From a virus (lineage: Duplodnaviria; Caudoviricetes), in IMG/VR virus record IMGVR_UViG_3300015050_000842, positions 1 to 64,000 of that record: a stretch of 64,000 nt of DNA. One strand, given 5' to 3'. Below, piece after piece: positions 1 to 64,000 of the stretch; positions within the stretch are counted from its first letter, which is position 1, and each line of letters starts with the position of its first letter. The position numbers were made by a program, and so were the translations under genes. The notes under the pieces are model-generated. The model saw only the letters and a list, made by a program, of their open reading frames with translations, was not told the origin of the DNA and did no database searches.

Positions 1-186
1 GACATAGCACCAAAATCATATAGAACTGTTTCTAAAGAGGATAAGAAGAATAATTACTATTTAGCTAAATGTAGCGAATGTGGATGGTTTGGGAGCAGTA
101 GTCTTTTATGTGGAGGGGGAGCATTGTATGATAGCGGAGATTACTTTGATTGTTATTGCCCTGTATGCAATAGTACAGAATTTTAA
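1..186 (+). CDS. Partial small Zn-finger-like phage protein (5' end outside window)
   Basis: Frame 1 is open to TAA at 184-186: ...AKCSECGWFG...DCYCPVCNSTEF, two CxxC pairs. Not in the ORF track. Confidence 0.6.
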   Translation, partial: DIAPKSYRTVSKEDKKNNYYLAKCSECGWFGSSSLLCGGGALYDSGDYFDCYCPVCNSTEF

Positions 187-203
187 TTAAACGAATTAAC
201 AAC

Positions 204-536
204 ATGGAAAACAAAGAACAAAATACAGGGATGAGTGTTGAGCAGGCAGCAGAACAGACATTCCCAATCCCAGATGATAAAATAGGGGATGTTTATTTTT
301 GCAGTGATATAGCCAATTTAAGAAAAGGATTCAGATTTGGTGCATCATGGCAATCCTCCAAACCCATTAACAGCGGATGGGTGAGTGTGGAAGATAGGTT
401 GCCTGAATCATTAAAAGATGGTAAGGATGTAATAGTTTATTTTACTGATGATAGCATTGGGATATGTCTATCATATCTTGTTTCACATTTAGACCATAAA
501 TCATGGATGCCCTTACCACAACCCCCTAAACAATAA
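204..536 (+). CDS. DUF551-domain phage protein
   Basis: C-terminal WVSVEDRLPE...WMPLPQPP signature. Confidence 0.75.
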   Translation: MENKEQNTGMSVEQAAEQTFPIPDDKIGDVYFCSDIANLRKGFRFGASWQSSKPINSGWVSVEDRLPESLKDGKDVIVYFTDDSIGICLSYLVSHLDHKSWMPLPQPPKQ

Positions 537-539
537 GAA

Positions 540-824
540 ATGGAAAATAAAGAAATAGAGAAAGCAGCACAACAATACGCACATGAGTACTGTGATATGC
601 TTGATTTAAGCCACTATAAAGGATTGCATCAAGGGTTTAAAGCAGGTGCAAGGCTTAGGATATTACAGTTAAATCAATTAGAATCCGAACTCGCCCAGCT
701 AAAGGCAGATAATGAGAGGTTGAAAGCTCACATATCAAAACTTACCCATGTAATAGAGCAAGTAATGATAAATCAGCCAATTGAAGCCACTATTGAAATT
801 AAAAAAGCATTGGATAATCACTAA
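540..824 (+). CDS. Hypothetical coiled-coil phage protein
   Basis: ATG 3 nt after the previous stop; heptad-like LNQLESELAQLKADNERLK. Confidence 0.65.
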   Translation: MENKEIEKAAQQYAHEYCDMLDLSHYKGLHQGFKAGARLRILQLNQLESELAQLKADNERLKAHISKLTHVIEQVMINQPIEATIEIKKALDNH

Positions 825-837
825 CCCATAAAGAAAG

Positions 838-1026
838 ATGAAAACTATAAAAATTGAAATGGAAGTTGCATTTCCAGAAACGCTATCGACTGAGCAGGAA
901 ATAAAAGATTGGTTATATTATGAAATGGGGTATAGTGGTTCAATCAGTATCTTAAACCCAATTATAAAAGAGGGCGAACCCATAAATGTTAAAGAAATGT
1001 TTATTACTGATTTCACCTTAGACTAA
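838..1026 (+). CDS. Hypothetical protein
   Basis: Packed ORF in the plus-strand run, A-rich start. Confidence 0.6.
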   Translation: MKTIKIEMEVAFPETLSTEQEIKDWLYYEMGYSGSISILNPIIKEGEPINVKEMFITDFTLD

Positions 1027-1052
1027 ATAAAACCCCTAACCACTAAACTGAA

Positions 1053-1292
1053 TTGAAAATGAAAGGTAAATTTAAATTAGTAGGATTAAGCAAAAGCAAA
1101 TCCGTAACGTGTGAAACAGATAAAGAAGATATTTTTTGGCCTAAAGTAGAAATGTCGCAAGACCGATTCAATGCTTTATGGGATTATTGTAAAGGTAATT
1201 GGGATGAACCAAAATTTGCAGAAATAGAGTATGATAGGTTAGATGAAACTGGTGAGCCAATTAACCCTGTATTATTAAATATAACATTATGA
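1053..1292 (+). CDS. Hypothetical protein (ATG probably at 1059)
   Basis: Packed ORF; its stop overlaps the next ATG (ATGA). Confidence 0.6.
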   Translation: MKMKGKFKLVGLSKSKSVTCETDKEDIFWPKVEMSQDRFNALWDYCKGNWDEPKFAEIEYDRLDETGEPINPVLLNITL

Positions 1293-1354
1293 AACCCCTA
1301 ATCCTAATCCTCCTACTGCCCTTATGCAGTTACGCTCAACGCCAAATAATTTAA
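1289..1354 (+). pseudogene. Truncated signal-peptide stub MKPLILILLLPLCSYAQRQII
   Basis: ATGA-coupled 21-codon ORF consisting only of a Sec-like signal peptide ending AQR, the same cleavage context as the next gene. Confidence 0.45.
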
Positions 1355-1356
1355 TT

Positions 1357-1884
1357 ATGAAAGAACAACCATACATCAAAAAAGCATTTAATCTTACGAA
1401 AAGGGAATATACTTGTTTTCTATCGGGATTATGGATAGGTGCAATATTTATATTTCTGTTGATGTTTTTTATCCCATTATCTACAAAGGCCCAACGCCAC
1501 ACCACCCTCCTAACCGAAATAGGAACAACAGACTTTCGCAGTCAATCCTATGCCGGGATGATAGGCTTTACTAACTTTCAGGATGATTCCTTTCATGCAG
1601 GGGTATTGTATAAGAATTACGGTTCTGCTAATCGAATTGGTGCAAGAGTTAATGTGAACCTGAATCTAAATCGTGCAATGTTTGTATTCATCCAATCAGA
1701 CATATTCGCTAAAACTGCAAGTCAGGATAATGCTTCATTTATGGAGAATAGTGTAGGATTAGGATTGAAATTTAAGGACTTGTTATTGAGTTTTGGGTAT
1801 CAGATGGAGGATTATAACCCTGTGACTAAAATAAGGTCAGAGGATAGGCTATTGGTTAAATTAGGGTATAAAATAAAAATGTAA
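1357..1884 (+). CDS. Exported outer-membrane beta-barrel-like protein
   Basis: Hydrophobic segment then STKA-QR cleavage site; alternating beta-strand pattern; C-terminal LLVKLGYKIKM resembles a beta-signal. ATG at 1357 is preferred over 1324. Confidence 0.55.
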   Translation: MKEQPYIKKAFNLTKREYTCFLSGLWIGAIFIFLLMFFIPLSTKAQRHTTLLTEIGTTDFRSQSYAGMIGFTNFQDDSFHAGVLYKNYGSANRIGARVNVNLNLNRAMFVFIQSDIFAKTASQDNASFMENSVGLGLKFKDLLLSFGYQMEDYNPVTKIRSEDRLLVKLGYKIKM

Positions 1885-1888
1885 GAAG

Positions 1889-2068
1889 ATGGAAATTAGA
1901 ATATGGGGTCTTGTAGATATTCACTACAACGAAGACGAAACAGATAAAGCACTCAAAGAACGTGCTAAATGGGAAAAGAAAGGCTATAGATTACAAGAAG
2001 AAGATGTCGGTGCATTTACCGACAATACAGACCAATTGCTAAGTCCTACTAAGATTATAAAGAAATAA
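1889..2068 (+). CDS. Hypothetical 59-aa protein (MEIRIWGLVDIHY...)
   Basis: Translated by hand; fills the gap between neighbouring genes. Confidence 0.6.
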   Translation: MEIRIWGLVDIHYNEDETDKALKERAKWEKKGYRLQEEDVGAFTDNTDQLLSPTKIIKK

Positions 2069-2165
2069 CCCTCACCGCCCTATTATTCATCACCCTGGCA
2101 ATATACCTAACCCTCTCCGCTTTGGGGAGTAAGAACGATTAGTAAATTATTTAAACAGTATAAAA

Positions 2166-2363
2166 ATGCAATCATTAATTGAAGTATTCAGAATGTCAGA
2201 GATAACCCCTAAAACAAGGGTTAAAATCATTATTCAACTTGGGAAGGCTATAAATGCTGACCACGGTATGAACATAACCGAGCCATTGGTATATGAACTT
2301 GTGAAGCAATTAGACCCCGATAATCAGGAAGTAGAAAACGACCATTATAAAAGTAAGTTTTGA
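2166..2363 (+). CDS. Hypothetical protein
   Basis: ORF with an A-rich start in the plus-strand run. Confidence 0.6.
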   Translation: MQSLIEVFRMSEITPKTRVKIIIQLGKAINADHGMNITEPLVYELVKQLDPDNQEVENDHYKSKF

Positions 2364-2382
2364 TTAGTAAATTTATGAAGTT

Positions 2383-2607
2383 ATGAAAACACCGAAAGAA
2401 AAAGCGATTGAATTGTTTGATAGGTTTAAAGTTGAGGCATTCTCTGAAATAAAAGGATGGTATATTGAAACCGAGGCATCAAAAGATATGGCAAAATTAG
2501 TAGTTGATGAGATAATTGAAGAAGTTCGAGATTATTGCGATACAAATTTTCATCAGGAAAGAATGATTTTTTGGCAAGAAGTCCGCTTCGAAATCGAGAA
2601 ACTATAA
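2383..2607 (+). CDS. Hypothetical Bacteroidota-phage protein (MKTPKEKAIELF...FWQEVRFEIEKL type)
   Basis: Pattern common in Flavobacteriia phage small proteins. Confidence 0.7.
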   Translation: MKTPKEKAIELFDRFKVEAFSEIKGWYIETEASKDMAKLVVDEIIEEVRDYCDTNFHQERMIFWQEVRFEIEKL

Positions 2608-2636
2608 TAATTGAAAGGTAATTAAGAAGTGAAAAA

Positions 2637-2900
2637 ATGGAAACAATAGGACAATTAGCAAGACTAACTAAAAAACAAACTGATAGAGCGTATTTTTCAA
2701 CTCTACCAATAGGAACCGTATTTATCATAATTGATAATTTAGACTTACCTGCATATGATTTAACAGGTTATTTTATTAATTCTGAGCCTCATAAATTATT
2801 TAATGGAAATTATCACCATACTGGATATATCGAAAGAGGATCATGGGAAATTATAGGCGATATTAAAGACAATATTCATATTTTAAAAGGTCAGGCATAA
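2637..2900 (+). CDS. Hypothetical protein with YopX-like C-terminus
   Basis: Ends WEIIGDIKDN, like the YopX EVIGNI motif; last plus-strand gene before the strand switch. Confidence 0.55.
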   Translation: METIGQLARLTKKQTDRAYFSTLPIGTVFIIIDNLDLPAYDLTGYFINSEPHKLFNGNYHHTGYIERGSWEIIGDIKDNIHILKGQA

Positions 2901-2909
2901 CGCTTGACC

Positions 2910-2996
2910 TTATTTCCTCTGCCTAAAATTCCACCAAGCTATTAACCCCATTATTATAATCAATGAGGCTATTATTAGGATTTGTTCGGGGAGCAT
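2910..2996 (-). CDS. 28-aa single-TM microprotein MLPEQILIIASLIIIMGLIAWWNFRQRK
   Basis: ATG overlaps the holin stop (TAATG); hydrophobic core with a basic tail. Not in the ORF track. Confidence 0.5.
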   Translation of the reverse strand: MLPEQILIIASLIIIMGLIAWWNFRQRK

Positions 2997-3337
2997 TACG
3001 ACCTCGCCTTAGCAGATAGATTCTTTAACCACTCTGATATTTTGTCAAGACTTGCACCAATAACCAAAGCAGTATAGAATGTTACCTCACTACCAAATAT
3101 CAAGCTACTAAATCTGATTCCAACGTATATTAATAGCAATGATGTAAATATCCTGATTGCATTATCTCTGAATAAGAACCATGCAGAAAAGGCATAAGGC
3201 GTATTTTTACTTGACTTATCACGTTTGGCAGCTTCAAACCTAAGCATAATCAATGCCCCGATTACTGCGATTGTGTAAGATACCACGAATCCGATAGTAT
3301 CTTTTGTTCCTAAAAATTGTTCTAAAAATTGTTCCAT
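2996..3337 (-). CDS. Holin-like membrane protein
   Basis: About three hydrophobic segments and a basic C-terminus; next to the endolysin. Confidence 0.6.
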   Translation of the reverse strand: MEQFLEQFLGTKDTIGFVVSYTIAVIGALIMLRFEAAKRDKSSKNTPYAFSAWFLFRDNAIRIFTSLLLIYVGIRFSSLIFGSEVTFYTALVIGASLDKISEWLKNLSAKARS

Positions 3338-3388
3338 CTTATTATAGTTTTAAGCCATTTTCTAAAATAGCGGATTTGTTGTTCTAAT

Positions 3389-3928
3389 TTAAGCCTCGTT
3401 AAGCGATAATTCTCCCGAATATGATAAATATACCTTACGAACATTTTTAGGCTCTCCTATGGCATATTTTGGGCGTCTTGCACCAAGTAATCTACTCTTT
3501 GCAATAAAAGCAAACCCAACTGCATTAGATTGATTACCTCCGTACACTAAAAACGCATTGTCATTCTCTCCAACATAGAATCCTACATGACCACCATTGT
3601 CCCTTGAAAATACTAATACATCCCAAAGCATTTCACGACCTTTAGTAACTTCTGTTCCCCAATTCATCCATTGTCTTGCAGCGAGTAACTTACCTGAATC
3701 AAATTGATAGCCTGACCGTTTAGCGACAACACCTACAAACAAACCGCACCAAGGAATATCATCATCGGTTTACCAACCTGATACACCGACCTCTTTAGCC
3801 CACGCCTTTATATTTGGATTACTGCCCTTACCTTTTAATTCAAGTGTGCCGTAATGACGTATAGCCTCTACAAGCATTTTTGGAGAGGATTCGTTATAAA
3901 GCCAATTATATCTTTGTGGTAGAGTCAT
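3389..3928 (-). pseudogene. TIGR02594-family (CHAP/NlpC-like) endolysin with an in-frame TAA at 3770-3772
   Basis: ATG at 3928 (ATGA overlap) reads MTLPQRYNWL...EVGVSGW*TDDDIPWCGLF...GGHVGFY...GGNQSNAV in one frame; catalytic Cys (PWC) and His (GHV) motifs are present. Confidence 0.8.
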
Positions 3929-4254
3929 TTATCCTTATGATTTAACATAACCTCATCAATTCTCCCATGAACAACCTTGAATTGTTTATCAGTTTCCTCT
4001 CTGTGGTTTTTTAACTCATTACGTATTTCCTTATTAAAGGATTCTAACCCTGCCTGAACTGCCCTTGTTATTGTTTCTGACCGTTCACGCTCTTGACGTA
4101 GAATCTCTGCTTCACGTTCCTCTTTCTTGCTTTTAAAGGAAGCCCGAATCCACGTATTTACCGCTATCAATAAAGCTAATATAAACCCAAGTGCAGGGAT
4201 TGTTTGCGCCCAATAATCTTGTGAATCTTCATTCATCGTCTTTACATAAATCAT
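3925..4254 (-). CDS. Membrane protein, holin/antiholin-like
   Basis: One N-terminal TM segment plus a coiled coil, directly upstream of the lysin. Confidence 0.55.
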   Translation of the reverse strand: MIYVKTMNEDSQDYWAQTIPALGFILALLIAVNTWIRASFKSKKEEREAEILRQERERSETITRAVQAGLESFNKEIRNELKNHREETDKQFKVVHGRIDEVMLNHKDK

Positions 4255-4597
4255 ACTTTTCTGCGTTAATAATTATAATAACGAGATAAGCAAAAGTGAA
4301 ACCATTAATTAATATGAGCCACCATTGAGTCCCCGCCAAAAAATATCCCAAATGATTCAATGTTCTCCATAGGTAAATAGATACAAAGTAAAAAAATCCC
4401 AACTGTAATATTTCTCTTTCTAATTGGGTCTTGCAACTCAATGTCAGTATTCCCAAAGTGCCGACATATATTGTTACTGATAAATCTCTCCAAGCATTAA
4501 GCATAAATACCTCTGCAAAGGGAATGTAAATAGCATATAGTAGTGCTGATGTGTAACTTAATGCAAAGCCACAAACCGTAACTACCGATAAGACTAT
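4229..4597 (-). CDS. Multi-TM membrane protein of the lysis module (start uncertain)
   Basis: About four hydrophobic segments; the track start is a TTG inside the upstream gene. Confidence 0.55.
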   Translation of the reverse strand: MVLSVVTVCGFALSYTSALLYAIYIPFAEVFMLNAWRDLSVTIYVGTLGILTLSCKTQLEREILQLGFFYFVSIYLWRTLNHLGYFLAGTQWWLILINGFTFAYLVIIIINAEKYDLCKDDE

Positions 4598-4878
4598 TCT
4601 TGTATGACCCACGGATGCCAATTGCAATCTTCGTCATAACTTCCTGCCTGACCATAATGAGGGTCGTTAGGGTCGTTCTTATTGCACGTAGGTGAATACA
4701 TTAATCCGTGAACCTTTTCCTTTACTGCATCTCTATCTTCTTTCTCTGCTTTTTTAAGTAGCGATAATATAAATGCCCTATTCTCCCAAATGAATGGCAA
4801 TGCAGTTTTTAGAATCCATTTCCAAAATCTGCCTTTTGCGATTACTTGCGCCTGACCGATGAATTTTTCCTTTGTCAT
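4594..4878 (-). CDS. Hypothetical protein
   Basis: Packed ORF between the fibre gene and the lysis genes. Confidence 0.6.
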   Translation of the reverse strand: MTKEKFIGQAQVIAKGRFWKWILKTALPFIWENRAFILSLLKKAEKEDRDAVKEKVHGLMYSPTCNKNDPNDPHYGQAGSYDEDCNWHPWVIQE

Positions 4879-4885
4879 AGTTGTA

Positions 4886-7222
4886 TTATTGAACTGTGTA
4901 TGTGAATGAATATCTTATAGTGTGAGAACTTGTGCTTGATGAAAGAAACGAAAGCCCTGCTGTGTCTGTCCCTGTATTTTCATACAACATTCCGCTTGTA
5001 AATGTTGAAACTCCATCGAGAACAACACAAGTCCCTGTTAAATCATTTGCCGTTGTTAGGTTTGATGCAATAGGTAATGAAATAGAAACAACAGTAATAG
5101 TTGCTGATGCGGTTGGTGTAACTGTTATAATACCCTGACAACTTACTTGGTTCCCTACTCTTTGATAATGTAGGTTATTAGATGGAGAAGTGCTTGATGC
5201 TGCATTCGTTCCATCTGTTAAAGTCGGTGTTGAAGTCGATGCTGCCATTGAAATCTTCTCAACAAATCCTGTACTTGAATTACGTGTCAAGGCATCATAA
5301 CTCCCTGCGGAAGTAGTAGGTGATGTATCTATTTTAACCTGACCATTACCGTAAACCTTTACACCACCATCTGCACCGTTGGCTGTTATCTCTACATTGC
5401 GTGTAGCTGATGTAGCTGACGGCAGGAATGAAATAGCTGCATCGGAAGTAATTCCATCTGTTAAGTGAATTTCTGCCCTATCACCTGATGCAGTAGATGA
5501 TACCCTTAATTGGTCGCCACCAAAGAATGAAGTAGATGAAGCACCCTCAACGTGCAACTTACTTGACGGAGTAGCGATACCAACACCGACAAGACCTCCG
5601 TTTGGTTGAAGATTTACATAACTTGATGTCCTCGTTGCATCGGTTGTACCCTGAATTGTTATATCTCCATTTGCAGAAGTACTTCCATTTATTGTCGTAG
5701 TTTGAAGTCCACTTGCCAATAATAACGTCTTATCTCCTAAAAATCTACCTGCTTCACCTAACGTACTTCCTGTCATTGTGGAGAACACCAAGTCCCCTGC
5801 CGTAGCAGAAGTAAGTACGCTGTTAATCCTTGCCGATTGAAGTGATGTACCTGTGATAAAATTTATTCGATTTCCTGTGCCTGTGGTTGTTCCACCGTTA
5901 CGTATAGAAATAGCATCCGTTATTGAAGCTGCTGATGTATTAGCAAATGTTATCGTACTTGCTGTGCCTCCTGTTAAAGTTGAAAACGTAGCTGCACCAA
6001 TATTAGGAGTAGTTAAAGTAGGAGAAGTTGAATAAACTAAATTTGTTGAAGCCGTTCCTGTTGTTCCTGTGGCAGCGTTCAAGTAGTTTAATTGCGTTCC
6101 TGTGGTAGTGACTGATGTAGCCCCTAACGTGAACGGAGTAGGCATTGTTACTGTTCCTGTGGCAACAATCTGACCGTGTACTTTAAATATACCTGAACCG
6201 GGATAAGTCGCATCATCGGGTCCAAAAACTGCAATACCATCGTTTCCAAATAACCGCATTTGAATATTGTCTGTTGCACCCGATACCGTAGTTGTATTTA
6301 ATCTTAAAAGTCCTTTCGCTGAACCTGCCGTAACATCATACCACTTAGCTGATATAGAACTTGTTTTCCCTGCTGTGCCTCCTGCATCATTTGCACCCGT
6401 TACAATAAACGATTCATCTGAATTTATTGCACCTATTGCCCGATTATTAAATAGACTTAACCCTGCATTAGTTCCGTAAAGTTCCGTTTGAACATCTGAC
6501 CTGAATACGCCTGTTCCTGAACCGATTGGAGAGGTTATCCTTGTTCCAAATGAACCGTTTGGAGTTATGGATGTTCCTGTACCGAGTGACCAATATTGTG
6601 TTGGTATATCACTTATTTTGGCATAAACGGTATCTAAAACCAATGTGTCAATACCAAATGAGCCACTTGTTGTAATAGCTGTTTGTGGTGTTAAACCATA
6701 AGCAGGAGTAACACTTGTAACTGTTCCACCGCTTGAAGGTGCAGTATTTGTTATCGTAAAGTTAGGGTATGTTCCACTTGTGCTTATCCCTGTTCCTGCG
6801 GTTAGAGCTACTGTTTGGTCAGGTGCAGTATTCGTTATCGTTAAACTGCCCGAACTCGTAATAGGACTACCACTAACACTAATTCCTGTTCCTGCTGTTG
6901 CGCCTACACTTAATACCGTTCCTACATTCCATGTTCTATTAGCACTTAAATCTCGTGTAGCACCGTTAATTGTTAATGTCCTTGTTAAAGGCACATACGT
7001 ACCTCCTGTTATCGGAGCATACAGTCTATCAGCTTGTTGTTTATTCAGGAAATAATTCCATAGATAATTAACACCGTTATAGAAATAGTAGGTGCTATCA
7101 GATGCCCTGAAATAAGCCTGATTAGTGCTTAAAGGGACTAATGTTCCTGACGGTTGCGGCTGTATTTGCCCGAAAACATTGACCGAAATAACAAGTAATA
7201 AAAGTGTAATTAATCTTTTCAT
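4886..7222 (-). CDS. Tail fibre-like protein with an N-terminal Sec-type signal peptide
   Basis: Gly/Thr/Ser-rich, with TRTLTING..DLSANRTW and GTV(T/L)SV fibre motifs; begins MKRLITLLLLVISVNVFG-Q. Confidence 0.7.
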   Translation of the reverse strand: MKRLITLLLLVISVNVFGQIQPQPSGTLVPLSTNQAYFRASDSTYYFYNGVNYLWNYFLNKQQADRLYAPITGGTYVPLTRTLTINGATRDLSANRTWNVGTVLSVGATAGTGISVSGSPITSSGSLTITNTAPDQTVALTAGTGISTSGTYPNFTITNTAPSSGGTVTSVTPAYGLTPQTAITTSGSFGIDTLVLDTVYAKISDIPTQYWSLGTGTSITPNGSFGTRITSPIGSGTGVFRSDVQTELYGTNAGLSLFNNRAIGAINSDESFIVTGANDAGGTAGKTSSISAKWYDVTAGSAKGLLRLNTTTVSGATDNIQMRLFGNDGIAVFGPDDATYPGSGIFKVHGQIVATGTVTMPTPFTLGATSVTTTGTQLNYLNAATGTTGTASTNLVYSTSPTLTTPNIGAATFSTLTGGTASTITFANTSAASITDAISIRNGGTTTGTGNRINFITGTSLQSARINSVLTSATAGDLVFSTMTGSTLGEAGRFLGDKTLLLASGLQTTTINGSTSANGDITIQGTTDATRTSSYVNLQPNGGLVGVGIATPSSKLHVEGASSTSFFGGDQLRVSSTASGDRAEIHLTDGITSDAAISFLPSATSATRNVEITANGADGGVKVYGNGQVKIDTSPTTSAGSYDALTRNSSTGFVEKISMAASTSTPTLTDGTNAASSTSPSNNLHYQRVGNQVSCQGIITVTPTASATITVVSISLPIASNLTTANDLTGTCVVLDGVSTFTSGMLYENTGTDTAGLSFLSSSTSSHTIRYSFTYTVQ

Positions 7223-7800
7223 TAGGTTGAAATTAAAATATATCCTGTCTGTGCTAATCCTAATTCAAACGTAGCACTCTGCAATAAAGTTAATGTAATA
7301 TCGTATTGCAGGTTCTCTGATGCCCCTGTAAACAAAGAGTAACTTCCTGTTGTACCGTTATACAGGTAAACTGCGAATGTCGGGTTGTTGCCAAAGGTAT
7401 TTGCGTAATCTGTTTGGTAGTCTGCAATAGTTGGAGTTGCCTCATTATTAAAGAATAACCGTATAGGTGTTACATACGTTTGGTCAATTGTTATTGTTGT
7501 TGTACCGCCTATATCTTGGTAGTTAGGATTGATTGTAGAGTACGTGGAGTTGAATGAATCTACTGCCTGACACATCCCTATCAACACATTTATTAATGCC
7601 TCATACGTACTTAAACTTGCTCTGTAAGGGTAGTTATCACTCAAAGACTTCCATAATACGTAAATATCTCGCTGCTTATACTGTAATTCAGGATAGATTG
7701 ATGATTGCAGGTACAGAAATTTAGACTGCACCCTATCACTAATGATAAGCATAGCCCTCTGACCTCGTAGTAAAGCGTTTTGTATGTAGGTAGTTGTCAT
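7222..7800 (-). CDS. Putative tail/structural protein
   Basis: Position in the tail operon; coupled to both neighbours. Confidence 0.5.
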   Translation of the reverse strand: MTTTYIQNALLRGQRAMLIISDRVQSKFLYLQSSIYPELQYKQRDIYVLWKSLSDNYPYRASLSTYEALINVLIGMCQAVDSFNSTYSTINPNYQDIGGTTTITIDQTYVTPIRLFFNNEATPTIADYQTDYANTFGNNPTFAVYLYNGTTGSYSLFTGASENLQYDITLTLLQSATFELGLAQTGYILIST

Positions 7801-8321
7801 TATAACACTTGACTGTTAATTACGTTCTGACCTCTTGTTAAAGCGTTCTGCGCCCCTGTTAATGAGCCGTACAATACCGCAGTCTGACTGTTCTGTTGTT
7901 CAATGATTACGTCTATACTGTCGTACTGTGCTTGAACACTTGCAATACCTACTAAGTCGTTCTCTAAGAAACGTGCTTCCTGAATGTTATAAACTCCTTG
8001 TTGGAGGTATCGGTTCATGGCTATTTCCTCTGTAATTTCATACTCCGAGTCGGGGTCTACCACAGTCGGTACAAGAGTCATTTTTACCGAAAGGGCAAGG
8101 TCGACTGTAAAACCTGCTAGGGTAATAATTCCTGTCGGGTAATCCGTGAAATTGAAGTCAATAGGGTTTGTATAATCAGCTAATGCTTCATCGTCACTAT
8201 CTAAAATCGTTAGATAACGGTCTGTATAAGTTTCACTATCCTCATTTAAGGTAGTGTCCTCAATTGTGAGGCTTGACGGGTCTGCTGACTGACTGATTTC
8301 TATGCTTGCTGTTATTGCCAT
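7800..8321 (-). CDS. Putative tail/structural protein
   Basis: Acidic, beta-rich N-terminus; tail operon position. Confidence 0.5.
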   Translation of the reverse strand: MAITASIEISQSADPSSLTIEDTTLNEDSETYTDRYLTILDSDDEALADYTNPIDFNFTDYPTGIITLAGFTVDLALSVKMTLVPTVVDPDSEYEITEEIAMNRYLQQGVYNIQEARFLENDLVGIASVQAQYDSIDVIIEQQNSQTAVLYGSLTGAQNALTRGQNVINSQVL

Positions 8322-8323
8322 AA

Positions 8324-9106
8324 TTATATTGCAATTTTAAGTTGATGTTCAATTATTTTTGAGCCTTTTGATAGATTTTCTTTTGCCCACAAAGGTTGAA
8401 GATTTGTATAATGGAATAACTTTAACAATTCTTCTTCCGTTTTTGCAGAAGACAATGGTATTTTATGGTCGATATGCCATTCACCGTAATTTTCCCATAA
8501 CATTCCTTTTTTAAATTGGTTCTCTATATAAATCTTTAGTTTGTCGTAATCTAACCCTATTAAAGTACTTGTATAACTGTCTTTTTTATATCCACACCGT
8601 TTTAATGCCATCCATATTCTACTCCTAACTGATTTAGATAGCCTATTTATCGGCTTAACCTTATCTTTGATTCTATACTCTTTATTTTTAAGAGCAAATC
8701 GTTCTTTATTTTTATAATAGTATTCTTTTCTTTTTCTCCTTGTTTCTTCTATATCTTTATTTCTAAAAACTTTTTGCTGAAAACTGATTATATCCTTTCT
8801 TTCAGTATTATATATTCTTCTGTTTAGCCTAATTGCATCACCATTTTTAATTCGATACAGTTTTGTTTTTTCACTAATAATTTGCTTATTATCTGAATAC
8901 CGTTTCAACCTTGATGCTTTAGATGCTAATAAATACTTTTCCATATTTTCTTCTCTATATAATAGAGTTTTTTTATTTATACATGGGTTACACCAAGATT
9001 TATATATATGGCTTGTTTTTGACCTTTTTGAAAATAGAGATATTAATACGCTGTCTTTACAACAACTGCATCTTCTTTTACCGTCTATTATTTCAATTTT
9101 TTTCAT
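8324..9106 (-). CDS. HNH homing endonuclease (endonuclease VII-like HIDH...NLQPLW..EN type)
   Basis: N-terminal CxxC..CxxC, Lys/Arg-rich linker, WHIDHKIPL...NLQPLWAKENLSKG; visibly AT-richer than its neighbours. Confidence 0.85.
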   Translation of the reverse strand: MKKIEIIDGKRRCSCCKDSVLISLFSKRSKTSHIYKSWCNPCINKKTLLYREENMEKYLLASKASRLKRYSDNKQIISEKTKLYRIKNGDAIRLNRRIYNTERKDIISFQQKVFRNKDIEETRRKRKEYYYKNKERFALKNKEYRIKDKVKPINRLSKSVRSRIWMALKRCGYKKDSYTSTLIGLDYDKLKIYIENQFKKGMLWENYGEWHIDHKIPLSSAKTEEELLKLFHYTNLQPLWAKENLSKGSKIIEHQLKIAI

Positions 9107-9112
9107 TGTTTA

Positions 9113-9442
9113 TTACGTAGTAACAACACTATTATAGTTTGCAATTGGGTCAGGGCAATCGCAGTATATTACAAGCGTGTCCCCGTTTGCTATCCCACTC
9201 GGTATTGCACTAAAGGTTACAACCTGTACGTTTAACCCTGCTACAAATGAATTGGATGCCGTAGCGGTTACATCGGGCATAGTCGAAGCATCGTATAGGT
9301 ATTTACCTCCTGTTGTGCTATACACCTGAAAAGAACCGCTTGGGATAATGTCGAAGTTATATGCACCTGCGAAAGTTAGCGTTTTAGCTGTGGTGTCTAA
9401 CGTGGTTGATACTGCGTTCCCTGTGCCTATTAATATTTTCAT
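9113..9442 (-). CDS. Small putative structural protein
   Basis: Thr/Ala/Gly-rich beta-type sequence; first gene after a promoter-like box. Confidence 0.5.
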   Translation of the reverse strand: MKILIGTGNAVSTTLDTTAKTLTFAGAYNFDIIPSGSFQVYSTTGGKYLYDASTMPDVTATASNSFVAGLNVQVVTFSAIPSGIANGDTLVIYCDCPDPIANYNSVVTT

Positions 9443-9464
9443 AATAATATGATTTAATGATAAG

Positions 9465-9472
9465 CGAAGATA
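9465..9472 (-). promoter_or_regulatory. Bacteroidota -7 promoter variant TATCTTCG
   Basis: One mismatch to TAnnTTTG, about 22 nt upstream of the ATG at 9442. Confidence 0.4.
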
Positions 9473-9493
9473 AGCACAAATTGGATATTGTTT

Positions 9494-12400
9494 TTAATCG
9501 GGTGCTACTTGTAATGTTTTTGTTTTACTTTCAAGTAATTCTTTCATTTCTTTAGTAGCGTGAGCCTTAGCACCTGACATTAACATCTTGTTTTTTGCTT
9601 CGGGAGTATTTACTACTCTACCATCTTTAACTGCTTGTTTAAAAGATTCATCAAATTCAACTGACCCTTTTTTGTTCCTAATGTATTCTTTAATTAGCTT
9701 GTTTCTTTTATCAATCAGTCTTTTATCAAGGCTATACTTTACATCGTTAATTTCTATCTGTTGCAATTCAGGGTCTTGAAATCCAAATTCCTTTTGAACT
9801 TTTTGTGTTGCTGAATACTCTATTGCACTAATAAAAGATTTTATTTGTTTTTCACTAAGGTCTTTCAGTTTAGGCATATTTGTCTTTATAGACTTATATA
9901 CTTCTTCACTCCATAGTTTATCATATTTCTTAGCTTCTTTGATAGATAGATAAGTTTTAACTCCATCCCTTAATATTGCTTCATCGGAATTTGAATTAAT
10001 GTTTAATCCATTATCTCTTAAAAAACCGATTATTTCTTTATCTTTTGTAGGAATAACCGCTTCAATACTACGCATATAGGTTCTGTCAGGTCTGAAACCT
10101 AAGTAGTCAAATGCCCCATAGTTAAAGAATCCATTTAAGATGCCTACGTTCTCAAAATCTGAACGCATGGAAGGTTGACCTGAAATACCTCTCGTAATAC
10201 CCTCTAAATCTCTTACAAACCTAATAGAGAATAGGGGTAAGTCAAAGTTGCCACCGACAACATTAGCTATCTGACCAAATGCTTTCTCTCTTGCAGGTGG
10301 ATTGTTTTTATTAAACTCTTTTAGTGCTTTTGCTAATTTAGGCATTGCTTCGTACTTCGCAGATTTATCAAATGTATCAGCTATCCACTTAGCAAATTCC
10401 TCCCTATTCATAGCTAATGCCATTAAGGTCATTTGCGGAATTAATGCTGACTCATATCTTTTAAACCACGCATTTCTTTTTCTCCATTCCTCGTACTCAT
10501 CGTCACCACCTGATGCGATTAAACCTAATGTAATCAGTCCTGATGCTACGCCACCTATCAATACCCTCCTTGTAACAGTTTTTCTCCTAAAGTCATCAGT
10601 CAAGTATTCTTCAAGTCTTTTTACATCGTCAGGACTTGATAGGTCTATCTTATTCAATGTTTTTCCCCACCACATTCTTAATGGAGAAATTACATCAAGA
10701 CCTTGTTTCTGTAATCCTAATACTAACCAATTCGTTCCACCTCCGACAAAAGGATTAAGGAAATTTCTATTGAATGTTGCAGTAAGTGTGTACATCGCTG
10801 CTTTATTCCAATCCTTTTCTTTAATCGCTTTCTTAATACGTTCCTCAATAAATGCTTGGTATCTATTCACCATTTCAGATACAATATTGTTTGCTTCGTG
10901 ACCTAATCCATAACCTGCAACTTTATAGGCTGAATCATACGCTGCTTCAATCATTTCTACGGTAACAACATTTCCTGACAATAGATTAGCCTTAACTAAA
11001 TCCATTGCACCACGATATACATTCTCTTTATTGTTGGCTAATACCTCTATACCTGCTTCTGAATTAATCTTGTCTATGATTCTTTCTGACTCTTTTAAAG
11101 CATCCTCGAATTTCTGACCTATAAGTTGTTCATTAATGTACTTAGACGCTTCTTCGGCAGTCATTCTGTTAGGATTAGTTTTATCTGTCATTACTTTTAA
11201 TAATGCAGTCCTAAAGAAAGTTTCTGTCAACGATGCCTTGTTCATACTATCAGCACCTTCTAAATAAGATTTTGCTAATGCAACAGATACAACGTAGTGA
11301 TATGCCCTATTTTTGCTTAATCCGTTAATGTAGTCCTCGATTTGACTTTTGGTTAGGAACGGTGTATTTATCTCACCAAAGTAAAGACCTGCATTTTTAG
11401 TAATATCAGCTTTAATAGTTTTGCTATACTTCTTAATTAACGCATCAAACTCTTTATCACTCAACTCACCGCTTAATAGTCTGCCTACTTCTTGAATTAC
11501 TCTTTCCTGACGACCTGAAATTTGGTTATCTAAGAACTGTTTTACGGATTGTAGCTTTGTTCTTAACATTAAGTTAAATATCTCCGAAGCGGTTTGAATA
11601 AACTTAAATGTATTTGTTCCTTCTTGCCACGCAACCTTGTTAAGCAACTTAGTTATTTTTAGGTTTATCTCCCTAATGAAATGCTTTGAGAAAAACTCAT
11701 TATCATTCATTGAGTACAAGTCTTTCAAAGACGAAGCGAATCTTTCCGCTTCAAAGAACGCTTCCTGACCAATATCACTTAATCCTAATGCTTTATTCAG
11801 TAAGTATTTAAACTCATCGGGATTCTTGTCAAACAGTCCTAAGTCGTACAATTCAGCCAATCTCCTTGCACTACTCTTTCTTGACGTAGGTGATTTTGGA
11901 GTATTTGCTCGTTCAAGTTCTTTTAATGCTTTGGAAACAATGTCTGCCCTTAAATCTTTAATCTCCTGCATAAACGCTTCTTTCATACGTTCTATCTGAA
12001 CATCAGAAAATCCTTTACCCTTTAAAGTCTTTTCAACTATCTCGGTAATGTTGTCGATACTACCTTCCTCTCCTGCGAGTTTCTTCCAATCCAATACTTG
12101 ACGTTTCTCTTTATCTTGCTTAGTGGTGACAGTAATTTCTCTACCATACCCTGCCTCGATTAGAGCCGTTTTAGTGAACTCTTTTGGATTAGGGTCTATT
12201 TGGTTAAGTAAATCTATCTTAGCCTTTCTAATGGCTTTTAATTGCTCTATTTGAGGTGTTGATAATGGGTCTTTCCTTTCCTTTTGAACTTTCTCTTGTT
12301 TTGATATTTGTTCGTCAAGGTCTTTCAACTCATTCTCTAACTTAGTAACAACCGACTTTTCTTTAGACTCATTAATTCTGTCGATAGATTCTTGCGTTAG

Positions 12401-15400
12401 GTATTGATTAGCGACTGTCTTTAATGCTTTCTCTTGTTGTTGTAATGCAACGAGTTCGGCATCTGTTTCAGGCTTGTTTCTAATCTTTAACTCTTTCTTC
12501 TTATCCGCTATCTCTTGCTCTAATTCAGTAATACGTTCTTTAGTTCGTTCTTTAGCTTTCTCAATTCTGTCTTTTGGAGTTTTGCTTTCACTTGCAATAA
12601 CATCACGAATATCTTGAACTGTAATATCGGGCGCAATATCTTTAACGGCATTTAGTATTTCTGATGAAATTTCATTTATCTTAGTAATTCCTAATTCGGC
12701 AAATAGCTTTGTTAGTTTAATAATATGTGGAGTAGCTACTTTTACCTGCTCTGCATAAGGGATTGAAGACATAGCACCACCACCACCTCTTGCTGACTTA
12801 ATTAGGTCTTTACGTAGCTTTTCAATCTCTGCTTTAATATCAGCCTTTACTACCTTTGAGTCACGTTTAACTTTTGGTGCTTCAATGATAATATCATCTG
12901 ATTCTTGTTCTTGTGATTCAGCTTCTTCATTAATAGCATCCATATCCGACTGAATAGCTTTCTCAACTTTTCTTCTGCCATCTAATTGCTTAGTTGTAAA
13001 GAATTGGTCTGTTACTGCTTCAATGTCGTAACCTACCCTTGCTAATTGACGTAACCTACCTAATCCTAATGCTCTTGCTACGGTACGCTGATATTTGATA
13101 GTAATATTCTGTACTAACTTCTCTTGCTTTTTAAGCGTGAGATTATCAGGGTCGTCAAGCAACTGCTTATTCAGGTCGTTCTCTAATGATAGTAGGATTA
13201 AACTTGTGTTGTCTATTCCGAGTGTGCTTGTGTTGTCACGAATGAAAGCTAACAATCCCTCTACGTATTTGTCGCCAAACTCTTGTTTTGCTTGTTCGAT
13301 AATATCTGCCCCTAATTGGAATGTATCTAATATCTTTTTTACACGATATTCTTTTTCTTGCTTAGATAACTCTCTGCCACTTTCTCTTTCTTTATTGCTT
13401 AAAGTATCTTTGAACTCATTGGAGTCTATGCTTGTGTGAGCAAGTTTAACAAACTCTGGACTTGCTTTTGCATCCGACTTAACTTCATCAAATATTGGTT
13501 CAGTTTCCTCAAAGTCACTTTCTACTTTCTTCTTACCTCCATTTGCTTCGTTCCAAGCATCCTTTACAAAGTCGTTTACATCTTCACCGATTGCTTTAGC
13601 AAAATCTTGAACAGTCTTTACTCCTGCTTCAATATAGGCTAATGCTTCTTCTAATAATGCTTTGTGATAGTTAAATAATGCTTTAGCTTTTTCTTTAGGG
13701 TCTTGTGCTATTCCTAAGTTTCTGTTTAGAGCATCAAGTTTTGCTTTTGCTTCTTTTCTATTTTGAGCAAGTTCTTCAATCTTTGTTAGCGCCTTTTTAG
13801 GTTCTTTTTGCTTATTTTCTTCGTTTTTTGACTTTAAATCAACTTTTGATAAAGCGCCTTTCTCTGCCTTTAAAGCATCAGCTTCGGCACTAAACCGTTC
13901 TCTAATCTTTTCTACTGCATTGGGATTAGCTTTTTCATTTTTAGCTTGTTCGTAGATACCTGCTTCTTTCAAAGCATCGTGGAATTTAGCCATGACCTTA
14001 CGTTGGTCTTTCTCTATCTCTGCTAAAGTTCGAGTTGACTTTTTGGTTTCGGTTTTTGTGCCTTTTGTATCTTTTTGATTTGATACATTCTCTTGGCTTT
14101 CTGTGCTTGTGTTAATTTCATCTTCTGTAAAGTTAAGTTCTTGATTTTTTTCTTCTTCGGATAGGTTATTAAACCACTCGTCATACTCTTTGGCTAACTC
14201 TGCTTCATTGGCGGTTATTTCAGCTATATCCTCGCTTGTAAGGTCGTTATTATACGCATCTGATATAGGAACAAACATTCTGTTATTAATTGCACCTGAA
14301 CCTTGTGTGAAGTTATATCCACCTTCCTCTTTAGCTTTGTTAATAGCTTTAATAAGTCTACGTGCAGGGGCGGTATCTTTTCCTGCTAATATATCTTTCT
14401 GACCTTTACGAATATCAGTCCATTCCATACCCAAATCAGGTCGTGGACTAAATCTATCACCATCCCAAGTAATAGCACCTTTCTCTATTTCCGACTTAGC
14501 AAATTCTACTTCTTGCTTCTCCCTGCTTTCTGTAACGATATTGCTATTGCTTGGCGTTGTTTGGCTTTCTGCGACATTACTTTCTTGGTATTGCCTATCT
14601 TCTTGCTTCCCTTGTTGCTGTTCAGTAACTCCCTCACGTTCTGTGATATTACTTTGTTCGATGTTCCCTTGATTAACGGCATTTTCTTGTTCGTTTAAAA
14701 ATTTATTAATTTTCTGTTCACTCCATTCGTCAGAAGTCATATCAATAGTAGTGACATCTGCTTTTATTTTAGTGTTTCCCTTAACCGCTTCGGTAGATAT
14801 TCTGTGGTGTCCGTCTAAAACAAATAGACCGTCATTAAATCTAACAAGTTTAGGATTACCGATAGTGAGTTTTCCGCCTATTCCTGACTTGTCAACCAAT
14901 TCTTGTGTTGGTGTAATTTCAGATAAGTCAACTGTTTCCTCTTTTGTATTGTCTTTATTTTCAGAAATAAAAGGTTTAAATTGTGGACTATCGACATCTG
15001 GCAAACCTACATTATTTGATTTATTTTTAAAAAACTGCCTTGTTGGATAAACGTCTTTTGCTTTTACGCCTTCCATTTTAGCAAGACCTTCTTCTGAAAA
15101 ATTTAATCTAATAGATTTTGGTTTTTCAATTTCAGATATAGTGACATCTGCTTCTTCGGTGTCAATTGTTGGTTTTTCAAGTGGGGGTATTTCTTGCGCT
15201 TTTTCTTTCGGAACTGATTGAGTTTCTAATTCGTACTGTTGCTTAGATATTTCTTCCAATTCCCCATCCTCTCCTAATTGCTTATACCACTTATCCCTTT
15301 CAGGGTCTTTTGAATACTTAAATTTTTCATCTGCCGTAGCTTCAATAATATTATCGTTAAGACTTTGTTTTTTGGCTTCAAGAATATCTATATCTTGTTG

Positions 15401-16906
15401 TGCTTGTGGTGCTAAAGACTCGTCATAAGCCTTCATTTGTTCTTGCTTAACCTTTATGGCTTCGGCAACATTATCTCTCTCTACAATGGCTTGTATAGCT
15501 TCCTTACGTTTTTTAGCACCTATATCAAAAGGTATAACTTCCGTAGCTTTAATATACTTACCTAAATTTGTTCCTATTTCATTCCACCTATCAGCATCTA
15601 AAGAACCATTATTATACCTATCAGATAATTCTTTTTTTAGTTCAGACGCTATTTCATATAATGTTTCTTTATTTGTAGCTGATGAAACTCGCTCTGCCAC
15701 CATATCATCAACTGATTTCATCCCACGTAAAGCACTCCCTGTAATGCCACCCAATACCGCACCGCCTCCAATTTCATTAATTCTATTTTTCCAAAAATCT
15801 TCTACAACCTCTTGCTCGTTAAATATGCCAAGATTTGATGTTATATTGGTTAAACCTTTTAGAATATCAGTAGATAAACCTGTTATCCCCTCTGTTCCAC
15901 CCTCAACACCTGCCGATGCAATACCTTTTAATCCTACTGATTTGAATTTATTTATTCCTTTTTTAGCTATACGACTTGCAGTTTCTTCGATAACATCTGC
16001 CGTAATCTTTCCTGTTGTTTTTGTTGCAAGTTCTTGTACTGTTTCCTTTAAAATAGCTTCCTTCACTTTTTTAGCAACAGGATTACTCTTGGTCATAAAT
16101 CCTAATGAATATCTATCGGCAATACTACTGATTGTACTATAAGCGATTCCAAAAATTTCTCTTGCATTATCTAATCCAACAGGGTCATCAGTAGTTCTGT
16201 TTCCTACTGCTTTGTCAAACTCTTTAAGACCTTGACTATAACCTTGTGCTAAGTATGATGCGCCTGCTGTTGGAATTGCAAGACCCATATCCCCTGCAAA
16301 CCTTGAAATCATTAATGGAAGTGCTTTAGCGTTTTCTTTTGTAAAAACTCCTTTAGTTAAATCAAAACCCTGTTGAACTTCTTCTTCGTATTTTTTTGAG
16401 GATGAACCTGAACGTAATTTTTCAGTAACTTGCTCTGCTTTTCCTCCAAGTACATCGGCAGTCGCTTTCATTATCGGGTTTCCGTATGGATTAGACTTGG
16501 CAATAAGTCGTGTCATTCCACCTAAAAAATCTGAACCTGAACCTATAAGTTGGTTATACATAGCACCGAGATAATTGTTATCATCTTCTACGGCTTCTGA
16601 AATAGTTTTAGGCTTTACCTTTGGCTTAACGTAGGGGGTAGGTTTAGTATCGACAGGGCTTTGGAAAGGCTCGAAGCCACGATTTGAAGTCTGTGTACCA
16701 CTCGTTGAAACGGGTGTAGTAAGTTCTTTTTTTTTTATTTTGGTTGAAAAAGTATCGAAATCACCCAAATCATATTCCGCACCAACGCCATCGTAAAATG
16801 CTTTACGCTTAGTATCATCTTGTAGCTTTACTTGAAATTCATCAAATGAACCTACATTATAATCCTTAGATACTGCATCGTATAATATTTTTACTTTATC
16901 AGGCAT
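9494..16906 (-). CDS. Giant (2470 aa) internal virion/ejection protein with a ParB/Srx-like domain
   Basis: Largest of three genes after the tail stabilisation gene; helical and charged; N-terminal LYD..S..Y.+G.FDEF repeat; VDLSEITPTQ...VLDGHHR at about 14750-14940. Confidence 0.7.
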   Translation of the reverse strand: MPDKVKILYDAVSKDYNVGSFDEFQVKLQDDTKRKAFYDGVGAEYDLGDFDTFSTKIKKKELTTPVSTSGTQTSNRGFEPFQSPVDTKPTPYVKPKVKPKTISEAVEDDNNYLGAMYNQLIGSGSDFLGGMTRLIAKSNPYGNPIMKATADVLGGKAEQVTEKLRSGSSSKKYEEEVQQGFDLTKGVFTKENAKALPLMISRFAGDMGLAIPTAGASYLAQGYSQGLKEFDKAVGNRTTDDPVGLDNAREIFGIAYSTISSIADRYSLGFMTKSNPVAKKVKEAILKETVQELATKTTGKITADVIEETASRIAKKGINKFKSVGLKGIASAGVEGGTEGITGLSTDILKGLTNITSNLGIFNEQEVVEDFWKNRINEIGGGAVLGGITGSALRGMKSVDDMVAERVSSATNKETLYEIASELKKELSDRYNNGSLDADRWNEIGTNLGKYIKATEVIPFDIGAKKRKEAIQAIVERDNVAEAIKVKQEQMKAYDESLAPQAQQDIDILEAKKQSLNDNIIEATADEKFKYSKDPERDKWYKQLGEDGELEEISKQQYELETQSVPKEKAQEIPPLEKPTIDTEEADVTISEIEKPKSIRLNFSEEGLAKMEGVKAKDVYPTRQFFKNKSNNVGLPDVDSPQFKPFISENKDNTKEETVDLSEITPTQELVDKSGIGGKLTIGNPKLVRFNDGLFVLDGHHRISTEAVKGNTKIKADVTTIDMTSDEWSEQKINKFLNEQENAVNQGNIEQSNITEREGVTEQQQGKQEDRQYQESNVAESQTTPSNSNIVTESREKQEVEFAKSEIEKGAITWDGDRFSPRPDLGMEWTDIRKGQKDILAGKDTAPARRLIKAINKAKEEGGYNFTQGSGAINNRMFVPISDAYNNDLTSEDIAEITANEAELAKEYDEWFNNLSEEEKNQELNFTEDEINTSTESQENVSNQKDTKGTKTETKKSTRTLAEIEKDQRKVMAKFHDALKEAGIYEQAKNEKANPNAVEKIRERFSAEADALKAEKGALSKVDLKSKNEENKQKEPKKALTKIEELAQNRKEAKAKLDALNRNLGIAQDPKEKAKALFNYHKALLEEALAYIEAGVKTVQDFAKAIGEDVNDFVKDAWNEANGGKKKVESDFEETEPIFDEVKSDAKASPEFVKLAHTSIDSNEFKDTLSNKERESGRELSKQEKEYRVKKILDTFQLGADIIEQAKQEFGDKYVEGLLAFIRDNTSTLGIDNTSLILLSLENDLNKQLLDDPDNLTLKKQEKLVQNITIKYQRTVARALGLGRLRQLARVGYDIEAVTDQFFTTKQLDGRRKVEKAIQSDMDAINEEAESQEQESDDIIIEAPKVKRDSKVVKADIKAEIEKLRKDLIKSARGGGGAMSSIPYAEQVKVATPHIIKLTKLFAELGITKINEISSEILNAVKDIAPDITVQDIRDVIASESKTPKDRIEKAKERTKERITELEQEIADKKKELKIRNKPETDAELVALQQQEKALKTVANQYLTQESIDRINESKEKSVVTKLENELKDLDEQISKQEKVQKERKDPLSTPQIEQLKAIRKAKIDLLNQIDPNPKEFTKTALIEAGYGREITVTTKQDKEKRQVLDWKKLAGEEGSIDNITEIVEKTLKGKGFSDVQIERMKEAFMQEIKDLRADIVSKALKELERANTPKSPTSRKSSARRLAELYDLGLFDKNPDEFKYLLNKALGLSDIGQEAFFEAERFASSLKDLYSMNDNEFFSKHFIREINLKITKLLNKVAWQEGTNTFKFIQTASEIFNLMLRTKLQSVKQFLDNQISGRQERVIQEVGRLLSGELSDKEFDALIKKYSKTIKADITKNAGLYFGEINTPFLTKSQIEDYINGLSKNRAYHYVVSVALAKSYLEGADSMNKASLTETFFRTALLKVMTDKTNPNRMTAEEASKYINEQLIGQKFEDALKESERIIDKINSEAGIEVLANNKENVYRGAMDLVKANLLSGNVVTVEMIEAAYDSAYKVAGYGLGHEANNIVSEMVNRYQAFIEERIKKAIKEKDWNKAAMYTLTATFNRNFLNPFVGGGTNWLVLGLQKQGLDVISPLRMWWGKTLNKIDLSSPDDVKRLEEYLTDDFRRKTVTRRVLIGGVASGLITLGLIASGGDDEYEEWRKRNAWFKRYESALIPQMTLMALAMNREEFAKWIADTFDKSAKYEAMPKLAKALKEFNKNNPPAREKAFGQIANVVGGNFDLPLFSIRFVRDLEGITRGISGQPSMRSDFENVGILNGFFNYGAFDYLGFRPDRTYMRSIEAVIPTKDKEIIGFLRDNGLNINSNSDEAILRDGVKTYLSIKEAKKYDKLWSEEVYKSIKTNMPKLKDLSEKQIKSFISAIEYSATQKVQKEFGFQDPELQQIEINDVKYSLDKRLIDKRNKLIKEYIRNKKGSVEFDESFKQAVKDGRVVNTPEAKNKMLMSGAKAHATKEMKELLESKTKTLQVAPD

Positions 16907-16908
16907 AT

Positions 16909-18267
16909 TTAGAATCCTTTAATTGTTTTCTTACCGCTTGTTGGTTGTGTTGTTTTCTGTGGTTGGCTTGTCGCAGGTTTGTTCGCTTGTGAAAGAACTT
17001 TTGCTTTCGCTGCCTTAAACCCTTCATCTGTTTTAACCTTTATAGGTAAGTCTGATTCATTAACTACATACTCAACACCGTTATTTAGCACAAGTGCTTT
17101 TAATTCTTGCTTACCACCTTTTGTTTTTGTTAGACCCAATCCTGCTAATGAAACTTGTCCTCCTGCACCCATTTGTTCGTTTCTACCTGTTCGTAGATTT
17201 AAGACGTTATTTAGTTGCGTAGAAATAAAGTTTTTTTCTGTTGGCTTTATAAAGTAGTCGAACTTTATTGTTTGAACAGGTCTGTCTGCATCTGAACCAT
17301 CTGCTCTTATAACTGCATTACCGTAGAATTTCTTATCAACCTCAACTTCTCCTATCGAACTATCATCTTCACTTTCAGACTTAGCTAACCTGCGTTCTGC
17401 CAATGATAACATTCGCTTTTGATAATCGGTCATATCACGATTAGGGACAACATAGCTTTTTGAACCTTCATCCTTAACTAATGGAGCGTTTGTCACCATA
17501 TCTGTTAATGCCATTTGCATTGACTGACCTTCGTTATTATCCCAATCTAACTGTGGGTAAGATTCTTCAAGGATTGCCTTAAATCCATCGTTTCCACGAT
17601 ATAGCATTTCATACGCCCTAATTTGTGCTTCTTGTGGCACTCTTTTTATCTTAGCAAACTCGGCTACCGTTAAATCTCCTGCTTTCTTTGTTACACCCTC
17701 TACTTCATCGTACTTTCCAAACTTTAACAATTCTTCGTTTAACTTATTTATTTCAGACACAACCTTACTTTTATCGTAACCTAAAGGAATAGTGCTGTAA
17801 TCTACAATGTCGTCTTTGGAGTAGATTGGTGCTGATAATGATTTGTTGTATAATTGTTTACCTTGCTCACTAAAGAAATGTGGCTTACCTAAAACTTTAG
17901 TTCCTACCGCTAAATCTCGTTGCGTCTTAGCTTTAGAATCAAATACGTATTTTTGGGCTTTCTGTCTTTCTTTCTCTGCTTCTGCTTGTAACCTGAATCG
18001 TTCTTTCGGGTCTTTAGCTTTCATCGCTTCGTAGGTCTTATTCTTCCAACCGTCATACACTTGATAGAAACCATCCTTGTCTACTTCACGTAATCCCTCT
18101 GTGTTGAATTGAGATAACTTATCCGCTAATGCTTTCTGTTCTGCTTCACGTTTAGCTTGTTGCTGTACTACTGTACGAGCATACGTATTTACTGCGTTTT
18201 GGGTGCTATTGTAGATTTGGGCTGCACCCTGATTTATACCTCTGCTGACGTTTAATCCCTCTGCCAT
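16909..18267 (-). CDS. Internal virion/ejection protein (start probably ATG 18267, MAEGLNVSRG)
   Basis: TAATG overlap with the upstream gene; Gln/Ala/Lys-rich; position between ejection genes. Confidence 0.6.
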   Translation of the reverse strand: MAEGLNVSRGINQGAAQIYNSTQNAVNTYARTVVQQQAKREAEQKALADKLSQFNTEGLREVDKDGFYQVYDGWKNKTYEAMKAKDPKERFRLQAEAEKERQKAQKYVFDSKAKTQRDLAVGTKVLGKPHFFSEQGKQLYNKSLSAPIYSKDDIVDYSTIPLGYDKSKVVSEINKLNEELLKFGKYDEVEGVTKKAGDLTVAEFAKIKRVPQEAQIRAYEMLYRGNDGFKAILEESYPQLDWDNNEGQSMQMALTDMVTNAPLVKDEGSKSYVVPNRDMTDYQKRMLSLAERRLAKSESEDDSSIGEVEVDKKFYGNAVIRADGSDADRPVQTIKFDYFIKPTEKNFISTQLNNVLNLRTGRNEQMGAGGQVSLAGLGLTKTKGGKQELKALVLNNGVEYVVNESDLPIKVKTDEGFKAAKAKVLSQANKPATSQPQKTTQPTSGKKTIKGF

Positions 18268-19043
18268 TATCTTCTGTAAGGTATTCCTCTCCAATAATTA
18301 GGTTGCATCTGACCCATTCCTGTAATCTTGTTGTAATTACTCATACCTCCGAACCCGCTAAATGGATAGCCACTCATAGGTTGTGTTGATTGTGGATTAG
18401 GCATACCGAATTGAGATAGGTATTGTTGTGAGTTGAAAGGCGACTGTGAAACTCCTGTTGCCATTTGTCCCTGACTATCACCTGACATTTTACCACCGTT
18501 AAGCATAGCCATTTGACCAATTTGAGATAGTTCGCTTAATCCTCCCATTACGTTCTGACGACCTGCACCTTGTAACGCTGCTGCTGCATCAGCTTGTTCG
18601 CCAAATTTTTGGAATTTATCCCATTGTTGTTTCGCTAACTGTTGCTGACCGATTTGACTTCTGTAACCCATAGCTGACCTTTGATTAGCCATTCTTGCAT
18701 TTGCATCTGCTACGTCTAATCCTAAAGTTGCATCGTTTCCTGCTCTTACAATTCCTGCTAAACCTCTTGGATTGCCCATTCTGCCAAACTGACGTAATGC
18801 CGATGCTTGGTTTCTTTGGAAGTTTTGCTGTGCTTGGTTATATTGCTGTTGTGGCAGACCAATCTTTGCCATATTCTCGGCAATAGCTAAGTTCTGATGA
18901 AACTCTTTGGGTATTTCGTAGGTAGGTCTTATGTTTTGCTTGGCAAGTTTATTCCCTTTTGCGCCTTGGAAAATGCCTTGAATGCCTTTCACAACTGACG
19001 GTATCGCTGCTATACCTGCTGATATTAATTGCGGTGGAATCAT
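18267..19043 (-). CDS. Small internal virion/ejection protein
   Basis: Gly/Ala/Gln/Met-rich with an amphipathic N-terminus, typical of podovirus pilot/ejection proteins. Confidence 0.65.
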   Translation of the reverse strand: MIPPQLISAGIAAIPSVVKGIQGIFQGAKGNKLAKQNIRPTYEIPKEFHQNLAIAENMAKIGLPQQQYNQAQQNFQRNQASALRQFGRMGNPRGLAGIVRAGNDATLGLDVADANARMANQRSAMGYRSQIGQQQLAKQQWDKFQKFGEQADAAAALQGAGRQNVMGGLSELSQIGQMAMLNGGKMSGDSQGQMATGVSQSPFNSQQYLSQFGMPNPQSTQPMSGYPFSGFGGMSNYNKITGMGQMQPNYWRGIPYRR

Positions 19044-19061
19044 AATGCTATTCTTTTAAAA

Positions 19062-19069
19062 CAAATGTA
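19062..19069 (-). promoter_or_regulatory. Bacteroidota -7 promoter TACATTTG
   Basis: Exact TAnnTTTG 18 nt upstream of the ATG at 19043. Confidence 0.6.
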
Positions 19070-19083
19070 ACGATATTTACAAC

Positions 19084-19329
19084 TTATTTTTTACCTATTG
19101 ATTGTAACGCTCTGCCACGTTCATCTTCAATCTCTTTTTGTAACTCTACACACCTTACTACAAACAGTAGAAACGGTATCGGGAAACGTGCTATTCTCTC
19201 ATACAACTCAAAAAGTGGTGTCCGTGAGTCGTATAACCTGATACAAGCATCTAAAGTATTCATGTTTATCTTACTTATTGCTTTGTTCTTTTTACACAAA
19301 TCTGCTATGTACTGCCTGTGGTGGTTCAC
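19084..19329 (-). CDS. Hypothetical protein
   Basis: Packed ORF. Confidence 0.55.
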   Translation of the reverse strand: MNHHRQYIADLCKKNKAISKINMNTLDACIRLYDSRTPLFELYERIARFPIPFLLFVVRCVELQKEIEDERGRALQSIGKK

Positions 19330-19332
19330 TTT

Positions 19333-20280
19333 TTACCCTCTTACACCTATAAAACTCTTTTGTGAATTAACTGCAACTGAAAATAACCTCAACTTCGTAG
19401 ACTCCGTAGTAATAATCTCTACTAATATCCAATTGCCCTTTAATACATCACCGTTCACTATTCCACCGACACTATTTATATCTCGCATAAATGAAGCTGA
19501 ATACACGCCCTCTACGCTATTGATTGTTACTGTTGTGACTCCGTCATCCAATGTAGATTTTGTGAAGTCCTCGGCTATTAAATCGCTTACCTGACCTAAA
19601 CTTGTTTCTACTCCTTCCTCTGTGGTTATCATTAGCATATTACTCTGTATCGACATACTCTCAAACGTGCTTACAAAAGTGACGTTCTGATTGAAAGGCA
19701 TATTGATAATCGTATTATACTGCACTCCGTAGAAATTATTACGACTAGCTGAATTATTTTCGTGTAAGTATAACTGTCCCTCTTTAAACGTATAAAGGTT
19801 GATAAACAGTCCAAATCCGCAGTCAGGGTTGTAGGTATAGAATGAACTCCACTTATTGTTTTTCTCGCTATAAACGATATTGTTACGCTGTTTAGCAGTA
19901 GTAACCGTTGCGGTGTTTTTTATGTTGAAGATTGAAACTACGCAGTCCGCAGTAGAATAGAACCGTAGTCGTGGACTTGACCCTGCACAAAGTAAAGTTT
20001 CCTGAAAGAATCCTGTGGTTATGCGTTGCGTTCCTGCCGTTGTACCCATAAATGCCTGTAAGTATAATACCCCTGCACTTCCTGTGATACTTGTTATCGA
20101 ATACGTTATCTCGTAGGTCTGTCCTGCTTCAATCGTATAACCGTTTAAGTAGATACTCCCTGCATTACACGCTTCGTGAGTGGCAATATTATCAGCAAAA
20201 GACCAACCTGTTGTAACAGACTGTGCTACTAAATCAATATCTATTGGCGTATTTTCAAGCGTGGTGAAACTCATACCCAA
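19333..20280 (-). CDS. C-terminal half of the crAss-like tail stabilisation (muzzle) protein, with its own N-terminal beta-sandwich domain
   Basis: IVYSEKNNKWSSFYTYNPD...YTFKEGQLYLHEN...RNNFYG matches the conserved C-terminus of this family. Confidence 0.7.
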   Translation of the reverse strand: MGMSFTTLENTPIDIDLVAQSVTTGWSFADNIATHEACNAGSIYLNGYTIEAGQTYEITYSITSITGSAGVLYLQAFMGTTAGTQRITTGFFQETLLCAGSSPRLRFYSTADCVVSIFNIKNTATVTTAKQRNNIVYSEKNNKWSSFYTYNPDCGFGLFINLYTFKEGQLYLHENNSASRNNFYGVQYNTIINMPFNQNVTFVSTFESMSIQSNMLMITTEEGVETSLGQVSDLIAEDFTKSTLDDGVTTVTINSVEGVYSASFMRDINSVGGIVNGDVLKGNWILVEIITTESTKLRLFSVAVNSQKSFIGVRG

Positions 20281-20286
20281 AGATAG

Positions 20287-21075
20287 TTACATTTTAAAAT
20301 ACTTTTTATAGTAGGTGTAGTTCAGTTTATTGACGTTCTGCATCAGAAAAACAATGTACGGGTTGTATAGTCTTTCAAGTTCAAAGTGATTAATCGGTGT
20401 TAATCTCTCCTTTGCGTAATCCGTAGATTTCTCTTTATGGTTTTCAAAGTTATTAGGGTTGTCTATATCTCCGCTTTGTTTATGTCCTGCAATCTCTTGT
20501 GGGTCTGACCAATTAAAACAGTAACTTGGAACGTAGTTTTTGTTATGTTCATCTAACTCTCCCTCATCTCTTAACTTAGAATACCAACTTAATCCCTCAT
20601 ATCCTGTTAGGTCTGTTCTGAATCCTATTTCTCTTATCCTATCCATTTTAACAATAACACTTGCTTCCATTGTGTTACGTGATAACTCTATTCCGTTGGC
20701 ACTTGCAAATAATGAGTATTCAGGTTTCCACGCATCTTTGCCTGTTTCTTGAATCTCTTTGACTGCTTGTTCAATATGCCACTTGAAATACAAATCGTCA
20801 TCGTCTCCGAGCATGAAATAATCCCCTGTGGCGTGAGTTATAGCATCTGTAAGTATTTCCCCTCTGTTCTTATAATCTTCGTTTGTAGCGTAGTATTTGG
20901 CGTTATTCACTACAATTATAGAGTCATCCTTGAATCCTAACTCAATCGGGTGTTCGGTATCGGTATTAAAGATGATTAGTTCCTTATTTTGGTAGGACTG
21001 TGCCTGATACATGGCTACTATTCTACGTACGCAGTAGAATCTTCTATACGTAGTACAAACGAAGCTGACTTTCAT
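20287..21075 (-). CDS. Glycosyltransferase family 2
   Basis: VSFVCTTYRR...QSYQNKELIIFN...YFMLGDDDDLY (GT-A fold with DxD). Confidence 0.85.
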   Translation of the reverse strand: MKVSFVCTTYRRFYCVRRIVAMYQAQSYQNKELIIFNTDTEHPIELGFKDDSIIVVNNAKYYATNEDYKNRGEILTDAITHATGDYFMLGDDDDLYFKWHIEQAVKEIQETGKDAWKPEYSLFASANGIELSRNTMEASVIVKMDRIREIGFRTDLTGYEGLSWYSKLRDEGELDEHNKNYVPSYCFNWSDPQEIAGHKQSGDIDNPNNFENHKEKSTDYAKERLTPINHFELERLYNPYIVFLMQNVNKLNYTYYKKYFKM

Positions 21076-21684
21076 CTAAATAAATTTATTTGTTTCATTA
21101 CCCCAAGAATACCAACCATTTGAATTTTGACGAGCAAATAATTCTAATTTAATTGCATCAGGGTATAGTTCTTCAATTCTTGACCTTGCATCATTTGGTT
21201 TTCTACTATGCTCTTTGCGTTCTGCTTCAATCAACTGCCTTACATTGTTTGATTTCTTAAAATCTTTCATACTTCCTTTTATGCCAAGCAAACATATTTC
21301 AGTTGATTTTAGAGTATGTGGTGCAAAATTTAAAACTGTTTTACCTGTACTTGTTTTTTTAAGCCAAACAAAAGCAATAGTTTTATACTTAAATCCCCAT
21401 GATTCCATTACTTCAATACCATCTTTTAAGTGACTATCAGTAACCCACATAAAACAAGCACAATTTTTATCAGTAATTTCTTTTACAGGTAGTTCTTTTA
21501 TTTGGTCAATAGTCATTGTAGCATAAATACGTTCAATAGTCCTAAATCTATTTTCTCGTTTATCACTACCTTTTTTTTTATCTCCGTATAACTCCTTACT
21601 TCCATATTGCCAAGCAGGGTCAGCATAAATAACATTGTATTTTCTACCCTTGCAAAACATTAATAAATTATCCGAATCTTCCAT
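21076..21684 (-). CDS. MT-A70 family N6-adenine methyltransferase
   Basis: YNVIYADPAW, FMWVTDSHL..GIEVMESWGFKYKT, EHSRKP, KLELFAR. Confidence 0.9.
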   Translation of the reverse strand: MEDSDNLLMFCKGRKYNVIYADPAWQYGSKELYGDKKKGSDKRENRFRTIERIYATMTIDQIKELPVKEITDKNCACFMWVTDSHLKDGIEVMESWGFKYKTIAFVWLKKTSTGKTVLNFAPHTLKSTEICLLGIKGSMKDFKKSNNVRQLIEAERKEHSRKPNDARSRIEELYPDAIKLELFARQNSNGWYSWGNETNKFI

Positions 21685-21685
21685 T

Positions 21686-22276
21686 TTACCTAAATAATAA
21701 TACTTGGCTATCCATAAAATACAATACTCTGAATCCGTTTTTAATCAGATAAGGTATGCTTAACTTTCCTTTACCGTTCCACTCATCATCAAAAACATCG
21801 TCAATAAGCACAAAACAGTTATCATTTAACTTATTCCAAACTGCCTTTAGTTCGTTCAACTGATGTTCGTGGCATTTACGTACATTTTCTTCATCACCAC
21901 AGTAATCAAAGCTATCTAAGAACAGAAAGTCTATTGGTCTGTGAAAGTTTTTAAGAAACTCGATGCTATCTTGCTTTTTGTAGGTTACGTATTGACTTTC
22001 AGGAACGACTTCTTTGGCTTTAGATAAATGATTGTCGTCTATATCCACTACGTACACACTTGAATTGGTTAGTTTAGCATACCACTCCCAATTTAATGTA
22101 CTCCAACCATCACCGAATCTGCTTTCCTCTGTTGTGTTTCGGATGCAACCCGTTTCAACAATGACTATTGGTCGGCTATACGTGGCTAATAATAGGTTTA
22201 ATACGTTAGTAAAGGACTTATGACGACCTGTTATCGGTCTATCAGAACTGATTTCTTGCCAACTTCCTGAATCCAT
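21686..22276 (-). CDS. Class I SAM-dependent methyltransferase (Methyltransf_24-like); start uncertain
   Basis: IVETGC...VYVVDID...DSIEFL...IDFLFLDS...VLIDD. Confidence 0.8.
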   Translation of the reverse strand: MDSGSWQEISSDRPITGRHKSFTNVLNLLLATYSRPIVIVETGCIRNTTEESRFGDGWSTLNWEWYAKLTNSSVYVVDIDDNHLSKAKEVVPESQYVTYKKQDSIEFLKNFHRPIDFLFLDSFDYCGDEENVRKCHEHQLNELKAVWNKLNDNCFVLIDDVFDDEWNGKGKLSIPYLIKNGFRVLYFMDSQVLLFR

Positions 22277-23169
22277 TGATAGTATTTTTTTGATGCTGTT
22301 TCCGCTTTGATATGTAAAGGTACATTATATGGTAGACAATTCATATAGTCGCACTTATAAAATAATTCACTTTTATTATCAACTACTCCTGCGTTGTGAA
22401 AAATGTTGTACTGATTATACACTTCCTCACTACTTGTACCCCAACTGAAATCAAAATTTTCATGTACCACGGTTTCATATCCACGTTTCCAACCGTTCCA
22501 TAATACCGAAAACATATCGCTACACCAAATTTGCAATTCGTGATAATCGGGCTTTTCTTTTTTGATTTCGTTGTTTAAGTCCGTAATTTCTTTGAACAAT
22601 CGCTCTGAATCTCTTTCACATTCAGCCCAATAATCAGCATCTATTCCTTTCATTAGATACTGCGCCCCGATACAGTTTAATTCATTCGATATAACGAGTT
22701 CTTTGTCTATTCCGACAATATCACACATCGCATCCAATATCTGCTCTCCTTTGCCTCGTATGTACTCCGCAGAGATATAGAATCGTGTGTTTGAACCGTA
22801 CCACTTATTATCAGTCAGCATTTCTTCCGTAATCCAACTTGTAGGTGGCTTAGTAAATATTATATCGCAGTCGTGATAGAAAATAACCTCGTCTTTTAAT
22901 TCAGGGAATCTCTGCCAATGTTGCTTTAAGATATTTGGTCTTATTGAGGAAATGTAGTGTCGTGTTTCTCTCGTATCGTTGTAGAACAAGAATCGTGCAG
23001 GGTAGTGATTAGCTAACTTACTCCACGTATTAGGAATTACACCGTTCTCTTTATAGCATACAATGTCTATTTGATTAGGGTTAATACCCATAGCCATGAA
23101 ATTTTGTAGCATTACTTCCGTTTGCCAAACATAGTAAGCAGTACAAGGTTGTGCAGAAACAAATCTCAT
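22231..23169 (-). CDS. GT96/GT95-like (SERGT1/HPAT-type) protein O-glycosyltransferase
   Basis: MRFVSAQPCTAYYVWQT..F...G and YISSIRP....HW...IFYHDCDIIFTKP parallel the plant SERGT1 (C..YFDWQT; INKP; D.DMI) and HPAT (NRP; DH.F..P) motifs. ATG at 23169 lies 1 nt after the upstream stop. Confidence 0.65.
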   Translation of the reverse strand: MRFVSAQPCTAYYVWQTEVMLQNFMAMGINPNQIDIVCYKENGVIPNTWSKLANHYPARFLFYNDTRETRHYISSIRPNILKQHWQRFPELKDEVIFYHDCDIIFTKPPTSWITEEMLTDNKWYGSNTRFYISAEYIRGKGEQILDAMCDIVGIDKELVISNELNCIGAQYLMKGIDADYWAECERDSERLFKEITDLNNEIKKEKPDYHELQIWCSDMFSVLWNGWKRGYETVVHENFDFSWGTSSEEVYNQYNIFHNAGVVDNKSELFYKCDYMNCLPYNVPLHIKAETASKKYYQWIQEVGKKSVLIDR

Positions 23170-23170
23170 A

Positions 23171-26100
23171 TTACATGAACGATGTCGTTGTTGTACTTGT
23201 GGTTGTCGGTGTTGAAGCACAAACTACAATATTGGTTACATTTCCATTCACATCCACGTTTCCTACATATCTGATTGCTAAATCATCAGCCGTACTGAAA
23301 CTTACAAAGTCACCGTCATTTGGAACTCCTGTCCACTCTCCAACTAATATTGAAGTGTTGAAGAATTGTGTTACTGTCATAGGGTCGTTAGACGCTGCGT
23401 AAACAGTTATCGGTTGTCCGTAAAGCGGAGTCATAACAGCACACGCATCAGGTCTACTTGCAGGGTCACTTCCATACAGTCTGTACTCTCTCGGTGCAGC
23501 AGTAGTGGTAGTTGTTGTTGTCGTAGTCGTTGTGGTCGGCTCTGGCTCGGTTGTCGTAGTCGTAGTCGGTGCTGCGGTTGTGGTCGTAGTTGTAGGTGCA
23601 ATTGTTGTTGTAGTCGTAGGCGCAACCGTTGTAGTGGTTGTGGTTGTTGGTGCAATCGTAGTCGTTGTAGTCGGTGCGATTGTGGTTGTAGTTGTTGTAC
23701 TTGTAGTAGTGGTTGTAGTTGTGGTAGCAACCGCAGTAGTCACAGTATAAGTATCAGATACGCAACCAACAGTTAATGTAGTCGATACAGCAGTACTTGG
23801 ACTTGCAGATGCAGTAACCCTTACCTCTACATAATCATTATTTACAACTGTTCCTGCAACACTTGTCCAACTGCCTGTTCCGTTCACACGATATTCACCA
23901 CCGCCTCCTGAAATACTAATTGCAGTCGGAATGTCAATGTCGATAATCAATACTTGATTGGAAGTATAAACCTCTCCCCATTGTGCATCAGTAACGTCTA
24001 AGAAGTTAATTACGTTAGGGCAGTCATCCCCTGCAACAATAGTTAAACAAACTCTTTTTGTCGTTAAAACACCACCACTCGGAGTAAAGCTAAACGTGAA
24101 GTTGTCTGTGCCTGTTTCCCCTGTATTTGGAGTGTAGGTCGCAATCCCTGTTCCTGTATTGTACGTAGCAACCCCCTTTGTTCCTTGCGCCGTTAAGCTA
24201 ATATCAGCAGGCGGAATAACATACGTATCGTCTAACTGCCAATTCAATTCATTGAACGGAGTATCAAACAGTATATCACCCTCTGTTTCGGTAGTTAATA
24301 GATACTCGTTGTAGAAAATATCGTAGTAGCCGATAATCTTTTTCCCTGCCTCATAAGCCTCTTGAAGCACTCTCTTGAAGTATTTGCTGTTCTTGCCTGA
24401 AATCGTGTCTACACCGTCTAATCCTGCCCGTATAGGCTCACTTCTGAAAGGGTCAACAAAGTAAATGTTGTTATTCCACTCTGCATAGCTTTCTTTGGCG
24501 TTACCCATTCCGATATTCTTACCGTTGTACCGTACACTATTGAATATTTGAGTGCTTAACGCATATTGTTCTGCCGAAGATTGGTCTTCCACGATTGTTT
24601 GGAATACAGGAACATAACCTACCTTTAACTCCTGCAACACCACTAAGACGTTGTTTCTTTGGCGTATCTTTCTAATCCAACCGTAATTGGATGAAGTTTC
24701 TCCGTCACCATCACCATAAATACTTTCAGGATAAAATCGTGTCAATCCATTTACCAATGAATCACGTTGGAATACCTCTGAATATCTGATACTCGCTTTA
24801 CGTTCTATTCTCCCTCTCTCATCGTTGTACGTTCTTGGCTTTCCATAAGAAGCATAAGCACTTGCATAGAAGTCGCTAAAGTTAAAGTCCTCAACAACTA
24901 AGCTATCCAACTGATTCAGGTCAACACCGTTTGCCATTTCACGGCTTTTCATGTACACATCACCTGCACGAATATCTCCCGAAGTAACGGTATGTACTCC
25001 GTTAGTTATTGGATAGGAAATGCCTACCTCATACATTAACTGTTCGGTGTACTCTGTTGTGCCACTAACTGTTTCTGTTCTCTGTTTAGGCGTGTAAATC
25101 TCTAATAATACGTTATTGTTCTCTAATGTAGCCTGTGATACACCTGACGGAATATTGACCTTTAGAATGTAGTCGATTATTGTCGGGTCTACCGTGTCAA
25201 TAACAATCTCAAAATCCACAACCTCCACATCAATCTTATCCAACCATACTTTCGGTGAAGTGTTATCCGCTAATATGTAATACACAAACGTACACCTATC
25301 TCCTGCTGAATATTCATAACTCAACACGCTTGACGGATAGGCTTCGTTGAATTTCTTTAACGGATTGATGTTAAACGCAAAATAAGTTGAAGTGGTAAGT
25401 GCTGCGTCTAAAGTCCCCTGAACCCACAATGTCGTTTGATGCGTGTTGTTTAACGATAATCCCCAACCGTAATACGCTGCGTCAGCAGGTGGGTCGTGGT
25501 ATATCTCCCAATGAATCATGGATGCTAAACCCTGTATTTGAGAATACGAAGGAGTTTTTACCACATAGTTTTCATCAGTACAAATAGGGAAGTATCTACC
25601 CCACTTATCCTTATACCACAAAAATGTCTGATAGCTTGAATTGGATTTTAATGCTGACCTTGATATTGATGCACCTGTTCCTGCCAAAGCTAAGTCAACA
25701 TTGACTAATAATGCTTTCTCTGTTCCACCGTCAGGGGTTTCGCTACTTCTTCTTGTAGTGAACTGTAAAACCCAATAGAGTGAATCGAATAAATACACCG
25801 TGGTAGGATAAGGCATTGTCGCAGCGAAAGCACGTACCGCAGCCTCCGTATCTCCGTCTTGTCCTGCCGTAACAGTATAAGTCATTGTTTCGTAAACAAC
25901 ATCGGCTAAATTGGAGGTTACTATCGTGAACTCATCACCTGTCTGTGCTGTCCCTGCATAGTAAATTCTTACCTTACGATACGATGTACCGCTTACTCTT
26001 TCTTGTTGCCAATTCTCTACTCGTAATGCTACCGTAGGGTCAGGTGGAACAACGGCTATGTCAGGGTTGTAATTCACTACCTGAACTAACACATCTGTTT

Positions 26101-27160
26101 CAGGTCTGTCATACCCCTCTGTAATTCCGCCTAATGCTAACTGATTGCCATTAATATTCTCTAAAGTTTCACACTTTAAAGGAACGTGGTCGTAATCTAA
26201 GTCGGTTTCTAAGGGGTCGACATTGCTATATAGTCCGTCATTATAGAAACAGAAATAGTACGTATTCGTAGTCGGGTCATACGCCTCTCTAATCTCTGCA
26301 TCTAAATCTATTGCAGTATCAGTAATTGTTAATATGTAATCCCTGTCAACGGTTAGTATATCAAAGAAGTCAAGTGTTCCGATTCGTGCTACTGCCTTTA
26401 TTGTTTGCACTCGGTCTGTGCCTATATCCAATCCTACTATCAATGTATTGTTTGATGTTACGCTTGTTCCAACGGAAGGAGTAGATTCGTTTGTCGGAAC
26501 TTCTCGCTTACTCATTATAGAATATACGCTGTACTCATTGTCTAAGTAGACGTACTGATACATGAATTGGAATAGGCTACCTTTTAATAGGTTTACAGAC
26601 CTTGTATCGTCACTTCCGAACTCTACCGTAGGCACAATCATTGGTTGCGCTTTGATAATTAAAAAGTCATTTTCGGTAAGTACATCGTAACCACCTGCCT
26701 CTAATCGTGTTAGATTAGTCATACAAGGCTGATAGTTTCCGTCAGTCCACGCTAATAGGTAGTCGTTGATTAACTTTATATCGTTGACGTAGTATTCAGG
26801 TGTTAAAGGAAGTATGTTTTCGTTATCAGAGTCAGTCAAATTCTCGAATACATTGGTTTGAGTATTCGCATCGTAATCTAACTTAGCGATAACGTGATAG
26901 AGTTGCGAGTTGAAAATAAAAGAATAGGCGGTACGAGTGATTTCAAAACCTGCTGCCCCGATTGCTTTGTTTATTCCTGTCGGGAGTGTGTTTGCTATTA
27001 ATGAATTGCTTTCAGGGTTGGTTGCAAGACCTTCTTCGCCATCCTCTGTGCCATTTACCCTTAAATTATACGAATCTACAAAATCTGACTGCCCGACAAA
27101 CTCAATGGCATCGTCAAGATTAAGACCTCCGTTATTAAATATTTTAATGTTTTCAGGCAT
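23171..27160 (-). CDS. Tail stabilisation (muzzle) protein, N-terminal half, extended by Ig/cadherin-like domains and a mucin-like poly-Thr stalk
   Basis: GGLNLDD..N start; VLQELKVGY..YFVDPFR..IR..GLD..IS...GYYD..YNEYLLT core; then a Big/cadherin-like domain, a second beta domain, the Thr tract and a Cys-flanked tip domain. Confidence 0.8.
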   Translation of the reverse strand: MPENIKIFNNGGLNLDDAIEFVGQSDFVDSYNLRVNGTEDGEEGLATNPESNSLIANTLPTGINKAIGAAGFEITRTAYSFIFNSQLYHVIAKLDYDANTQTNVFENLTDSDNENILPLTPEYYVNDIKLINDYLLAWTDGNYQPCMTNLTRLEAGGYDVLTENDFLIIKAQPMIVPTVEFGSDDTRSVNLLKGSLFQFMYQYVYLDNEYSVYSIMSKREVPTNESTPSVGTSVTSNNTLIVGLDIGTDRVQTIKAVARIGTLDFFDILTVDRDYILTITDTAIDLDAEIREAYDPTTNTYYFCFYNDGLYSNVDPLETDLDYDHVPLKCETLENINGNQLALGGITEGYDRPETDVLVQVVNYNPDIAVVPPDPTVALRVENWQQERVSGTSYRKVRIYYAGTAQTGDEFTIVTSNLADVVYETMTYTVTAGQDGDTEAAVRAFAATMPYPTTVYLFDSLYWVLQFTTRRSSETPDGGTEKALLVNVDLALAGTGASISRSALKSNSSYQTFLWYKDKWGRYFPICTDENYVVKTPSYSQIQGLASMIHWEIYHDPPADAAYYGWGLSLNNTHQTTLWVQGTLDAALTTSTYFAFNINPLKKFNEAYPSSVLSYEYSAGDRCTFVYYILADNTSPKVWLDKIDVEVVDFEIVIDTVDPTIIDYILKVNIPSGVSQATLENNNVLLEIYTPKQRTETVSGTTEYTEQLMYEVGISYPITNGVHTVTSGDIRAGDVYMKSREMANGVDLNQLDSLVVEDFNFSDFYASAYASYGKPRTYNDERGRIERKASIRYSEVFQRDSLVNGLTRFYPESIYGDGDGETSSNYGWIRKIRQRNNVLVVLQELKVGYVPVFQTIVEDQSSAEQYALSTQIFNSVRYNGKNIGMGNAKESYAEWNNNIYFVDPFRSEPIRAGLDGVDTISGKNSKYFKRVLQEAYEAGKKIIGYYDIFYNEYLLTTETEGDILFDTPFNELNWQLDDTYVIPPADISLTAQGTKGVATYNTGTGIATYTPNTGETGTDNFTFSFTPSGGVLTTKRVCLTIVAGDDCPNVINFLDVTDAQWGEVYTSNQVLIIDIDIPTAISISGGGGEYRVNGTGSWTSVAGTVVNNDYVEVRVTASASPSTAVSTTLTVGCVSDTYTVTTAVATTTTTTTTSTTTTTTIAPTTTTTIAPTTTTTTTVAPTTTTTIAPTTTTTTAAPTTTTTTEPEPTTTTTTTTTTTTAAPREYRLYGSDPASRPDACAVMTPLYGQPITVYAASNDPMTVTQFFNTSILVGEWTGVPNDGDFVSFSTADDLAIRYVGNVDVNGNVTNIVVCASTPTTTSTTTTSFM
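23490..23730 (-). repeat. Mucin-like (I/V/A)AP-T5-7 repeat region
   Basis: About 75 aa of mostly Thr punctuated by AP/EP; Thr codons are mixed (ACT/ACA/ACC/ACG). Confidence 0.95.
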
Positions 27161-27165
27161 ATTGG

Positions 27166-27936
27166 TCAGGCTTTTCCAACAAGTTTTGTTCCAATTCTGG
27201 CGGCGTCAGCAAGCTCATTAAGCACAAACTGATTAATGCGCATAGCTGCTAATCTTCTCTCTCTGTAATACTCTATCTTAAACATTCTCACATCACCCTG
27301 ACTGAATTTCTTACGTAAATCAATTGCATTTTTCCACCTTAAAAAAGCCATAAATGCTTGTTCTGCCTTAGAATCAATTTCGTAGTCATCTGCGTTTTCG
27401 TCATATCCGTCACTCATATACTCCAATACTAATTGACTGTAATGGTTGTGAATATCTAAGATGATTAGTCCGTTGCTTTCATCTACCTTATACGAGCCTA
27501 CTTTTGGTGTTCCGCTATCTGCACCAAACAGATTATAAGACGTTCCGTTATAATAGTAATTGTAGTAGTAATTCGGATAGGTGTCTTGGTCAAAGAACGG
27601 TGTTAATGTATTCAATACAGGCGCACCCTCTTTCCGTAGACTTTGAGTAGTGTAAATACTGTTCCACGTAGATAGTTGGTCGTTACGTTTATAAGTAACC
27701 ACTTCACCCTTATCGTTCAATACTCCGATTTTAGAGTAGGATATATAGTCTTGTGGCAGATTAACTGTTTTGTTCGCATTTACGTCTAATACAACGGTCT
27801 TTATGTTCCCTGTTATGTCAAGGTTAAACTCCCTGCATCCCTGCACTCCGATATTGTATAAACGCCTGAATCCATGAACAGACTCATCGGCACTATTCAG
27901 GAATTGCGATACTAATTTTTTTAATGCTATCTTCAT
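27166..27936 (-). CDS. Tail ring/tubular protein
   Basis: V.LPQDYISYSKIG motif; follows the ring genes in crAss-like order. Confidence 0.65.
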   Translation of the reverse strand: MKIALKKLVSQFLNSADESVHGFRRLYNIGVQGCREFNLDITGNIKTVVLDVNANKTVNLPQDYISYSKIGVLNDKGEVVTYKRNDQLSTWNSIYTTQSLRKEGAPVLNTLTPFFDQDTYPNYYYNYYYNGTSYNLFGADSGTPKVGSYKVDESNGLIILDIHNHYSQLVLEYMSDGYDENADDYEIDSKAEQAFMAFLRWKNAIDLRKKFSQGDVRMFKIEYYRERRLAAMRINQFVLNELADAARIGTKLVGKA

Positions 27937-28580
27937 TGTACTGTCGGTAAATCTCGTGCATCATTCATTACATCTTGCGGAACATTGCCTAACTGCCTTA
28001 ATTTAGTCGTTACCCTGTCAATAATTGACGTTTCCACATTCTTAGGTACGTTCAACTCTCCGTCTAATAAACTTCCTGTGGTTGAAATAGCCCCGACCAT
28101 AGAAATATTGACTGCGGTAAACATATACTGATTGATGTTGTCGTAGTATATCCTGTTATTCTCTCTGTACGCTAAGATTGCGCCCCTTACAGGGTCTAAT
28201 AAGTCCTGCATGAACTTATCCTTGTTCTGCATTGGAATAATCTGTCTACGCCTCCCTATAATGCCTAATGGAGTAATTGACGCTATCTCTTGTCCTTTAG
28301 GTAATGAGATTGGTGTGCTTGGCATGATTGAGTACTTCTGATTTAGCGTACTGTCATACAATACGGCAACATTTGTGAACGTAGAAATAAAGGCATCATT
28401 AGCGAAAGTTGTTTCCCCTGCATTACTATTCTCAAAAGCATCCTTTCTCGCTTCAAAAGCTACTTCCTGTGCAACTAATTCTGCAATGTAACGTAATGAG
28501 AAATTTGCATCATCACTTGGTACGCCTTTGTAGTACAATGTACGTATCTGTTCACTTATCTTTTTATAGGTCGTTGCCAT
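27933..28580 (-). CDS. Tail ring/adaptor protein
   Basis: Position and size typical of crAss-like ring proteins. Confidence 0.6.
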   Translation of the reverse strand: MATTYKKISEQIRTLYYKGVPSDDANFSLRYIAELVAQEVAFEARKDAFENSNAGETTFANDAFISTFTNVAVLYDSTLNQKYSIMPSTPISLPKGQEIASITPLGIIGRRRQIIPMQNKDKFMQDLLDPVRGAILAYRENNRIYYDNINQYMFTAVNISMVGAISTTGSLLDGELNVPKNVETSIIDRVTTKLRQLGNVPQDVMNDARDLPTVQ

Positions 28581-29485
28581 TATCTTTCCTCCTTCGCTTG
28601 TACTTGACTAAATTGTTGTAGCATAGTATCACGGTTGTTCATAGCCAAATCTTGCAGGACATAATAAACTAACTCGTCAACTTCGTCATCGCTAAATTGT
28701 GTTTGAACCGAAGTAACTGAATTATAAACAGGTCTACTACCACTTACTTGTGATACGGTTATTGTAAATCCACTTCCTGTTCCACCGATATTTACTGCAC
28801 TTGCAGATAATACATCGCCTACAACATACCCATTCCCTGCGGTTGTCACCGTTACACTCGTTACGTTACCTCCTGAAACGACAATAGTTGCTTTTGCCCC
28901 TGTTCCTGTCCCACCTGTAAGTGTTACTCCTGTATATGTTCCTGTGGTATATAATGTTCCGTTTACAAGCGTATTTAAAGCCGTGATTCCATTTAAAGTA
29001 TAGCCATAGACACTTGTTCTCGGCTTCTTTAAATAAACCAACGTAGCGGTTGCTAATGTGATTGGATAGAACTGTAAGAATGTTGAATACTGTGTGTATA
29101 TCGGAAACTCTAAACTCGGTGCTTCGATAACACTTGATAAATGATTCGCTAATCTGTCTTTCTCTACACGCATTATTTCGTATTGGATTCCGCTTATCGT
29201 GTGTGTAAGGCTATCTACGTGAAATAAATCTGTCGGAAATGTATATTGTCCTGCTGTTGCACCGCTTGTTGGAATACCTGTAATTGCCGTAGCGTCACTC
29301 ATAAATGGAGATAACGCATCTGAAATTCGTTGGCTCTTATAGTAGTCGTTGTAAAGTCGGTTGAATAGTTTTACTTCGGCTCTTGGAAACAATAAGTTGA
29401 AATCAACAGGGCTGAATACTCCATTAAATCCGCTTTTAGTAGCCTTATACTTAATTAAATTGAAGATTTCAGATATTGTTGCCAT
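28580..29485 (-). CDS. Head-tail adaptor/ring protein with an inserted Gly/Thr-rich beta domain
   Basis: GFNGVFSP.DFN..F..AE...YLKKP...YGY...VY..S.Q.......DELVY..L core; insert of about 85 aa between YGYT and RPVY. Confidence 0.65.
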   Translation of the reverse strand: MATISEIFNLIKYKATKSGFNGVFSPVDFNLLFPRAEVKLFNRLYNDYYKSQRISDALSPFMSDATAITGIPTSGATAGQYTFPTDLFHVDSLTHTISGIQYEIMRVEKDRLANHLSSVIEAPSLEFPIYTQYSTFLQFYPITLATATLVYLKKPRTSVYGYTLNGITALNTLVNGTLYTTGTYTGVTLTGGTGTGAKATIVVSGGNVTSVTVTTAGNGYVVGDVLSASAVNIGGTGSGFTITVSQVSGSRPVYNSVTSVQTQFSDDEVDELVYYVLQDLAMNNRDTMLQQFSQVQAKEER

Positions 29486-29501
29486 TCCAAATTACTTTAA
29501 A

Positions 29502-29509
29502 CAAATATA
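29502..29509 (-). promoter_or_regulatory. Bacteroidota -7 promoter TATATTTG
   Basis: Exact TAnnTTTG 16 nt upstream of the ATG at 29485. Confidence 0.6.
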
Positions 29510-29537
29510 ATGCTATTTATAAAGGGTTTTTTAACAC

Positions 29538-29566
29538 AAAAAGCCGTCACCCGAAGATGAACGGCT
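29538..29566 (-). terminator. Rho-independent terminator
   Basis: AGCCGTTCATC-TTCG-GGTGACGGCT followed by a T-tract (UUCG loop). Confidence 0.85.
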
Positions 29567-29594
29567 TTCCGACCTTAACACATTATGGAAGAGT

Positions 29595-30527
29595 TTAAGA
29601 TAAAACCTTCTTTAGTTGTGTATATAACAATGACGCTTCTTGGTCATTAGCCATTACTAAGGTCGCTACCTGTTCGGCAATATCGCTATCCTTGTTTACA
29701 GAGAATAATGCCCTGCCTGTTTCTACCATTGTCAATGTACCTGTATGCCCTGAAATGATATTCATGTTCAACGCTTTGGTAATTACGTACTTGATATTGG
29801 TTTTAGGGCTTACAAAGTTTGCTAAGAACGCATCAGGAAGTTGTCTTGCTTTTAAGATAACCTCTTTCTTGATGAAATCACCTCTCTTTTCAGGCTTGTC
29901 TACGTTAATACCAAATAACAATGCAATCGGTAACAACTCGTTAATACTTGCGTTACGTGCTGCGGATTCCGCTTCAAATGCTTTGTCGTTAATCTCCGTA
30001 GCTTTAACTAAGGTTTCACCCTCTTTTATTAACCTGAATTTGTGGTTAGTTGGGAATAGTGGAGTTTTTTGGTCTTCGCATAAGTCCTGAATCAACAACG
30101 CCTGAATCTTGGCTTTCTCTGTTCCACGAACAAATAAGTTACCTTCCTCAAAGATAATGTCGTTACGTTGGTCACGAATCTGTGCATCCGTAGGTTCAGG
30201 ATTTAACTGCTCGTCAACCCAAATAGAGGGATAACCGTACAAATATCTCCATCTACGCATTTCTCCATCATGTAATGCCACTCCCTCGTTAGGGCATAGG
30301 TAGTATGGAGGATAAAGACTGTCTACCCTGCTTCCTGTCTTGCTGTCGATAGGCTTTAGCTTCTCATACGTTTGTGTGAGTTGGAAATGATAAACCTTTT
30401 GAGGGTCAATCTTAAATCCACTTGATTTTACTTGCGGTGCTTCTAATACCATAGTTTCTGAATCTTGTTCCGTTTCTTCTCTTTTTCTGCCGAAGTTCGG
30501 ATTACCTTTTCTTTTTACTTCTTCCAT
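29595..30527 (-). CDS. Conserved crAss-like protein downstream of the capsid gene (start probably MEEVKRKG at 30527)
   Basis: Long ORF directly after the MCP; the track start lies inside the terminator. Confidence 0.6.
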   Translation of the reverse strand: MEEVKRKGNPNFGRKREETEQDSETMVLEAPQVKSSGFKIDPQKVYHFQLTQTYEKLKPIDSKTGSRVDSLYPPYYLCPNEGVALHDGEMRRWRYLYGYPSIWVDEQLNPEPTDAQIRDQRNDIIFEEGNLFVRGTEKAKIQALLIQDLCEDQKTPLFPTNHKFRLIKEGETLVKATEINDKAFEAESAARNASINELLPIALLFGINVDKPEKRGDFIKKEVILKARQLPDAFLANFVSPKTNIKYVITKALNMNIISGHTGTLTMVETGRALFSVNKDSDIAEQVATLVMANDQEASLLYTQLKKVLS

Positions 30528-30548
30528 AATGATTTGTTTGTTTATAAT

Positions 30549-30586
30549 AAAAACCCTCTGCCACCATAAAGATAGCAAAGGGTTTT
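30549..30586 (-). terminator. Rho-independent terminator after the major capsid gene
   Basis: AAAACCCTTTGCTA...TGGCAGAGGGTTTTT stem plus T-tract. Confidence 0.8.
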
Positions 30587-30601
30587 CGGTTTAGTTTTGA
30601 C

Positions 30602-31960
30602 TTATTGTCCTTTCATAATCATGTACTGACTTGCTCCATACACCTTACTTCCGAAGTAACCGATAGTAGTGTAAACACTTTCTGCGGTTGTTGAAGTCGG
30701 AGTTGAAGCGAACAATCCTGTATTTGCAGTATGCCACTTCATTCCACCACCTGCGGGATTCTGATAAGTAACACAGAAACGTGGTACAGTAACAGTCTGA
30801 CCGTTAGCATCCATAGCTGATGTTTTCCCAACAGGAATCATTAGCATGAAGTTGTTGCGTAGTCCGTTACCTGATGAACCGTACATCTGTGACTCGTCAA
30901 ACAGTTGGTAGTTGGTCAGGTTGTACTTACGACCATAAACGCTTACTGATTGGAAGTTCAGGCTTAAATCAATTCCGTTGCGGTTTACACCGTTTTCGTA
31001 GATGATAGCACCGTTGTTCACAGTATTGAAGAAAGCGTTCTGCATATTGATATACGAAGTCTTATCAGCAAGAATATCATACTCCTTTGGTGCGCCTACT
31101 GCTGACAAAGCACGTTCTTGCGCTGCCAATGTAGTCTGAATACCCCAATTAGTAAATGTTCCGTTGATACCGTTTGCTTCAACCTGCTTAATAACACCGT
31201 TTGAACCTGACTCGCTGTAACCTAAGTTATCAGTTTGAGTAGACTCCATAATCAGGTACTCTCTCTCCAAAAGTAAAGACATATCATCGTCACGCTTCTG
31301 CTTGTAAGTGAAGTAGTGCTGACCATCAATAGCAAACTCGATTCTTTCTGCCAATGCAAGGTCAGTTAATGTACTGTCCTTTCTTAACTCGGTGTTGTAG
31401 TTTGAGTAACGGTCAATATTACGGATGATAGTTTCTGTTTTAGTAGAACCCTCGCCTAAGTACTTCTGTCCTCTGTTTAACAATTGGTCGCCCGCAAGTA
31501 CAGATACGTTGTCTGCTGAATTTACAGGAGTTAATACAAATGTGTGAGCATAAGGAGTAGCCTTATTAGGCGCACTTACTCTACCCTCAACGCCTGTACG
31601 TGAGTTGTAAAATATAAGTCCTGCGGTTGGTAAAGACTCTGTTCCTGAAAGTGAGTAACTTCCTGTTCCAACAGTAATTGTAGCTGCTGCACCTGCCGAA
31701 ACCGATACTGCACCTGCTGCTGATACAAAGCCCATGTAACGACCATGTGACTCATACCATCTTACTTCTTTGTTGTCTGACTTCTCAATGTTACCTGCCA
31801 ACTCGTTGACCATAACATAAGGTACATAATTGTATTTCTCAATGAACTTGCTCATTGCGATTACGTTCACAATATTAAGCCCTGATGTCAAGAGTCCTGC
31901 TCTCGATACGGAGGCTTCTGCATATTGGGCTGGCGTGGTATTTGGTTGTGTAATTGCCAT
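30602..31960 (-). CDS. Major capsid protein (crAss-like HK97 fold)
   Basis: 452 aa after the scaffold; VRWYESHGR resembles crAss-like W.EQGR; followed by a strong terminator. Confidence 0.85.
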   Translation of the reverse strand: MAITQPNTTPAQYAEASVSRAGLLTSGLNIVNVIAMSKFIEKYNYVPYVMVNELAGNIEKSDNKEVRWYESHGRYMGFVSAAGAVSVSAGAAATITVGTGSYSLSGTESLPTAGLIFYNSRTGVEGRVSAPNKATPYAHTFVLTPVNSADNVSVLAGDQLLNRGQKYLGEGSTKTETIIRNIDRYSNYNTELRKDSTLTDLALAERIEFAIDGQHYFTYKQKRDDDMSLLLEREYLIMESTQTDNLGYSESGSNGVIKQVEANGINGTFTNWGIQTTLAAQERALSAVGAPKEYDILADKTSYINMQNAFFNTVNNGAIIYENGVNRNGIDLSLNFQSVSVYGRKYNLTNYQLFDESQMYGSSGNGLRNNFMLMIPVGKTSAMDANGQTVTVPRFCVTYQNPAGGGMKWHTANTGLFASTPTSTTAESVYTTIGYFGSKVYGASQYMIMKGQ

Positions 31961-31992
31961 TAGTTTTTTAGTTTAAAATTTAGATATTTTTG

Positions 31993-33045
31993 TTAATAAC
32001 CCCATACAGCCGTTGCAGGGTCTACTTTCTGAATATCAGGAGAAACACCGTTACGTGAAAGGTCGATATTCTTAATATTAGAAACGACTTCTTTCGTTGT
32101 GGCATTTTTGGTTTTTGTGGCAATAGAACTCGTAATCTTATCCAAGTTTTTGAACCAATAGACATCCTTCGCTATGTTCTTAACATTGGCATTACCTTCT
32201 TTGTCAAACCATCCTCTTTCAGTTAGATAAGTAACGGCATCAAATGACTTCATTTCGTTTGTAAGTTCTGCTCTCTCACTATCAGGTATTGCGTATTTGA
32301 CTTCCTCGCCATTTACTTTTAATGATAGTTCGGTTAGTTCAGGCATTACAGACTCCACATTGTCCTCCCATTGCTTTGTAATCTCGGCAATCTGTTCGGG
32401 TGTAAGTTCATTCTGTGCAGGTACTTGACCTTCTATTTTTGGTAACTGTATGTTCTTTTTTTGTTCCTCTAAGGAAATCCTGAAATCCCTTGCATCTCTT
32501 GCAAGTAAAATCTCTCTTTCCTCAATCTTATTATTGTACTCTAACGCTTTCTCGTATTCTTCGGGATAAACGTCAGCATCAATCTCACTTAGGTCTTTCT
32601 TCTTACCGAAAGTGCCGTACTTTGACTTTAACTCCAACTCAATATCTTTGTCTGTCCATTTAGGGTTTGATTTTGCCAATCCCTCTTTTACCACATCGTA
32701 GTCAGACAATACATTGTAGTCCTTTCTTTTCTCTGATAGAAAGTTATAAAGACTTTCCTCATCCCCTTTTTGAAACGCTTCAAACAATGCCTTTGCATCG
32801 TCACTCTCAAATTCAGGGTACTTCTCAATTATCTTCTCAACAACCCTTTCAGTAACCTCAACTTTCGGTTCTTCTGTTTGCGATTCTACTTGTGTTTCTA
32901 CTTCTGCTACAACCTCTGTCGGTGTTTCGGCAATAGGTTCGGCAGTTTCAATCGGTGTTTCTACAACTTGTGTAGGCTCTTGTACCATCGTATCTGAAAC
33001 CTCGTCAGACCACACATGGTTATTATCATTAATATTTTCTTCCAT
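31993..33045 (-). CDS. Capsid scaffolding/assembly protein
   Basis: Very acidic N-terminus and helical body, between portal and MCP; ATG at 33045. Confidence 0.7.
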   Translation of the reverse strand: MEENINDNNHVWSDEVSDTMVQEPTQVVETPIETAEPIAETPTEVVAEVETQVESQTEEPKVEVTERVVEKIIEKYPEFESDDAKALFEAFQKGDEESLYNFLSEKRKDYNVLSDYDVVKEGLAKSNPKWTDKDIELELKSKYGTFGKKKDLSEIDADVYPEEYEKALEYNNKIEEREILLARDARDFRISLEEQKKNIQLPKIEGQVPAQNELTPEQIAEITKQWEDNVESVMPELTELSLKVNGEEVKYAIPDSERAELTNEMKSFDAVTYLTERGWFDKEGNANVKNIAKDVYWFKNLDKITSSIATKTKNATTKEVVSNIKNIDLSRNGVSPDIQKVDPATAVWGY

Positions 33046-33050
33046 ATACA

Positions 33051-33058
33051 CAAAGGTA
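33051..33058 (-). promoter_or_regulatory. -7 promoter TACCTTTG, near-leaderless
   Basis: Exact TAnnTTTG ending 5 nt before the ATG at 33045. Confidence 0.6.
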
Positions 33059-33086
33059 TAGTGTTGTTTTTAATGTTTTTTTATCT

Positions 33087-35543
33087 CTATTGTGGCATCA
33101 TTTCTTCCTGTGGTATCATGCCTTGTTCTTCCATAGCCATCTGCTCCTGCATCATCTGTTCCTGTTGCATGGCTTCTTGTTCTTCTTGCATGGCTACGTT
33201 TTGCATCTGTTGGTCTAATAAAGCCCCTGATAAAGCGTTTGTTTGATTAATACCCTCCAATGCCCATGCAGGGATTTGCTCTATACTACCGCCCTCTTTA
33301 TTCAGTATAGACTTAATTACTTCTACTTTGGCTATTTGAGTGAACTTAATAGACTCACTTGATTTCAATGCCTCTATCTCGTCTAATCGTGCTTGTGCTT
33401 GTAGTTGCGATTTAAGCTGTTCCAATTTCATCTCACCGTTGGATTTTGCTTCCGCAGCAGCGACAGCAGCTTTAGTATTTTCTTGTGAATTAACCAACGC
33501 TTCCTCCATCTTTGCCTTCCTGCGTTTCTTTTCTCTCGATGCTAAAAGGTAACTTGCATACTTAATGTTGGACTTGGCAATTAATCTTACGTCTATTGCA
33601 TCTTGTAACGTGATAGTATCATTTGCTAAACATACCTGAATGTTCTGCTCCAACATCTGTGCTTCCTTATCGTCAATAACCGCTTCAATCTTTACATCGA
33701 ACTGTGCTTTCTCAAAGTCGTCTGTTGCCTCTACTCGGATATATTCAACTCTGTCGCTTCCTAATGCTTGTCTGTAACCATCGTAGTACGTGATACCGTC
33801 TTTCTTTCCGTAAACTAATATATCCCACAATCTCATCTGAACAATCTTAGCCGTTCTCTTAAACATATTCAGGTAGGCGTTGTAGATGTAGTTGGATGCA
33901 CTCTCACCAATTTGTCTTGCGTCTTGTAGGACTTGTTTACCTACCGCTTGATTGCTTAACTCACCCTCTGCTAAGTTGTTTGTACCTACAATTCGCATCA
34001 ACTTGTCGTACTCTGCGTTCCAAACTCCCATTAACTGATTTAGTTTATCGCTAAACGGTACATTCTTTGGTTGGATTGGTGCTTGTCTTTGTCCCTCTCC
34101 GTCATCTTCTTTCCTTTTATAATACTGAATACCTGTTTGCTTGTAGATTCTGTAAATATCAAACGGAGATAGGTTTTTAAGGTCTTGCCCTAATGTAATG
34201 TCGGACATTGTGGAAATATCAACCTCAAATCCATCGGGGGCTGCTGCTGCGATTATCTTTTGTTGCTGTAAAGCCACCAATTGCATAATCTTAATACTCG
34301 GTATCATGGTTTCAATCATCGGCTTGTTCACCATGTTATGATTGTTATACATATACACCACGTATGGCAACTTAATCTCGGTCAGGTTTTCTTGTGGCTT
34401 AATCATGTTCTTAGCTAAACCCCACTCTAACACATAAGAAGTATCTACAATGTACCTACCGAAATACTCTACGTAATACGGTTTGCTTTTCTTGTACTTA
34501 ACTCCTTCTTCTTCTTGTGAAAACCACTCTACCTTAGTTAGTTTCTCTGTTCCGAACCTGTCTTCCCAAACCTTATACTTTAGTCCGTACAAGGTCTTTA
34601 ATGAACACTCAACAACCGTAACAGTAAACGAGTCGTAAGGTCTTGCTAAAGCAAACTCCCACATCGGATTCCAGTCCCAACTCCATTCATTCGCATTGCC
34701 GTTCACCCCTTTTTGGCTACGTGCCAACTCAAATAGCTTTTGCTCTGATATTTTATTAGGGTATTGTAGTCTAATATCCATAATACTCATTTGAGTACAC
34801 CTACCCATATATTGAGCATCTTCTAAATCGTCACGATTCGCATAGCCACTAATAATGTTTTCAGGTTTTTCAAATGGAGTCTTAATGCGACCATTCGGGT
34901 CTATGTACGGACATATCATGGATATACCGCAATTAATTAAGTCTGTAAGGATTCGGTCTTTAATTACGTCAGACCAACTGTTATCGTAGAAAACAAGGTC
35001 AATGCCTTGTTCCATAATCACTTCTTCTCTTTCTTTGTAGTTGAATCCAAACTCAATGTCGATTTCTGCTTCGCTTTCAGGGTCATCCTCATTAAATTCT
35101 TCTAACTGTACTCCTGACTCTTGTTGGAGTTGCATGATTTGCTCTTTATTCTTTAACTTGAACAAGGCATCTGCTTTGGCTTTTTCTTTCTTGCTTTGTG
35201 AGAGTGGGTCTACTGCATTACATTGTATCTTTTCAATTCGTTGCAGGTATCTGTCCTTTAATCGGTTGATGAAAGGTATTGCTATCGGTAGTGGGTCGTA
35301 TGCTAAATTAACAACAGACATTTCACCATCTAAGTCCAATATATCCTTGAACTCGGTCATATCCTGCATCCCGAAAGCATAGGAACGGTTGTATTCAAAC
35401 CTGCGCTTCCTATCTCCTGCACTTTCAGCCGAACCTACTCTCCATCTTTCGTATATCGAGGTTAAAAACCTTAATCCGTATGCTTCACTATTTTTATCTG
35501 TATCTGATGCAAGAGGATTTGGTAATGTAGAAGATACTGCCAT
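33087..35543 (-). CDS. Portal protein
   Basis: 818 aa; NLAYDPLPIAIPF resembles the crAss-like portal NLDW.P.PI.PKF; Q/M/E-rich tail; after TerL. Confidence 0.88.
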   Translation of the reverse strand: MAVSSTLPNPLASDTDKNSEAYGLRFLTSIYERWRVGSAESAGDRKRRFEYNRSYAFGMQDMTEFKDILDLDGEMSVVNLAYDPLPIAIPFINRLKDRYLQRIEKIQCNAVDPLSQSKKEKAKADALFKLKNKEQIMQLQQESGVQLEEFNEDDPESEAEIDIEFGFNYKEREEVIMEQGIDLVFYDNSWSDVIKDRILTDLINCGISMICPYIDPNGRIKTPFEKPENIISGYANRDDLEDAQYMGRCTQMSIMDIRLQYPNKISEQKLFELARSQKGVNGNANEWSWDWNPMWEFALARPYDSFTVTVVECSLKTLYGLKYKVWEDRFGTEKLTKVEWFSQEEEGVKYKKSKPYYVEYFGRYIVDTSYVLEWGLAKNMIKPQENLTEIKLPYVVYMYNNHNMVNKPMIETMIPSIKIMQLVALQQQKIIAAAAPDGFEVDISTMSDITLGQDLKNLSPFDIYRIYKQTGIQYYKRKEDDGEGQRQAPIQPKNVPFSDKLNQLMGVWNAEYDKLMRIVGTNNLAEGELSNQAVGKQVLQDARQIGESASNYIYNAYLNMFKRTAKIVQMRLWDILVYGKKDGITYYDGYRQALGSDRVEYIRVEATDDFEKAQFDVKIEAVIDDKEAQMLEQNIQVCLANDTITLQDAIDVRLIAKSNIKYASYLLASREKKRRKAKMEEALVNSQENTKAAVAAAEAKSNGEMKLEQLKSQLQAQARLDEIEALKSSESIKFTQIAKVEVIKSILNKEGGSIEQIPAWALEGINQTNALSGALLDQQMQNVAMQEEQEAMQQEQMMQEQMAMEEQGMIPQEEMMPQ

Positions 35544-35562
35544 AGTTCTTTATTTGTTCATA

Positions 35563-35570
35563 CAAAGTTA
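35563..35570 (-). promoter_or_regulatory. -7 promoter TAACTTTG of the portal operon
   Basis: Exact TAnnTTTG 19 nt upstream of the portal ATG. Confidence 0.6.
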
Positions 35571-35596
35571 TAGTAATAAATACTACTTTTTTTAAC

Positions 35597-35703
35597 TATA
35601 TTTGCTTTGTAATAAATAGATGCCGACACATCTAATGTAAAATATTTTACCCATTTAGGGGGAGGCTGTCGGGCTGAACCCAAAATGGGTTTTTTATTTT
35701 AAT
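35597..35703 (+). promoter_or_regulatory. Promoter plus structured leader (copy 1) of an HNH gene
   Basis: TATATTTG 35597-35604; CCGACA (35623-28) pairs with TGTCGG (35667-72); ACCCATTT (35649-56) pairs with AAATGGGT (35683-90); then a T-tract and ATG. Confidence 0.6.
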
Positions 35704-36405
35704 ATGGTAAAATTATGTAAGGAATGTGGTGAATTAAAACCACACGAATTATTCTATAAAAATCGTACAATGAGTGACGGTCTAACCTATGACTGTAAAT
35801 CATGTAGATTAATAACAAAGAGAAAAAAGATAGCTGAAAACACAAAAGAAGTAATAGATATTGACGGAGAAATTTGGAAAGACGTAGTTGGTTTTGAAGG
35901 TTTTTGCATGGTAAGTAATATTGGCAGAGTAAAGTCATTAGATAGGTATTATGACTCAAAACGTGGTTGCACAAGAAAGGTTAGTTCCCACCTATATGGA
36001 ATTAGAGTAGAAAAAGGATATGATAGGGTTGGTATATGTGATGAATTTGGGCAGAAATCTTATGCAGTACACAGATTAGTCGCAGAAGCGTTTATACCAA
36101 ATCCTGATAATAAACCACACGTAAATCATATAAATTCAATTAGAAATGATAATAGGGTTGAAAATTTGGAGTGGGTTAATCATAGTGAAAACGTAACTCA
36201 CGGTCTTGTATCGAAGTCATCTAAAACATCTATTTATTCGGGAGTTAGCTTCATCTCAAAGGAGAAAAAATGGAAAGCGTCTATAACTATCAATAAAAAA
36301 CAGGTTTACTTAGGAATATTTGGTTCTGAAACTGATGCAGCGTTAGCATATAAACAGTCGTTTATTAAGAATGGATTGGTAAATAGATATGTTGTATTGA
36401 TTTAA
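35704..36405 (+). CDS. NUMOD4-HNH-AP2 homing endonuclease, antisense between terL and portal
   Basis: CxxC Zn knuckle; EIWKDVVGFEG..VSNIGRVKS; HRLVAEAFIPNP...VNH...DNRVENLEW; AP2-like YSGV...WKASI...YLG.F. Confidence 0.92.
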   Translation: MVKLCKECGELKPHELFYKNRTMSDGLTYDCKSCRLITKRKKIAENTKEVIDIDGEIWKDVVGFEGFCMVSNIGRVKSLDRYYDSKRGCTRKVSSHLYGIRVEKGYDRVGICDEFGQKSYAVHRLVAEAFIPNPDNKPHVNHINSIRNDNRVENLEWVNHSENVTHGLVSKSSKTSIYSGVSFISKEKKWKASITINKKQVYLGIFGSETDAALAYKQSFIKNGLVNRYVVLI

Positions 36406-36412
36406 CAGTTTT

Positions 36413-38599
36413 TCAATAGTAAGTTTTGGACTTTCTTACCTGCATGAAATTCATAATCTTTGGCTCGACAACCTTTTTTCTAAAGTCTGATTTCAAACCC
36501 ATTAACGAATAACCCCATGCCATTGCTGCATCGTAGTCATTTCTATCATTGATATTAAAGCCTAACATATCCTTCAATAACCGCAAAAACTTAATCTTGT
36601 GCATATTATTTAACGCATACTCCACCATTTCTGTTAGGTGCTGTTCCCTTGCTTCTTTATCTTGTGGGGCGCAACCGTACACTTCTGAATTGTTTGCACG
36701 TTTGGTAGGAATTAAGTACCCGTGTAGCTTTGGTGCGGTTTCAGGACTTGCAAGACGATTGTTTTGGTGCATGGCGTGGTCTATCCAATCGGTAGGGGCA
36801 CGTTCACCAAGCATTCTAACTCCGTAGTATTCTAATCCCCAATATACCTGATTGAAAAACTCTTGCTTGGTTTCAGGTCTGCCTAAGAACATAGCACATG
36901 GATAGTCTGAATTTTCAGGGTCTAAACTGTCGTACCTCTTATGAATAATACAACAAGCATCCGAACCCTTGTCTACTGTTTGTCGTGAGTTGGCAAAAGG
37001 GTCAAGCCCTGCGCTTCCAAAAGCTGTATTGTCGGGACATTTAATACTTCCTTGATAAACAGACTTGTTGTGGTTCTCAACAAATTCAAGTATGTACCAC
37101 ATTCCCGAATTGCTGTCCTCGAAGTAAACCTCTCCGTTATCTCTTTTCTTAAATCTGCCTCGTCTGCCATTCTCTGTTAGTCCTGTTCCCTCTAACGAAG
37201 TTTCAATACGTTCTATCTGGTTGGTTAAGTCCTCTAAATTAAAGTGGCATAGGTTGTTTACGCCTCTAAATACCTCTATCCACTCGAAAGGAAACTGTCT
37301 TATTTCCTCCGATAATAGTTCGGGGTCATTTGCTAATATGTTACGTTGTTCTTGCAGATAGTCCTTTGCACCTATTCGTGGATTAGGACACGCTTTCTTG
37401 CCTGTTGTTGGGTCACGAACTTCTTCTAAGTATGCTATTTGTTCGGGAGTTGGATTCTCAATGACAGAGTTCCCATACTTGTCAATATAACCGTAATATC
37501 CTCTATACCCCTCTAAGAAAAATCGTTTTAGACGTGACGGGGTTTGACCAATACTGCTTAGTTTTCCTTGCTGATTAGAGGATAGCCAAATCTTTTTAAA
37601 GTTGTCACCTCCTGCATCACCCTTGTTTACGCTACTAAATAGTGATACGTGACCAATTACTGATGCACCGACCACTAAAGTCTTGCTAATCTTTGAAAAA
37701 CATAGCTGAACATCTGCCTCCTGCCATTTTGCTCCCTCGTCAATGGTTATTTTTCTTGCCCTACGACCATCGTATGCGTTCTCTGCCGTTGGCAACCAAT
37801 TCACACGATTGTTCTTGCCCTTATCGTTTGATACTGTTCTGTTATTGGCAGATATTCTTGCTTTTGGTTTAGCGATATGAAACTCTGTTTCGGCTACCTT
37901 TGCTAATTCAGGAACAAGAAATTCGGGTAACTTCTCCAATCCGTTCTTAACCATCAAGTACATTTCCTTAGCATCCGTACCCGTCTTAGATACAATACCC
38001 TGTAAGGTATTTTCCTCTATTATTGCGATTAAAAGGCTTATAGATGCCGACATTGACGACAAACCAACCCTTCGACCTTTTATTCCACAGTCACCTAACG
38101 TGAAGTCGTCATCCTCACATAGCTTGTAGAATATAAAGTATTCAAGTGAAGTGTCTTTGTAGATAGGGTATATGCCCTCTTGGAGCATAAAATATTGATG
38201 GAAAAAATAACAATACTTATTGAAATAGGTCGGAACTCCGTTTATGAATACCCAATCTCCATTATGTAGCTTGTAAATTTCTTGAATGAACCACTCCATT
38301 TGACCACGTTGCGGTGCTTGATGCCAAAGAGTGCCTAATTTTGGGTCGGTATTCCAATCCCATTGTTCGTATGTAGTATCTCTGTACCAAACTTGGTCGT
38401 GTTTCGGTAAGTGGTGTCCTCTGATTTTATGGAACGGAGGTATTGGTGGTGTTTCGTATAAAACGTGCTGAACGTATGATTTGATAGTATTCCCTATCTT
38501 CCACTTTTTTTCTTGTGTGACAGGTGGCACGTATTCTATGCCTAATGCTAATGCCTCTGCTCTTGCTCTTTTCTCTCTTTTCTTAGGGTTACCTGCCAT
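36413..38599 (-). CDS. terL: Terminase large subunit
   Basis: KGRRVGLSS Walker A, AYDG..ITIDE Walker B, AGLDPF and DYDAAMA nuclease acidic motifs. Confidence 0.92.
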   Translation of the reverse strand: MAGNPKKREKRARAEALALGIEYVPPVTQEKKWKIGNTIKSYVQHVLYETPPIPPFHKIRGHHLPKHDQVWYRDTTYEQWDWNTDPKLGTLWHQAPQRGQMEWFIQEIYKLHNGDWVFINGVPTYFNKYCYFFHQYFMLQEGIYPIYKDTSLEYFIFYKLCEDDDFTLGDCGIKGRRVGLSSMSASISLLIAIIEENTLQGIVSKTGTDAKEMYLMVKNGLEKLPEFLVPELAKVAETEFHIAKPKARISANNRTVSNDKGKNNRVNWLPTAENAYDGRRARKITIDEGAKWQEADVQLCFSKISKTLVVGASVIGHVSLFSSVNKGDAGGDNFKKIWLSSNQQGKLSSIGQTPSRLKRFFLEGYRGYYGYIDKYGNSVIENPTPEQIAYLEEVRDPTTGKKACPNPRIGAKDYLQEQRNILANDPELLSEEIRQFPFEWIEVFRGVNNLCHFNLEDLTNQIERIETSLEGTGLTENGRRGRFKKRDNGEVYFEDSNSGMWYILEFVENHNKSVYQGSIKCPDNTAFGSAGLDPFANSRQTVDKGSDACCIIHKRYDSLDPENSDYPCAMFLGRPETKQEFFNQVYWGLEYYGVRMLGERAPTDWIDHAMHQNNRLASPETAPKLHGYLIPTKRANNSEVYGCAPQDKEAREQHLTEMVEYALNNMHKIKFLRLLKDMLGFNINDRNDYDAAMAWGYSLMGLKSDFRKKVVEPKIMNFMQVRKSKTYY

Positions 38600-38951
38600 T
38601 CAATGTTCCCGATTCCTTTAGCTTCTTTGATACTTGTTCAAATATATTGGTGTCTGAAAAACCCTCCGTATGTTCTTCTTTCTCTTTTGATTTTGGCTTT
38701 GTCTTTTCTACCCTTGCTGATATGGTCTTACTCTTATTATCCTCACCCATCAAAGTTACGATTTTAACAAACATTTTATCGTCTGCCAATACCGCACCTG
38801 TTTCCCTTATTGCACCCAACTCCTTTGCTATCTGTTGCTTCATTAGTTGTAACTCATTCGTCAGGTCGTTTGAACCGAATAAAGCACCCTCTAAATACGT
38901 TACGTAGTCAGACTGCTCTTGTGTTAAACTGTCAAGGTTTGGTCTTTTCAT
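38589..38951 (-). CDS. Hypothetical protein upstream of terL (possible small terminase subunit)
   Basis: Position only; overlaps the terL start. Confidence 0.4.
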   Translation of the reverse strand: MKRPNLDSLTQEQSDYVTYLEGALFGSNDLTNELQLMKQQIAKELGAIRETGAVLADDKMFVKIVTLMGEDNKSKTISARVEKTKPKSKEKEEHTEGFSDTNIFEQVSKKLKESGTLNGR

Positions 38952-39559
38952 ACTTGCTCAAATTTAGCTGCGATTTCGTTATGAAACAACTTGATGTAAT
39001 CTCTACCATTGTAATTCAGGTAGTATTGGTGGTCGTCATCCGTACATACTATATCTCCAACACTTATCTCCTTGTACTTTCTATTCTTTGGAACGTGCAG
39101 TATTTTGATTTTTAATGTTTCCTTTTTCTTGTCTGCCGAAGTGAGGTATATTCCGCTATCGGTCTTGACTGCATCTGTGTAGACTTGTTCCCCTAAGTAC
39201 ATATCGTCTGCCATTTCGATTTCTTCCCCTACAATCTTAAAAAATACGTGGTAAGGAAATACTAAGGAATATTCTTGTTCGTCTATCTGAATGACTTCTT
39301 CGGCTTCCTTTGCCATGTAATGAAAGAATAACCTATCACCTTTTTTATATCCTAAGTTTGGTTGGTCAAAGCATACTGTTCCGATTTGTGGATGCACCTC
39401 TTTCATGTTGAAGTTTGTCATCCACTTAGTTGTTTCACCGCCATAATCTCCGTGTTCGGTGTGTTCCCACATATCGGGGCGTATTAATTCAACACCACCT
39501 ACTTCAATGATTTTGTTGTGCCTATCGTCAAACTGTACTATGAGTCTATTGCTATACAT
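38948..39559 (-). CDS. Tandem GroES/Cpn10-like co-chaperonin
   Basis: Two GroES-like units, e.g. KTDSGIYLT...ISVGDIV...NGRDYIKL. Confidence 0.65.
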   Translation of the reverse strand: MYSNRLIVQFDDRHNKIIEVGGVELIRPDMWEHTEHGDYGGETTKWMTNFNMKEVHPQIGTVCFDQPNLGYKKGDRLFFHYMAKEAEEVIQIDEQEYSLVFPYHVFFKIVGEEIEMADDMYLGEQVYTDAVKTDSGIYLTSADKKKETLKIKILHVPKNRKYKEISVGDIVCTDDDHQYYLNYNGRDYIKLFHNEIAAKFEQV

Positions 39560-40538
39560 CGAGTAATCTATCTATTCTTAATTGGTTTATCTTGCTTAGT
39601 AAACGGTTATTCAAAATCCAATCCCACGCTTCATTATTCATTATTTCAAGTGAGTTAAACTCATCTTCATACGCTTTAAACGTATCTTTTACTCCTTCTG
39701 AAATATCAGCAACAAATCCATGCTTAAATTCGGGCAGAGTAGCGTTACCGAAGAACGCTGAACCTGCATACGTGGCTTCGAGTAATGAGATATTACTTTT
39801 ACAGACATTAAACACATTGGTAATCAATGGGAAGAACGCAATATTCGCATTTAGTTCGTGATACTCTTTATAAAACTGCATTAAGGTTACAGGGTCGGTG
39901 TATTCGTGATTCTTGCCTGTTCTTTCCTCGATGTGCTTAAAACGACTACCCTGAAACCTGAAAGTCCAATCCTGATTGTCGTTAATCATATAAACTATGT
40001 CGTTGATATTTTGGTACATATCCGCTTCGTGAGATGCGCCACCCCTATAAGACATAATCTTTGTCTTGTGGTTAAACGGTTTCTTATTCTCTATCGGAAA
40101 TACTGTATCATTGTGGCAATTTGGGATTATGTGAATGTTTTTGTTGTACGGCTTGTATATGTGCTTAATCGCAGGTGTTGTTACCCAAACTTCATCAGCT
40201 AAATGAATAGCCATTTTGATATTTGACTTCTGTTCTGCTAAGGTTATACTTGCGTTGTTGTGGAAAGGTACGTTCAATAGGTCATCGTCATAGTCTAAGA
40301 TTACACGAATGTTCATATCCTTTGCTAACTTGATTAACTCGATATGAGGTTCGTGTGTCGGTCTTTGGAATATAAATGTATCAAAACCAATTAAACTGTT
40401 CCATCCGTATTCATTCTTTGAATTGTATAGGTTGGTTACGCTTATGTCAGGACTGTTTAGAAAGTTAAGTACACCGTTTGTCCTGTAAAATGCCGAAGCA
40501 TTGGTTTCAAGCATACTTAAATAACACACTTTTTTCAT
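39552..40538 (-). CDS. Glycosyltransferase (GT-B/GT4-like)
   Basis: AFYRTNG, FIFQRP, ILDYDDDLL, ADEVWVTTP, YRGG.SH, FN.CKSNISLLE. Confidence 0.8.
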   Translation of the reverse strand: MKKVCYLSMLETNASAFYRTNGVLNFLNSPDISVTNLYNSKNEYGWNSLIGFDTFIFQRPTHEPHIELIKLAKDMNIRVILDYDDDLLNVPFHNNASITLAEQKSNIKMAIHLADEVWVTTPAIKHIYKPYNKNIHIIPNCHNDTVFPIENKKPFNHKTKIMSYRGGASHEADMYQNINDIVYMINDNQDWTFRFQGSRFKHIEERTGKNHEYTDPVTLMQFYKEYHELNANIAFFPLITNVFNVCKSNISLLEATYAGSAFFGNATLPEFKHGFVADISEGVKDTFKAYEDEFNSLEIMNNEAWDWILNNRLLSKINQLRIDRLLDV

Positions 40539-40675
40539 TTATGTAGTTTTATTGAACGATTTTTATATAGTTGTTTCAAGTCCTTATATGCGTTATTTGT
40601 GAAACGATTATCCTCAAAGTTATCGACTTGATAAATTGTTATCTTTCGTAGTTTACGAGCCTTCTTACCATTCAT
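40535..40675 (-). CDS. Small basic hypothetical protein (MNGKKARKLRK)
   Basis: ATG at 40675 just after the upstream stop. Confidence 0.45.
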   Translation of the reverse strand: MNGKKARKLRKITIYQVDNFEDNRFTNNAYKDLKQLYKNRSIKLHK

Positions 40676-40676
40676 G

Positions 40677-41060
40677 CTACTTAAATAAAATCCAATATGT
40701 TGTGAATAATTGTACGTAGTGTAATACTTGGTCAAACCCTACGCTAATAAAGAAGTTATGGCTATTCCCCGATGCCCAAAGTTTACTATTTAGTCTGCTT
40801 GTGTAGTAATCTGTTATCGTGTGAGCAACAAAAGTTATTAACAGGAATAAAGATATATTTTCAATAATCCCATGTACTGAAAACATAGAATACCAACTAT
40901 ATAGAGCACCAACGATAGCAAAAATATAAGTGTAAGTAAATGTATGACCCAATAAATCATCCCAATTCTTACTTTTGCCTTTAGCTTGTTTATCAGTTTG
41001 TAACACAAAGTCTGCAAACCAATGAATAATTAGTATTGCGAATATTTCTGTTAAATTCAT
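40677..41060 (-). CDS. DUF3307 family membrane protein
   Basis: HWFADFVLQT...H...HTITD...GFDQVLH pattern with TM segments. Confidence 0.8.
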   Translation of the reverse strand: MNLTEIFAILIIHWFADFVLQTDKQAKGKSKNWDDLLGHTFTYTYIFAIVGALYSWYSMFSVHGIIENISLFLLITFVAHTITDYYTSRLNSKLWASGNSHNFFISVGFDQVLHYVQLFTTYWILFK

Positions 41061-41061
41061 A

Positions 41062-43485
41062 TCATTTATTTTTATAAACCCAAACTAATTCATCCAAATA
41101 CTTTCTATCCATATCAAATCCAAAGATTTCGTCTACGGCTTCAATAACTCCCTCGTGCGCCTCGCAATAGTCGTGACCTGATATTATGCCGTTCTTTTTA
41201 ATTTTAGGCAACCACGCCCTTATATCGGAGTAAACCCGACTTTTTACATGGTCAGCATCCAAAAATAGAAAATCAATGCTTTCATCTTCAAACTGTTCTG
41301 CACTTAATCCACTATCGCCTTTAATAACATTTACTTTGTCGATTACCGATGCTAAGTTTCTTCTGAATACAACCTCGATGTTTTCATTTGTCTGTTCGTC
41401 ATTAAACGTAAAGCTATCGACTGCATATACATTGAAACTCTTGTTTGCACGTAGCATTTCTACCATGAAGTAAGCAAGACTTTTGCCCTCATAGACACCT
41501 ACTTCTACCACATTACTTCCGTTTGGTAAGGATTGAACAATGTCTTTGTAGAATCTTGGAAATGTAAACCACCCTGTTATTGGTTCGTAGAAGTGCTTTA
41601 TTTCATCTAATGACTTTTTCAGGTATTGCTTACATAGCTTAATAGCCATAGTTGGTCGTACTAATCCAAATTGTGCCTGATACGGTATCATTCGGTATAA
41701 GTGTAATGCACAGTAGAAGTACGCTTTTCTGATAACCAACTCTCTGTCCTGTCCTAAAATCTTCGTGTAGAAGTCTATAATCATATCGAACTCTAACTCT
41801 GAATATTCGGGTGCGGTTTCTGAATCCCAAAACTCATACTTAGTCAAGTACGACTGCATCAGCTTTCCTAAGTCCTGTTCAACTACTCCTGCCTTATTGT
41901 CGTTGTCGAAGTCTATCATCTTAACAGAGAACTTATTAACCAATACATTTTCGTAGGTTAAATCTCCGTGATAGTTTTGATAAGAAATGGTCGGTGACAA
42001 ATCGTGAATACGTACTGACGTTCTTAAAATAGTCAATATCTCATCTGTTTCATTACCTAATCCGATTTCATGTAGCTTATCTTTCTTTGAAAATATCTTT
42101 TCTGAAAGGTAATCGTGTAACCAATACGAAATAATCAAAGACTTATTCCCACTATCATACCACTTGCTTAGGCAATCAAACAACTCATTGAGTGCTAAAA
42201 CTCTGTCCTGAATTGATAGTAAATGAAGTGGTTTGTAACCGCTTAACTTCTCCATTACGTAGCTATCCTCTTTAAACTCACCTATCTTTGGAACTAAGTA
42301 GTGTAGTTTAGAGTCTGATACGGCTTTCATAGATTCGTACTGTGCCTTGAATTTTACTTTCTGATACTCTGTGGCATCTTTCGGTAAATACTTCAACACA
42401 ATGTCGTTATGATAGGATAGCTTCGCTTCACTATGACCTAAAGCAATATCCTTAATACCCTCATCCCTCTTTACTTCGTGTGCCATAGCCATAGGTTTTT
42501 CTGAATACGGTTTTTTGTCGTTTATTAAATATCTTGTCCCAGAGGGTAAACCCATAACCAAATGTTCATATCGTACTCCTGCCTTGCGTAGCATATACTC
42601 CAATTCAGGTCGGAACTGTTCATCCCTGCTTGTTGTTAGTACGATAAAACAATTGTTGTCTTTCCGCCACTCGTCTATCTTTTCTCTTGCACCCTCTAAA
42701 AACTCAATATCTTTAGTGTAGTCAGGGATATTCTCGTGTTTGATTACTGTTCCATCTAAGTCGCAGAATATTGTGGATGCTTTCTTTTCCTCATACATAT
42801 TCTTTAACCGTTCAGGGTCGCCAAAGAACTCTGCTTCTTTTACCTCTACTGCCTTAGTCTTATGATACTGAATATTAATTCCGTCTGCTATTATATCTGA
42901 TATATACTTCATATCATGGGTTGGTTTGAATAGCTTTGAAAAATAGTAGCACCCAATAACTCCATAGCTTAATGTTTTCTCAACCATATTTGGCTTAGAC
43001 TTTTCTGAAATAGACCTGACCATATTATTATCGTCAACCCTAACTACACTCCACTTGTTTATTTCAGATTCACTAATGTTATATACAGGAACAATGCAAT
43101 TAAATTTACCCTTATCAATATCCTTAAATATACCATCCACATTCAATGAGTGGTCGCAGTCACAGAATATTACATCGTTCAATACGTCTTGATGCTCGAA
43201 TAAGGCTGATATGGTTTCAACAGGACTTTTAGTTGGTTGTATCGGTACAATTTGCAGGTTTGCAGGAATGTTAAAGCTACGGAATCTTTCTTCTACGTTA
43301 AACTGAATCAAGTGGTCTTTCCTGACAATAAATACAAAATCTTTTATTCTGTCCTTGTGCTTTAAGAATGGTTGCACGGCAAGTTCAATGAATGTTTTAT
43401 CAAAAATCTTGAAAAACGGCTTAAATTTCCCTCCAAACCGTTGAGATTCTCCTGCCATTGGAAAGACTACTGTTACTTTATTCAT
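41062..43485 (-). CDS. Four-domain fusion: sugar nucleotidyltransferase + HAD phosphatase + APH-like kinase + SAM methyltransferase
   Basis: PMAGESQRF..KP (NTP_transferase); FCDLDGT...TTSR...IND (HAD); HGDLTYEN..MIDFD (kinase); VEVGVYEGKS...LDADH...GHDY (Methyltransf_24). Confidence 0.85.
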   Translation of the reverse strand: MNKVTVVFPMAGESQRFGGKFKPFFKIFDKTFIELAVQPFLKHKDRIKDFVFIVRKDHLIQFNVEERFRSFNIPANLQIVPIQPTKSPVETISALFEHQDVLNDVIFCDCDHSLNVDGIFKDIDKGKFNCIVPVYNISESEINKWSVVRVDDNNMVRSISEKSKPNMVEKTLSYGVIGCYYFSKLFKPTHDMKYISDIIADGINIQYHKTKAVEVKEAEFFGDPERLKNMYEEKKASTIFCDLDGTVIKHENIPDYTKDIEFLEGAREKIDEWRKDNNCFIVLTTSRDEQFRPELEYMLRKAGVRYEHLVMGLPSGTRYLINDKKPYSEKPMAMAHEVKRDEGIKDIALGHSEAKLSYHNDIVLKYLPKDATEYQKVKFKAQYESMKAVSDSKLHYLVPKIGEFKEDSYVMEKLSGYKPLHLLSIQDRVLALNELFDCLSKWYDSGNKSLIISYWLHDYLSEKIFSKKDKLHEIGLGNETDEILTILRTSVRIHDLSPTISYQNYHGDLTYENVLVNKFSVKMIDFDNDNKAGVVEQDLGKLMQSYLTKYEFWDSETAPEYSELEFDMIIDFYTKILGQDRELVIRKAYFYCALHLYRMIPYQAQFGLVRPTMAIKLCKQYLKKSLDEIKHFYEPITGWFTFPRFYKDIVQSLPNGSNVVEVGVYEGKSLAYFMVEMLRANKSFNVYAVDSFTFNDEQTNENIEVVFRRNLASVIDKVNVIKGDSGLSAEQFEDESIDFLFLDADHVKSRVYSDIRAWLPKIKKNGIISGHDYCEAHEGVIEAVDEIFGFDMDRKYLDELVWVYKNK

Positions 43486-44186
43486 AACGTGAAGTTATTA
43501 GCATCGTTAGCAAACATCTGTACCGTTTCAATACTATAATCCCTTAAATTCTTGTCTTTCATCTTTAGCTTTTCCAAGATTGGTTGCGGTATAGTGATAA
43601 TGTCGCAGTACTCTTTTGCTAAGTGAATATCGCCAAGACTTCTTACTCCAGCCCAAAGTAACTTGATATTACCCCTGTCCGTTCCTATCATATCGCTAAT
43701 CTTTTTGATTATCGTGTTTGGAGATATGCCTGTATCAGCTATTCTGCCTGAAAAAACAGATAATACTACATCGTAGTCTTTAGTTACACCTAAGTCTAAC
43801 AACTCTCTGACCTGCTGTGGAGTAAATATTGCCGTTACATTTATTTTGATTCCATCGTCAAGCAAGAATTTGATTACTTCGGCACAAGACTCTCCTTTGT
43901 CGTTTACTATCGGAATCTTAACATATACATTGTGACCCCAACTACTGATTTCTAATGCCTGAAATACAATGTCCTTTAGGTCGTTGGTCAAGACCTGAAT
44001 CGAAACAGGATAACCGTTACTATTGTCAATTATCGCATTGCAGTAATCTTTATAAACAATTGGTAAATATTGTTTCACCAAAGAGGGATTGCAAGTGAAG
44101 CCTGTAACGTCAAAATCTGTAAGTACGTGGTTAATGTACTCTTTGGTTGGCTCAATGCCATCTGCGTAAATTTCTAATTCTCTCAT
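43482..44186 (-). CDS. tal: Transaldolase (TalC/FSA-like small family)
   Basis: YADG, GFTCNPSL, NVYVKIP (Schiff-base Lys), INVTAIF, SVFSGRIADTG, DIITIP. Confidence 0.9.
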   Translation of the reverse strand: MRELEIYADGIEPTKEYINHVLTDFDVTGFTCNPSLVKQYLPIVYKDYCNAIIDNSNGYPVSIQVLTNDLKDIVFQALEISSWGHNVYVKIPIVNDKGESCAEVIKFLLDDGIKINVTAIFTPQQVRELLDLGVTKDYDVVLSVFSGRIADTGISPNTIIKKISDMIGTDRGNIKLLWAGVRSLGDIHLAKEYCDIITIPQPILEKLKMKDKNLRDYSIETVQMFANDANNFTL

Positions 44187-44686
44187 TTCGTTAAGTGTAT
44201 TACTCCTTGTTCGTTTGGATTAAAGTTACTCATGTAGTATTGTTCGATTGTTTTAAAACCCCACCTTTGATAGTTGTCTTTTATTATAGCTAACTTATCT
44301 GCATCGTGGTATTCAATAGCCATTTCCTCTATTCCGTTAAACAATTCTATTGGTATCTCATTCAGTAGGCTTTCAAATCCCTCTATGTCGCATTTTACGG
44401 CTTGTGGTTGAACTGTCATTAGATAGTCAGCCATTTGTTCAGGCGTGTTGATTTCGTCTGTTATAATCGTTAATTTCGGGTCAGGCACATTCTCTGCGTA
44501 CCAAATACGTTCATTATCCCACATTTCAATACCTACAACCTTACTTGCACCCTGACTTAAGAAGTATTCAGGAGTCGTTGGTCTAATTTCCCACATCCTT
44601 CCTGCCCCAAAATCCAAGACAACTCTATCCTTTACGTTTAACATTGACCAATGATGAATTGGATTTTCGCTTTCTATGCTTTTCAT
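44183..44686 (-). CDS. FkbM-like SAM methyltransferase
   Basis: VVLDFGAG...VVGIE...VKCDIEGFE...IEYH. Confidence 0.7.
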   Translation of the reverse strand: MKSIESENPIHHWSMLNVKDRVVLDFGAGRMWEIRPTTPEYFLSQGASKVVGIEMWDNERIWYAENVPDPKLTIITDEINTPEQMADYLMTVQPQAVKCDIEGFESLLNEIPIELFNGIEEMAIEYHDADKLAIIKDNYQRWGFKTIEQYYMSNFNPNEQGVIHLTK

Positions 44687-45264
44687 CTAAGTATTGTGTT
44701 TGTTATGTTTAATCTATTGATAACTACGCCCTGTTTTTTTAGGTTTTCGGTTACGTAAAATTCAGTATGAAAAATTTTGCCATCTCTGAATAGGTTTCCA
44801 TGTTCCAAATATACGCTATAATACTTTTTCATTACCTTGTAACTGCCGAAAGCAAATTGGTCATTAACACCTCCACAATGGTCGTTACCGTAAGGAATGT
44901 AAATGTTTGTGTCGTCAATATTGTAGTCATCAAAGTTTATCTTTCCGCTTAATACTATGTCTGTTCTTGACTTTACATACACATCGTAGTTGTGTGGTAC
45001 TAAACAGAATCCTATGAATAGATTGTGCCACGCCTGTAAAGTGTTATCTGTGCAGGTGACAGGGTTTTTATTGCTATTGTACCAATCCAACGGTTCGGTG
45101 TAGTACGTTCCTTGTATCTTGTTAAACTGCTTGTACGGTGTTTCAGGTTCATCGTATGTGTAGAAATAGGTTTCTGTGGTCGGGGTGTAGAAATTATCAA
45201 TTTGATTCTGTCTACAAGCGTTCCACGTTCTTAGATGCCCTGAATATAATACCGCTACGTTCAT
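44683..45264 (-). CDS. Glycan-modification/glycosyltransferase-like protein
   Basis: VAVLYSGHLRT...YDVYVKSRTDI...NDQFAFGS pattern recurrent in glycan clusters. Confidence 0.55.
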   Translation of the reverse strand: MNVAVLYSGHLRTWNACRQNQIDNFYTPTTETYFYTYDEPETPYKQFNKIQGTYYTEPLDWYNSNKNPVTCTDNTLQAWHNLFIGFCLVPHNYDVYVKSRTDIVLSGKINFDDYNIDDTNIYIPYGNDHCGGVNDQFAFGSYKVMKKYYSVYLEHGNLFRDGKIFHTEFYVTENLKKQGVVINRLNITNTILR

Positions 45265-46064
45265 GCCTCAAACGGGTTATAGTAAATATCTCGTACTCCT
45301 TTTTTGTAGTCCTCTGCTATCTCTGAAAACTCGGCTATTGTTCTTCCTGCTTCTCTGATTTTCTCTTTAACGTGTTCTCCCTCTCCGTTATCTAAGTGAA
45401 CAATAGGAATTGTTGGTAGGAAAGCATTTTCAAATCCTGCAAGTTCGGAACGTAGTGACATCAATGAATCATCCCAAGCGTAAGTGGAAATTTGCCACAT
45501 GTAGCCGACTTTATCTAATAGTTTAGGGCTAAACATAGTGCAAGTGCCTATAATATCTTTGGAGATTTCTAAAACAACCCAACTATCACCTCTTTCGTGA
45601 GGTAAAAACTTTAATTGTGTTCTGTATGCAGGATTTTCATGTTCAGGGTGTTGAATTAACTCTGTTCGCTTTAATCCTAATATTCCTAAGTTCGTGTATC
45701 TCTCAAAACATTCTTCCATTTCCTCTACCCAACCTACCCTACCTATCGTTACGTCTGAATCAATTTTAATTACGTATTGATTAGGTTTTCTTGTACGTAT
45801 GCCTAAGTTTACTGCCTCTGCCGTACCTAAGTTCTTACCGTTATACGATATAGTTAGGTGGTTTGAAGGGAACATTGATTCAAAATGATATGTAAACTCT
45901 TTATAGAAATCAATCATTTCTTGACAAGAGCCGTTATCGCTAATGAAAAGTTCGCTTGGCAAAAAATCTACGGTGTCAAGTAAACCAAACAAAGTCTTTT
46001 TTGCGTACTCTAACCGATTATTTGTTTCGGTTGCGTATGACGCCATAATCACTAAAGCACACAT
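45261..46064 (-). CDS. Glycosyltransferase family 2
   Basis: FISDNGS, NLGTAEAVN, VIKIDSDV, IIGTCTMF, WDD. Confidence 0.85.
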   Translation of the reverse strand: MCALVIMASYATETNNRLEYAKKTLFGLLDTVDFLPSELFISDNGSCQEMIDFYKEFTYHFESMFPSNHLTISYNGKNLGTAEAVNLGIRTRKPNQYVIKIDSDVTIGRVGWVEEMEECFERYTNLGILGLKRTELIQHPEHENPAYRTQLKFLPHERGDSWVVLEISKDIIGTCTMFSPKLLDKVGYMWQISTYAWDDSLMSLRSELAGFENAFLPTIPIVHLDNGEGEHVKEKIREAGRTIAEFSEIAEDYKKGVRDIYYNPFEA

Positions 46065-46198
46065 AGATTACAAATAAAATACCCCAATACCAAGCGATGC
46101 GGAAACATACAGCAACTCGGAAGTTGTGCCTGATATTGGGGATGGATTAAATGTGTCAAGGGTTTTGCTGTTATATGTTTTTCCGCTAACCAAAGTTG
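46065..46198 (-). promoter_or_regulatory. Structured leader (copy 2) in front of the glycosylation operon
   Basis: CAACTTTG box; 46165-86 pairs with 46099-115 (17 bp with bulges); 46131-41 pairs with 46082-92 (11 bp); then a T-rich tract and ATG. Confidence 0.6.
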
Positions 46199-46247
46199 AG
46201 AAAAGTTTTTTATATATGCAAGTAAAAAAAGCACTTTCCTTTTAATT

Positions 46248-46255
46248 TATCTTTG
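46248..46255 (+). promoter_or_regulatory. -7 promoter TATCTTTG
   Basis: Exact TAnnTTTG 29 nt before the ATG at 46285. Confidence 0.6.
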
Positions 46256-46284
46256 AGTCATTAATAAACTTAATTCTTAATGTC

Positions 46285-46557
46285 ATGGCAGTAGCAATTT
46301 CAACCAAAGTACTTCAAATGCCGAATGGTCAAAATTTCGCAAACGAAGGAGCAGCAGACCCTTGTCCTGTGTATCTAATCGGAACGGATTACATTCAGCA
46401 AGTAACCGCAGCATCAACAGCACAACAAGCAGATGTATCAGGTGTGCAATCTATTATTTACGTAAATTATTACGAATTTAATCAGGTTCAGACAGGTACG
46501 TACTATGTTGGTGATTCGGTAGCAACTCTGCTTACCAACATTAACGCAGCTACCTAA
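46285..46557 (+). CDS. Small Ala/Thr/Gln-rich protein, possibly a minor virion/decoration protein
   Basis: Stand-alone transcription unit with its own promoter and terminator; composition like structural proteins. Confidence 0.55.
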   Translation: MAVAISTKVLQMPNGQNFANEGAADPCPVYLIGTDYIQQVTAASTAQQADVSGVQSIIYVNYYEFNQVQTGTYYVGDSVATLLTNINAAT

Positions 46558-46578
46558 GTATGCGTAGTGCAAAATGAG

Positions 46579-46613
46579 AAAAGCCATAGCAAATTAATGT
46601 TATGGCTTTTTTT
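46579..46613. terminator. Bidirectional intrinsic terminator
   Basis: AAAAGCCATAGC-loop-GTTATGGCTTTTTTT between convergent genes. Confidence 0.85.
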
Positions 46614-46628
46614 ATTATAATCGGTTGG

Positions 46629-46886
46629 TTATTTTTTCCTTAATGCTTTCTTGATAATATCGCTTGAATCAGCACCGTACATTGGCTTCTCGCCTTTCTT
46701 CATTATTGGTTTACCAATTGCTTTACCGTAACCTACCTTAGCTAAAGAATCCACTTGTCTTTTTGAGGCTTCTCCACGAGGGTATAGCTTAACTGTTTCT
46801 GGTTTTGGTTTTTGTAGTCTTGTGGCAGTTACCTTTACTTCGGGTAACATCATTGCTCTTGGTTTTGGGTTTACTTTCTTTGCCAT
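46629..46886 (-). CDS. Basic hypothetical protein
   Basis: Lys/Pro-rich ORF coupled to the upstream gene. Confidence 0.55.
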   Translation of the reverse strand: MAKKVNPKPRAMMLPEVKVTATRLQKPKPETVKLYPRGEASKRQVDSLAKVGYGKAIGKPIMKKGEKPMYGADSSDIIKKALRKK

Positions 46887-47272
46887 TACGCTATTCTTAA
46901 ATGTCTGATTACTTCTGTAAAGTTAAAACATAATTGGTTAGGATTATTGACTTGTGTTCTTATGGGCTTTCTGCTTAATTTAAAGACTTGTGTGCGACTT
47001 TCTTGCTTGGGTTGGACAAATGGTAGTCTAAGGTCTAAATTCGTTGGAGGGGGCATATCTCGGAGTTCTTTTTTCACAAGACAATGGTTTGCGCGATGCC
47101 ATTGACCGTAGCAACGGCTTGCAGCCAAACTGCACTTCTCCCACGTGTGAGCTGTTATTTCCATAAATAATCGCTCAAATCCACTCATATCACCGACATT
47201 AGCCTTTTCTAAGGATTCTCTAAAGAACGGATGTTCTAAAATAAGTTTAGTTTGTTCTTTTATAGATGCCAC
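46886..47272 (-). CDS. Hypothetical protein
   Basis: GTG-start ORF. Confidence 0.5.
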   Translation of the reverse strand: MASIKEQTKLILEHPFFRESLEKANVGDMSGFERLFMEITAHTWEKCSLAASRCYGQWHRANHCLVKKELRDMPPPTNLDLRLPFVQPKQESRTQVFKLSRKPIRTQVNNPNQLCFNFTEVIRHLRIA

Positions 47273-47331
47273 GTCACTTAATTTAAGCTACATTTTTAGT
47301 AAAAGTAAAAACCTTTTTTTAAAAAAACAAA

Positions 47332-47916
47332 TTAATACCTCCATTTAAAACCTGCGCAAAAACTTGTTACTCCTCTTGCACAAGCAGATATTGCGCCAAA
47401 ACTTCTATTTACACTTCTTGCTGCTTCAACAACAGAGCCAAATTCTTGAACAAAAACATCATCCATTGTGTATTTTTTTACTGATTTAGATGTAGGGTTT
47501 TCGCCACCGTATTTTCTTTTGTAAACAGATGGCTTTCTACCAAGAACTCTGTATGCGTGTAAATTATTTTCTTGTGATGTACACCATTCAAGGTTTTCGA
47601 CTCTATTGTCTGTCTTAATTCCGTTCTTGTGATTAACAAATGGTTTATTTTCAGGGTTTGGAATAAACGCTTCTGCAACTAACCTATGAATAACAGTAAT
47701 AACAATTCTATCTAAATCATGCAAAGATATTTTCTGATAAGTATTTGTAACTCCTTTTACCAAATGACCACTTCTATATTTTTGTCGAGATTTCCTATTA
47801 TTCATACCCAACCATTTCCCGTGTCTATAAACCCTTCCTAAAGAACTAACCATATAAAAACCACTCCACCCTAATACATCTCTCCATTCCTCTCCTTCTA
47901 AAATTTCAATATCCAT
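47332..47916 (-). CDS. NUMOD4-HNH-NUMOD1 homing endonuclease (true start MDIEILEGEEW at 47916)
   Basis: EEWRDVLGWSGFYMVSSLGRV; HRLVAEAFIPNP..VNHKNG.KTDNRVENLEW; F.SVVEAARS...ISAC. Confidence 0.92.
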   Translation of the reverse strand: MDIEILEGEEWRDVLGWSGFYMVSSLGRVYRHGKWLGMNNRKSRQKYRSGHLVKGVTNTYQKISLHDLDRIVITVIHRLVAEAFIPNPENKPFVNHKNGIKTDNRVENLEWCTSQENNLHAYRVLGRKPSVYKRKYGGENPTSKSVKKYTMDDVFVQEFGSVVEAARSVNRSFGAISACARGVTSFCAGFKWRY

Positions 47917-48030
47917 AATAAAAAACCCCACAAATACAAAGGCTGTCCAGTCTGCCGAGGTAGGCATAAGGCAATGTAGATGCAGGGATATTTTTAAATT
48001 TCTTCATAACTGAACAGCAAAACAAATTTA
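47917..48030 (-). promoter_or_regulatory. Promoter plus structured leader (copy 3) of an HNH gene
   Basis: TAAATTTG 48023-30; 48010-18 pairs with 47942-50; 47975-87 pairs with 47926-38; then T6 and ATG. Confidence 0.65.
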
Positions 48031-48046
48031 ATGTAAAGTTTTTTAA

Positions 48047-48301
48047 TTATACAAATAAATTTTCTATCTCGTTAAATGTTAAATCTTTTTCTATCTTTTG
48101 TATCTCTAAATAATCATCGCTAAATCTTAGGTTTCGGTAACAATCGTAATATTGTTTGCAACAAGCTATGAATAAGTCAGGGTTTTTCGGTGCGTAATCT
48201 TTTACTAATATCATTTGTCCTACTTTTAGTTTGTCTAATATGTTCCAACACTTACGTAAAACTCTGTCTTCAATCAAATCAGAATGGTTCAAAATTATCA
48301 T
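48047..48301 (-). CDS. Hypothetical protein
   Basis: ORF after the primase-helicase; ATG at 48301 preferred. Confidence 0.55.
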   Translation of the reverse strand: MIILNHSDLIEDRVLRKCWNILDKLKVGQMILVKDYAPKNPDLFIACCKQYYDCYRNLRFSDDYLEIQKIEKDLTFNEIENLFV

Positions 48302-50348
48302 CTTCTTGCTCTTTAATACTTTGGTCAAAACTATAATTTGGAGTTATCGCTGATTGTGATATTGGTTTAACTTTATTGTGAAACTCTAATATCGGGTTCA
48401 ATCCTTTTTCTGTAAATATCCTTGTCGTACAATACTCGAAACCGCAGCTACCTTGTATCATCTTTAAACTTATTGGATTAGCATATGGAGTTACTCTACC
48501 ACCTGTTTCGGTTTCTTTAACTTTTCTTACGTGGATTTCAGTAAACATCCATTCAGTAGGGTGTTGCGTAATTCGGTGTACTGTTATGAATTGGTCTGCT
48601 TTGTTTGCAAACATTACACCCATTTCGGTATCTTCTTTTTGCGGTGCTTTTGTATATCCGCTATTGTCTTTATTTCGTGCAGCAGGAGTTCCTACGTGGC
48701 AGTTTAAATATACGGAAAGGTTATTGTTTTTGCAATAAAGTTGAATGTAACTTGCTGCTTCATAGTGGTAATCGTATGTAGCTTGTTTCGTTCCATTTGG
48801 AATATCTAACTTTAATGAATTGTAAGGGTCAATCATTAATCCTTTGTATTTTTTCTTCTTTAAAGCCTTTGTTGTCATATTTAAAATATCCTTGTAGTTG
48901 AATAGACTTTCAGAGCATTTAATAATGTCAAAATTTTCAGTTACCCACTTTTTCCCTAAGTTATATTTTTCATCAGACATTGACTGTATTGATTCAGACC
49001 AATAAAATTCAATTAGTTTACGAACCACAGAACCTAACTTGTTTTCAGAACTAAATATTAACCACTTCCAATCATGTAAAACATTTGATAGTGTAGCTAA
49101 ATACCAAATAATACTCGACTTACCTACATTATCCAATCCGTTTATAATCACTAAATCTCCCTCTTTGAATAGATAATACTTGTCAAGGTCAGGTATTCCT
49201 GTGCTTTTACCTCTTTCAAATGTACCTGTTCTCCATTTTTGCAGGTATTCTTCGTAATCATTTTGAGTGGCAAGAAATGAGTAGTCATCATCTGTGGTAT
49301 CAATTACGCTTGGTATTTCGTTGTTATGGCTCGTTATCTTTTCTAACCTATCTCCATAACCTAATTCGTAAAGTTTTTTTGGCAACTCTTTAAAATCTCC
49401 ATTACATTCCAATACTGCAAAAACTGCGTATGGCTGATATGCTTTTTGAGATTCAAATTCTGTTGATGTACTAAAAACGCTAAACCAATTCTTTTCTTCA
49501 TCAAAATTTCCACTATGGTCGGCTTTGGTATCTCCGGGTCTTTGCATTAAAATCTTTCTGCCTTTTCTTCCGACTTCTTTCCATCCATGTTCAACTAATA
49601 AGCCAACTACATCGCCACGATTATTGTAATCTTCAAGCGGTGTTAAACCCTTTATTTGTTTCTTTTCTACTCGCTGACTCGGAACGTACTCTTTAATTAC
49701 TTCGTTGAACGAATAAGCAACATTAAACATTATAGTTCTTTGTTCAGGGGTTATGGTTTTAATATTGCTTAAATCTCCATAAACCAATTCATAGCCATTT
49801 GTTGGGTAACAAGCAATATATCCTTTCTCTCCCCTTGTTTCAATCAACACCCTAACCTTATCCTCTTTTGCTTCCCTCTCTGCTATTTTTTTAGCGTGGC
49901 TAACTCTTTTATCGTCAGTATCTAATTCAGTTGATTGTAGGGCTTCTAATAAGGCTCTATCGTAAGATTTAGTGTAGGTTGCTTGTTTCTCTGACAAGAT
50001 AGTTTCTCTTGAAGCAAGTTTTTGATTACCTGCTATGGTTTCGCATCGGTAAATAAAATGATAACCGTTGCTTACTGTTTTTTGAACAACCATTTTTGGA
50101 AGTATCGTATTGTCAAGTTCATTTATTGCTTTTTTAAACTCGTTAAACAATGTTCCTGTCAAATCATACTTCAAGTCAATATCAATCGCTTCAACATTTC
50201 CTGAAATAGAACCGCAGACTAATCCGATAGCTTTGGCATTATTGTAATCGTAATCCTTTTTAGTTTGTTCCCATTTTTGATGTATCGGTCTTTTATTTTC
50301 CAATACAGGCATGAATTGTAAACTCTTATCCTTTGATATAGGCTGCAT
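48279..50348 (-). CDS. Bifunctional Prim-Pol primase / SF4 (DnaB-like) helicase
   Basis: IGLVCG..SGNVEAIDID, QKT.SNGYH.IYR, IETRGEKGY; Walker A GLDNVGKS; MIDPYNSL; LNCH. Confidence 0.9.
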   Translation of the reverse strand: MQPISKDKSLQFMPVLENKRPIHQKWEQTKKDYDYNNAKAIGLVCGSISGNVEAIDIDLKYDLTGTLFNEFKKAINELDNTILPKMVVQKTVSNGYHFIYRCETIAGNQKLASRETILSEKQATYTKSYDRALLEALQSTELDTDDKRVSHAKKIAEREAKEDKVRVLIETRGEKGYIACYPTNGYELVYGDLSNIKTITPEQRTIMFNVAYSFNEVIKEYVPSQRVEKKQIKGLTPLEDYNNRGDVVGLLVEHGWKEVGRKGRKILMQRPGDTKADHSGNFDEEKNWFSVFSTSTEFESQKAYQPYAVFAVLECNGDFKELPKKLYELGYGDRLEKITSHNNEIPSVIDTTDDDYSFLATQNDYEEYLQKWRTGTFERGKSTGIPDLDKYYLFKEGDLVIINGLDNVGKSSIIWYLATLSNVLHDWKWLIFSSENKLGSVVRKLIEFYWSESIQSMSDEKYNLGKKWVTENFDIIKCSESLFNYKDILNMTTKALKKKKYKGLMIDPYNSLKLDIPNGTKQATYDYHYEAASYIQLYCKNNNLSVYLNCHVGTPAARNKDNSGYTKAPQKEDTEMGVMFANKADQFITVHRITQHPTEWMFTEIHVRKVKETETGGRVTPYANPISLKMIQGSCGFEYCTTRIFTEKGLNPILEFHNKVKPISQSAITPNYSFDQSIKEQEDDNFEPF

Positions 50349-51054
50349 ATTCTTCGTCTGTCATTGGTTTAACTCGTTCGGTTAGTAAATTTTTCTTTGG
50401 TACTTCGTTTAGGTATTTTTCAAACTTGTTACCAAACAATGTTTCAGGGTTTAGGTAAATACACATCTTTGGGTCATCAGTCCATTGTTGGACTTTGGTA
50501 TCAATCACAGACTTAAAATCTGAAATCTGAAATCCATCTTTCAATCTTGCAGAAATATTCTTTTTTGATATAACAGATTTTTCAGAAAAGTTTTTTGAAG
50601 TTTTTTCGTTTAAATATTTAACTACTAATAGTATATTATTATCATTATCATATTCAGGGATTTGCTTCACTTTTGCTTTCTTTTTGCTTTCTTTTTGCTT
50701 TTCATTTGCTTTATTACCACGACCACCCTCTTTACCACAGTTAGACCTAATTTCAGATAAATTGCTCTCACGTACCATTCTACGGCTAATTATACGGATT
50801 TTATCATCTTCAATAAACTCAAAATTGAGTATATTATTCTCATATAACTCGTTAAATATCTCCTTAGTTTTAGCTAAATCTGACTTAAAAAGTATTGAAA
50901 GTGTGTTAAAATTTGTCACAATTACGCCCTTTTTTTCTGACTTAAATAGCTTAAAAGTCAATTTTAATAAAGCAAATTCTGCGAGTGGAGAAATGCAGTT
51001 TGTGTCCTGTTCCCAATCTCCAATATATAGTGGTATGTAAGGTACTTTTGCCAT
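50326..51054 (-). CDS. Lambdoid-type replication initiator (DUF1376-like N-terminus, Phg_2220_C-like C-terminus)
   Basis: PYIPLYIGDW; YLNEKT.KNF...ARL.DGF...DFK.VID.K..QW....YL.PETLFGNKFEKYLN. Confidence 0.85.
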   Translation of the reverse strand: MAKVPYIPLYIGDWEQDTNCISPLAEFALLKLTFKLFKSEKKGVIVTNFNTLSILFKSDLAKTKEIFNELYENNILNFEFIEDDKIRIISRRMVRESNLSEIRSNCGKEGGRGNKANEKQKESKKKAKVKQIPEYDNDNNILLVVKYLNEKTSKNFSEKSVISKKNISARLKDGFQISDFKSVIDTKVQQWTDDPKMCIYLNPETLFGNKFEKYLNEVPKKNLLTERVKPMTDEEYAAYIKG

Positions 51055-51055
51055 A

Positions 51056-51244
51056 TTAAAATATAAAAATGTTCATACGTCTTTCCCTTATCTGATTAGC
51101 CAATGAATCACATATTTCAGCGCATATTTCTTCATAATCAAAATCTTCTGTTTCAAAATGTTCCATTTGATAGAAGTCATGTAATGCTTTTAAATCTGCT
51201 ATACTTAATTCAGATAGCTTTTCGTGGTTTATTTCTATGCTCAT
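51056..51244 (-). CDS. Small acidic hypothetical protein (ATG at 51244)
   Basis: In-frame ATG MSIEINHEKL; the track start is a TTG overlapping the upstream gene. Confidence 0.5.
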   Translation of the reverse strand: MSIEINHEKLSELSIADLKALHDFYQMEHFETEDFDYEEICAEICDSLANQIRERRMNIFIF

Positions 51245-51284
51245 AATTTCTCTATTTACGAATTGTATAAAGCCGACAAAAGAC

Positions 51285-51464
51285 TTAATCCTTTGGTCTA
51301 TCAAATCTGTTTAATAATGTTACACCGAATTTCTCGTAGGTTGGTAATCTCTTTTCGTTAATCCAATTATATATCGTTCTCTTTGTTTTATCAACAAGAA
51401 CTGCATATTCATCTATGGTAACGAGATTTTGAATTGGTGGTAATTTTTCTTTCGTTGTTTCCAT
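51285..51464 (-). CDS. 59-aa HTH DNA-binding protein (HTH_17/excisionase-like)
   Basis: METTKEKLPPIQNLVTIDEYAVLVDKTKRTIYNWINEKRLPTYEKFG...; LVT..E.A......TIYNW...RL motif. Not in the ORF track. Confidence 0.75.
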   Translation of the reverse strand: METTKEKLPPIQNLVTIDEYAVLVDKTKRTIYNWINEKRLPTYEKFGVTLLNRFDRPKD

Positions 51465-51468
51465 ATAT

Positions 51469-51476
51469 CAAATATA
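51469..51476 (-). promoter_or_regulatory. -7 promoter TATATTTG, near-leaderless, for the HTH/replication operon
   Basis: Box ends 4 nt before the ATG at 51464. Confidence 0.6.
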
Positions 51477-51512
51477 TATACTATTTCACAAATAATGAAA
51501 TTTATTTTCAAA

Positions 51513-51544
51513 TAAAAAAGCCCCATGTCTTTCGACACAGGGCT
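51513..51544 (-). terminator. Rho-independent terminator
   Basis: AGCCCTGTGTC-GAAA-GACATGGGGCT followed by T6 (GNRA loop). Confidence 0.9.
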
Positions 51545-51602
51545 AAACGAAATGAAAAACGAAAGACTAACACAAAGAGCCTGATGAAAAGCGATTGCTC
51601 TA
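51513..51602 (-). ncRNA. Putative ~90-nt small RNA antisense to early-gene start codons
   Basis: Bounded by TACCTTTG (51603-10) and the terminator; 5' hairpin; body complementary to several translation starts. Confidence 0.55.
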
Positions 51603-51627
51603 CAAAGGTATTACTTATTTTTAGATT

Positions 51628-52308
51628 TCAAAATGATTGTAAGAAATTATAAAGTTCTTTATTCCATTTAGCATCATCTAAAGCGTTGTGTTCATTTTCT
51701 TGTTTTGGAAATCCCTGCAATTCTTTAATTGCATCGAGTCTTTCTTTAAAAAAAGAACCTTCTGAAACAATCGAGTCGGTTAATTTTCGATTTTTAATAG
51801 GTAGGTTATATGCTTTTTCGTCTAACGCCTGCTTTAAGTCACGACAATACATCGGAAAACCTTTTGGTAAGTCAATCATCCTTCCGAATAAAGAACAGAA
51901 CACTACCCAATCATAATCAGCGTAATAAGCGTAAAATTCAATATCGTTGTATTTATAAGTTATATCGTAATATTTAGCTTTTTCTATTGTTATATTATCT
52001 TGCGTACAAAACTCAAAAACTTCTTGTGCAATCTGTTTATTTGTCTTTCCGAATATTTTATGGAATTGTTCGGCAGTAAAGCGATTTCTATTATCTCCGT
52101 GAACTAAATCGCAATAAATTTTATGAATAACATTATCCTTTACCCAATTATCTGCCTTTTTGTAATCATACTCACTACTTACTGCGTAATACTCTCTACC
52201 ATCCTCTGCAACGATACCAATGCTGATTATGTCGATAAAGTGTCTACGTTTGCCGAATAAAGGTTTATGAAACCCCTCAATAAATTCTGTGTCGATAAAA
52301 TATTTCAT
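51628..52308 (-). CDS. 3'-5' exoribonuclease, Rv2179c/DUF5051-like DEDDh
   Basis: YFIDTEF...ISIGIVAEDGREYYA...YYADYDWVVF..LFG.M..LP..FP...HNALDDA. Confidence 0.88.
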   Translation of the reverse strand: MKYFIDTEFIEGFHKPLFGKRRHFIDIISIGIVAEDGREYYAVSSEYDYKKADNWVKDNVIHKIYCDLVHGDNRNRFTAEQFHKIFGKTNKQIAQEVFEFCTQDNITIEKAKYYDITYKYNDIEFYAYYADYDWVVFCSLFGRMIDLPKGFPMYCRDLKQALDEKAYNLPIKNRKLTDSIVSEGSFFKERLDAIKELQGFPKQENEHNALDDAKWNKELYNFLQSF

Positions 52309-52318
52309 GTGGTTGTGG

Positions 52319-52768
52319 TTAAAAATTTAAAGTTGATTGTTCGTTAGGTAAAATTAAAACTGACCCTAAATATTCTGCCATCCAACGTGCTATATCGTCT
52401 ATGTAATCCATAAATTCCGTTGTGGTCAATGTTGCCGTACTACCTGTAATGTTTATCACATCGCCTGTAATCTCGCTTACCAAGTCTTTTTTAAGGAACT
52501 TAGCTTTAAGCATTTCGTGTACTATCTCGGCATTTAATTCAGAACGTGGATAGCCATTCTCTACCAAAGCATCTATTACCTGCAATATCAACGAGCCAAA
52601 ATAATATTTGTTCTGTTGTAAAGACCTCTGTTTCTTCCACTTCTCCACAGTAACCTTAACTGATTTACCTGCGAATTGTTTTAGGAAGTCATCGAAGTAC
52701 GTCTTTTGGTGTATCTTCTCTACTTTACCTTGTTCAGATATGTCGAATTTAAAACTTAGCTTCTGCAT
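52319..52768 (-). CDS. NinB/Orf-like recombination protein
   Basis: KQRSLQQNKYYF...HEMLK...STATLTTTEFMDYID. Confidence 0.7.
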   Translation of the reverse strand: MQKLSFKFDISEQGKVEKIHQKTYFDDFLKQFAGKSVKVTVEKWKKQRSLQQNKYYFGSLILQVIDALVENGYPRSELNAEIVHEMLKAKFLKKDLVSEITGDVINITGSTATLTTTEFMDYIDDIARWMAEYLGSVLILPNEQSTLNF

Positions 52769-52998
52769 TATCTTCTTTTACCTATGAATGAGTAAACAGC
52801 GGGTGATTTTTTAGATTCTCTTAAAATAGTTCTCTCGCTTTTTGGTTTTTCCTTACGATATTTATTCTTTGCGGCTTTATTATATGGTCTTGCGTAGTCT
52901 GCGTGGGCTTTTTTACATAAATCGCATCGACAGCCATAATTATATCCCGAGTTTGTTCCGTGTACTGTATTTCTTCCTTGTGGTCGCCCTTTTTTCAT
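52768..52998 (-). CDS. Small basic Cys-containing protein
   Basis: HGT.SGY..GCRC..C motif common in phages. Confidence 0.6.
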   Translation of the reverse strand: MKKGRPQGRNTVHGTNSGYNYGCRCDLCKKAHADYARPYNKAAKNKYRKEKPKSERTILRESKKSPAVYSFIGKRR

Positions 52999-53159
52999 TT
53001 CTTTGTCAGTTTATATCTCCAATAATCTAATTCTATTACTTTGTTTCGTTTCTGCCAACCATCTTCTACTGCCCAATAACCGCATGAACAAGTGTATAGC
53101 TTACCGTATTGTGTAAGACCTTGACCTAAGCACCTGTGGCAGAATAATTCTATGCTCAT
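52995..53159 (-). CDS. 54-aa Zn-finger-like protein (MSIELFCHRC...TCSCG)
   Basis: ATGA-coupled at both ends; translated by hand. Confidence 0.55.
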   Translation of the reverse strand: MSIELFCHRCLGQGLTQYGKLYTCSCGYWAVEDGWQKRNKVIELDYWRYKLTKK

Positions 53160-53566
53160 AATCCTAATCGTTTTTTGAGTCGGTTTATTTTAAAGTTTTC
53201 TTCCTCTAAGCAACTACCGAATAGCATTTCCATTTGTTTTATTGTTATCTTTACATCAGCGATTTCAGATTTAACTGCTTTGAAAAAATCATCTTCGGTT
53301 ACGGTCTTTGACATAAGAATTTCGGTATAATTTCTATATCTACATTTCAGTAATGCTTGCGTAAGTTCAGCCATTTCTTCGATACATTTATCAATCTGTC
53401 TGTCAGCACCGTATTTGTCGATTGCTTTTTGGAGTATTTGGTCGTTTGTCATGTTATTAATTTGTGGCATTTGTCCTACTTCGTCTAAGTATAATTGATT
53501 CTTTTTAAACCTTGACCCATCGTATGATTCTTTTGTAGGTGGCTTGAAGTATAGTTTATCTTTCAT
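53156..53566 (-). CDS. MazG-like NTP pyrophosphohydrolase with an N-terminal extension
   Basis: QIDKCIEEMAELTQAL...SEIADV motif. Confidence 0.8.
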   Translation of the reverse strand: MKDKLYFKPPTKESYDGSRFKKNQLYLDEVGQMPQINNMTNDQILQKAIDKYGADRQIDKCIEEMAELTQALLKCRYRNYTEILMSKTVTEDDFFKAVKSEIADVKITIKQMEMLFGSCLEEENFKINRLKKRLGL

Positions 53567-53910
53567 TTGAAAAGTCTTATTAAATCTTTAATGTCCTCTA
53601 TTGTGGTGGCTGTACTCATAATACCATTTAGGTAAACCACTTTCATGTTTAATGATACATGAATATCGTTTGTAGTTAAGTAAAGTTCATAGTATTCTTT
53701 TCCTTTTTCAAACCCCATCTCAATCAGGGCTTCGGGGGTGATTTTATTGCTCATGGCTATATTTTGTTCTTTTTCACAATCTTGAATATTATTACCTGAT
53801 ACATTACATTCAGAACCTACCGTACAACATTCATCGTCACAATGTAATTTTGTTGCAGGGCAAATCATGTCTTCAACTACTGTAATCTTTTTATTTGGTG
53901 TAGCTTTCAT
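53563..53910 (-). CDS. Hypothetical protein (looks like two fused small ORFs)
   Basis: Cys-rich N-terminal half, then an MSNKITPEALIEMGF-type second half. Confidence 0.5.
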   Translation of the reverse strand: MKATPNKKITVVEDMICPATKLHCDDECCTVGSECNVSGNNIQDCEKEQNIAMSNKITPEALIEMGFEKGKEYYELYLTTNDIHVSLNMKVVYLNGIMSTATTIEDIKDLIRLFK

Positions 53911-54203
53911 ACAATCGTTTTAAACCACGTTAATATTCTGTTAGTATAATTAGTCAAATCGGATAAGATATGCTCTCTTAGGCTCTTATTTGGCTTAATA
54001 ACGTACAATTCCATGTGTACTCGGTTTACGTAGTCAACATAGGAATCAACTTTAGCCCATTGTCCGTTCTGAAACGCTGTGATTACGTTTTGTCTGTGGT
54101 CAAAATAAGGTAAATCAGGGAGTGAGTCTGCAAGGAAAAGTAAATCTTGAACATAGATTGGCTTAATTCCGTGTTTTGAGGGTGCTTTGGTTGTGAATTT
54201 CAT
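53907..54203 (-). CDS. Hypothetical protein
   Basis: Packed ORF. Confidence 0.55.
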   Translation of the reverse strand: MKFTTKAPSKHGIKPIYVQDLLFLADSLPDLPYFDHRQNVITAFQNGQWAKVDSYVDYVNRVHMELYVIKPNKSLREHILSDLTNYTNRILTWFKTIV

Positions 54204-54291
54204 TTCGCTTAGTATTAAATTTATTTTTTAAATATTCTATATCCAACATACACTCCTAAAAAGTATGCAAATAATGTTATTAGTAAACCTT

Positions 54292-54498
54292 TCATGCGTA
54301 GTGTTTAGTAATATTGTTAAATGCTTCTGTTATTTCTTTATCTCCGATGTAAGCGAGTAATAACTCGTCTGCGGTAATATGTGCCAACTCGTAGTCTTTA
54401 GAGTCTTGTAGGGCTTGTAATGAGTCTAAGAGTTCTTGTTTCTTGTCAAGCCTCTCTTTTAGTTCGTTTGAATACTCGAATTTTGTTCTATCTGCCAT
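54292..54498 (-). CDS. Hypothetical protein
   Basis: E.AH..AD.LL...GD pattern common in phages. Confidence 0.6.
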   Translation of the reverse strand: MADRTKFEYSNELKERLDKKQELLDSLQALQDSKDYELAHITADELLLAYIGDKEITEAFNNITKHYA

Positions 54499-54671
54499 AG
54501 TATTGATTATTTAATAAATTCAGTTACCAAAGCACTTATTTGAATACCTAATAGTATTCCTACGATAAAGTAATACCAATTAAATCTGTTCTTACCTTCA
54601 CGTATTCCTAAATCAAAATAGTGCCTGTCGTTTTGTTCTTGTTTCGTTAGTTCTTCCATTTTATTAACTAT

Positions 54672-54932
54672 TTATAGGTTTTCTATCATAAATTCTAAAG
54701 ACTCAACGTATTTTTCATCTTCTGTCTTTACAACTGCTTTTGCAACTAAGATTATAGTTTCATCAGCATTTATTGGGGATGTTTGAAAAGTTTGCCAACT
54801 AAGTATGTGATGTTCATTTCTCCATTCATACAGTTGCTCATTGATACAAGACTGAATATTCAACGGAGCGTGTAGGCTTGTTAACTCCCAAGAAGCAAAA
54901 GTAAATACGTGCTTTAATTTAATAGTGTTCAT
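54672..54932 (-). CDS. Hypothetical protein
   Basis: Packed ORF. Confidence 0.55.
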   Translation of the reverse strand: MNTIKLKHVFTFASWELTSLHAPLNIQSCINEQLYEWRNEHHILSWQTFQTSPINADETIILVAKAVVKTEDEKYVESLEFMIENL

Positions 54933-54940
54933 TATATTAA

Positions 54941-55126
54941 TTATTTAACCCTTCGTTTTGTTACTATTGTTGCTTCACTTTCACACTCAAAGTGATTAGT
55001 AAAATACTCTTTAATAGCTTCATATACTGTTTCACCATCCATTGTGTACCTTACAAACTCTGTGTCTTTAAATGAAATAAAGTTTATTTCAACCTCATCT
55101 GTCATCTTAATCGTTAATTTCCTCAT
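54941..55126 (-). CDS. Hypothetical protein
   Basis: ATGA-coupled to the RepL-like gene. Confidence 0.55.
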   Translation of the reverse strand: MRKLTIKMTDEVEINFISFKDTEFVRYTMDGETVYEAIKEYFTNHFECESEATIVTKRRVK

Positions 55127-55623
55127 AGACCCAATTTCTTATTTGTGATTATCTTAAAATTATCTACTCCATTGTTATCAAATATCAGTTTAGCCACAAT
55201 CCTTTCAATTCGTTTCTTTTTCTCCCCATTAAAGAAATACTTCGGATGAACCAAGAACGCTGACCTGCTAGACTGCTTTATAATTAAACCTGACGAACTT
55301 AACTCCCCCCACGCTTGTTTAATTGTTTGGTCGGCATACTTAACCTTATCATTCGTAATAAGTGCTATAAACTCATTGAAAGCAATCCTGCTATCCTCTG
55401 TGTGGTAAACAATATTCTTATCATTCATTTCCTCACCTAACCAGTCCATTAAATTCCTTGCACAAGGACTTAGTCCTGCCAATAAATACAATGAGTTGTG
55501 AAAACGCTTCGTATGACTTAACTCAATCTTTTCCTCATTAATAACCTGAATCTTAATACCCTCATTCTCATCAAACTTCCACCCTGATATATAACTCAAT
55601 ATTCCTGTATCTTTCTTGCCCAT
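55123..55623 (-). CDS. RepL-like winged-helix replication protein
   Basis: LSPCARNLMDWL...EL...GLI.....FLVHPKYFFNG resembles the RepL Y.VNP.FF.G motif. Confidence 0.65.
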   Translation of the reverse strand: MGKKDTGILSYISGWKFDENEGIKIQVINEEKIELSHTKRFHNSLYLLAGLSPCARNLMDWLGEEMNDKNIVYHTEDSRIAFNEFIALITNDKVKYADQTIKQAWGELSSSGLIIKQSSRSAFLVHPKYFFNGEKKKRIERIVAKLIFDNNGVDNFKIITNKKLGL

Positions 55624-55637
55624 AGTTTATAAAAATC

Positions 55638-55764
55638 GTATACCAATAGTATCTACACAACAAACTTACAGTATTAATTTAAAACTACCAAAAGTATTTT
55701 TAAAAAGATACTAACACTTCCACAGTATACCTACACGATACTGACCAGTATACCCACAGTATAC
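55638..55764. repeat. Cluster of GTATAC-cored repeats (iteron/operator-like)
   Basis: GTATAC at 55638; CAGTATAC at 55723, 55746 and 55757; CCACAGTATAC twice. Confidence 0.6.
55661..55668 (-). promoter_or_regulatory. -7 promoter TAAGTTTG heading the leftward arm
   Basis: Exact TAnnTTTG 37 nt before the ATG at 55623. Confidence 0.55.
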
Positions 55765-55769
55765 TAACT

Positions 55770-56600
55770 TTCACTTAACTTCTTGATAATCAATGAAAAG
55801 TCTAAAATAATCGCTAAGACACTTGAGTGAACTAATCCTTACTGTTACATACTTTACAAGGTTACTTAATTACAATCAAAAAATTTCGCCAAAAAATTAA
55901 GGCATCAAACTATTCAAGTAATCATTACTACAATAATACAATTCGCTATATACCAATCGGGGTGGCTTGGTAAAGTGTTTGTAATTAATAACAGATACTA
56001 CGTGTGTTTATAACCGTGATGTTGTTGTTTGATAGTCTATGTTCATAGGGGGTGGACTATCCCCCCTGTCACCACTCTCTCCAATCACAAAATAAAGTCG
56101 TTTCCTCACATGGGGGTACTATCAAACGTAAAAGTTATCCAGCTATCTCAATCGTTTATCAGTCATCCATTATAAGTAAATCAAATCAGTTACCCTGAAT
56201 GATTGTTATGCTTGTTAAGTGGTAACGGTAACAGGTTAGTGAATGGTATTGTCTTGATTAGGTTATGCAATGGAATTGGATTTGATATGTTGTGTTTTAT
56301 GTGTGTATGTAAAGGAGAGAGGGATAAACAACCAACACAACACAAGTCCGCGTATGATATAGCCAAAAAACTATAATTAATCAATACCAAAGTAATAACT
56401 ATTAAAAACCCTGTTTAATGGTATTTAAACATAGAAAACGATTATTTTGTTAGTGTTGATATATCATACTATACAATGTATAAAGTGTCTTAAAACGTCT
56501 TAAAATAGGCTTAAATTAAATGTACTGTTTTTGGTTATGTATTATTATTTAGACTTATTATAAATTGCAAATATATTATGTATTAATTAAAATACTACTT
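55770..56600. other. Long non-coding divergence region (candidate origin or packaging terminus)
   Basis: No credible ORF; strand switch; G/C-run hairpin at 56047-56067. Confidence 0.5.
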
Positions 56601-56604
56601 ACTA

Positions 56605-56871
56605 TTGTATAAGCAATTAAATAAACACTTAAATATTATGAAAACACACACTTATTTTGAAATTCAAGACGGTTCAGGATGTATTGGTAATGGTAGGGGT
56701 ATTTACAGTTTTAAAACACTTGAAGAAGCTGTAAGGGTAGCAACAGAATTTAAAAGCAATCCACGTAGTCACAATGAAAAGATGTCTGATGAAAATGTAA
56801 AGTTTTGGAGCAGTAGAACATACACTATTGTAAAAAAGATAATTCAGACGGAAGAAATTCAAACTATATAA
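56605..56871 (+). CDS. Early hypothetical protein (ATG at 56638)
   Basis: First plus-strand gene; preceded by a TAAACACTTAAATAT block. Confidence 0.6.
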   Translation: MYKQLNKHLNIMKTHTYFEIQDGSGCIGNGRGIYSFKTLEEAVRVATEFKSNPRSHNEKMSDENVKFWSSRTYTIVKKIIQTEEIQTI

Positions 56872-56947
56872 CCAATCAACAGGGGTTGAAATATACCCCT
56901 CTTTATATTTATATCAGTAATTAATTAAACACTTAAATATAAACATT

Positions 56948-57133
56948 ATGACTACAATAGAATCAATTCAAAGTAACATTCATTACTATAAAACTATGTT
57001 AATAAGACTACGTAATATAGTACCGAATGACCCATTGGAGGAGATTAATAAAAATGAGGGTATTGAGTATTATATAAATACATTATCCGAATTAAAGGAA
57101 TCATTAAAAAACGCGATTAATCAAACATTATGA
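56948..57133 (+). CDS. Early hypothetical protein
   Basis: Same upstream block. Confidence 0.6.
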   Translation: MTTIESIQSNIHYYKTMLIRLRNIVPNDPLEEINKNEGIEYYINTLSELKESLKNAINQTL

Positions 57134-57354
57134 AAAATCTATTGGAAAGTAACGGATTTATAAAAGTTAATAATAAAAATGAATGGTTTATCAATTTTCA
57201 GGGCAGAACATATACCGTAATTAAAAACGGTGGTAAATGGTGGGTAATAATTAATAAAAATGGAATAGAAATAAAAATCAATCAAACAGGATTTACAAAA
57301 TTTAAGCATATCCAAAACTTATTAGAATCAATTACACTTAATAAAATTAACTAA
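57130..57354 (+). CDS. Early hypothetical protein
   Basis: ATGA-coupled. Confidence 0.6.
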   Translation: MKNLLESNGFIKVNNKNEWFINFQGRTYTVIKNGGKWWVIINKNGIEIKINQTGFTKFKHIQNLLESITLNKIN

Positions 57355-57403
57355 ATTTTAAACACTTAATGTCAGGGCAGACAATAACAGCCCCATAACG
57401 ATT

Positions 57404-57718
57404 ATGAAAATACAAAACTATAATGCCGAACAATTAACAGGAATACTAATTGACAGGCTTAAAGAGATTGAACAAAGGGAACGGATAGTATTAAAATTTC
57501 CTTTCAGTCATGCTATAAATAGAATAGAGATATATTGCTCCGAAACAGAGCCAAAGGGTAACGGATATTTTGGTACTACATTTAACGGTATTGTTTCTTT
57601 GCAGGTATTTAATGACTATGGAAATAAGCCAGTTGAAAAATCTTCATACTCCTACCAAAATGAGATGCTAAATTTCATACCAAAGTTAGTACAAAACATT
57701 TATTCCAAACTTAACTAA
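57404..57718 (+). CDS. Early hypothetical protein
   Basis: Packed ORF. Confidence 0.6.
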   Translation: MKIQNYNAEQLTGILIDRLKEIEQRERIVLKFPFSHAINRIEIYCSETEPKGNGYFGTTFNGIVSLQVFNDYGNKPVEKSSYSYQNEMLNFIPKLVQNIYSKLN

Positions 57719-57743
57719 TCAATTCACTTAAACAGATATAACA

Positions 57744-58232
57744 ATGAAACTGTCAGGTAAAAAACTTGAATTAATACATATAACAAGACAAAGTCTATTT
57801 GATTGCGATTATGTAGGATGTTGCGATAATTGTGGTAAGATTATAGTCAATATAGCCACCGTAAAAGACGAAAACGGCAAAACTTATGAGATAGGACTAG
57901 ACTGTAAAAAGACATTGATAGACAAGCCTGTAATTGATAAAATGTTGCTTAGTACTGATTTTATGACAAAGTACAATGTTAAGGAATACAAGCAAATGAC
58001 ATCAGAAGCGGAGAAGTTTTTAAAGTTTTGTTCTTATCCTGATATTGATATTCAGATAAGTAATAGCGAAGTTGTTATTTATGACAATAAGCCAAATACT
58101 CAATTTCCTGATAGCGGATTAATTGGCAATACTATCTATATGCAAAACATAGGCTATTTGAATAAAATAGGACTAAAGAATTTTATCATTAACCTATTAA
58201 ATACTAATAAAGCAAAATTATCTAAATATTAA
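57744..58232 (+). CDS. Early protein with a Zn-binding motif
   Basis: CCDNCGK.I.N.A.V......Y.IG.DC pattern. Confidence 0.65.
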   Translation: MKLSGKKLELIHITRQSLFDCDYVGCCDNCGKIIVNIATVKDENGKTYEIGLDCKKTLIDKPVIDKMLLSTDFMTKYNVKEYKQMTSEAEKFLKFCSYPDIDIQISNSEVVIYDNKPNTQFPDSGLIGNTIYMQNIGYLNKIGLKNFIINLLNTNKAKLSKY

Positions 58233-58282
58233 TTAAACCATTTAAGACCGTTCAGGTGCAGAACTAAAAAGACACAAAGAAA

Positions 58283-58519
58283 ATGAAAAACGACATTTAT
58301 TTAAACTGCAAGGCTCAAATTAAAAAAGAAGCTATTTTATTAAAGCGTGATAATCCTAAAGATAAAGCATATATACGCTATCAATTAAACACTCTTTGCG
58401 ACGAACTTATAAAGCAAATTAATTGGTATGTAATGAAGGACAAAATAACTGAAAAACAAGCTAAATTATACGCTCTTTGGTTATCATCATTTACAGCAAA
58501 CATGCACCCTAAAAACTAA
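58283..58519 (+). CDS. Early hypothetical protein
   Basis: Packed ORF. Confidence 0.6.
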   Translation: MKNDIYLNCKAQIKKEAILLKRDNPKDKAYIRYQLNTLCDELIKQINWYVMKDKITEKQAKLYALWLSSFTANMHPKN

Positions 58520-58523
58520 TAAC

Positions 58524-58775
58524 ATGAAAAATTCACTAAAACATTTTAATACGTCTTTAAAGCAATTGCAACAAGACGAAAAAGACGGTAAGCAATTAAG
58601 CCAAAATCATTATGGGGACTATTTAATGATTGAACAGTCAGAAGATAAAGAGCATTACAGGGTTTGGCTTAATCATCCTGAAAATGTAAAACAAGGATGT
58701 TCAAAATATCAAATTGAATATTGCGGTAAGGGTAATAATTGGAATTGGAAAACAATTAAACAAGGTAATAATTAA
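58524..58775 (+). CDS. Early hypothetical protein
   Basis: Packed ORF. Confidence 0.6.
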   Translation: MKNSLKHFNTSLKQLQQDEKDGKQLSQNHYGDYLMIEQSEDKEHYRVWLNHPENVKQGCSKYQIEYCGKGNNWNWKTIKQGNN

Positions 58776-58779
58776 AGCT

Positions 58780-59502
58780 ATGAAAAAGATTATAAAAGAA
58801 AATGTAAAAATTACGGATGCCTACGAAATGCCAAATGCCTACATTATAGATAAAGACGGTTTATGTTTTGTCTTTGCTTGTGTTGGTATTATATCAAGTT
58901 GTAAATATCAAAAAGCAGAAGATTATTTAAACCCTTTATGGCATAACAAATTCGTTTTGTCTATTCAATACGATTATAGAAGCGGAGATGATTTAAATTC
59001 CTTTAAATGGGTTAAGAATACGGGAACGTATGGAGAAACATTTTTCTGCGATACTTTGGAAGATGCAATTAAAAAGCATGAAGATTTTATAAACAGGACT
59101 TTTGAAAATTACAGGACATTTCACGGGGATAAAATAGAGCAGATTAATAAAGCAACTATTAAACAGGTCGCAAAATCTCAATCATTACATCATTACAGTA
59201 TGTTTCCAAATCTATTAGAGAGAAACGACATATATCTGCAAATTATCAAAAATAGCGGGGAGATGACAGAACTGAATAAATACATTGATAGATATAACAA
59301 CAACAGAGTTGCAGACGAAAAATACCTTAACAAGGTAAAAAACAGGTTTTTGTCAGACTTTGGGCAACCATTAGAACTATTTATACATAATTGGCATTTT
59401 TACATAACAGGGTTTATGAATAAATTCAACTTTAAAAATGTTGATGACCTAAACAAAAAGCAACAAGTAACAATCAGGAAAGTAATACACTTATATAATT
59501 AA
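58780..59502 (+). CDS. Early hypothetical protein (ATG at 58780)
   Basis: In-frame ATG 4 nt after the upstream stop. Confidence 0.6.
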   Translation: MKKIIKENVKITDAYEMPNAYIIDKDGLCFVFACVGIISSCKYQKAEDYLNPLWHNKFVLSIQYDYRSGDDLNSFKWVKNTGTYGETFFCDTLEDAIKKHEDFINRTFENYRTFHGDKIEQINKATIKQVAKSQSLHHYSMFPNLLERNDIYLQIIKNSGEMTELNKYIDRYNNNRVADEKYLNKVKNRFLSDFGQPLELFIHNWHFYITGFMNKFNFKNVDDLNKKQQVTIRKVIHLYN

Positions 59503-59522
59503 CCCCTAACCACAAAATAAAG

Positions 59523-59591
59523 CCATTACAGACACTTTAATATGTTTGTAATGGTAATTACTAACTTGCCCTTTATAATTGATTACAGGGC
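59523..59591 (+). promoter_or_regulatory. Two intergenic hairpins
   Basis: CCATTACAGAC/GTTTGTAATGG (59523-54) and GCCCT/AGGGC (59568-91). Confidence 0.45.
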
Positions 59592-59606
59592 TTAATTTTA
59601 AACGAA

Positions 59607-59852
59607 ATGAAACAACATAACCAGATAGGAAAGTACCCTAAAAAAGAGTTAGTGCTTGACGGCAAAAAGGGCAGAAACTTTGTAACCCCTAAAAATAAAA
59701 CATATCAGTTTGACTACGAAAAAATAGGTAATTCATATAATTTTATTATAATCTATATGGGTAAAAGAATGAGAATGAAAGAATCAGATTTTAACAAGCA
59801 TAATATTGATGATATTCTAATCTCAATAGAAAATTCACTTGCCATAAACTAA
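59607..59852 (+). CDS. Early hypothetical protein
   Basis: Packed ORF. Confidence 0.6.
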   Translation: MKQHNQIGKYPKKELVLDGKKGRNFVTPKNKTYQFDYEKIGNSYNFIIIYMGKRMRMKESDFNKHNIDDILISIENSLAIN

Positions 59853-59857
59853 ACACA

Positions 59858-60040
59858 ATGAAAACAGAACTTAAAAAAGCAATAGTTGATTTTATTTTTG
59901 AAAATGAAAAAGACTTTCAACTAATTAACAGAACTATCCAATATTTCAGGGAGTATATTTACAATAGTGAGGGAGATTATTTGATAGGCGGAGAAGAAGT
60001 AAAAGATTTTATAAAAGATGCTATAAAGTTTTTGCTATGA
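59858..60040 (+). CDS. Early hypothetical protein
   Basis: Packed ORF. Confidence 0.6.
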   Translation: MKTELKKAIVDFIFENEKDFQLINRTIQYFREYIYNSEGDYLIGGEEVKDFIKDAIKFLL

Positions 60041-60234
60041 CAGCACAACAAATAAAAGATGCAGTATTGCAAGGCAATAAGGTATTCTACGGACACAAAG
60101 GCTATGAAGTCATTACCGATAAGCATAATCAATGGTTTATAAGATATATTCCTAATGGGCATTGTATTGGATTAACGTGGCAAGACGGAACAACACTAAA
60201 CGGAGATGAACAAGATTTTTATATTGAAAACTAA
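60037..60234 (+). CDS. Early hypothetical protein (MT..QIK.AV..G.KV..HKGY.V type)
   Basis: ATGA-coupled; recurrent phage pattern. Confidence 0.65.
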   Translation: MTAQQIKDAVLQGNKVFYGHKGYEVITDKHNQWFIRYIPNGHCIGLTWQDGTTLNGDEQDFYIEN

Positions 60235-60246
60235 ACACTAAATAAG

Positions 60247-60489
60247 ATGAAAGCAACACAAAATCATATCCATAGCCTTGAAAGTATTTTATACCGATTG
60301 AAACAAGCAGAAAAGTATATTGAAAAGGATTGCATAGAAATTTGCCTAAAGGGAGATAATACAACTTTTTCCTATACCAATCGTAACGGAGATACATTAG
60401 GCACTCTTACAAAGTTTGTAGGCTCTGAATTAAACCAATTAAAAAACGCAATTAACGAATTAGAAAACTTAATTGAAACAAGCAAATGA
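60247..60489 (+). CDS. Early hypothetical protein
   Basis: Packed ORF. Confidence 0.6.
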   Translation: MKATQNHIHSLESILYRLKQAEKYIEKDCIEICLKGDNTTFSYTNRNGDTLGTLTKFVGSELNQLKNAINELENLIETSK

Positions 60490-60591
60490 AAACACTAACA
60501 CAAATTGATTGGCTGAAATGGATTTTAGCATCAATAACACTAACCTTTATTTTATCGGGTATTTATTCAGCATACTTAAACTTGTAAGGAG

Positions 60592-60864
60592 ATGATAGAA
60601 ATTAAAGGAATTAAATACGAAGAAATTCCACAACACCAACCGATGAGAATGAGTAAAACAGCTATGGAATTAATTGCTATGGCAAGTATGTTTTACACTC
60701 CATATATGGGTTATGGTAATGGAAATTCACAACCGAAAGAAAAATTAAAAATTGATATTGTTAAAGAGTTTGAATTAATTCAGGACAAAAAATCTAACCT
60801 TTCACGTTCTGAAAGAGAATGGGTAGTAAAAATATTTAATCAAAAATACAGGCAAGTAATATGA
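60592..60864 (+). CDS. Hypothetical protein
   Basis: DIVKEFELIQ.KKSNLSRSER..V motif typical of Bacteroidota phages. Confidence 0.65.
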   Translation: MIEIKGIKYEEIPQHQPMRMSKTAMELIAMASMFYTPYMGYGNGNSQPKEKLKIDIVKEFELIQDKKSNLSRSEREWVVKIFNQKYRQVI

Positions 60865-61181
60865 AAGAACTTGAAGAAAAACGCAAAGACGAAATTAAGA
60901 TTGTTTCGGAAAGGCAGATTGAAAAGCAATTAAAGTTTATCGGTAACATATTTGTAAGACCAAATCAGAAATGCTATGAATACAATACACTCACTAAAGA
61001 ACTGCAAATAGCCAAAACAGAATGTATAATCAATCCATTTGCAACAGGTAAGAAGATTGATATTTACAATGGTTGAACAATAGGAGAGAGCAAATTTGAA
61101 CAAAAGGTAATTACCAAAGATGACTGCCTGTATGTTGTAGCTATTAACAAAAGAAACGCAAAACGTAAATTAGGATTATGA
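60861..61181 (+). pseudogene. Hypothetical protein with an in-frame TGA at 61074-61076
   Basis: The frame stays open for 34 more codons (..KVITKDDCLYVVAINKRNAKRKLGL) and ends in an ATGA overlap with the next gene. Confidence 0.6.
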
Positions 61182-61396
61182 AACAAGCAAAAGAACTATT
61201 CACCGAATTAAAGAAACACTATTCAAGTACAGAGATATTTATTAAGCTATTCTCTGCCATTATGGGATGTGTTGGAGGTATTATGATACTCTTAGGAATA
61301 TGGAAATTCTTAGTAGATGTATTGGGAGATAATATTTTAAAATAATTTGATAGTATTAAAATAAATACTATATTTGATAAACGAAACGAGAATATA

Positions 61397-61699
61397 ATGA
61401 AACTTAACAAAGAAAATGCAAGAGCGTTTAACCAATCGTTAAAACTTGCGGTAAGTAACCAAACCCAACAAAAAGTAAGGGTAGAGATAATTAATTCATA
61501 TAAATTTCCTGATTGTTATGTTAGAGTTTATGCCCCAAATGGATTTTCAAACGAATTTAGATTAAGTGTTTTTGATGCTTTTGGTAATTCAAGAGATGGG
61601 CTACTAAATATGGATAATATTTCTTATGGAAATATTCAGAGCGGATTTATTTCTGGCAAAGTATTTCAATGGGAAAATCTTTTTAATCAAAATAACTAA
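61397..61699 (+). CDS. Hypothetical protein
   Basis: Packed ORF. Confidence 0.6.
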   Translation: MKLNKENARAFNQSLKLAVSNQTQQKVRVEIINSYKFPDCYVRVYAPNGFSNEFRLSVFDAFGNSRDGLLNMDNISYGNIQSGFISGKVFQWENLFNQNN

Positions 61700-61700
61700 C

Positions 61701-61871
61701 ATGAAAACGACCTACAAAGTAAAGCTAACACCTCACCCGATAATCATTCGGGTACAAGACAACGCCGAAGAAATAATCTTTGATAAGAAACACCTTAAAA
61801 TCAGTAAGGCAGAAAGAATTGTTGCTGATTTGAATTTAGGGGTAACGATTGATTTTGATAACTTAAACTAA
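61701..61871 (+). CDS. Hypothetical protein (ATG at 61701)
   Basis: In-frame ATG 1 nt after the upstream stop. Confidence 0.55.
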   Translation: MKTTYKVKLTPHPIIIRVQDNAEEIIFDKKHLKISKAERIVADLNLGVTIDFDNLN

Positions 61872-61876
61872 ACACA

Positions 61877-62047
61877 ATGAAAAGCGAACCACTAACAAAC
61901 GAAAAAGCTATTGAACTAATCAATGCTCAAATAAAAGACCTTGCATGGAATGTTGAATACCATGAGCAGAAACTTGCAGAGTACAGACTTAAACTGCAAT
62001 TAGCAGAGCAGAATCTTACAATCTATCTTAAACCCGAAACAGTATGA
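61877..62047 (+). CDS. 56-aa coiled-coil protein (MKSEPLTNEK...)
   Basis: Translated by hand; shares a 20-nt start block with the gene at 59858. Confidence 0.6.
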   Translation: MKSEPLTNEKAIELINAQIKDLAWNVEYHEQKLAEYRLKLQLAEQNLTIYLKPETV

Positions 62048-62112
62048 GAATCAATTTCACAATACAAGGCACTAAATACTCTTTAGATGCCGATGGCAGT
62101 CAGTATTGTTGA
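62044..62112 (+). pseudogene. Truncated 5' copy of the 62837 gene (MRINFTIQGTKYSLDADGSQYC*)
   Basis: 15 of the first 21 residues are identical to MKINFKIQGTPYYIDADGSCY; cut off where the HNH cassette begins. Confidence 0.75.
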
Positions 62113-62121
62113 ATAAATTAT

Positions 62122-62259
62122 TATATTTGTAACGCTTTGTACTTAACTCTTAAACACATGATTATTCATTCTTAAAAATATACCCTGACGGCTGGCGGAA
62201 CATTCCTCTCTATGAGAGTTAAGTTACAAAGCACGTTAGCCTGATGGGTTTTTAAAATC
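62122..62259 (+). promoter_or_regulatory. Promoter plus structured leader (copy 4) of an HNH gene
   Basis: TATATTTG 62122-29; 62134-50 pairs with 62215-32 (17 bp, 1 bulge); 62182-97 pairs with 62234-49 (tandem GA internal loop); then a T-tract and ATG. Confidence 0.7.
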
Positions 62260-62853
62260 ATGGGACATTTCAAAAATATAGACAATCAGTTTTCTATCGA
62301 TGGAGAAATTTGGAGAAAAATAAGACAACATAAACTATATGAAATTTCAAACTACGGTAGATTGCGTAGGTGGCGTAATTCAAAGCAAGAATACTATATC
62401 TGCATAAATCCACTTGTAAGGGTTACAGGATATTACAGAAAGACCATGCAGGTAAATGGTAAAAGTACAGGACAATTTATTCACCGATTAGTCGCAGAAG
62501 CATTTATACATAATCCTGAAAATAAGCCAATGGTAAACCATAAAGATGGCAATAAATGGAATAACCACGTTTCTAATTTAGAATGGGTTACCGCCAAAGA
62601 AAATATTGACCACGCATGGAGGACGGGTTTGCAACACACTAATTCACCCAATCTAAAAGGGTCACGACCAGCAAGAGAAATAAATCAATTAACATTAGAA
62701 GGAAATTTTATAAAAACATGGAAAAATGCAAGACAAATACACAGGGAATTAGGATTTTCAAATACAAGCATCTCTAAGTGTTGCAATAAAGAAAAACATC
62801 ATAAAACAGTCAGAGGATTTAAATGGGAATATAAAGATGAAAATAAACTTTAA
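62260..62853 (+). CDS. NUMOD4-HNH-NUMOD1 homing endonuclease
   Basis: EIWRKI...YEISNYGRLR; IHRLVAEAFIHNP..VNHKDGNKWNN.VSNLEW; INQLTLEG.FIK.W...ISKCC. Confidence 0.92.
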   Translation: MGHFKNIDNQFSIDGEIWRKIRQHKLYEISNYGRLRRWRNSKQEYYICINPLVRVTGYYRKTMQVNGKSTGQFIHRLVAEAFIHNPENKPMVNHKDGNKWNNHVSNLEWVTAKENIDHAWRTGLQHTNSPNLKGSRPAREINQLTLEGNFIKTWKNARQIHRELGFSNTSISKCCNKEKHHKTVRGFKWEYKDENKL

Positions 62854-63118
62854 AATTCAAGGCACACCGTACTACATAGATGCAGACGGCAGTTGCTATA
62901 CTCTTTATGCAATAGGAGTGAACAGAGATAAGGATTCCAAAAAGTTTGGAGAGCCAACAGAACGGTTTATAGGTCACTATACTAAAATAGTCAATGGCTT
63001 AAATAGAGCCGTTCAGACAGAGTTAGGCAATAGTATTGAAGAAATAGACCTGAAAGAGTTTTTGTTAAGATACGAGTCAGCTATGGAGTCTATAAGCAAT
63101 CAAATAGGAGATAAGTAA
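62837..63118 (+). CDS. Hypothetical protein (intact copy downstream of the HNH)
   Basis: Overlaps the HNH stop; its N-terminus is duplicated at 62044. Confidence 0.7.
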   Translation: MKINFKIQGTPYYIDADGSCYTLYAIGVNRDKDSKKFGEPTERFIGHYTKIVNGLNRAVQTELGNSIEEIDLKEFLLRYESAMESISNQIGDK

Positions 63119-63119
63119 G

Positions 63120-63278
63120 ATGGGACAATTAGTATCTGCAATTATAATATTTGCACTCATAACCTTATTAGGTTTAGGAATAGCATACGTTACGGGATGG
63201 AATGGGAAAACCGTATTGTTTGTTCTTTATGGACTAATAGTATTTTTAGGATGTATTCAAGCAGCAGACGAATTATGA
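63120..63278 (+). CDS. 52-aa two-TM membrane protein
   Basis: MGQLVSAIIIFALITLLGLGIAYVTGWNGKTVLFVLYGLIVFLGCIQAADEL; ATGA-coupled. Confidence 0.55.
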   Translation: MGQLVSAIIIFALITLLGLGIAYVTGWNGKTVLFVLYGLIVFLGCIQAADEL

Positions 63279-63490
63279 ATCACTACAACCCATATCAAAC
63301 CCTTAGTTACACCGCTAAGTACGGTAGTCCTAAACCAAAAGTTAAACATACTCACTTTGTAGTGACTTATAATGGGATTGCCTTAACAAAGCCGATGTCT
63401 TATGCTTTATCGCAAATGGAGTTAAAGCAATTTAAGATGCAGGGTATTTTATATCCTGATAAAACAAAGTTTAAAATAGTAGGAGTATAA
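63275..63490 (+). CDS. Hypothetical protein (ATG at 63275)
   Basis: ATGA overlap with the upstream membrane gene. Confidence 0.55.
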   Translation: MNHYNPYQTLSYTAKYGSPKPKVKHTHFVVTYNGIALTKPMSYALSQMELKQFKMQGILYPDKTKFKIVGV

Positions 63491-63505
63491 ACAAAACGAA
63501 ACGAA

Positions 63506-64000
63506 ATGCAATTAAAGACAATTAAAAAGACAATTTCAGCCAAAATGAACGCATGGCTTGAATCAATTACAGATGAAAAACTTAGGTCAGATGTCAAAGA
63601 CAATTTGCTTATTTCAGGTGGTTCAATTACATCATTACTACTTAACGAGGAAGTAAATGACTATGATGTTTATATTCAAGACAGAAATGTTTTGCTTAAA
63701 TTAGTTAATTACTATGTTGGAGATATGGATGACGTAGAGGTTTGGGATGGCAGGAACAAAAAAGACATCATCAAAGACAGAGAGTTCGATGGTTGTGACT
63801 TAGAAAATAGCTACTCACAATTAGGTTGCGCCATTAGGAACTTAGGCACAGACCAAATAAAACTTTATATAGAGGGTAGTAGTACAGGAGGGTTAAAAGT
63901 AGAAAGTGCCTTAGAAGCAGTTAGAAACTCTGCCGAATCAATGACAGAAGTAGCTAAGTATAGAGTTGAATTTTTGTCGCCAAACGCTATCAGCCTATCG
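63506..64000 (+). CDS. Pol-beta-superfamily nucleotidyltransferase-like protein (3' truncated by the window)
   Basis: MQLKTIKK...LISGGSITSLLLNEEVNDYDVY (GG.S...DxD). Not in the ORF track. Confidence 0.7.
   Translation, partial: MQLKTIKKTISAKMNAWLESITDEKLRSDVKDNLLISGGSITSLLLNEEVNDYDVYIQDRNVLLKLVNYYVGDMDDVEVWDGRNKKDIIKDREFDGCDLENSYSQLGCAIRNLGTDQIKLYIEGSSTGGLKVESALEAVRNSAESMTEVAKYRVEFLSPNAISLS

Follow-up and report, generated by a model that had tools for sequence, protein, structure and literature searches.

Some phages encode trans-acting RNAs directed at translation initiation regions in their own transcripts, such as the C4 antisense RNA of P1/P7 (RF01695) and the CI RNA of P4, both about 80 nt long; C4, which functions in lysogenic immunity, arises by processing of the very operon that it regulates. 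DapZ and MicL represent the type I 3'UTR sRNAs, which are embedded in a 3'UTR and have their own promoter. To our knowledge, phage-encoded regulatory RNAs have been described almost only for phages of Proteobacteria, and among the papers searched none described a functionally defined sRNA from phages of Bacteroidota, the hosts of which start translation without Shine-Dalgarno pairing. Among the Bacteroidota themselves, GibS of Bacteroides thetaiotaomicron is a trans-encoded base-pairing sRNA that masks translation initiation regions (PMC7366714), and Rfp18 is a candidate sRNA of Flavobacterium psychrophilum (PMC9723704). The Cellulophaga crAss-like phage phi14:2 makes abundant long, intergenic, early non-coding transcripts of unknown function, and uses its virion polymerase for the early genes and the host polymerase later (bioRxiv 10.1101/2020.03.07.982082).

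The sRNA-like unit considered here belongs to an uncultured IMG/VR virus of 73,893 bp (~74 kb) with direct terminal repeats, the first 64 kb of which make up the window, i.e. the whole stretch of DNA analyzed (64,000 nt). Its near DNA matches among deposited phages are to Cellulophaga phages only and are restricted to the exonuclease gene that adjoins the unit; the phage is of the Flavobacteria (Flavobacteriia) type. Minus-strand genes run from about 55.6 kb down to 2.4 kb, and plus-strand genes from 56.6 kb onward. The approximately 1 kb separating these divergent arms (55624-56637) is non-coding and contains G+C-rich structured patches, e.g. GGGGGTGGACTATCCCCCC near 56048; no plus-strand TAnnTTTG box is found in this region before the first plus-arm gene, and the early promoters may be of another type. 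The unit itself lies in a 163-nt gap (51465-51627) flanked by two minus-strand genes (Table 1). On the upstream side the exonuclease gene is preceded by a NinB/Orf-like gene, while downstream a 59-aa HTH_17/Cox-like gene is followed by those for a replication-initiation protein and a primase/helicase.

Table 1. Features of the sRNA unit and its immediate surroundings (window coordinates).
Feature	Position	Strand	Remarks
DEDDh 3'-5' exonuclease gene (upstream neighbour)	51628..52308	-	PF16473, Rv2179c-like; called 'Rnase H' in PHROGs and in Cellulophaga phage records
-33 element TTG	51629..51631	-	Overlaps the exonuclease TGA stop codon (51630-51628); 18-nt spacer to the -7 box
-7 box TACCTTTG	51603..51610	-	Bacteroidetes sigma-A consensus TAnnTTTG
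Predicted sRNA, ~86 nt	51513..51598	-	Inferred start G 51598 through the end of the U-tract
5' stem-loop GCAA..GCUU-loop-AGGC...UUGU	51571..51597	-	Predicted fold; loop contains UUUUCAUC
Unpaired U-rich linker GUUAGUCUUUCGUUUUUCAUUUCGUUU, 26 nt	51545..51570	-	Candidate seed; holds UGUGUUAGU, two copies of UUUCGUUU, and CAU
Intrinsic terminator	51513..51544	-	11-bp stem AGCCCTGTGTC-GAAA-GACATGGGGCT (51544-51519), GAAA loop, U6
Separate promoter of the downstream HTH_17 gene	51464..51476	-	-7 box TATATTTG at 51476-51469, 4 nt before the ATG at 51464; outside the sRNA unit

The original prediction, made from the sequence of the window, was of a minus-strand unit with an exact promoter, a 5' hairpin and a GAAA-loop terminator, and all three elements are present. 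The promoter, TTG-N18-TACCTTTG at 51631-51603, fits the Bacteroidetes sigma-A promoter and reads as the promoter of its own that a trans-encoded base-pairing sRNA possesses. Since the TAnnTTTG box spans -12 to -5 in F. psychrophilum (PMC9723704), transcription is predicted to start at G 51598, 5 nt after the -7 box; with that start the 5' hairpin exists in a register that differs from AGAGC/GCTCT. The terminator, with its 11 pairs and T6, is by far the best of only four terminator-like sites between 44 and 64 kb. In the predicted fold the linker is unpaired with a probability of mostly 0.7-0.99, and the 93-nt stretch from 51598 to 51506 folds at -25 kcal/mol (z = -3.4 against shuffles). A sigma-70-type promoter scan was uninformative for a phage with this type of host.

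In an Rfam scan at E up to 10 no family reached its gathering score, the matches being sub-threshold and driven by the terminator (the best was RsaF, whose 31 bits fall short of its gathering score of 60), and no tRNA or tmRNA was found. Like GibS and Rfp18, the unit combines a TAnnTTTG promoter and an intrinsic terminator with a short structured RNA whose seed is accessible, and its proposed action is on start regions without Shine-Dalgarno pairing; unlike them, it is phage-encoded, has no sequence or Rfam relationship to either, and has targets that are predicted only. C4 and the P4 CI RNA resemble it in being phage-encoded, in their size of about 80 nt and in acting, as is proposed here, on start regions of the phage's own mRNAs, but C4 (RF01695) was not among the covariance-model matches at E up to 10, and both the host phylum and the type of promoter differ.

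Diverged homologues of the unit, of three types (A, A' and B), are found in relatives, which comprise metagenome contigs fetched via exonuclease homologues at 69-77% identity and the IMG/VR contigs L002, L096 and L097. Besides the window, type A is represented by L002, an 8.3-kb contig in which the unit has a single change, C to T at 51527, turning a G-C pair of the terminator into G-U; as a test of constraint L002 was ruled out by its ~99.5% identity to the window across the whole 400-nt neighbourhood (51502-51900). In type A' (L087/L088) TAATACCTTTGTAGAGCAA-CGCTT-TCATCAGGCTCTTTGTGTTAGT is preserved apart from two substitutions and the 5' stem-loop is retained, while the linker lacks the 6-nt CTTTCG segment and the 3' end is an unrelated hairpin with a T-run. 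Type B, found in L089, L090 and the IMG/VR contigs L096/L097, has the -7 box TATATTTG, the linker GUGUGUUUAGUUUCUUUCCAU and another unrelated terminator with a T-run; its 5' hairpin, of 6 bp (CGCUCA/UGAGCG), differs from the stem-loop of type A and occupies the same position. Common to all types are the sequence UGUGUU(U)AGU...UUUC...CAU and a fold plan in which a 5' stem-loop is followed by a U-rich linker, unpaired and with CAU at or near its end, and then by a terminator. The terminator stems are non-homologous between types, and misalign so that RNAalifold on a MAFFT alignment was uninformative, but one is present in every type, and no ORF on either strand is conserved across the types; a short, terminator-bounded transcript of this kind, with no conserved ORF, is what the sequence of an sRNA gene would be expected to specify.

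Searches of the 216 fetched loci, of IMG/VR, of metagenomes (with a 20-mer) and of GTDB genomes gave no further homologues. With conserved 18- to 22-mers the only IMG/VR matches were L002/L083 and, in the case of type B, L096/L097; a 15-base degenerate pattern had more than 119 chance matches there, none of them homologous by nhmmer, and a 20-base degenerate pattern covering the type A/A' core had no match in GTDB genomes. Among exonuclease relatives at 69% identity or less (L003-L016 and L091-L095) the unit is absent.

The best reading of these data, to which we assign a probability of roughly 0.75, is that the unit is an autonomous, independent sRNA gene, because it has diverged homologues, is portable, forms an island of sequence identity and contains no conserved ORF; it probably represents a new phage sRNA family. 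Of the earlier proposal of a trans-acting sRNA, the discrete, conserved, minus-strand sRNA-like unit is thus upheld as far as its sequence goes; a role as a multi-target repressor of early genes, or early-to-late switch, is weakly supported. Even if the multi-target model fails, the family, with its three types carried between different gene contexts, would be a useful annotation that is absent from Rfam.

As to how such an RNA might act, the single most likely mechanism is start-site antisense pairing with phage mRNAs, which is plausible but less likely than not. Host RNA polymerase with sigma-A would start at ~51598 from TTG-N18-TACCTTTG, as read from the sequence and its conservation, and the resulting transcript of ~86 nt would consist of the 5' stem-loop, the 26-nt unpaired U-rich linker and the intrinsic terminator. 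The linker, through its CAU and UGUGUUAGU/UUUCGUUUA, would pair with the A-rich stop-spacer-start junctions (CTAAAC...AAAUGAAAA) of phage mRNAs and would thereby occlude the start codon in a host that does without Shine-Dalgarno pairing. The best candidate targets are the starts of 61877, 52768, 60486, 59607 and, beyond the 64-kb window, 65154. In favour of such an anti-start role, all three types have retained the CAU and the anti-CTAAAC segment in their linkers. Read as reverse complements, the three linkers each contain ATG together with CTAAAC or ACTAAACAC-like words, and the latter words rank with the most strongly enriched 6-mers of the 28 nt that precede plus-arm starts. Being conserved and modular, and having an accessible anti-start linker, the sRNA gene is a candidate for studying how RNA regulators act on messages that lack Shine-Dalgarno sequences and are often leaderless, and whether phages time their gene expression by such regulators.

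A global shut-off of early genes, or an early-to-late switch, is quite unlikely, the statistics given below speaking for it weakly. We are just as doubtful of an 'anti-start' sRNA family, transcribed by host RNA polymerase, the U-rich linker of which would pair through its CAU-containing sequence with the CTAAAC...AUGAAA junctions of many plus-arm early mRNAs and so halt early translation in a Shine-Dalgarno-independent host; if true, this would be a post-transcriptional temporal switch of a kind not yet described for Bacteroidota phages.

The idea of multiple targets arose from exact matches between gene starts and the plus strand of the unit, which was said to read like concatenated gene starts. 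The five longer matches are real: 51544-57 equals 59599-59612 (14 nt), 51550-62 equals 58281-93 (13 nt), 51584-94 equals 61877-87 (11 nt), and two further segments match 60484-92 and 60494-504. Four of the five are as proposed, whereas ACTAACACAAA is located at 51566-51576, one base from where it had been placed, and the 10-nt matches at the starts of 63506, 54203 and 44186 are genuine. Eight genes share at least 10 nt with the stretch around their starts, against 1.2 expected (0 of 2000 dinucleotide shuffles), and the stretch ranks within the highest 0.15% of all 93-nt windows of the genome; those ranking alongside it are real gene starts. When real ATGAAA starts are used as queries against the other starts, the best match averages 11.5 nt, the second-best 10.0 nt, and the number of genes matched over at least 10 nt is 3.1. 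By the same three measures the pseudo-start at 51552 (14, 13 and 8) lies in the upper tail, about 1 in 39, and that at 51584 (11, 11 and 3) is typical. The suggested shuffle test thus comes out positive against dinucleotide shuffles, but real ATGAAA starts match almost as well. Being A-rich and containing AAATGAAAA, the plus strand resembles a consensus gene start, which accounts for most of the exact matches, so that the supposed concatenation, start-like as it is, amounts mostly to one consensus-like start context. As to the accompanying caveat that many genes begin with ATGAAA, 39 of the 114 gene starts do. The best gapless match in the genome, which also speaks for an anti-start role, is to the start of 61877, with 25 of 30 positions identical and one further G-U.

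The claimed seed duplexes are AU-rich, with energies of -5 to -14 kcal/mol, which is the genome-wide background: the 56-nt unpaired RNA, paired with random 45-nt genome windows, gives a mean best duplex of -13.1 +/- 4.5 kcal/mol. Start windows were not significantly better targets than gene interiors. With a 54-nt query there was no enrichment at starts (p = 0.99); with the linker alone a two-fold excess of strong sites was non-significant (p = 0.086; Fisher p = 0.06) and paralleled the higher A content of the start windows. Compared with shuffles of the linker itself, the linker reached -18 kcal/mol or better at 20 starts, against 6.6 +/- 3.1, and its mean gain of 0.5-1.4 kcal/mol at starts was attained by none of 50 dinucleotide shuffles in three of four settings.

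With plus-arm (presumed early) starts the pairing of the linker alone is stronger than with others by about 1.9 kcal/mol (p = 0.005-0.01); of 100 mononucleotide shuffles none, and of 50 dinucleotide shuffles 1-3, reached this difference. This preference is gone with the full 55-nt unpaired query (p about 0.2), and it is confounded by start usage, plus-arm genes starting with ATGAAA in 27 of 53 cases versus 12 of 61 for the others. Of the relatives, only L090 combines the sRNA with a portion of the early arm (14 early and 14 middle genes), and in it type B showed no early preference. A search for conserved targets over the gene families common to the contigs gave nothing with z below -2 and no consistent cognate pairing; covariation of seeds and targets in relatives, which had been put forward as a check, was looked for with no conserved or co-varying target being found. 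At the start of the adjacent downstream gene the pairing does not rise above background, nor does it distinguish the cognate type.

One predicted target deserves separate mention. Pairing between the window sRNA and the start of ORF 60486 (60486-60587) extends over 11 + 10 nt, and this start ranks 7 of 114. This ORF of 33 aa is hydrophobic (MKTLTQIDWLKW...), overlaps the end of the preceding gene and probably encodes a real small membrane protein of the early arm, since it has a 42-aa homologue in L090 with 52% identity. A type I toxin-antitoxin arrangement with ORF 60486 was rejected, as the type B linker shows no pairing to the L090 homologue.

Although the unit is itself conserved and autonomous, no conserved or co-varying phage target accompanies it, which would fit a real sRNA with another function, acting on host mRNAs the starts of which have the same A-rich AAAUGAAA context, or titrating an RNA-binding protein. 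We consider this possible, though at odds well short of even. A 20-mer of the linker complement recurs in three unrelated metagenome contigs, as chance matches at what appear, from sequence alone, to be gene starts, and the seed may thus be generically anti-start; if host mRNAs or a protein were bound, the modest plus-arm preference would have to be a by-product of ATGAAA usage. Abundant phage non-coding RNAs have been reported in phi14:2 (bioRxiv 10.1101/2020.03.07.982082), which provides a precedent for such RNAs in phages of this host group, the Flavobacteriia. Those of phi14:2 are long and intergenic, however, and its temporal logic is not transferable to the window phage, because the 2470-aa protein of the latter has no DFDxD motif and its sole PHROG match is to a family of unknown function; a virion RNA polymerase of the crAss type was rejected for this ORF on the same grounds.

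An unlikely alternative to an autonomous sRNA gene is that the element is simply the 3' UTR and terminator of the recombination/exonuclease operon, with the TAnnTTTG being a chance occurrence or a weak internal promoter, and conserved by way of mosaic exchange. With no terminator between the exonuclease stop codon and the element, any read-through transcript has to stop at this hairpin as well; across the genome TAnnTTTG shows no enrichment (103 found versus ~118 expected by a rough composition estimate), and the relatives are mosaic. Against this, the -7 box is at the same place in all three types (TACCTTTG being identical in L002 and L087), and the -33 TTG, spaced by N18-N19, recurs in three of four unrelated upstream contexts, those of L087 and L096/L097 included. 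In L096/L097, moreover, the type B unit directly follows a NinB-like gene, the exonuclease gene is absent, and homology starts only about 10 nt before the -7 box (the junction of NinB and the sRNA lies in the reverse strand of L097 at ~990-1560, and in L096); the exonuclease would therefore be dispensable or mobile in this phage group. The 5' part of the unit is also more conserved than the adjacent coding sequence: between the window and L087 the 5' half (51616-51577) is 92% identical, compared with 42-75% for the end of the upstream gene and 52-72% downstream, although this island could in part reflect mosaic recombination. DapZ and MicL are similar in that their promoter overlaps the end of the upstream coding region and the sRNA uses the terminator of that operon; the unit in the window differs in moving independently of the gene upstream, be it exonuclease or NinB.

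The order of promoter, short structured RNA, strong terminator, regulatory HTH gene and replication genes would also be that of a cis-acting leader, in which the promoter and an attenuator or antitermination site (of the lambda PR'-6S-tR' or put type) control read-through into the HTH/replication-initiation module. The lambda arrangement likewise has a promoter, constitutive in that case, and a strong terminator after <100-200 nt, upstream of a block of genes. A cis-acting role is nevertheless improbable. The downstream gene varies by type, being the HTH gene, a 140-aa cassette or other ORFs, and in types A, A' and B a separate TAnnTTTG box precedes the ATG of each by 4 nt, so that dependence on read-through was not found; the block following the unit is, besides, a replication module rather than the late genes of lambda, and no Rfam leader or riboswitch scored at threshold. 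In L002 a complete cassette, with a TATATTTG box, a 140-aa ORF (3695-4117) and its own terminator, stands between the unit and the HTH gene. This 630-bp insertion relative to the window (L002:3640-4270) begins exactly after the sRNA terminator and looks like a moron-like cassette.

Highly improbable, finally, is a relic or a feature acting at the DNA level, i.e. a decayed plus-strand start or small ORF (MKNERLTQRA*), a protein-binding site, or iterons near the replication module. The plus strand does resemble real starts, that of 61877 above all, and AAACGAAA, which occurs 13 times against 5.2 expected, has two of its copies in the element; the plus-strand frame stops after 3-4 codons in types A' and B, however, the second AAACGAAA copy is a 6-nt insertion seen only in type A, decay would not give a conserved island bounded by a promoter and a terminator, and the inverted repeats vary in sequence and geometry by type, as is expected for an RNA stem and not for an operator. 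The two copies of AAACGAAA lie 12 nt apart in the type A linker (window 51545-51564), the doubling being due to the 6-nt segment that type A' lacks; the motif also precedes the starts of 59607, 61397 and 63506. A type III toxin-antitoxin RNA (ToxI-like) was rejected since there are no tandem repeats at a score of at least 30 in 51300-51800 and the downstream gene encodes an HTH_17 protein.

The position of the -7 box only 4 nt before the ATG of the HTH_17 gene implies a leaderless mRNA, and the same arrangement of box and ATG is found downstream of the sRNA in L087 and L089. In the phage, boxes of this type 3-5 nt before a same-strand ATG are seen at window 20278-20285, 33051-33058 and 51469-51476, and at 71741-71748 of the genome. 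With the box at -12 to -5, such mRNAs would start at the A of the ATG, and leaderless messages seem to be common in this phage group. In F. psychrophilum leaderless mRNAs make up only about 5% (PMC9723704).

Two further observations concern the surroundings of the unit and the starts of the plus arm. Within the exonuclease gene, a divergent patch at window 51950-52199 accounts for ~97 of the ~110 mismatches between the window and L002 over ~52800-51500, the flanks being near-identical, which points to recombination mosaicism inside a gene. TAAAC, CTAAAC or TAAACA words occur 8-20 nt upstream of 18 of the 53 plus-arm starts (56600-64500 and 200-2400) versus 10 of 61 others, with individual 6-mers enriched up to 10-fold. 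Such words often, indeed mostly, consist of the TAA stop codon of the preceding gene followed by AC in tightly packed junctions, and they may be a junction or re-initiation signal; the tendency in L090 is in the same direction (6 of 14 versus 3 of 14).
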